A stretch of 20,000 nt of DNA, from IMG/VR virus record IMGVR_UViG_3300028888_000132, one strand, 5' to 3'. Each line of letters opens with the position of its first letter. Position 1 is the first letter of the stretch. The translations under genes and the position numbers were made by a program. The stretch is from an uncultured virus (IMG/VR IMGVR_UViG_3300028888_000132). Lineage: Duplodnaviria > Heunggongvirae > Uroviricota > Caudoviricetes. The notes below the pieces were generated by a model. It was not told where the DNA came from and made no database searches. It saw only the letters and a list, made by a program, of their open reading frames with translations. Of this stretch, positions 1 to 20,000 are shown piece after piece.

Positions 1-1
1 T

Positions 2-2578
2 GGCGATTTTAAAGACCTTTTCCCAAAAGATGATGAGTCAAGGTCTGAATATTTCAATAGAATTTATTCTGAGATAAGTTCCTTAGACAGCCAAATAAAG
101 ATATTAGATAAACATTCTGAGAAAGCACAAGAAGTATTGCCTGAGTTGTCTAATAAATATTCTGCCGCAGTCAACATATTCACCAAAGCACTCGGAGGTG
201 TATTGAATAATACTAAAATCGACAAAGATGCGGAAAAAGCCAAGAGAGATGCAGAGAAAGTTATGGAAGAAAAGCTCCGTCTTGCCTTAAAGGACATAAG
301 TGAATTTATTAAGGAAGAAGGTAGTAAATACAATCTGTACAAAGAGATATTGGAAGCTACTGGCAATAGCGAAGCGGCTGTTATGATGGCTTTCAAAGGG
401 AATAAGGTATTCGAGACATTGGCAGAAGAGCTTCGTGTGAAATTGGGGGAGGCTCTAAAAGAAGCAGAAATAGATAAATCTATTGGAGAAGTCTTGAATA
501 TGAATGAAATAGAATTGAATGATATTGGCATTTCTGACAAGACTGTTGCACATAAACTCATAGAAAGTATAAAGCAAGAAGAGCAATCTTTAGCTTCTGA
601 TAATGTAAAGCTATGGATTGAAGCGTATAAGAACGCACATGAGTATGACCTTGAACTCGAAAAAATCAATGTGAAATACGACAATATGAGGAAAGCTACA
701 GAAGCGATGAGGGAAAGCGTCGGTGATGAAAAGACAGACCAAATATTAGTAGGCATTGACAAGTCTGAGGCAAAAGAGACTTCCGACTTGTTATGGAAGC
801 AGTTTAAGGAAACAGAGGAATGGGGACGAGTGTTTAGTGACCTTGACAATATGAGTAGCACAACTCTCAACAATATGCTGAACAAATTACGAGATTATGC
901 ACCTACCGTAGAAGGCAGCGTTGAATCTACAAAGGCGTTGTACGAGGCTATGCAAAAAATTTCCGATTTGTTACAAGACAGAAACCCATTTGCTTCTTTA
1001 GTTGATTCTCTTAGAAGCGCATCAAGGTTAAGAGAGGAAATCAGCAGGTATCAGTCGTTTGACCCATATCATCAAATTACGTTCTCTGCTGCGAAGGCAG
1101 GTCAACTTGGTCTTACAGATGGCACGAAGGAGTGGAAAGGTACTTTAACAGAACTGAGAGACAACTTACAGAACGCTGAAAACAAGTTTGTAAAGAGCAT
1201 TAGTGGAATAGCAAATAAATTCAAGGCAGTTCAAGATGTATTGCAGCCCGTTATTGACCTCTTCGAACAACTTGGTAACACGACATTGAGCGATTTGTTT
1301 AAGATGGGTAGCAACGCCATTGGAAGTGCTGCGAGTGTAGCAAGCGGAATACAGTCAATACAAGGTCTGTTTAATGAGGATAGTCCTATTTATGACGCAA
1401 TAGGAAAAGCAGGTCCTTGGGGAGCAGCAGTAGGGGCTGGTCTCAGCTTAATCAGTTCTATTTCGGCGATGCACGACGCTTCATTGCAGAAAGAGATTGA
1501 AGCGAGCGAGGCAAGGCAAAATGAAATGGAAAACCTTTCAAAGAATCTTGAAACCGTACTTGACAGGGCTATCAATGGCATATTGGGGACAAAGGCAGAT
1601 GGAAATACATTGTCAAAACTTGCATATTATGCCGAGAAATACGCTGCTGCTAATAAAGCGAATCCGAAGACGTCAAGTCAATTCATGGATAAGCTGAATT
1701 TCAGCTATATCAGTAGAGAAACCAACAACGCCGTAAAACAAGCGTTGCAGTCAAAGAATTACTACGATTCTGTCTATGCAAGTATGTTGGCTCAGAGAGA
1801 CGAATTGGCTCATCAGTTGGAACTTGAAAAGGACAAGAAGAAGTCAGATAAAAGCAAGATAGCTGACTTTGAGCAAGCAATGACTGAAATAAACGACCAA
1901 ATCAAGTACTTTGCTACCGACATGATGAAAGACCTCTACGAAATAGATTTCAAGTCATGGGCGCAGAGTTTGTCAGAAGTGCTTGTAGATGCTTGGGCAA
2001 GCGGAGAAGATGCAGCAGAGTCATATAGGGACAAAGTTAGCGAAATACTCCGTGATTTGGGCGTTAAGATGATTGCAGAAAGGTTTGTTGCAGATAAACT
2101 GAATCCTATCATGGAGCAATTCATACGTCAGTATGAGCAAGACAAGGGTGTTCTTACTACAGACGGAATGGCTATCTTAGGAGGTATGTACGACGCAGCT
2201 TATGAGTTGCAAGAACAGACTACCAATTTCTTGAACGGTCTGAACGAAGTGGCTATGCAACACGGAGAAGAGTTGAAGGAAACGAACTCAACATCTTCGG
2301 GGCTTTCAAAGAGCATAGAAGGAGTTACTGAGAGTACAGCCGATTTGCTCGCTTCATATTTGAACGCTACGAGGGCTGATGTGTCTTTGATAGCTATGAA
2401 TATTCCTATACAAAACGGATTGGCTCAATCACAAGTGCAGCATCTTGAAAGTATTGCAAGACATACCGAAGCGATAGAGCGACATACCGCAACTATGGAG
2501 GTGTATTTGCAGAATCAAGATGGAATCCATCGTTATGTTAAAGGAATAGCTGATGGAACTTACAAAATAAGGGTATAA
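2..2578 (+). CDS. Tail tape measure protein, C-terminal part (5' end lies outside the window)
   Basis: Frame is open from position 2 (GDFKDLFPKDD...), so the TTG at 137 is not the real start. Long helical K/E/A/L-rich protein with a Gly/Ala hydrophobic stretch (GPWGAAVGAGLSLISSI) and C-terminal GLSKSIEGVTESTADLLASYLNATRADVS, as I recall from Bacteroidota phage tape measure proteins. Lies directly upstream of the tail hub gene. Confidence 0.88.
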   Translation, partial: GDFKDLFPKDDESRSEYFNRIYSEISSLDSQIKILDKHSEKAQEVLPELSNKYSAAVNIFTKALGGVLNNTKIDKDAEKAKRDAEKVMEEKLRLALKDISEFIKEEGSKYNLYKEILEATGNSEAAVMMAFKGNKVFETLAEELRVKLGEALKEAEIDKSIGEVLNMNEIELNDIGISDKTVAHKLIESIKQEEQSLASDNVKLWIEAYKNAHEYDLELEKINVKYDNMRKATEAMRESVGDEKTDQILVGIDKSEAKETSDLLWKQFKETEEWGRVFSDLDNMSSTTLNNMLNKLRDYAPTVEGSVESTKALYEAMQKISDLLQDRNPFASLVDSLRSASRLREEISRYQSFDPYHQITFSAAKAGQLGLTDGTKEWKGTLTELRDNLQNAENKFVKSISGIANKFKAVQDVLQPVIDLFEQLGNTTLSDLFKMGSNAIGSAASVASGIQSIQGLFNEDSPIYDAIGKAGPWGAAVGAGLSLISSISAMHDASLQKEIEASEARQNEMENLSKNLETVLDRAINGILGTKADGNTLSKLAYYAEKYAAANKANPKTSSQFMDKLNFSYISRETNNAVKQALQSKNYYDSVYASMLAQRDELAHQLELEKDKKKSDKSKIADFEQAMTEINDQIKYFATDMMKDLYEIDFKSWAQSLSEVLVDAWASGEDAAESYRDKVSEILRDLGVKMIAERFVADKLNPIMEQFIRQYEQDKGVLTTDGMAILGGMYDAAYELQEQTTNFLNGLNEVAMQHGEELKETNSTSSGLSKSIEGVTESTADLLASYLNATRADVSLIAMNIPIQNGLAQSQVQHLESIARHTEAIERHTATMEVYLQNQDGIHRYVKGIADGTYKIRV

Positions 2579-2591
2579 TATTTGTGTTATT

Positions 2592-2625
2592 TTTGGCGCA
2601 AATTGGAATAATTTATCTATATTTG
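2592..2625 (+). promoter_or_regulatory. Bacteroidota sigma-A-type promoter (-33 TTTG / -7 TAnnTTTG)
   Basis: TTTG at 2592-2595 and TATATTTG at 2618-2625 (followed by CA). The 22-nt spacer is slightly longer than the usual 19-21. AT-rich intergenic context. Confidence 0.65.
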
Positions 2626-2643
2626 CAACAGATATAGAAAGCC

Positions 2644-2689
2644 AAGAGCCGTAATAAGGGCAAAACCTTGTTATGGCTCTTATTTTTTT
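2644..2689 (+). terminator. Intrinsic terminator-like hairpin directly downstream of the promoter
   Basis: AAGAGCCGTAATAAGG (2644-2659) / loop GCAAAA / CCTTGTTATGGCTCTT (2666-2681): 16-bp stem with two G-U pairs, followed by ATTTTTTT. Confidence 0.75.
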
Positions 2690-2735
2690 ATGCCTATTCA
2701 GAGCATTACACGACGCAAACACAAAATAAACATAA

Positions 2736-5700
2736 ATGGGAGAATGGTTAATATACGGAAGTAATGGCGTAGCGAAGGCTACCGTAAAGAAACTCGAATA
2801 TAATGGTGAATTTATGGGCGAGACTATCGTCACTTGCGATGTATATAGCCCTTCTCCCATTTCTTTCTCAGTCGGTGATTATCTTTCCTATCGTGGAGAG
2901 AACTTTGTTATTGACTACGATGCTACAAGGAAAAAGCAATCAAGAGTAAATACTTACGGTAATGGCTTTGTTTATGAGGGGATGAAGTTCACCTCATACG
3001 TCGGAGAACTAAAGAAGTGCGATTTTCTTGATTTTGTCCTTAATGACAATCTTCAACATTATTCTCAACTACCTACATTTGACTTCTACGCTGAGACAGT
3101 AGAAGCATTGGCTAACAGAATACAAGCCAATCTGAACCGTATGTACACAGGTTCAAATGCGTGGACTGTTTCTGTTGTTAGCGGATTTGAAGGGAAGGAG
3201 AATGTCAACGTACAGATTAGCAATATAAAGTGCTTCGATGCACTAAAGATGGCATACGAGCAGTTCAATGCACAATATGTTATCAGAGGAAGGCATATCT
3301 ATATCGGTACTGCTGGAGCTTCGTTAGAGACAACTTTCAGATATGGAATCGGCAACGGCTTGAAGACTATAGAAAGGAGCGTTGATGAGAATGATTCTTT
3401 GGTGACGAGACTTCGTGCCTATGGTAATACGACCAATCTCCCATCAAACTATTATGCAAACAAGGGAAGAGGTTGCTATGCTCCTATCTTTGAAGTATAT
3501 GCTCTTTATGATAGTGGGGCAGACATACATTTCAAGCCTAAGTTTGCTAATAATTGGTTTACTGAGAAATCGGATGCAAACGGCATTAATTATTGGGTGA
3601 GTGTATCTTTAGATAAGAAACTATGGGTAGAAGGAGTAGCTTCCCCAAATGTAACCGTTTCAAGCGTTGATTTCTCTGTAGTTTCTGTTATGGCTGGTGG
3701 CAACAACACCACTGATATGTACAATGCGTTCAAGTCTCAGTTGCAGAGTGCAACTCAGAATACTAAATTGTACTTCTCAAAAGGCGTAAATTACACAAAT
3801 TGGAAAAGCGATTGGAAAGAGACAGACGAGTATATGCCTAATATGATGAGCATTGACCGTCTTATGATTCCAAGTTTCCCCGAAGAATCCACCGACCCAT
3901 ACATTGATTCTGCCAATATCTCTTCTCTTGGCATTAGGGAGAAGTCCGTTTATTTCGACGGCTCAGAAGACGAGCTTCCCGACATTCATCCTTCTATGGA
4001 AGGAATGACTGCCGCAGAATTGAGAGCGGCAGGGTATACAATCGACCTTGACCAAGGTGACAACGGCAACTTAGATGAGATTGCAGCAGACGCAACGGAG
4101 TTGGACGGTTCTGCAATAACGACAAACGGAGCGTTCGTTGAGGTGAACGAAGTACCTGGCTTTAAGGTTACTCTTAAAGACATAGGATTTGACATCAACA
4201 GTTATTTGTCAGGTGATACAGCTACTTTGTCAATGAAGAGCGGTATGTGCGGAGGTCGTGACTTTACCATAGTGAAGGTGACGAAATTGGGGAATAAGTA
4301 TGTTTTGGAATGTCAAAGAGTAGGGGATGCCAATTACTATTTCCCATACAATCCATACAATATTAAAGCAGGCGACAAATTCGTTCTTACGAATATCGAG
4401 ATGCCAAATGCCTATATTGACGCTGCTTCTCAGAGACTTCTCGTAGCCGCACAAGAATATCTTGCAAAACACTCCGTCCCTCAATGGGTTTATTCTATTA
4501 AGATGGACGACGTGTGGATGCAGAGGCAGAGGGATGATTCCGAGAGTGAATCTGAGAGCTACTATTGGAACATCAAGGAAGGTGATATAATGTCAGTGCA
4601 AGATTCTGACCTCGATATTAATGTATCTGAGGTAATAGACAAACTGACTATTCGTGAAGGTTATAGCCCTATCCCTGAGTTTGAAGTAGTTCTTCGTAAG
4701 GAGAAGCCGCAAGGGACAATAGGCGTTTTGCAGAATAGGATTAAATACCTTGAAAGGCAGAATCAGCAACAGACAAATACAATAGTAAGACAACAAGATT
4801 ATATATCTCTGATAATCGGTGATAAGCTGAACACCATTCAAGAGCAGTTAGACCATGTTCAAGTGACCTACTTCGGCGACTATGTTCCTGCTTTGAACAA
4901 CGAGCCTGCATCTACATGGGCTTCTTCCGAGTATTCCGAGCATGACGGTGATATGTTCTACAACCGCACGACGGGTAAGGGTTATGAGTTCACTTATAAG
5001 AACGGAACATGGGGATGGATAGAGATACAGGACGAGGACATCAGACAAGCCCTTGAAGAAGCTGCGGCAGCCCAAGACACGGCAGATGGTAAACGAAGAG
5101 TATTCGTCACCCCTGCTGGTACATTGCCTACCCCTCCGTATGACGAGAATGACTTGTGGGTTAATGCTACCTATCCGAGCGATTCCACTTCTACGGATGA
5201 GAGTCAGTACAAGTACTACAATGACATCTTGAAATGCGTCACTCCGAAGGCAGAAGGTGGAACGGCATCCATCAATGATTGGACTCTTGCAAGTAAATAC
5301 ACCGATGATTCAAGCCTTAACAACTTTATCAACGGAACATACGCTCAAGACCTTGCTAATGTAAGGACACAGACGGATGCTAAGGCAGAGACATGGTATC
5401 AGAGTTCAGACCCATCATCAGCATGGAATACAACGGCATTAAAGGATAGTCATTTGGGCGATATATGGCTCAACACCACACCCGATGCGAACGGAAACAC
5501 TCACACATATATCTATCGTAAGAGTGGCAATACCTATGGCTGGCAAGAGGTGAACGGAGTGCCTACTGCCGTATTCGACATGGCTGACGGTAAGGCGAGC
5601 ATATATGTTTCCAAGCCTACGAAGTACAAGAAGAATGATTTGTGGGTCATTGAAAGCTCAATATCTTCTTCCGACCTCCCAACGAACTGCGTAAAGGGTG

Positions 5701-8700
5701 ACATAGTAATATCAAGTTCAAACAGCAACTCATATAACAAGGCTCATTGGACTAAGAAAGACCGCTATACGGATGATACCTACGCCCACACTTTCGATTA
5801 TATATCGGCAGCTATCAAGGGAAAGACCGAGGTTGACGGAGGTTTGGTACTTACCAACACACTTGTTCTGCGTGATGTAGCAAATGACGGAACGCAGGGC
5901 AATATTATGTCTGGTATCAACGGCATCATTCCTAAGAGTGGAAGTACATTAGACTACACAGGCATAGCCGCATGGTACGGAGGCGAAATGATTGACAGAG
6001 AAAAGTCTGCCGTTGCCAACGCTGCCAAGTCACTCTTTAGGTTTGATGGTTCGGGTTATGTAGCAAGTGGTAATCTGAAATGGGATGCCAATGGTAATGT
6101 AACCATACAAGGCTACTCTATCAATGCAACCACACTGCAAGTTGGTGGCTCTAATGTTGCAACGGAATCGAGCATTTCCACTTTCTTTGCCAACTTCTTT
6201 GACATCTACAATGGAAGCACGCAGATAACTTATGAACAATATGTAGCCTTACAAGACAAATCCAATGTAAGTTTGAAAGCCAAGCATGGTCTTTGGACTG
6301 AGCAATTCCTGAGTGCTTTAGGAATGAATAGCCAAGGCGAGGGTGGTGGAGGAACTGGCAGTGTCAATTCCATCAAGGTAGCAACTAATACTTACCTTGA
6401 CCCAGATGCAGATGGTATCATAGATATGTCATCTTATGTAAGCACTGCTGCTGATAGGGCTAATTGGAATACGGCATATAGTCAGAGGCATACCCATAGC
6501 AACAAATCTGTATTGGATGGAATTACAAGTGCAAAGGTTACTTCGTGGGATAATGTTGCCAAGATAATGGAGGACGATGCAGATGCCATTATCAACAAGT
6601 GGGATGAGATTATTGATTTCTTGGATGGTATTCCCGACCAGTCCTCACTTGCCGAGATACTTGCTGCCAAGGCTAACACTTCTACGACAGTAACCAATGT
6701 AGCCTATTCAAGTAAGAAGCTACAGAAGACCATCAACGGCACTACAACAGATATAGTAACAGCTTCTACGCTATTTAGTGATGGTTTGCCTACCAATACC
6801 ACCAAGAACTATGTATTTGCTGCTCCTTCCAGTGCTGCTGGTACACCTACATTCCGTGCATTGGTCTATGCTGACCTGCCAAGTCTTTACATAGGCAAGA
6901 CACAAGTACAATCCACATCAGCCAATCAAGCAATGACAGGCATTACTTCCATAGATGCACTGGCATACTTTGATATGACTAACTCAAGGGTGGGCATAGG
7001 CACATCTTCTCCAAGCTATAAACTCCATGTAAACGGTTACACATCTACCACAAGATTATACTTGTCAAGCAGTGTATATCTTGAATACGATTCCACAAAT
7101 AGCGGTATTCATGTAGTAGGTGCTGGCTTGTATAGTGATTCTTATATATCAGCATTAGGTAGCAATTCAAGCGGTGGTGGTTCATCTACATTTGATGAGG
7201 CACAAATGTGGACAGCTTTGCAATCTACCTCTGGTACTTATGGAAGTGAGAAGATAGCCACTACGCATATCCCCGACATGGCTTCTACCTATGGCTATTT
7301 AAAGGCTTCTTCACTTAATGGCTATGCTACACAGACTTGGGTAAATCAACAAGGATTCCTCACTACACATCAGACACTCTATACACTGTCTATCTATGGT
7401 GGCACAACAAAGGTGTTGGACTTCAAGCCTAATGCCAATGCAAGCATATACATCAAGGCAGGAGGTGACATTTCTCTTACCAATGATACCACAAACAAGT
7501 ATATTACATTAAGCTATACTCATCCTACCAATGGTGCTAATACAACTATTTCGGCAGCAAGTGGAAAGGTACTAAGTGCCATTACAGTCAACAATCTTGG
7601 TCATGTAACATCAGTTTCAAGCAAGACTTTGGTATCTGCTGATATTCCCGATTTAAGCGGTACTTATGCCACTGCTGCAAGGGCTACTACTTTAGAGGGG
7701 TATTTCACCAATGGAGTTGCCAATACTGCTGCCAAGCTGAACACAGGCACTACAACATATACAGCATGGGGGCAGACTTATTGGTCAAGTGGTGTTCCTC
7801 AGTCTATCAGTGGCAACATGACATCAGTAGGCTCTATTACCCCATCTGCCAATGGCAATGCTCTTGGTACTACATCAGCAAGGTTCAACATCTATGGTAC
7901 TGCTGGTAACTTCAGTGGTAATGTATCAATAGGCGGCACATTGGGAGTTACTGGTGCCACTACATTGACAGGCTTGCTTACTGCTAATGGCGGTATAGTA
8001 GTTCCTTCATCCAAGACAATCAAGATAGGTGATTGCACAATCTCATGGGATAGCACCAACTCAATGCTTAAATTCGATACTGGCATCTATTCCACAGGTG
8101 CTGTTTCTGCTTTAGGCAGTAACTCAAGTGGTGGTGGTAGTGGTACATTTGACGAAGAAGCTATGTGGGTAGCTTTGGGTACTACAATAACAGCTAAAGT
8201 TATTGCTTCAAGCCATATCCCTAATTTATCATGGGCTAAGATTACAAGTGGCAAGCCTGCTACCCTCAGTGGCTATGGCATATCAGATGCCTACACCAAG
8301 ACGCAGGTAGATACTGCTCTTAGTGGGTATCTGCCTTTGAGTGGTGGAAATATGACAGGCAACATCACTTTCGCAAGTAATACAGGTTTCTATGCAAAAG
8401 ATACTGGTGGCACATCCCGTCTTGCAATGAAATTGGATGGAACAGATAACTTATTGATTGGTTACGGCACATCTATAGGAGGTTCTAATACATACATTGA
8501 TGGCAACACTGTCTATATCAGATATGGGACTTCACATACAACAGGTATTACTCTTGCATCTGGTGGCAATGTTACCATAGCAAATAGATTATTAGTTAAT
8601 GAAATAACTGCTACAAATAGTGAGGGGTTACTGGTGTATAAACCTTCATCTGGGTGGGGTGGAATATCAAATACGCAATGGGGTGCTGGCTCTGCTGACT

Positions 8701-10847
8701 CTCAGGGTGTAATAAGAAGTTCAAATGCTGACCTAATTCATTACAAAGGAGGTGTAAATTATACTATACTTGATTCAAGCAATTATTCAAGTTACGCATT
8801 ACCTATTAGTGGAGGTACACTATATAAAAACACAACTGACGCTCCTCTGTTTATAAAAACGCACAATACATCAGGAGCTTATATTGGTTATCAGTTAAAT
8901 GATGGCACTACTATGGGATTTATAGGTGTTCATGCTACCTATGGTGCAGCCTATGTTAAAAGTGGAACTATATATCCCATACTGCGTTCAGATAATTTTG
9001 GAGATTATGCTTACGCTTTGTATGGAGGTACTGACCTTGCTCCAACATCAACAAACACAATTAATCTTAATGAATTAAAAAGTACAGGAAGTTATTATGT
9101 CAGCACCAACACTCCAAGTCAGTATGTGACTAACAAGCCAGATGATACTCAGAATTATGCTTTCCGTGTATGGGTTTCTGCCCCAGGTGGTACAAGTGGC
9201 TATCGCAGACAGAGATTCCAATACCTTACACAAATGACAATTTATGAGAGGTTCTACAGTACAGATTCAAGCACATGGACTAATTGGTATAAGGTACAGG
9301 GCGATTTAGATGGCGAATATCTAAAACTAACTGGTGGAACAATTACTGGAAATCTAACAGTAAAAAATACATTATATACTGACGCTATTTGTGAGCCTAT
9401 TGCCTACAATGGCTTGCTTGTCTATCATCCTGCAAGTGGGTGGGGTGGCATATCATCAACACAATGGGGTGTAGGCTCTACTGATAGTCAAGGTGTGATA
9501 AGAAGCTCAGATGCTAACCTTATCCATTACAAAGGTGGAACAAATTACACAATATGTGATGGAAGCAACACTTATGTAAGCAGTGGAACTGGATATATCA
9601 ACGGTACAGCTATTACAAAGATTAGCGGTAATGCTGGTACTGCTACCACTTTAGCTACACCTCGCACTTTGTGGGGGCAGTCATTTAATGGCAGTGCAAA
9701 TGTCAGTGGAGATATGTCGAGTGTAGGCACTATTACATCAGCAAACTACACCTTAGCAACAAGTACAACTAATCCGTATTTGAAACTGAGCCATACATAT
9801 AACAGCACTAATTACGACTATTTTATTCAAGGTTATGAAGGTACTATGTGGCTGGGACCGAGTTCATATCCAGTAAAGATAGATAGCAGTGGGAATGTAG
9901 GTATAGGTACAATTCCATCCTACAAACTCCATGTGAATGGACAATTAGGAGTAACCACTGCAAGTCAAGGTACTATGAGGTTTGTTTCATCAGGTTCAAA
10001 AAACTTTATACAAAGTGGTAATGCTGCATTTGATGGTAATGCTGATATGACTATAGGTGGATATTCTGGTCATTTAGGCACTAATCTTAATCTCGAATTT
10101 AATGTAGTAAACGCAACCAGTGTCTTTAAAGTAAAAAGTTACCTGACACTTGGATATGGTGCGGAAGGTATATACTTGACAGGTTCAGGCATTAATTGGC
10201 ATAACACAAGTGATTCATGGACTAAATCTATAATGAGTTTTGCATCTAATGGTGTTGTTACACAGTTGGGAGGTCACTTTGTCCTTGCTGGTGCTCAGGC
10301 TGCAAGTTCAACGGGTAATACAACGCAGATTATTTTCACCGCTTCTGGTGCTCAGCAAGTAGCAATCAGTTCTAATTCAAGTGCATTGATTATCAACCCT
10401 ACATCATCAACCACTACCAAGCAAATTGTATTGGGCGTTGGTTCAGTTGCTTCTACATTTGGCAACTCAATCACTTGTAGTGGCGAAGTTACTGCATCAT
10501 CAGATGGCAGAAAGAAGAACATCATTTCCAACACCAAGTTTAATGTAAAGGACATTGCTTCTGCAAGGTCAGTCTTATTTGAATGGAATGATGGCAGGGA
10601 TGATGATATGGAGAAGAAGATACACGGTGGTAGTATTGCACAGGATTGGTTAGGCAAAGCAGATTCATTCCTTATGCAAGATGAGGATGGATTCTACTCA
10701 ATCAACTACGGTGCATTGGCATTGTGTTCAGCTATAACCATTGCAAGAGAGGTAGTGAAGCACGAAGATAGAATCACACTATTGGAAAAGGAAAATGCCA
10801 AACTGAAAGCAAGGGTGGAAGAACTTGAAGAAAGGAGGATAGCATGA
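2736..10847 (+). CDS. Giant tail protein: Tal/baseplate hub fused to central fibre/receptor-binding region and C-terminal peptidase S74 intramolecular chaperone
   Basis: 2703 aa. N-terminal Tal-like region with LVTRLRAYG motif; coiled coil (LQNRIKYLERQNQQ); fibre modules (GDMFYN...GWIEIQD...AAQDTADGKRRVFV..PTPPYDENDLWV); YLPLSGGNMTG and VGIGT..PSYKLHVNG repeats; knob-like segment at ~9060-9297; C-terminal SDGRKK...IAQD...SINYGAL plus coiled coil typical of S74 chaperones (from 10500). Confidence 0.9.
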   Translation: MGEWLIYGSNGVAKATVKKLEYNGEFMGETIVTCDVYSPSPISFSVGDYLSYRGENFVIDYDATRKKQSRVNTYGNGFVYEGMKFTSYVGELKKCDFLDFVLNDNLQHYSQLPTFDFYAETVEALANRIQANLNRMYTGSNAWTVSVVSGFEGKENVNVQISNIKCFDALKMAYEQFNAQYVIRGRHIYIGTAGASLETTFRYGIGNGLKTIERSVDENDSLVTRLRAYGNTTNLPSNYYANKGRGCYAPIFEVYALYDSGADIHFKPKFANNWFTEKSDANGINYWVSVSLDKKLWVEGVASPNVTVSSVDFSVVSVMAGGNNTTDMYNAFKSQLQSATQNTKLYFSKGVNYTNWKSDWKETDEYMPNMMSIDRLMIPSFPEESTDPYIDSANISSLGIREKSVYFDGSEDELPDIHPSMEGMTAAELRAAGYTIDLDQGDNGNLDEIAADATELDGSAITTNGAFVEVNEVPGFKVTLKDIGFDINSYLSGDTATLSMKSGMCGGRDFTIVKVTKLGNKYVLECQRVGDANYYFPYNPYNIKAGDKFVLTNIEMPNAYIDAASQRLLVAAQEYLAKHSVPQWVYSIKMDDVWMQRQRDDSESESESYYWNIKEGDIMSVQDSDLDINVSEVIDKLTIREGYSPIPEFEVVLRKEKPQGTIGVLQNRIKYLERQNQQQTNTIVRQQDYISLIIGDKLNTIQEQLDHVQVTYFGDYVPALNNEPASTWASSEYSEHDGDMFYNRTTGKGYEFTYKNGTWGWIEIQDEDIRQALEEAAAAQDTADGKRRVFVTPAGTLPTPPYDENDLWVNATYPSDSTSTDESQYKYYNDILKCVTPKAEGGTASINDWTLASKYTDDSSLNNFINGTYAQDLANVRTQTDAKAETWYQSSDPSSAWNTTALKDSHLGDIWLNTTPDANGNTHTYIYRKSGNTYGWQEVNGVPTAVFDMADGKASIYVSKPTKYKKNDLWVIESSISSSDLPTNCVKGDIVISSSNSNSYNKAHWTKKDRYTDDTYAHTFDYISAAIKGKTEVDGGLVLTNTLVLRDVANDGTQGNIMSGINGIIPKSGSTLDYTGIAAWYGGEMIDREKSAVANAAKSLFRFDGSGYVASGNLKWDANGNVTIQGYSINATTLQVGGSNVATESSISTFFANFFDIYNGSTQITYEQYVALQDKSNVSLKAKHGLWTEQFLSALGMNSQGEGGGGTGSVNSIKVATNTYLDPDADGIIDMSSYVSTAADRANWNTAYSQRHTHSNKSVLDGITSAKVTSWDNVAKIMEDDADAIINKWDEIIDFLDGIPDQSSLAEILAAKANTSTTVTNVAYSSKKLQKTINGTTTDIVTASTLFSDGLPTNTTKNYVFAAPSSAAGTPTFRALVYADLPSLYIGKTQVQSTSANQAMTGITSIDALAYFDMTNSRVGIGTSSPSYKLHVNGYTSTTRLYLSSSVYLEYDSTNSGIHVVGAGLYSDSYISALGSNSSGGGSSTFDEAQMWTALQSTSGTYGSEKIATTHIPDMASTYGYLKASSLNGYATQTWVNQQGFLTTHQTLYTLSIYGGTTKVLDFKPNANASIYIKAGGDISLTNDTTNKYITLSYTHPTNGANTTISAASGKVLSAITVNNLGHVTSVSSKTLVSADIPDLSGTYATAARATTLEGYFTNGVANTAAKLNTGTTTYTAWGQTYWSSGVPQSISGNMTSVGSITPSANGNALGTTSARFNIYGTAGNFSGNVSIGGTLGVTGATTLTGLLTANGGIVVPSSKTIKIGDCTISWDSTNSMLKFDTGIYSTGAVSALGSNSSGGGSGTFDEEAMWVALGTTITAKVIASSHIPNLSWAKITSGKPATLSGYGISDAYTKTQVDTALSGYLPLSGGNMTGNITFASNTGFYAKDTGGTSRLAMKLDGTDNLLIGYGTSIGGSNTYIDGNTVYIRYGTSHTTGITLASGGNVTIANRLLVNEITATNSEGLLVYKPSSGWGGISNTQWGAGSADSQGVIRSSNADLIHYKGGVNYTILDSSNYSSYALPISGGTLYKNTTDAPLFIKTHNTSGAYIGYQLNDGTTMGFIGVHATYGAAYVKSGTIYPILRSDNFGDYAYALYGGTDLAPTSTNTINLNELKSTGSYYVSTNTPSQYVTNKPDDTQNYAFRVWVSAPGGTSGYRRQRFQYLTQMTIYERFYSTDSSTWTNWYKVQGDLDGEYLKLTGGTITGNLTVKNTLYTDAICEPIAYNGLLVYHPASGWGGISSTQWGVGSTDSQGVIRSSDANLIHYKGGTNYTICDGSNTYVSSGTGYINGTAITKISGNAGTATTLATPRTLWGQSFNGSANVSGDMSSVGTITSANYTLATSTTNPYLKLSHTYNSTNYDYFIQGYEGTMWLGPSSYPVKIDSSGNVGIGTIPSYKLHVNGQLGVTTASQGTMRFVSSGSKNFIQSGNAAFDGNADMTIGGYSGHLGTNLNLEFNVVNATSVFKVKSYLTLGYGAEGIYLTGSGINWHNTSDSWTKSIMSFASNGVVTQLGGHFVLAGAQAASSTGNTTQIIFTASGAQQVAISSNSSALIINPTSSTTTKQIVLGVGSVASTFGNSITCSGEVTASSDGRKKNIISNTKFNVKDIASARSVLFEWNDGRDDDMEKKIHGGSIAQDWLGKADSFLMQDEDGFYSINYGALALCSAITIAREVVKHEDRITLLEKENAKLKARVEELEERRIA
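6288..8177 (+). repeat. Three copies of a G(L/I)(W/Y)xxxx(L/I/V)SALGxNSxG-Gly-rich linker module in the tail fibre
   Basis: Copies at 6288-6354 (GLWTEQFLSALGMNSQGEGGGG), 7125-7220 (GLYSDSYISALGSNSSGGGSSTFDEAQMWTAL) and 8082-8177 (GIYSTGAVSALGSNSSGGGSGTFDEEAMWVAL). Confidence 0.85.
8625..9569 (+). repeat. Duplicated 53-codon module in the distal fibre
   Basis: 8625-8783 and 9411-9569: GLLVYxPxSGWGGISxTQWGxGSxDSQGVIRSSxAxLIHYKGGxNYTIxDxSN, 43/53 aa identical by hand alignment, with many synonymous changes. Confidence 0.9.
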
Positions 10848-11227
10848 TACTGAAATCTGAAAGTGACAAGAGAATCATAGTACAAGGCAATATCAACGGA
10901 AAGAAGGCATATATGTTGGTAGATACAGGGGCTTCGTGTGGCTTATTGGATAAATCCGCTGTAAAGGAATATAAGTTGGCAGTAAACAAGCACAGAACTA
11001 TCAATCTTGTTGGTGCAGGAGGTAAGTTCAAAGCAAGTATGTGTGATACCCCATTTGTTATAGCTGGCAAGCAGATGTACCAATTTGCAATAGCCAATAT
11101 TAGTTCTGTTGTAGAATCTATAAAGAAGCAGACAGATATAGACATAGCAGGTCTTATCAGCTTACCACAAGCTAAGATGATAGGAATGAGTATAGATACA
11201 GACGACAACTATATAGAGATAGGATAA
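10844..11227 (+). CDS. Retropepsin-like (clan AA) aspartic protease
   Basis: 127 aa. IIVQGNINGKKAYMLVDTGAS catalytic motif, flap-like LVGAGG, degenerate IAGLIS second motif. ATGA overlap with the tail fibre stop; AAGGAGG upstream. Confidence 0.85.
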   Translation: MILKSESDKRIIVQGNINGKKAYMLVDTGASCGLLDKSAVKEYKLAVNKHRTINLVGAGGKFKASMCDTPFVIAGKQMYQFAIANISSVVESIKKQTDIDIAGLISLPQAKMIGMSIDTDDNYIEIG

Positions 11228-11229
11228 GC

Positions 11230-12276
11230 ATGGCAAACTCTAATGGCATAATCAGTGGCAGTGTAAGGCAGATAGCTGATGTCAAGACTGTCTTGGGTGA
11301 GAGTGTGAATACCCTCAGTGGCTTGTGTAAGTCCACGAAGATAAATATGTGGGCAAAATACAAGCCAGTACAGTTTACAGGCACACGCTCTACTACTTGG
11401 TGGAAAGGCAGATTGCTTGATTGTGGGATTGAACCTTATAAGCTATCATCAAGGACAAGTGTTGCTGATATAGTGAATCATTGTGATGGTACTGCTAATG
11501 GGTGGTCATACTACGGAAGACCCAATGGCTCTACATATCCTTATAGGCTATTAGATTTCCAAGGTTATAATCACAATGCCACGCCACCAGTAAATAGCTT
11601 CACTCTTGGAGCAACTACAATAAGCAACAAATCGGGTGACAAGCTGTCGGCATATATTACTATCAGATACAATGCAAGTGGTGATATGCTTTCTCTGTCT
11701 GATATTGATGCCATTTCTCCATGCTATCTTGGTATCTATTGCAGAAGGAATGGTACTACAACTGGCTATGAAGGTTATTGCACAACAACTATAGGCAATG
11801 GCGGTGACTATGTGGAGGTGTCAACTAATGGTTGGACTGCTGGTACATATAAGGTATATCCATTCCTTTCTACGGCAAGCAAGTCGGGTGTTGCTGCTGA
11901 TTTCTACTCTATTCCCATGATGTCACCACCAACGCTCAGTGTTGTGGCAAGCACTGTTTCTATCGGTATATCTAAAGCTACTCGTAGTGGTTTCAATGTT
12001 AGTGTGACTGTCACTATTACCAATAATACATCTGCTTCTGTAACACTGACCAACAACACATGGAGGACAAGACCTAAGTATGAAGCAGAGAATGACCCTG
12101 AGACTGTTGAAGATATGAGTGGAACAATAGCCAATCAGACTGTGGCTGCTGGTGCATCCAAAACAGTGACATTCACCGCAAAGGTCACAGGAGATGCTGC
12201 TGACCCTACTTTTGGTGGAATGATATATGTGTACTTCAAATCTGCAACATATAAGGCGGCAAGAGAGATTATTTAA
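11230..12276 (+). CDS. Putative tail-associated structural protein, paralog 1 (conserved N-terminus, beta-rich/Ig-like C-terminus)
   Basis: 348 aa. LC..INMWAKYKPV...WW.G...CG...W.Y..P.G..YPYRLLDFQGYNHNA motif shared with the next gene; Thr/Ser/Val-rich beta-strand C-terminus. Confidence 0.7.
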   Translation: MANSNGIISGSVRQIADVKTVLGESVNTLSGLCKSTKINMWAKYKPVQFTGTRSTTWWKGRLLDCGIEPYKLSSRTSVADIVNHCDGTANGWSYYGRPNGSTYPYRLLDFQGYNHNATPPVNSFTLGATTISNKSGDKLSAYITIRYNASGDMLSLSDIDAISPCYLGIYCRRNGTTTGYEGYCTTTIGNGGDYVEVSTNGWTAGTYKVYPFLSTASKSGVAADFYSIPMMSPPTLSVVASTVSIGISKATRSGFNVSVTVTITNNTSASVTLTNNTWRTRPKYEAENDPETVEDMSGTIANQTVAAGASKTVTFTAKVTGDAADPTFGGMIYVYFKSATYKAAREII

Positions 12277-12298
12277 CGAATTAAAAGAATAGAGAGAT

Positions 12299-13699
12299 AT
12301 GAGCAGAAATAGCGATAATACATTAATCTACTACCCAGTGAACACATGGGATGTAGCCAAAGTCACAAGGAAAGGCTCTGGCGATGTGGGAACATTGTGT
12401 GGGGCAAATCAGATGATAAACAAGTTTGCCAAATACAAGCCTGTCAGATTGCAGAATGTAATTGATTCCACCGTGATAAATGGGGTGCAACAGCTTAACA
12501 CATCTACTAAGCAATGGCTGAGTACTGCTAACTGGTGGCGAGGCGATGATGGTAAGTGTGGGCTGAATATAAATGTATATGACACTGAATACAAGCTGAC
12601 ACAGGGTTTTGAAAGTGATTGGGGGTATCTTCCTCCAAGAGGCAATAGTGTTACTCCTAAAGAGCCTTATAGACTGATAGACTTCAATTACTACAATCAT
12701 TCAGCGCAAATGCCATTCCGTGCTACAATTATGGGAGATGCTTATGACGAAGATGGATATGCAATATTCTATATCACTAATACTGCTGACAGAAAAGCCG
12801 TGTTTTGCCAATACACTTTCCCACAAGACGACACAGCTGTAAAGATTGAGGACTTGAAAACCAAAGATGGTAAAGGTATATTCCATAACTATGATAATTT
12901 GTATGTAGGCGTTCTAATGACTTTGGGGAAGGTGACACCTACTGCTAATGCTCATGGAGTAATAAAGATTAATCCAAAGCCGATAGGGACTTCTATTAGC
13001 AGGGATGAAGAATGGGGCAACGGATATAACAGGACTATATATCTCACAGAGGGAGAACTCAATGTCATTTCTGGCGGCACATGGTATGTATATCCATTCA
13101 TTACTCCTAATGGTGTAAGGGATGAAGGAGGTGTAGATGTACCTATCAATCCTTGGAATGGAGATATAGGAAAGAATATAACATCTGTTCCTCCAGCTTT
13201 TGGATTGACAAGTATCTCATTGCCAACAACTCAGAATGGCGACACCAATCCACCTGTTGTTATGAAGTCTTCTGTTGGCGGTGCAAACTGTACTACTTCA
13301 ATGACAATCAGCAATCTTACTTGGGCTTCTGGTACTGGTACATTCCAATTCAAGTTTACCATCGTAGCTTCCAATAGTGGTGTATTGGCATTTACCAGTA
13401 CATCTAACTATCACATTTATGTGCTTGACCCAGACGATGTGAATTATCAAGGAGCAGATGGATATTACCAAACGAAAAAGATTCTTGGTGTCATTACTCC
13501 AATGAGCGTGTATATAAATATCCTTGCAGGGTCTTCTGTTACTTATACACAGACACATTGGGATAGCACGGCAACTAACGGTATAATGGTTGCATCAGAA
13601 TACACACCATCCACAAGACCTCAGACAACGAGGTTGCAGATTATGATTGTTTCTGATGATGGCAAATTCCTTGCTTGGGAGAATGTAAACTACAGATAA
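12299..13699 (+). CDS. Putative tail-associated structural protein, paralog 2
   Basis: 466 aa. LC..INKFAKYKPV...WWRG..GKCG...WGYLPPRG..EPYRLIDFNYYNHSA; C-terminus not visibly similar to paralog 1. Confidence 0.7.
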   Translation: MSRNSDNTLIYYPVNTWDVAKVTRKGSGDVGTLCGANQMINKFAKYKPVRLQNVIDSTVINGVQQLNTSTKQWLSTANWWRGDDGKCGLNINVYDTEYKLTQGFESDWGYLPPRGNSVTPKEPYRLIDFNYYNHSAQMPFRATIMGDAYDEDGYAIFYITNTADRKAVFCQYTFPQDDTAVKIEDLKTKDGKGIFHNYDNLYVGVLMTLGKVTPTANAHGVIKINPKPIGTSISRDEEWGNGYNRTIYLTEGELNVISGGTWYVYPFITPNGVRDEGGVDVPINPWNGDIGKNITSVPPAFGLTSISLPTTQNGDTNPPVVMKSSVGGANCTTSMTISNLTWASGTGTFQFKFTIVASNSGVLAFTSTSNYHIYVLDPDDVNYQGADGYYQTKKILGVITPMSVYINILAGSSVTYTQTHWDSTATNGIMVASEYTPSTRPQTTRLQIMIVSDDGKFLAWENVNYR

Positions 13700-13726
13700 C
13701 ATATTAACCTTTAAATATTTAAAAGT

Positions 13727-14023
13727 ATGAGCGAATTTGTTATTAAGAGTTCTACGCTGAACTCAAATTACGAGTTTAAAGATGTGAATATCATCGTAAG
13801 TGGCAACTTCCAAAAGAATGCCAAAGATGGAAAATTGATTAGCATCAGTGGTGAGTGCTACCGCAATGTTGATGGCAACATGGGTGAGAGTTTCGGCTAC
13901 TTCAATGGCTATCCAAGCCCCAACAGTGATGAAATGTCCTATGACCTCTCGCAGATGAAGCGTGCAGACAACAACATTGTTTGGGATGCTATCGAGGCTA
14001 TTGAGGCAGAGGTGTTAAAGTAA
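13727..14023 (+). CDS. Hypothetical phage protein (tail module)
   Basis: 98-aa ORF with an AT-rich Bacteroidota-type leader, co-oriented with the operon. Confidence 0.7.
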   Translation: MSEFVIKSSTLNSNYEFKDVNIIVSGNFQKNAKDGKLISISGECYRNVDGNMGESFGYFNGYPSPNSDEMSYDLSQMKRADNNIVWDAIEAIEAEVLK

Positions 14024-14028
14024 GGAAT

Positions 14029-14082
14029 AAAGGGGATAGGTCAAGGTGATAGCTGACTGACAAGCATTAGCTTCCCCTTTTT
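14029..14082 (+). terminator. Structured intergenic element, possible terminator
   Basis: AAAGGGGA (14029-14036) pairs with TCCCCTTT (14073-14080); inner AGCTGA (14051-14056) pairs with TTAGCT (14067-14072); ends in a T-run. Confidence 0.4.
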
Positions 14083-14162
14083 CAAGTTAAGAAAATCATT
14101 AATCATTAACATAAGCCGATTTTCAAGTTAAAGAAACGGCAAAATATTAACATATAAAGAAC

Positions 14163-14624
14163 ATGAAAAAAGGAGATTTAATCAGCATTTGGCAGCTTGT
14201 TAAAGACAGCAAGTTTGGCAAGATGAGCAGTGAAGGCAAAACAAAGTATGTAAAGATGATTGCTAAGTTAAGCCCTGTGGTAAAGGAGTTTGAAACTTAC
14301 AGAGAAACTATTGCTGAGAAGTTAATGAGTGAGCATGAGAATTTCAAGGAGAACTTACAAGATGCACAGGTGTATGAAGCCTATCAGCAGGACAATACTA
14401 AGGATAAGCCTAAGATGACTGATAAGCAATACAAGGAGTTCACCAAGGTAGTAGAGAAGTACAACAAGGATTTCTTTGCTGCTATTAAGGAAGAGATGGA
14501 TAAGGAGGTAGAAGTGAAGTATGACAAGCTGACCTCTGATGAGTTTGTGGGCTTCTGCGACAGTAATGACTTCACCACTACGCAGGCTTTGGCTTTGAGT
14601 GAGGTGATGAGCAATATTGACTAA
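14163..14624 (+). CDS. Hypothetical helical K/E-rich protein, possible fibre assembly chaperone
   Basis: 153 aa, highly charged and helical. The chaperone role is inferred only from its position after the fibre genes. Confidence 0.65.
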   Translation: MKKGDLISIWQLVKDSKFGKMSSEGKTKYVKMIAKLSPVVKEFETYRETIAEKLMSEHENFKENLQDAQVYEAYQQDNTKDKPKMTDKQYKEFTKVVEKYNKDFFAAIKEEMDKEVEVKYDKLTSDEFVGFCDSNDFTTTQALALSEVMSNID

Positions 14625-14643
14625 CCATAAAAATAAGATAAAG

Positions 14644-14820
14644 ATGAAAAAGTATTTTGTAGCATTATTGTGGCTCATCGTTTACTTGGTGGGCTTGGTA
14701 GGCGGTGTAGGATATGCTGCCTATAGTGGAGCATGGGTAATTGCAATTTGCGTTGCCCTGCTCGGTGTGATGGCTTTTCCTAAAGCGAAGGAAGCCTTCA
14801 AGGTGTTAAGTAATGAATAA
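14644..14820 (+). CDS. Small two-TM membrane protein, possible antiholin or lysis accessory
   Basis: MKKYFVALLWLIVYLVGLVGGVGYAAYSGAWVIAICVALLGVMAFPKAKEAFKVLSNE (58 aa). ATG at 14644 preferred; lies immediately upstream of the holin. Confidence 0.65.
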   Translation: MKKYFVALLWLIVYLVGLVGGVGYAAYSGAWVIAICVALLGVMAFPKAKEAFKVLSNE

Positions 14821-14837
14821 GTAAGGAGGGGGTAGGA

Positions 14838-15362
14838 ATGTCGGATAACAACTTTGGCAACGGACTGATTTGGGTAGCTTTCCTTGACGAGGGGCTGCAA
14901 TGCGTAAGAGATTTGCGCTGGATGATTGTGCTATCAATCGTCCTTATCTTCACGGATTTCTGGTGGGGATGGAGTGAGAGCCGAATGAAGTACAATCGTG
15001 CTACCTCGGACAAAGAACGGGATAAATTGCGCTTCCACAAGAGCAAGGCTATCAGACGGTCTGCCAACAAGTTCGTTGACTACCTGACCTACCTCTTAGT
15101 AGGCTGTGTGCTTGGCATGGCTATCCTTGAACCATTGGGGATATGCTCCCATGTGACAAGCGCAGCCGCAGGTCTTGGTCTTGGCTGCGTGGCTGATGTG
15201 ATGAGCATTATAGGTCACTACTGCGCAGTCAAGGGCATAGACTTCGATGCTTGGAAGTTCTTAAAGAAGCTCGTAGTTGTCTTTGTCAAGAAGAAGGACG
15301 AGGATATGGGCGAGGCATTGGAAGAGACAATTAATACTGAAAGCCATGAAAATAATAATTGA
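14838..15362 (+). CDS. Holin (phage holin family 4-like)
   Basis: 174 aa with about three hydrophobic segments, D-x-W-x-G and SKAIRRSANKFVDY motifs, and a charged C-terminal tail. Directly upstream of the endolysin. Confidence 0.8.
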   Translation: MSDNNFGNGLIWVAFLDEGLQCVRDLRWMIVLSIVLIFTDFWWGWSESRMKYNRATSDKERDKLRFHKSKAIRRSANKFVDYLTYLLVGCVLGMAILEPLGICSHVTSAAAGLGLGCVADVMSIIGHYCAVKGIDFDAWKFLKKLVVVFVKKKDEDMGEALEETINTESHENNN

Positions 15363-15804
15363 CAGGGTTTATAAGTACCCGAAGTACACCGTTGGCGAGG
15401 TGTATGTCAACGGCAACTTTTATTGCTATTCGATGGAAGACACAGACAGAGGTCTTCATGTCGATATGCCTATGAGATATATGAGGGAGAGGAAGATATA
15501 TGGCGAGACAGCTATCCCTTGTGGAACGTATGAAGTAATAATAGACTACTCGCCCAAGTTCAAGAAGTATATGCCCCATGTTCTGTTTAGGAACGATGAG
15601 GACAAGCTGGTCGAAGTGCCTTGCTTTAGTGGCATTAGGATTCATCAAGGAAACACCGACAAGGACACTTTAGGTTGCCTTATGTTCGGGGATTGGCAAG
15701 GTGCTGCCACATTGGTAAAATCTAAACCTATAACGAGCAATCTCATTGATTCGATTCAGAGGGCAAGGAACAAGAAAGAGAAAGTAATCTTAGAAATACA
15801 CTAA
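15346..15804 (+). CDS. Endolysin, DUF5675-like putative L,D-peptidase
   Basis: Start at ATG 15346 (MKIIIDR..YTVGEVYVNG.FYCYSMED). KIYGETAIPCGTY and VPCFSGIRIHQGNTDKDTLGCL with conserved His/Cys; overlaps the holin end. Confidence 0.85.
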   Translation: MKIIIDRVYKYPKYTVGEVYVNGNFYCYSMEDTDRGLHVDMPMRYMRERKIYGETAIPCGTYEVIIDYSPKFKKYMPHVLFRNDEDKLVEVPCFSGIRIHQGNTDKDTLGCLMFGDWQGAATLVKSKPITSNLIDSIQRARNKKEKVILEIH

Positions 15805-15808
15805 ATAT

Positions 15809-16111
15809 ATGGAAAAGTATTTTGTAGGAACGGAATTGAAAATTGCCTTCAAGGTGGAATGTGATGGCTTCAATATGGAGACTGACGAATGGACTGCCAC
15901 CGTCAAGAAAGGCAGCAAGTCTATTGTCTGCGACAAGACTAACAACACGGCACACGATGTAGATGGGTGGTATCTGCTTATAGATTCTACTCAGCTTGGC
16001 AGTGGCAGATATGACCTCATTGTGGATATTGATGTTCCCGATGTCGATTTCCCTGATGGATTAAGGCACGAGACATACAAGCAGGAACTCTTTACCGTCA
16101 GTGGAGTATGA
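15809..16111 (+). CDS. Hypothetical beta-rich phage protein, possible fibre attachment/adaptor
   Basis: 100 aa, GTELKIAFKV...LGSGRYDLIVDIDVPD.DFPDGLR; ATGA-coupled to the next gene. Confidence 0.65.
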   Translation: MEKYFVGTELKIAFKVECDGFNMETDEWTATVKKGSKSIVCDKTNNTAHDVDGWYLLIDSTQLGSGRYDLIVDIDVPDVDFPDGLRHETYKQELFTVSGV

Positions 16112-16380
16112 GTTGCCTTACACTGAAAATAGGACTGCCACCGATAGGCATTGTATCTTCGGGTGCCAAGCATACGGGATGGTTTGATGTCGATGTCAAG
16201 AACAAGAATCCGAAGCTGACAGCTTCCAAGATAGGGAATATGATTGTTGATGTTGCCCTTATATGCCGTGCAAGCAATGGGTTCTACCTCCGTGTCAAGC
16301 CCTCAGAAGCTATGTGGATAACAGTCGGCAAGGGCATAGACTATCAGGTTATTTCCAACACCGATTGGATAATTGAGTGA
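16108..16380 (+). CDS. Protein ending in the N-terminal half of a BACON domain
   Basis: 90 aa. C-terminal YLRVKPSEAMWITVGKGIDYQVISNTDWIIE matches the first BACON strands (L.V.P.....V.SNT.W.I). Confidence 0.7.
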   Translation: MSCLTLKIGLPPIGIVSSGAKHTGWFDVDVKNKNPKLTASKIGNMIVDVALICRASNGFYLRVKPSEAMWITVGKGIDYQVISNTDWIIE

Positions 16381-16398
16381 AATTAAAAACATATAATT

Positions 16399-17004
16399 AT
16401 GGCTTACGCAAATTGGTTACAACCGAGTAAAACAAGTGGTAGCGGAAACGATACAGTCAACGTGTCTGCGCTATCATCCAACACTGGTAGAAATGCTCGT
16501 TCTACCACCGTCACTTTCAAGGCTGCGAACTGCGATGATGTTCTAAGGACTGTCCTCCAACAGGGAAAGCCCGAAACATCGGCAATACAAAGCACTGCTT
16601 CGGCTACACAAGCAGGAGGTACGGTCACTATCACTGGTACTTCTAACTCATCCCAACTGACCTTTAGTTTGGGTACTGGTAACTTGACGCTTAACCTGCC
16701 TACATCTTATTCCGCAGGCGGTATAAGTACGGCTAATGGAGCAGCTATCAGTGGCGACCCTGGAGCAGTGCAAGAGTTTACCTTTTCCATCGCTTTTACC
16801 GTCCCTGCCAATACTGATATTGATGCAAAGTCAAGGCAGATTATCGTCACCGACCACGCAGGAAATGCTCACACTTGTACTTTGACATTGGCTGCTGGCG
16901 AGGCTTACTTGACCGTTTCTCCTACATCAGTGGAGATTCCTTGGGATGCTTCGGAAAGCAAGTCATTCACGGTTGAAAGCAACACCAACTGGACTATTGC
17001 ATAA
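16399..17004 (+). CDS. BACON-domain protein with permuted architecture (C-half / full domain / N-half)
   Basis: 201 aa. Begins ANWLQPSKTSGSGNDTVNVSA..NTGRNARSTTVTF..VLQQG and ends YLTVSPTSVEIPWDASESKSFTVESNTNWTIA. Confidence 0.85.
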   Translation: MAYANWLQPSKTSGSGNDTVNVSALSSNTGRNARSTTVTFKAANCDDVLRTVLQQGKPETSAIQSTASATQAGGTVTITGTSNSSQLTFSLGTGNLTLNLPTSYSAGGISTANGAAISGDPGAVQEFTFSIAFTVPANTDIDAKSRQIIVTDHAGNAHTCTLTLAAGEAYLTVSPTSVEIPWDASESKSFTVESNTNWTIA

Positions 17005-17273
17005 TGGCTACCAAGAGTATTGCATGGCAGAATGGAAGTGGTAATATCACGGTTACTTATTCGGGTAGCCGTGATGATACCGTTTCCGTTTCTTCAAGTG
17101 AGAATGACATCTACGAGGATAGGGAACAAGTAATTACTGTCAAGACAACCGACAATGCAATATCGAGACAAGTGACAGTAAGACAAGGGATGAGAGAACC
17201 TAATCTGATAACTAAAGATGGTCATTGGATAGTTACAAAGAATGACAAGTATGTTATTGTAAAAGAAAGTTGA
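17004..17273 (+). CDS. Protein beginning with the C-terminal half of a BACON domain
   Basis: 89 aa. W.NGSGNITV...VSVSSSENDIYEDREQVITVKT....RQVTVRQG; TAATG-coupled to the previous gene. Confidence 0.75.
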   Translation: MATKSIAWQNGSGNITVTYSGSRDDTVSVSSSENDIYEDREQVITVKTTDNAISRQVTVRQGMREPNLITKDGHWIVTKNDKYVIVKES

Positions 17274-17274
17274 T

Positions 17275-17499
17275 ATGGCTAATACAGCGCACCAGATAGA
17301 TTATACAGACACGCAGTTGGATGAAGCGTTAGACAGGGCAATGACCGTTCCTGCCGTGTCAACCTCTGACAACGGCAAGATAATGGAGGTGGTTAGTGGA
17401 GCATGGGCTGCGGTGAAACCCGTAGCCATATATTCAGGTACATCTGCTCCAAGCAGCAGTCTTGGCAACAATGGTGACATCTATATTCAGACCTCATGA
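17275..17499 (+). CDS. Short fibre-like adaptor protein
   Basis: 74 aa with VPAVSTSDNGKIMEVVSGAW and YSGTSAPSSSLGNNGDIYIQ, motifs I recognise from phage fibre proteins. Confidence 0.65.
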   Translation: MANTAHQIDYTDTQLDEALDRAMTVPAVSTSDNGKIMEVVSGAWAAVKPVAIYSGTSAPSSSLGNNGDIYIQTS

Positions 17500-18878
17500 G
17501 CAGAACAATCAATGATACTGGTACAGAAAGCTCCCACCCAGTCAGCTATGACAGTGGGTACTCTGCGTATAGTGTAAGTGGCTTGGATAATGCCCTGGCG
17601 GATTCCGATAGCACCACCTATGCCACCATTAACTTAACAAGAGGACAGAATGCTGAGACGATAATCTACTATAATTTCAACATTACTGGCATTCCAAGTG
17701 GTGCTACAATTAACTCAGTCAGCTGCTCTGCTAAGTGCTATATCAGCTCCACAAATTCAAGCCGTATTGCCACAAGGCAGATAAGATTGTATTCAGGCTC
17801 TACTGCTATGGGTTCTGCACACACAGTTTCCAACAGCACTACGGCTTTCAGTATGACTGCTGGAACATGGACTGCTGCACAGTTTGCTAATGCCAAGGTA
17901 AGGTTATATGCCAAGCGTGGTACAAGCAATACTACCACCAACTATTACTTCAGGTTCTATGGAGCAACATTGACGGTTTCCTATACCTATCAAACAGTAG
18001 TCTATGAGGTAACTGCAAGTAGTAATGTCAGCGGAGTTACCATAGAGCCAGCCTCTCAAGAACAGGCACAAGGTGGTAATGCAACGGTAACACTTAACAC
18101 AAATTCCAATATTAAATTGTTGGATAACAATACGGATGTTACATCGTCAATAGAATATGGCAGCCAAAATCCTACCTATTCGGTGGAAACAGTATCAGGT
18201 GCAGAGTATGGGTTCAACTTGTCTAATGGGTGGTATGTGTCAGCTAACAAGGGAATCAATTCGTCTGCTGCTTTGTGTAGGGTTACTTTTGACTTGCCTA
18301 TTAGTTGTGATATTACCTTTACATACATTAACTATGCAGAGGCTACCTATGACTTTGGCGTTTTCTCTAAAATTGATACCGCTTTATCTACTACTGCATG
18401 GGACTCAACAAGTAGTGGCGGTGATACTACTACTGATGCAGGGAAAGAGCAAAGGCGACTCAATACATCATCTTATAACTCATCAAGTCAGCAAACATTG
18501 ACATATAGTAATGTATCATCTGGAAGTCATTACATAGATGTAAAGTTCAGCAAAGACCAAGCTACTGCCGAGAATAATGATACATTGCAATGGAAGGTTT
18601 CTATAACTCCGAGGGGTACATTGCCTACTGTATATACATATACAATTACAAATATATCAGCAGACCATGTGCTTGTTGTTAATCCAGCTTCTGCACCAAG
18701 TGATAAGATATTCCGCAAGGTAAATGGCACATGGGTACAGGCTTCTAAGGAATATGTGAAAGTGAGCGGTACATGGAGAGAGGTCAGCAAGGTTTACAAG
18801 AAAGTCAATGGCTCTTGGGTGGAACAAGATGATATTAGTGCAATGTTTGACCCTAATGCAATTTATATAGGAGGTTAA
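17496..18878 (+). CDS. Putative fibre-tip adhesin / receptor-binding protein
   Basis: 460 aa, Ser/Thr/Tyr-rich beta protein. YTYTITNISADHVLVV Ig-like strand and three C-terminal KV(N/S)GxW repeats; ATGA-coupled to the 74-aa gene. Confidence 0.7.
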   Translation: MSRTINDTGTESSHPVSYDSGYSAYSVSGLDNALADSDSTTYATINLTRGQNAETIIYYNFNITGIPSGATINSVSCSAKCYISSTNSSRIATRQIRLYSGSTAMGSAHTVSNSTTAFSMTAGTWTAAQFANAKVRLYAKRGTSNTTTNYYFRFYGATLTVSYTYQTVVYEVTASSNVSGVTIEPASQEQAQGGNATVTLNTNSNIKLLDNNTDVTSSIEYGSQNPTYSVETVSGAEYGFNLSNGWYVSANKGINSSAALCRVTFDLPISCDITFTYINYAEATYDFGVFSKIDTALSTTAWDSTSSGGDTTTDAGKEQRRLNTSSYNSSSQQTLTYSNVSSGSHYIDVKFSKDQATAENNDTLQWKVSITPRGTLPTVYTYTITNISADHVLVVNPASAPSDKIFRKVNGTWVQASKEYVKVSGTWREVSKVYKKVNGSWVEQDDISAMFDPNAIYIGG

Positions 18879-18879
18879 T

Positions 18880-19404
18880 ATGGAAATCGAGGTTAAAGAC
18901 AAGAGGGTAGGATGCCTAACATTGGCGATGTGGTTCTTTTTGGTGTTCTGCACTGGGCTGATTCTTATCTGTCTTGGAAGCTGTAGGAGTGTCAAGTATG
19001 TCACTTATGAGACAATCAAGCACGATTCAATTTTCATCAGCAAGAAGGACACATTGAAAGTCACGCATACTATCAAGGAGAAGGAATATGTAGAGGTTAA
19101 GGACAGTGCAAGCACCACATTGGACGAGCAAGGCAATATCTTAAAACAAGAGATTTGGCACAACAAGACGATTATCCGTCAGATGTCCGATTCCCTTGAT
19201 TATTACAGAGCAATGTATGATTCACTGCTCTCGGTGAAACAGAAAACCGAATATGTGCCTTATCCTGCGGAGAGAGAGTTATCCACTTGGGAGAAAAGGT
19301 ATATCTCTCTCGGAAAGGTGTCGCTGGGCTTGTATATCGGGCTTGTGGCGGCTTTAATTGCTTGGTTGGTATATTATATCAAGCGGAAGAAGAAAATGCC
19401 TTAG
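18880..19404 (+). CDS. Unimolecular spanin (u-spanin)-like lipoprotein
   Basis: 174 aa. Hydrophobic signal ending in lipobox LGSC, beta-rich periplasmic segment, C-terminal TM helix (LGLYIGLVAALIAWLVYYI) followed by KRKKK. Last gene of the late unit. Confidence 0.75.
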   Translation: MEIEVKDKRVGCLTLAMWFFLVFCTGLILICLGSCRSVKYVTYETIKHDSIFISKKDTLKVTHTIKEKEYVEVKDSASTTLDEQGNILKQEIWHNKTIIRQMSDSLDYYRAMYDSLLSVKQKTEYVPYPAERELSTWEKRYISLGKVSLGLYIGLVAALIAWLVYYIKRKKKMP

Positions 19405-19419
19405 AATTGGCTTTTAAAG

Positions 19420-19476
19420 TTTTTCATGATATAGTTATTTTATTAGAGCAGTCGGTCTGCGAAGATAGGCTGCTTT
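19420..19476 (+). ncRNA. Candidate 3'-derived sRNA unit 1 (UUUUCAU seed + GCGA-loop hairpin)
   Basis: TTTTTCAT at 19420-19427, U-rich linker, hairpin AGAGCAGTC-G-GTCT GCGA AGAT-A-GGCTGCTTT (19445-19476). The ncRNA status is inference. Confidence 0.45.
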
Positions 19477-19484
19477 GCAAATAG

Positions 19485-19537
19485 TTTTTTCATAAGTTAT
19501 GTTTTTACTGCTGGGCTGTGAAGTTCGGCAGTTTTTT
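19485..19537 (+). terminator. Late-operon intrinsic terminator / candidate sRNA unit 2
   Basis: TTTTTTCAT at 19485-19493, then ACTGCTGGGC-T GTGA A-GTTCGGCAGT (19507-19532) followed by TTTTT. Confidence 0.7.
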
Positions 19538-19541
19538 ATAC

Positions 19542-19607
19542 AAAAAAAGCCCACCCTATCCTCACGGACAAGATGGGCTGACAAAACTTAATACTAATTT
19601 ATGAAAA
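19542..19607 (-). terminator. Minus-strand intrinsic terminator / candidate sRNA unit 3
   Basis: Minus strand reads TTTTCAT-AAATTAGTATTAAGTTTTGTC-AGCCCATCTTGTCC GTGA GGATAGGGTGGGC-TTTTTTT. Confidence 0.7.
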
Positions 19608-19673
19608 CAAAACTACAATGAGAATTTTTTCTCTATGATGCTCCAATCTAAAACAATATCTTCGTTCATACAT

Positions 19674-20000
19674 TTATTCTTCTTTAAAGTTCAACTTTCC
19701 TTGTAAATATTTGTCGGCATACCAATGGGAATATGACTTGCCGCTTATCCACCAATCAAAGATGTTCTCAGCTATCTCGTCTTCTGTCTGTTCGTTTTGC
19801 CCCCCCCTAATGCCGTTTAGAGAGGGGCTTGGAGAAAACCCCGTTCCATATACCGATATTTGCTTTCCTTTCCCAATGTCCTCGAAGTTCTGTATTGCGA
19901 GCTTCCCGATTCCGATAGTCCATCCGTTCCTCCATTTGGATATTTGTGCAATATTCTGTTGCTGATGATTGACTATCCCCGCCCCCCCCCTTCCCCATTC
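19674..20000 (-). CDS. 3' end of a convergent gene, probably phage PAPS-reductase-family protein (partial)
   Basis: Frame open from 20000 to TAA at 19676-19674: ...GFSPSPSLNGIRGGQNEQTEDEIAENIFDWWISGKSYSHWYADKYLQGKLNFKEE*. I recall the ENIFDWWISGKSY tail from Bacteroidota phage PAPS-reductase-like proteins; the catalytic motif is not in the window. Absent from the ORF track. Confidence 0.55.
   Translation of the reverse strand, partial: EWGRGGAGIVNHQQQNIAQISKWRNGWTIGIGKLAIQNFEDIGKGKQISVYGTGFSPSPSLNGIRGGQNEQTEDEIAENIFDWWISGKSYSHWYADKYLQGKLNFKEE

Follow-up and report, generated by a model that had tools for sequence, protein, structure and literature searches.

In chaperone-usher pili, which are assembled by donor-strand complementation and exchange, and in the type V pili of Bacteroidia, which rely on strand exchange, an incomplete Ig-like fold is completed by strands of the next subunit; the resulting chains are non-covalent yet very stable, and have separate subunits for initiation and termination. 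The BACON domain (PF13004; PF19190, 'viral BACON') has been solved in BoGH5A (PDB 3ZMR). Proteins with tandem BACON repeats are described, in the accessible parts of two reports, from crAss-like and other gut phages (de Jonge et al. 2019, PMC6949934; Apjok et al. 2026, PMC13370021), and the available portion of the latter reports that displayed BACON proteins bind to epithelium (Apjok et al. 2026, PMC13370021). According to the accessible sections of another report, Pseudomonas podophage A1002 has a split nozzle, in which two structural proteins fill each other's missing beta-strands and the canonical fold is rebuilt, and docking of its fibre subunits occurs through beta-sheet augmentation (Pang et al. 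2026, PLoS Biol, PMC13730344). T4 Hoc-type Ig-like decoration fibres are presented, in the available part of the source, as a monomeric Ig-like string with a separate anchoring part, implicated in adherence (PMC10385173).

Here we analyze a 20,000-nucleotide stretch of DNA from an uncultured member of the Caudoviricetes (IMG/VR IMGVR_UViG_3300028888_000132; hereafter the window), in which BACON domains are cut at gene boundaries. Our preferred reading, to which we assign a probability of roughly 0.55, is that three consecutive gene products would form a base-shaft-tip chain, with the BACON domains rebuilt between chains and with exchangeable tips.

Organization of the locus

Three genes on the + strand lie in a row at the positions given by the initial annotation and encode proteins of 90, 201 and 89 aa, which we call base, shaft and tip (or cap). 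The base gene (16108..16380, +) encodes a variable N-terminal part of about 59 residues, followed by the putative first part of a BACON domain (residues 60-90, 16285-16377; YLRVKPSEAMWITVGKGIDYQVISNTDWIIE). The shaft gene (16399..17004, +) encodes a BACON second part with strands C' to F (residues 1-57, 16399..16569), recognized by Pfam, profile and HMM, then a predicted complete Ig-like middle domain (residues 58-165, 16570..16893), supported by the AlphaFold model and fold alignment, and finally a BACON first part with strands A to C (residues 166-201, 16894..17001), which ends in SNTNWTIA. The tip gene (17004..17273, +) encodes a divergent BACON second part with a longer N-terminal lead-in (residues 1-62) and a short conserved tail (residues 63-89, GMREPNLITKDGHWIVTKNDKYVIV). 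No signal peptide is evident in the base, shaft and tip sequences.

At junction 1, the base stop codon TGA (16378-16380) is followed by an 18-nt spacer (16381..16398) in which 17 nt are A/T and another in-frame stop, TAA, lies at 16384-16386; the shaft ATG is located at 16399. At junction 2, the stop (17002-17004) and the start (17004-17006) overlap as TAATG in frame -1. An AT-rich leader of the shaft gene combined with overlap coupling of its neighbors had been regarded as consistent with a polymerizing shaft; this description holds within the window but is not general, as the junction 1 spacer in relatives is 12-43 nt long with a relative frame of 0, 1 or 2, and junction 2 in some lineages is a gap of 11-12 nt instead of an overlap. 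A separate promoter before the shaft gene is unsupported, as the promoter scan gave 9 sites against 13.9 expected. In the RNA data, the one clear run covers 15801-15951 only.

The genes on both sides were also inspected. A 100-aa protein gene (15809..16111, +), whose stop overlaps the start of the base gene (ATGA), has no family of its own in Pfam, PHROGs or NCBIfam. Its product shares 28% identity (E 1e-8) with residues 112-203 of a 215-aa protein of the related locus L004, the N-terminus of which is Pfam Phage_connect_1, a gp6-like head-tail connector, and it is probably a proximal or anchor-associated domain. Downstream of the tip, a 74-aa protein gene (17275..17499, +) encodes a product whose last 23 residues match the C-terminus of a 277-aa protein (20/23 identical, E 6e-5) that comes after the tip in L001; whether it is part of the appendage is uncertain. 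The next gene (17496..18878, +) encodes a 460-aa protein matching no Pfam family, residues 9-166 of which show 65% identity (E 2e-68) with the segment fused after the cap in the L005 tip, a protein of 228 aa, and this 460-aa protein is probably the distal or binding part of the same appendage. A DNA search of the phage collection with the window gave zero matches, and the search of genome contigs gave only two weak matches (25-29% identity) in unrelated MAGs; for this reason, we do not name a host.

Assignment of the half-domains

The Pfam BACON model PF13004 has 61 positions and a cut-off of 25 bits, and spans only the second part of the fold. It matched shaft residues 4-44 (profile 9-49, E 1.2e-6, 28.8 bits, above the cut-off) and tip residues 16-61 (profile 13-60, E 6e-4, 20.2 bits, below the cut-off), and the Pfam scan of the base gave zero hits. 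PHROGs and NCBIfam gave no family for base, shaft or tip. When a profile of 108 shaft homologues was run against PDB sequences, its positions 172-201 aligned with residues 8-39 of 3zmr_A, the solved BACON of BoGH5A, and its positions 4-55 with residues 42-92. On 8va4_A, the C-terminal piece was placed at 35-64 and the N-terminal piece at 67-121. This order indicates that the C-terminal piece of the shaft corresponds to the segment directly preceding its N-terminal piece in contiguous solved domains; the PDB matches of the first half are weak alone (2.0 and 0.8 bits) and informative through position only.

Half-domain HMMs gave E-values of 4.9e-27 for the second half and 1.6e-16 for the first half of the shaft. 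The HMM of the shaft second half matched tip residues 20-61 from HMM position 13, and the value of about 1e-3, against 1e-27 for the shaft, marks the tip second half of the window lineage as a distinct subtype. The shaft first-half HMM barely recognizes the window base (E 0.0018 over 11 residues), so that assignment of the base rests on motif, position and conservation: its homologues (n=9) are conserved in the C-terminal part only, where V63, P65, W70, Y79, T85 and W87 are invariant. In the shaft, both halves retain their core motifs (N195, W198, G14, G16, R31, R34), and N195 and W198 are present in at least 90% of the 108 homologues. The complementary halves on the 90-, 201- and 89-aa proteins, which the initial annotation had recognized from the sequence alone, are thus borne out by the open reading frames, Pfam and the profile order on PDB sequences. 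Its further claim that base and tip lack a complement of their own also stands, as bases carry the first half only and tips the second half only; judged from their sequences, neither can complete the BACON fold alone.

Conservation of the cut and of the gene order

With E up to 1e-3 as the limit, the representative library contains 668 clusters of shaft homologues, which range from ruminant-gut phages to human-gut Crassvirales, with relatives present in Crassvirales records. The length is exactly 201 aa in 118 of the 120 closest homologues. Among the 150 best representatives of 50%-identity clusters, 99 are 190-230 aa long and most of these match the shaft end to end; 73 of the 99 end exactly three residues after the last Trp, and 59 have exactly five residues before the first Trp. 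The Met-Ala start of the shaft is conserved in distant clusters. Tip homologues include 54 with a length of 86-92 aa, and proteins of roughly 165-170 aa, consisting of the second half and the middle domain without a first half and hence likewise unable to complete the fold alone, occur among the representatives. By these alignments, the position of the cut is far more regular than chance.

Upstream sequence is available for 18 locus groups, and in each of them a base ending in the first-half motif precedes the shaft, adjacent to it in 16 and one gene apart in L028 and L014-19. A tip with the second half lies directly downstream of the shaft in 14 locus groups. In L002-4, the tip second half is 1.7 kb from the shaft; in the crAss-like cr127_1, the second half sits at the C-terminus of the next protein; and the 663-aa gene downstream of the shaft in L045-47 gave no match to the second-half HMM. 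In three complete or near-complete genomes and in the window, the second half is present in exactly two ORFs, shaft and tip, and the complete genomes examined all have exactly two first halves and two second halves. This balance fits a 1:1:1 chain as well as a polymer of the 201-aa protein. Scans for related loci with P0195 and P0260 found zero relatives.

The pN/pS ratio was 0.02-0.26 in six pairs for the second half of the shaft (residues 1-57) and 0.13-0.40 for the first half (residues 166-201), and all three shaft regions are under purifying selection. Independent metagenome contigs have the same split, with indels seen only inside the junction 1 spacer. It had been asked whether the split point is conserved in homologous loci or whether homologues are normally one fused ORF; the lengths, the shaft ends and the 18 bases answer the first in the affirmative, and fusions are rare. 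Taken at the level of gene sequence, the split is the normal state of the family, neither an error nor a decayed gene.

Natural fusions and longer shafts

Comparison of homologues reveals rare natural fusions for each junction. P0204 and P0212 appear to be fusions of shaft and tip: the tip profile aligns to residues 205-280 of P0204, directly after the shaft part (3-198), with a probability of 93%, and to P0212 with a probability of 72% only, where BLASTP with the tip was not significant. P0319 has the order N-terminal domain, first half, shaft. Its N-terminal part was considered as a base homologue and rejected, because the base profile matched the C-terminal first half and not the internal one. 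The 408-aa proteins have the order second-mid-first-second-mid-first, and in the tandem fusions of 408-428 and 807 aa a shaft-type first half is covalently linked to a shaft-type second half. Greater shaft lengths are set in the gene itself (408, 635, 845, 1061 and 1304 aa), and shafts of 635-1304 aa retain both terminal halves.

Structure models

The AlphaFold single-chain model of the 201-aa shaft has a pLDDT of 97.2, a pTM of 0.83 and ordered termini, with pLDDT values of 97-99 in the middle domain and 89-97 in the half-domains. The ESM Atlas lists this sequence without a structure model. VIA-align related the middle domain to Calx-beta, PapD-like and Ig-like domains (Z 8.0-8.9) and to the 3ZMR BACON (Z 8.0-8.2). 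In the model of the 408-aa fusion P0124, residues 173-259 aligned with 3zmr_B 42-129 at Z 14.0 and rmsd 1.3 Å (85 residues aligned, 19% identity), the top match of 48,161 chains. Joined halves are therefore predicted to form a canonical BACON beta-sandwich in this relative, as distinct from the window's own chains.

The same fusion model aligned over residues 1-372/374 with straight four-domain rods, namely 6xi1 (314 residues, rmsd 11.3 Å, Z 10.0) and cadherins, and over residues 57-408 with titin I65-I70. In the 201-aa model, residues 1-168 aligned with the two-domain rod CfaE (159 residues, rmsd 4.8 Å), and residues 58-201 with tandem PapD-like domains (126 residues, rmsd 4.8 Å). From these fold alignments, the halves of the shaft appear to occupy neighboring-domain positions at opposite poles of the middle domain, which supports the placement on opposite sides suggested earlier.

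Proposed assembly and alternative explanations

We propose that the products of the three genes are parts of a single appendage on the virion of a phage of the ruminant gut. Their ancestor would have been a continuous string, X-[BACON]-[Ig-like]-[BACON]-Y, in which gene fission cut both BACON domains within the hairpin that connects the two conserved Trp strands. Once the pieces are translated separately, the C-terminal strands A-C of the base and the N-terminal strands C'-F of the shaft would rebuild a BACON sandwich, and the C-terminal strands of the shaft would likewise be completed by the N-terminus of the tip, so that base, shaft and tip would form a chain with three Ig-like domains. Each joint should be tight because its sheets are interleaved, and conservation of the joint would allow exchange among different kinds of tips. 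In the simplest stoichiometry, there would be one shaft per chain and its length would be fixed genetically. We infer the pairing of halves between chains, the choice of partner half and the stoichiometry, and we likewise infer a location on the virion as a neck or tail accessory fibre and an adhesin function.

The strongest competitor of this heterotypic chain, although one we regard as unlikely, is the self-polymerization proposed in the initial annotation, in which the base would be the initiator, the tip the terminator, and the shaft a repeated unit of variable number. The shaft-type halves joined in the proteins of 408-428 and 807 aa, whose joint models as a canonical BACON, suit this scheme, as do the single-chain models, in which both halves seem exposed at opposite poles. 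In addition, the tip second half is of shaft type in the L014 and L049 lineages (E 8.5e-12 and 4.1e-10), meaning that type alone cannot make a shaft end choose the tip. On the other hand, each genome has a dedicated base and tip with exactly balanced halves, and the distinct subtype of the tip in the window lineage is consistent with dedicated joints. Moreover, shaft length is varied genetically by duplication and insertion, which would be needless if polymerization were free.

Self-polymerization is also favored by covariation of the shaft's own halves. In mfDCA, couplings between the first and second halves were enriched 1.8-1.9-fold in the top 50-100, against 0.25-0.66-fold for couplings of a half with the middle domain; with only about 105 effective sequences, this analysis is too shallow to separate contacts in cis from homotypic or indirect ones. 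When first halves were shuffled among sequences, cross-block couplings fell to 0/100 in each of five shuffles, a control of little weight, as it also destroys phylogeny. The covariation is not directly predicted by a purely heterotypic chain; it could be indirect, since base and shaft first halves share lineage features.

The covariation is also in line with a self-closed shaft, whose termini would rebuild a BACON domain in cis as a circular permutant or within a closed head-to-tail dimer, the first half of the base then pairing directly with the second half of the tip. The high confidence and ordered termini of the single-chain model agree with such closure, which would be kinetically favored if sterically possible. 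We nevertheless consider it improbable, and more so than self-polymerization: the 408-aa model aligns with straight rods and the 201-aa model with CfaE and tandem PapD-like domains, the terminal halves contribute 28-30 strand residues (30 in the 408-aa model), compared with 51 for the contiguous BACON of the 408-aa model, in natural fusions the end of the shaft continues into the start of the tip and a first half runs into the start of the shaft, and the shafts of 1061 and 1304 aa would need giant loops.

Still less credible is the explanation that the halves are unpaired, each terminal piece docking onto another virion protein with its BACON likeness as a relic. The divergence of the base first half and the conjectural nature of pairing between chains leave some room for it; against it stand the residue-level conservation of the cut, the retention of core motifs in both halves, the balance of halves in each genome and the canonical domain rebuilt in contiguous fusions. 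Finally, a single polypeptide produced by read-through, frameshifting or another genetic code, or a split arising from assembly errors or pseudogene lesions, can practically be dismissed, for although the 90-aa and 201-aa ORFs of the window share a frame, this frame has two different stops (TGA, TAA), relatives vary in frame and spacer at junction 1, junction 2 has an overlap or a gap without a slippery heptamer, the Met-Ala start is conserved, other samples show indels only in the spacer, selection on the genes is purifying, and read-through gains no Pfam coverage across the joint.

Comparison with known systems

The heterotypic chain that we prefer has its closest relatives in the phage BACON proteins, which share the fold, sequence family, type of habitat and phage groups with the window triad, and also the probable role of an Ig-like surface adhesin. 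The known phage BACON domain lies on one polypeptide, whereas the domain in the window is cut at a fixed loop and its pieces are found on separate gene products, at both window junctions as in all 18 locus groups. In the accessible text of de Jonge et al. (PMC6949934), the terms 'split', 'truncated' and 'stop codon' occur 0 times, and in that of Apjok et al. (PMC13370021) a split BACON is not mentioned, the two uses of 'split' being unrelated. Our literature search found no published description of a BACON domain split between phage proteins and none of its circular permutation, nor, among the papers listed, a phage-fibre precedent for donor strand, fold complementation or gene fission. As far as the available parts of the sources describe them, the A1002 joint involves another fold (a nozzle beta-propeller plus platform) in a single phage and does not serve as a portable connection reused at the two ends of exchangeable fibre modules, and Hoc is one polypeptide without split domains, unlike the triad.

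Pairing of the halves between chains, if it does occur, would represent a widespread route of phage appendage assembly that has not been described so far, and would explain why many gut-phage 'BACON proteins' look truncated. It would also change ORF annotation and adhesion tests, as the product of any one ORF expressed by itself would have an incomplete fold. Accessory tips, whether glycine-rich or lectin-like, would be connected with a shared shaft, and a natural split-domain pair would become available for protein engineering and for tip swapping in laboratory phages of bacteria.

The triad contains complementary incomplete Ig-like folds, which would be completed between chains as in pili. 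The pilus analogy drawn in the initial annotation is a loose one: pili donate one strand, whereas the joint in the window would exchange three to four strands, or roughly one third of the domain, with both sheets interleaved, and it would do so without chaperone, usher, secretion or proteolytic priming. Among the window and neighboring ORFs scanned with Pfam, PHROGs and NCBIfam, no chaperone, usher or periplasmic proteolytic-priming family was matched. A bolder extension, which we offer tentatively and with rather low expectation, is that the split BACON acts as a portable 'snap-fastener', any A-C end joining any C'-F start and the shaft adding to itself head to tail. If so, phages could adjust the length of the fibres they build and exchange tips through recombination at the joint, which would give them a counterpart of pilus polymerization that needs neither chaperone nor usher nor covalent bond.

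Organization of the cassette and its surroundings

Three consecutive ORFs, all on the + strand, encode a 90-aa base (16108-16380), a 201-aa shaft (16399-17004) and an 89-aa tip (17004-17273), exactly at the positions given in the initial annotation, which had proposed that their products form a self-polymerizing base-(shaft)n-tip fiber with BACON domains completed in trans. The C-termini of base and shaft carry the initial strands of a BACON domain (first half), the N-termini of shaft and tip carry the remainder (second half), and a complete Ig-like middle domain lies within the shaft. The base ends with ...YQVISNTDWIIE and a TGA stop (16378-16380), followed by a second in-frame stop, TAA, at 16384-16386 within an 18-nt spacer, 17 of 18 positions being A/T, before the shaft ATG (junction 1). 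The shaft ends with ...SNTNWTIA, and its TAA overlaps the tip ATG as TAATG (junction 2); the base start likewise overlaps the stop of the preceding 100-aa ORF (ATGA), so that the AT-rich leader and both overlapping starts described initially are present. The N-terminal part of the base (16108-16284), when aligned with its homologues, was highly variable in length and sequence, yet most copies begin with M-(S/G)-C-L, placing a conserved Cys at position 3 of a phage protein made in the cytoplasm, and have a second Cys in L-(I/V)-C.

The cassette is surrounded by a phage late region. A tape-measure-like protein (137-2578) is followed by a single 2703-aa ORF (2736-10847), for which only PHROGs matches of unknown function and no Pfam family were found, and the region also encodes small membrane proteins and has terminator-like hairpins near 19.5 kb. 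A DUF5675 protein (15277-15804) is encoded upstream of the cassette, and a 74-aa ORF (17275-17499) and a 460-aa ORF (17496-18878) follow the tip. In the tail region, a 127-aa ORF (10844-11227) matched retroviral-type aspartyl protease families (PF13650, E = 8.8e-9; PF13975, E = 6.3e-7), which is unusual for phage tail genes. DNA near-identical to the window was found in sheep and bovine gut metagenomes of 13 studies.

Identity of the two halves

The Pfam BACON model, whose 61 positions represent only the later part of the fold, matched shaft residues 4-44 above the cut-off and tip residues 16-61 below it. When a shaft profile of 108 homologues was compared with PDB sequences, its last 30 positions aligned to residues 8-39 and the initial 55 to residues 42-92 of 3zmr_A, the BACON domain of BoGH5A, and the order of the pieces was the same on 8va4_A; the first-half matches are low-scoring and therefore persuasive by position alone.

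In the AlphaFold model of a natural relative, the 408-aa protein P0124, the joined first and second halves form a BACON fold: the contiguous stretch 173-259 superposed on the 3ZMR BACON domain over 85 residues (Z 14.0, rmsd 1.3 Å), the top match among 48,161 chains. The strand order of this domain is A, A′, B, C, then C′, D, E, F, and the cut falls at the C-C′ hairpin, between two conserved Trp. If Ig-like sheets pair here in the usual way, each of the two pieces would contribute strands to both sheets. The terminal halves of the same model have 30 strand residues (pLDDT 82-88) versus 51 in the central contiguous BACON domain (pLDDT 93-97). The internal, covalently joined halves of P0124 gave poorer fits to the half-domain HMMs (E = 7.8e-7 and 4.8e-11) and the terminal halves better ones (8.8e-13 and 3.3e-23), as though constraint were tighter on free halves than on fused ones.

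Conservation of the split

The split is conserved and not accidental. We found 1896 shaft homologues of near length, and 118 of the 120 listed (71-97% identity) were exactly 201 aa. An exhaustive search of representatives with the shaft gave 668 clusters at E up to 1e-3; among the best 150, 99 are 190-230 aa, nearly all aligned from residue 1 to about 200. The last Trp is located exactly 3 residues from the C-terminal end in 73 of these 99, and the first Trp exactly 5 residues from the start in 59. Fused forms are the minority (28 of the best 150 exceed 230 aa, many of them ordinary multi-repeat proteins), and thus the split state is the usual one, as the initial proposal presupposed.

The split was also kept at the level of the locus, for which we compared 18 non-identical groups with upstream sequence (the window, L020, L021, L001, L005/23, L022, L002-4/27, L028, L029, L030, L014-19, L034, L035, L045-47, L048, L049/50, L025 and L031). 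The shaft is preceded in all 18 by a gene whose product has the first-half motif at its C-terminal end; this gene is adjacent to the shaft in 16 and separated from it by one gene in L028 and L014-19. In L028 (1759-2484), the intervening gene encodes 163 aa between a 66-aa base (...YTVESNTSWILT) and the shaft, indicating that adjacency is not required. In L014 (3775-3999; also L017 and L019), of the 408-aa double-shaft lineage, a conserved 74-aa ORF (MKINVNVYKDDKNRY...), whose start overlaps the base stop, lies within the 222-nt base-shaft "gap".

A protein with an N-terminal second half directly follows the shaft in 14 groups, and three contigs end too early to show such a gene. In L002-4 the second half is found 1.7 kb upstream, where it begins a 341-aa protein that also has an ALK/LTK-type glycine-rich domain; in crAss-like phage cr127_1 it is the C-terminus of the protein that follows the shaft; and none was found after the shaft in L045-47. 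Tip lengths of 86-92, 102, 117, 204, 228, 307, 341, 375 and 485 aa indicate that the distal part is highly exchangeable. Upstream of the cr127_1 triad (L034, MT774393.1), a 752-aa protein (7-2265) has several ordinary contiguous BACON-like repeats, and whole and split BACON domains thus occur in one genome.

Pairing of the halves

We favor, with a probability of roughly 0.55, a base-shaft-tip chain held by two BACON domains that are reconstituted from separate polypeptides; each such chain would contain a single shaft, and length would be set genetically. By the Rosetta-stone argument, natural fusions indicate the pairing partner of each half. Shaft and tip form one chain in both P0204 (486 aa) and P0212 (283 aa), the tip profile matching P0204 at 205-280, directly behind the shaft match (3-198), and P0212 more weakly; in P0319, an unrelated N-terminal domain is followed by a first half fused directly to the shaft. 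Shafts occur in tandem (second-middle-first-second-middle-first and so on) in a 405-428-aa family and in P0255 (807 aa), and homologues of 635, 845, 1061 and 1304 aa retain the N-terminal second half and the C-terminal first half.

Addition of shaft to shaft, giving the polymer proposed initially, is possible but considerably less probable. Because the shaft first half occurs in native fusions with second halves of both kinds, it has no obvious selectivity, which favors a polymer; however, halves are balanced per genome, tips are dedicated and shafts are lengthened genetically. In the window, as in each of three complete or nearly complete genomes, shaft and tip were the only two ORFs matched by the second-half HMM. 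In the window lineage, the tip half belongs to a divergent subtype whose N-terminal lead-in is longer (HMM entry at position 13); in L014 and L049 it is of shaft type, and the window base first half is weakly recognized by the shaft first-half HMM.

Closure of the shaft on itself, with the base pairing with the tip, is doubtful. The AlphaFold model of the shaft alone is highly confident (pLDDT 97.2, pTM 0.83, termini ordered) and, taken by itself, could represent a self-closed circular permutant, the outcome that the initial annotation had named as refuting its proposal, but natural fusions, long shafts and fold alignments all agree poorly with this reading. Sandwiches of titin, Calx-beta and PapD-like type superposed on the middle domain (Z 6.6-8.9). 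Residues 1-168 aligned with CfaE, a rod of two domains placed end to end (159 residues, rmsd 4.8 Å, Z 7.6), and residues 58-201 with PapD-like domains in tandem (126 residues, rmsd 4.8 Å, Z 6.9). In the 408-aa model, residues 1-372/374 matched straight four-domain rods and residues 57-408 matched titin I65-I70. These alignments suggest that the models are open rods, each pole being occupied by a half-domain.

By mean-field DCA of 108-218 shaft sequences (effective number ~105), first-by-second pairs were 1.8-1.9-fold enriched in the top 50-100 couplings, resembling within-domain pairs, and first-by-middle and second-by-middle pairs were depleted (0.25-0.66-fold). The two halves thus belong to one kind of domain, cis, homotypic and indirect coupling being inseparable here; indirect coupling is possible because the first halves of base and shaft have common lineage-specific features. 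That the halves never pair at all appears improbable. Production of a single polypeptide through recoding is highly improbable, since junction 1 of relatives has relative frame 0, 1 or 2 with spacers of 12-43 nt and the genes at junction 2 either overlap as TAATG or are separated by 11-12 nt.

Assembly error as the cause of the split was ruled out. Contigs from other samples span both junctions with substitutions mostly three bases apart, their only indels lie within the junction 1 spacer, and pN/pS against six relatives was low (second half 0.02-0.26, middle 0.07-0.37, first half 0.13-0.40).

Location and possible role

A gp6-like head-tail connector of L004 has a homologue of the 100-aa ORF as its C-terminal part, and the base and shaft genes lie between the connector gene and a head-completion gene, which suggests a neck fiber in this lineage. 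In L005/L014, as in the window, the late region ends with the cassette next to lysis genes. Residues 9-166 of the 460-aa protein share 65% identity with the segment that follows the cap in the fused L005 tip (4606-5292), and from this similarity the protein probably belongs to the distal end; K-x-NG-x-W repeats are found near its C-terminus. Additional separately encoded pieces may be joined to one another downstream of the tip. The C-terminus of the 74-aa ORF, IYSGTSAPSSSLGNNGDIYIQTS, is identical at 20 of 23 positions to the end of a 277-aa protein after the tip in L001 (4894-5727). By analogy with the reported properties of BACON and Ig-like phage proteins (PMC13370021, PMC6949934), the fiber would have an adhesin role.

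Comparison with known systems

No description of a split BACON domain was found in the literature searched, and a crAss-like homologue is annotated in GenBank as 'lipocalin-like protein ... BACON binding domain'. Donor-strand complementation in pili is a related principle. The nearest published principle that we found is the split nozzle of phage A1002, in which two proteins supply each other's missing strands (PMC13730344).

Follow-up and report, generated by a model that had tools for sequence, protein, structure and literature searches.

What do three RNA units of shared design do at the point where two convergent phage operons meet? In the stretch of uncultured viral DNA analyzed here (20,000 nucleotides, hereafter the window), each unit carries a TTTTCAT box, a linker and a hairpin capped by a GYGA tetraloop. 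An initial interpretation made from the sequence alone (the sequence-only reading) regarded them as small RNAs resembling the FopS family of Bacteroides thetaiotaomicron. Post-transcriptional control in Bacteroidota is poorly charted, and FopS and GibS are among the few RNAs of this phylum with a known mechanism. To our knowledge, Bacteroidota do not use Shine-Dalgarno sequences. Here we examine the units as transcript ends, as members of a hairpin family and as candidate regulators, and we suggest that they are terminator modules that probably double as FopS/GibS-like RNAs, a reading to which we assign a probability of about 0.5.

The convergent gap and its three units

The content of the window was phage-like and included a tape-measure protein fragment, a 2703-aa tail-type protein, BACON-domain proteins and a DUF5675 protein. 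The two convergent operons were separated by an intergenic gap of 269 nt (19405-19673) with a GC content of 33%. The last rightward gene encodes a 174-aa membrane-anchored protein, for which searches of Pfam and PHROG revealed no family and which had 64 relatives in metagenome assemblies. The right flank of the gap was formed by a leftward ORF that continues beyond the window edge. In locus L004, which was identical to the window over the stretches read and continues past its right edge, this ORF was completed to a 380-aa protein with a PAPS-reductase domain. The related contigs originated from ruminant gut metagenomes. A comparison of positions 18000-20000 with the cultured phages of GenBank gave zero matches, and positions 19440-19582 matched GenBank phages only at E values of ~5, in all cases within coding DNA. 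Exact searches of viral contigs for the third hairpin (H3) and for the unit 3 leader gave no matches, and neither did a genome collection searched with the protein alignment and with the unit 3 leader.

All three units were located between 19420 and 19607 with the shared design that had been described for them (Table 1), and the additional minus-strand TTCTCAT was also present as claimed. The linkers between box and hairpin measured 16, 13 and 21 nt in units 1, 2 and 3, respectively. Hairpins H1, H2 and H3 showed folding energies of -17.4, -15.8 and -24.7 kcal/mol, with z-scores of -2.7, -4.5 and -5.8 relative to shuffled sequences, and folds of the single units revealed unpaired leaders and 3'-terminal hairpins. 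A terminator scan placed H3 and H2 among the top three sites of the window by strength, and both displayed the features of an intrinsic terminator, with a GC-containing stem-loop and, directly behind it, a U-run where the transcription unit ends. At H1, the scan returned only an alternative weak stem, and the H1 stem was followed by CTTTGC and no T-run, which does not correspond to an intrinsic terminator. H1 was an additional hairpin that preceded H2 at the end of the rightward operon.

Table 1. Positions of the features discussed in the text, numbered from the first letter of the window.
Feature	Position	Strand	Basis
TAG stop of the final rightward gene (18880-19404)	19402..19404	+	ORF list
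Unit 1 TTTTCAT box; GTTTTTCAT with the preceding G	19421..19427	+	Motif search
Hairpin H1, loop GCGA at 19459-19462, conserved apex, without T-run	19444..19477	+	Fold
Unit 2 TTTTCAT box (TTTTTTCATAA)	19487..19493	+	Motif search
Hairpin H2 (19507-19532, loop GTGA) with T-run; very probable intrinsic terminator of the rightward operon	19507..19538	+	Fold, terminator scan
Hairpin H3 (19579-19548, loop GTGA) with T-run; very probable intrinsic terminator of the leftward operon	19541..19579	-	Fold, terminator scan
Unit 3 leader, 33 nt, unpaired in the fold; TTTTCAT at 19607-19601, AGTATTA at 19595-19589; candidate GibS/FopS-like seed	19580..19612	-	
TAGTTTTG, full TAnnTTTG match; its TAG is the stop codon of the small ORF	19608..19615	-	Sequence reading
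Small ORF, 18 codons (MNEDIVLDWSIIEKKFSL), containing TTCTCAT at 19624-19618	19613..19669	-	Sequence reading, relatives
Start region of the DUF5675 gene (ATG at 15346), where the unit 3 leader is predicted to pair	15326..15355	+	Duplex prediction

The reverse complement of the box reads ATGAAAA, and we considered antisense genes opening at this sequence. The short antisense ORFs noted in the sequence-only reading were found, with 8, 16 and 6 codons in the window. Across units these ORFs comprised only 3-32 codons, which indicates that the TTTTCAT box is not the back of real gene starts, and the idea was dropped. A lone long antisense ORF of 68 codons was found in L006, where it runs antisense through the neighbouring gene. 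Among relatives, most differences in the small ORF that contains TTCTCAT fell on third positions of codons; in L007 the ATG of this ORF overlaps the upstream gene's stop codon, and in the gene adjoining this ORF the window differs from L006 and L007.

The full intergenic stretch was present in two relatives, L006 (72% protein identity) and L007 (80%), and L005 and L008 contained only its start. From H2 through H3 to 19612, the DNA of L006 and L007 was 96-100% identical to that of the window. In particular, the unit 3 leader was identical at 33 of 33 bases in both relatives and H3 at 31-32 of 32, compared with 59-76% identity in the 3' half of the neighbouring gene and 59-89% in the flanking coding DNA. 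The box of unit 1 was retained in L006 and L007 and read TTTTCCAT in L005 and L008. The box of unit 2 was present in L007 and at the end of L008; L006 had lost this box together with its linker but retained H2. Compensatory changes were found in H1 of L006. No RNA run was present among 24 sequencing runs. Contigs from four sequencing runs spanned the stretch with few differences, and one of them carried 546 extra letters inserted exactly between the two terminator tails, which indicates that the two terminators belong to separate gene blocks.

A hairpin family with a conserved apex

The hairpins were not confined to this locus. A 21-mer of H2 recurred in four unrelated viral contigs, always as a hairpin followed by a T-run, and in one of these contigs the hairpin stood among sequences that by appearance resembled tRNA 3' ends. 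A search with the H1 apex, written as 18 bases of which two were degenerate, yielded 34 sites in 32 viral loci, about 11 of which represent a single phage lineage. The sites in L016 and L035 lie in GC-rich, coding-like sequence, were judged to be chance occurrences and were left out of the alignment. The hairpin of L020 was nearly identical to H1, and the apex of H3 corresponds to that of H1 with one U-A pair replaced by C-G. At nearly all other apex loci, the bases beyond the pattern differed yet remained complementary, and T-runs were present after most of the hairpins.

We then aligned 32 hairpins without gaps, nine rows of which were contributed by the window and its two relatives. In this alignment, 89.4% of the cells were paired, compared with 34-42% when the partners were slid, and 77 cells showed double changes, compared with 22 in shuffles; as the apex columns were set by the search patterns, only the outer pairs carry independent weight. 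One G.U pair was unchanged in all 32 hairpins, which points to selection on the RNA of that strand. A covariance model built from the alignment (R1) found only H1-H3 in the window, with scores of 45.7-49.8 bits for hairpins that had belonged to its training set. Applied to five phage records, R1 revealed one to four copies in each, eight of which were new to the model. No Rfam family corresponded to the conserved-apex hairpin. Narrow look-ups of the literature gave no specific prior description of it, which falls short of establishing that the family is unpublished.

In other contigs, the neighbours of the hairpin included tRNAs, a tmRNA, a Hatchet ribozyme and a DUF2693-FD RNA, as well as sub-cut-off matches of twister-P1-like and RAGATH-1-like type. 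Hairpins without a T-run stood a few bases before a tRNA or immediately upstream of the Hatchet ribozyme. Whether the hairpin is followed by a T-run, a tRNA or a ribozyme, each of these contexts would mark an RNA 3' end. Two other readings, a target-site hairpin of a retroelement and an antitermination (nut-like) site of a phage, were dropped because the hairpins have U-runs at operon ends and also precede tRNAs.

H2 and H3 resemble intrinsic terminators with stable GNRA-type tetraloops in that they combine a GC-containing stem, a tetraloop and a U-run at convergent operon ends. Unlike ordinary intrinsic terminators, the family has an apex sequence that is conserved across unrelated phages above a covarying lower stem, and a specific upstream box is coupled to its hairpin. 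Additionally, H1 and several relatives do not have a U-run, and some members precede tRNAs or a ribozyme. The hairpins form a family that is under selection at the RNA level and is positioned at transcript ends. We consider it very probable that the two operons have H2 and H3 as their intrinsic terminators, and that H1, H2 and H3 all belong to this family of phage RNA 3'-end hairpins.

The TTTTCAT box and its likeness to FopS and GibS

TTTTCAT occurred eight times in the 20-kb window, compared with 5.55 expected, and three of the eight copies lay within the 269-nt gap. Shuffles of the gap contained 0.17 copies of the word on average, and three copies had a probability of ~0.001 for that word; some 7-mer was present three times in 18.7% of the shuffles, and the window alone therefore cannot establish a design beyond chance. 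The coupling was much clearer in a simple scan of four whole phage contigs (244 kb, 243 terminator-like hairpins). Here, 6 of 13 terminators with a GYGA loop had TTTTCAT in the 60 nt upstream, compared with 2 of 229 other terminator-like hairpins (Fisher p = 1.7e-7); the contigs had been picked for holding a TTTTCAT unit, and two of the six positives are these index units. Among hairpins with an upstream GC content of at most 35%, the corresponding values were 6/12 and 1/36 (p = 4.6e-4). Hairpins with other tetraloops in the four contigs were preceded by TTTTCAT in 1 of 52 cases.

Counted by lineage, exact TTTTCAT was present on the sense strand within 55 nt upstream of the hairpin in 4 of 21 lineages outside the window family, and TTCAT in 6 of 21, against a background of 4.1% of AT-rich 55-nt windows from the same loci; the 21 lineages take in the two chance sites (L016 and L035) and four H2-type sites. 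Of the eight new members found by R1, four carried exact TTTTCAT and three more carried GTTTCAT, TTCAT or GTCAT. The exact box was absent from the other 17 of 21 lineages and from all four of the other contigs with the H2 hairpin. The proposed conservation of TTTTCAT upstream of homologous hairpins was thus upheld as an enrichment, but the box is not obligatory, as also seen in L006 and in L005 and L008. TTTTCAT is specifically coupled to the GYGA hairpin family, though not in every copy.

To judge the relation of the units to known regulators, we compared them with GibS and FopS through visual inspection and motif search. GibS has a conserved 5' portion that is unstructured and pairs across the start codons of its targets, according to PMC7366714. 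In supplementary files 4 and 3 of PMC11697453, the GibS and FopS-10 T7 primers, as well as the "70% consensus" of FopS (35 nt), which served for target prediction, open with a U-rich CAU box that is identical to TTTTCAT and is followed by AGUAUUAG. The box of the units corresponds to the opening dozen bases of GibS and FopS-10. The Rfam consensus of GibS also carries a box of this type. The bases common to the GibS/FopS start were GTTTTTCAT in unit 1, TTTTTCATA in unit 2 and TTTTCATA in unit 3, and the AGTATTA of GibS and FopS was also present in unit 3, after a 4-base insertion. The units had 7-10 bases in common with the 35-nt FopS consensus (plus the seven of AGTATTA in unit 3), and the rest was unmatched. 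The composite motif TTTTCAT-N(0-8)-AGTATTA occurred twice in the window, compared with 0.01 expected.

The curated models gave a different picture. The Rfam models of FopS (RF04319, BTncRNA_FopS; cut-off 56 bits) and GibS (RF04182; cut-off 115 bits, 142 positions) both detected B. thetaiotaomicron, FopS above its cut-off. Neither model matched positions 19000-20000 or 19400-19680 of the window at E values up to 10, and the comparison with FopS and Rfam that had been suggested for the units was negative in this respect. In the five phage records, the FopS model reached at most 19.4 bits. The GibS model was the top weak Rfam match on the units of L045, with 29.6 bits and UUUUCAUAGU aligned to model positions 4-13. 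No Rfam family came near its cut-off on the units, the values being 19 bits for rteR and 17.7 bits for Prevotella-2, each against a cut-off of 72.

In design, the units and FopS (RF04319; PMC11697453) share a single-stranded 5' stretch directly before an intrinsic, Rho-independent terminator hairpin, with U-runs at H2 and H3 only among the units. They also share the leading U-rich CAU box, the AGUAUUA that follows it in unit 3, and their multicopy nature. In contrast, the terminator hairpin of the window units comes from another, phage-typical family, and the FopS consensus is only partly common to them. The same source lists nine intergenic FopS RNAs, four antisense ones and one derived from a 3' UTR, so the statement in the sequence-only reading that FopS RNAs are largely 3'-derived was wrong; the source also reports a FopS sequence in one phage. 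GibS (RF04182; PMC7366714) likewise has a box-headed, unstructured 5' end, but its 142 nt include hairpins in the middle and a second seed, whereas the window units would measure 55-75 nt.

Judged on sequence and predicted fold, the units resemble FopS and GibS in design and in the first seed bases and are not members of either family by the curated models. The FopS-like reading found partial support, in the architecture and the first seed bases, and none for family membership. Small RNAs derived from 3' UTRs share the terminator of their parent mRNA. The units are similar to this general class in their position at operon 3' ends, with the putative seed just upstream of the terminator of the mRNA. 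On balance, we regard the coupled UUUUCAU leader as more likely functional than not, given the specificity of its coupling and the presence of the same box at the head of validated regulators in Bacteroides.

Predicted action of the leaders and competing explanations

The best predicted duplex of the unit 3 leader on the whole plus strand fell at the start of the DUF5675 gene (-18.6 kcal/mol), which ranked first among 3870 windows. The product of this gene matched Pfam DUF5675 with E = 5.7e-22, and a search for a relative with a solved structure found none; its likely start, ATG 15346, is in frame with the listed TTG at 15277. The predicted duplex consists of three blocks from about -20 to +10 around the start, and the second match of the composite motif in the window is the antisense of this same gene start. 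The next independent site of unit 3 was only 0.6 kcal/mol weaker (-18.0 kcal/mol), and 53 of 1000 dinucleotide-shuffled leaders matched unit 3 against the 16 start regions of the window, which is borderline. A form of unit 3 starting at CAU would lose the strongest pairing block (-11.9 compared with -18.6 kcal/mol). Units 1 and 2 performed no better than shuffled leaders against the start regions of the phage itself. The complementarity of unit 2 to the leader of the BACON gene, which the sequence-only reading had pointed out, amounted to -10.4 kcal/mol, again no better than shuffled leaders.

We also compared eight leaders from five genomes with their own predicted start regions, using 100 shuffles each and crude gene calls, and obtained p values of 0.17, 0.80, 0.01, 0.74, 0.35, 0.21, 0.66 and 0.04. 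The pairing was non-significant for six of the eight leaders and weak overall. In the best case, L029/G004, the leader outperformed 99 of 100 shuffles on a start region of its own phage, and the layout was that of unit 3, with an upstream block plus AUGAAAA. The prediction that targets lie at start codons was thus supported by unit 3 (borderline) and by L029/G004, but not by the majority of leaders. A general link between the units and DUF5675 genes was dropped, as the gene was present in only one of the five records; in that record, the unit lies in the 3' UTR of the gene and, read from the sequence, has little complementarity to its start.

We propose that each of the three units is a copy of a composite RNA 3'-end module, which phages of Bacteroidota-type hosts would use repeatedly. 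Its hairpin would have the apex C-R-G-U-C-U / GYGA loop / A-G-A-U-A-G-G, one G.U pair that never varies and a lower stem free to covary. A U-run would usually come next, and roughly a third to half of the copies would have a single-stranded UUUUCAU leader 8-40 nt upstream. H2 would close the rightward structural operon and H3 the leftward operon, and with both operons ended in this way the 3' end of the transcripts would consist of a UUUUCAU leader and a stable hairpin, the design seen in GibS and FopS. In those RNAs, the U-rich CAU box comes first and pairs across start codons of the AUGAAAA type. The phage 3' ends, unit 3 above all, may serve as regulators of the FopS/GibS kind, whether they stay on the mRNA or are released from it as small RNAs derived from the 3' UTR. 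They would block start regions, engage RbpB, the RRM protein of the host, or do both. From these features we infer a discrete small RNA, base-pairing of its leader with start regions, and the targets of this pairing. The leader may operate by start-codon pairing, by binding of an RbpB-type protein, or by both. Silencing of host surface receptors, superinfection exclusion and sponging of host RNA-binding proteins, as put forward in the sequence-only reading, would be hypothetical roles.

The units could instead be pure RNA boundary or terminator hairpins that end or protect transcripts, with UUUUCAU serving a purpose other than start-codon pairing, for instance as the target of a protein that binds U-rich RNA, as a point of ribonuclease processing or as a help in termination. 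Such a role fits the canonical T-runs of H2 and H3 exactly at the operon convergence, the 546 letters between the tails in one relative, where the terminators act as ends of separate blocks, and the family copies that precede tRNAs and a ribozyme. It is also consistent with the absence of TTTTCAT from most family members and with the non-significant start-region pairing of six of the eight leaders. We nevertheless consider it rather unlikely, since it leaves unexplained both the identity of the box with the start of the validated GibS/FopS seed and the complete identity of the 33-nt unit 3 leader, beyond the hairpin, in diverged relatives, and since TTTTCAT accompanies GYGA hairpins far more often than expected by chance.

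A further possibility is that the units are autonomous tiny RNA genes with their own Bacteroidota-type promoters, in which TTTTCAT lies over the transcription start and RNAs of 45-65 nt begin near CAU. The sequence TAnnTTTG, which we take to be the -7 promoter box of Bacteroidota, can putatively be assigned to 19608-19615 on the minus strand. A full TAnnTTTG was found just upstream of the box in unit 3 (TAGTTTTG), in L018 and in two units of L045 (TAAATTTG), and in L025 (TACCTTTG) it stands 4 nt before GTGTGTTTTCAT. Canonical promoters of the TAnnTTTG type, moreover, drive the FopS genes, according to PMC11697453. Several features argue against this arrangement and make it improbable: no full TAnnTTTG was present at units 1 and 2, the box of unit 3 matched at only 7 of 8 positions in L006 and L007 owing to an insertion, the spacing from the recurrent TAG to CAT varied from 4 to 9 bases, and the promoter consensus was assumed rather than computed. 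In unit 3, the putative promoter box (19615-19608) is so close that the transcription start would fall inside or past the TTTTCAT box, and an RNA starting at CAU would forfeit the strongest pairing block, as described above. Finally, chance, whereby AT-rich intergenic DNA merely holds three TTTTCAT words near three ordinary hairpins, could draw on the frequency of tripled 7-mers in gap shuffles and on the unenriched count across the window, but it is disfavoured and very improbable, given that the coupling recurs in unrelated contigs at matched composition (6/12 compared with 1/36) and that all three boxes lie on the sense strand of their hairpin, 13-21 nt away.

The reading of the units as terminator modules that double as regulators can be extended to a bolder and doubtful form, in which the GYGA hairpin and the UUUUCAU leader together constitute a portable silencing cassette. 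The fixed-apex hairpin would then be a recognition handle for a host or phage protein, and Bacteroidota phages would append the cassette to operon ends, tRNA spacers and ribozyme-flanked units. Unit 3, freed from the 3' UTR of the leftward operon, would silence translation of the DUF5675 gene of the phage itself (about -20 to +10 of the AUG), and units 1 and 2 would target AUGAAAA-type starts of the host. If this were true, FopS and GibS of Bacteroides would be the chromosomal cousins of a far larger, phage-borne class.

Even on a sober reading, a hairpin family with a fixed apex and its coupling to one 7-mer demand an explanation. Should the phages that infect rumen and gut Bacteroidota regularly finish their transcripts with FopS/GibS-like anti-start-codon leaders on a dedicated hairpin, this would account for the spread of such RNAs, for which a role of phages is suggested in PMC11697453, and it would provide a simple sequence signature for finding FopS/GibS-like RNAs in metagenomes. 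The modules would then represent a shared means by which phages adjust translation, be it that of the host or their own.

Gene order and junctions around the convergent terminators

Upon comparison of the window with its diverged relatives L006 and L007, we found the first 12-15 codons of a small open reading frame (ORF) to be conserved in both, with changes falling mostly at third positions. In L007, the ATG of this ORF overlaps the stop codon of the upstream gene, which is a different gene from that in the window. The ORF may encode a genuine small protein, or it may be the remnant of a lost gene.

Across the right edge of the window and its continuation in L004, a gene with a PAPS-reductase domain is flanked by a gene encoding 188 residues and by the small ORF. 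Because the 188-aa gene directly adjoins the small ORF in L007, the PAPS-reductase gene looks like an accessory gene acquired by insertion. Separately, two poly-C tracts, each 8-9 nt long (poly-G on the coding strand; window 19800-19810 and 19980-19993), were observed in this gene, where they encode glycine stretches; replication slippage is possible at homopolymer tracts of such length.

A window-related contig from one metagenome run was longer by 546 letters, all of them placed precisely between the T-tail of terminator hairpin H2 and that of H3 (window 19537/19540), which suggests that this site is an insertion hot spot.

Features described in this part, by locus
Feature	Location	Strand	Remarks
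Protein of 127 aa with an aspartyl protease domain (retroviral type)	window 10844-11227	+	Asp_protease_2, E = 8.8e-9
DUF5675 gene	window 15277-15804	+	
18-codon ORF (MNEDIVLDWSIIEKKFSL)	window 19613-19669	-	directly 3' of leftward gene
PAPS-reductase-domain gene, 380 aa	window 19674-20000, continuing L004 2838-3980	-	Pfam E = 3.5e-16
Conserved-apex hairpin and Hatchet ribozyme (94 bits)	L015 1356-1528	-	hairpin ~20 nt upstream of ribozyme
Three tandem units, ~130 nt apart	L045 1483-1789	-	end of 93-kb viral contig
L025 unit	G003 21890-21983	-	

Other genes of the window

For the DUF5675 gene, ATG 15346 is a more probable start codon than the TTG (15277) chosen by the ORF finder; in this shorter version of the protein, the match to the Pfam family runs from residue 5 onward. 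The aspartyl-protease-domain gene lies directly 3' of the 2703-aa tail-type gene.

Settings of the hairpin family in other viral loci

Besides its position next to a ribozyme, the conserved-apex hairpin was found a few bases ahead of tRNAs in phage tRNA arrays (L024, L026, L039 and L044), and tmRNA genes are also near it in L026 and L039.

Each tandem unit of L045 contains, in order, the family hairpin with a T-run, an inverted repeat (ATTGATTTTT ... AAAATCAAT) and TAAATTTG, the last being a full match to the Bacteroidota -7 box (TAnnTTTG); one of the three units contains two TTTTCAT boxes. Taken together, the units resemble a terminator-operator-promoter cassette present in several copies.

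In L025, TACCTTTG, likewise a full match to the -7 box, stands 4 nt ahead of GTGTGTTTTCATAG. The family hairpin there is without a T-run, and just downstream we found a weak match to the FopS model RF04319 (15.5 bits, model positions 19-71). L025 may represent a longer FopS-like RNA gene that encloses the family hairpin.
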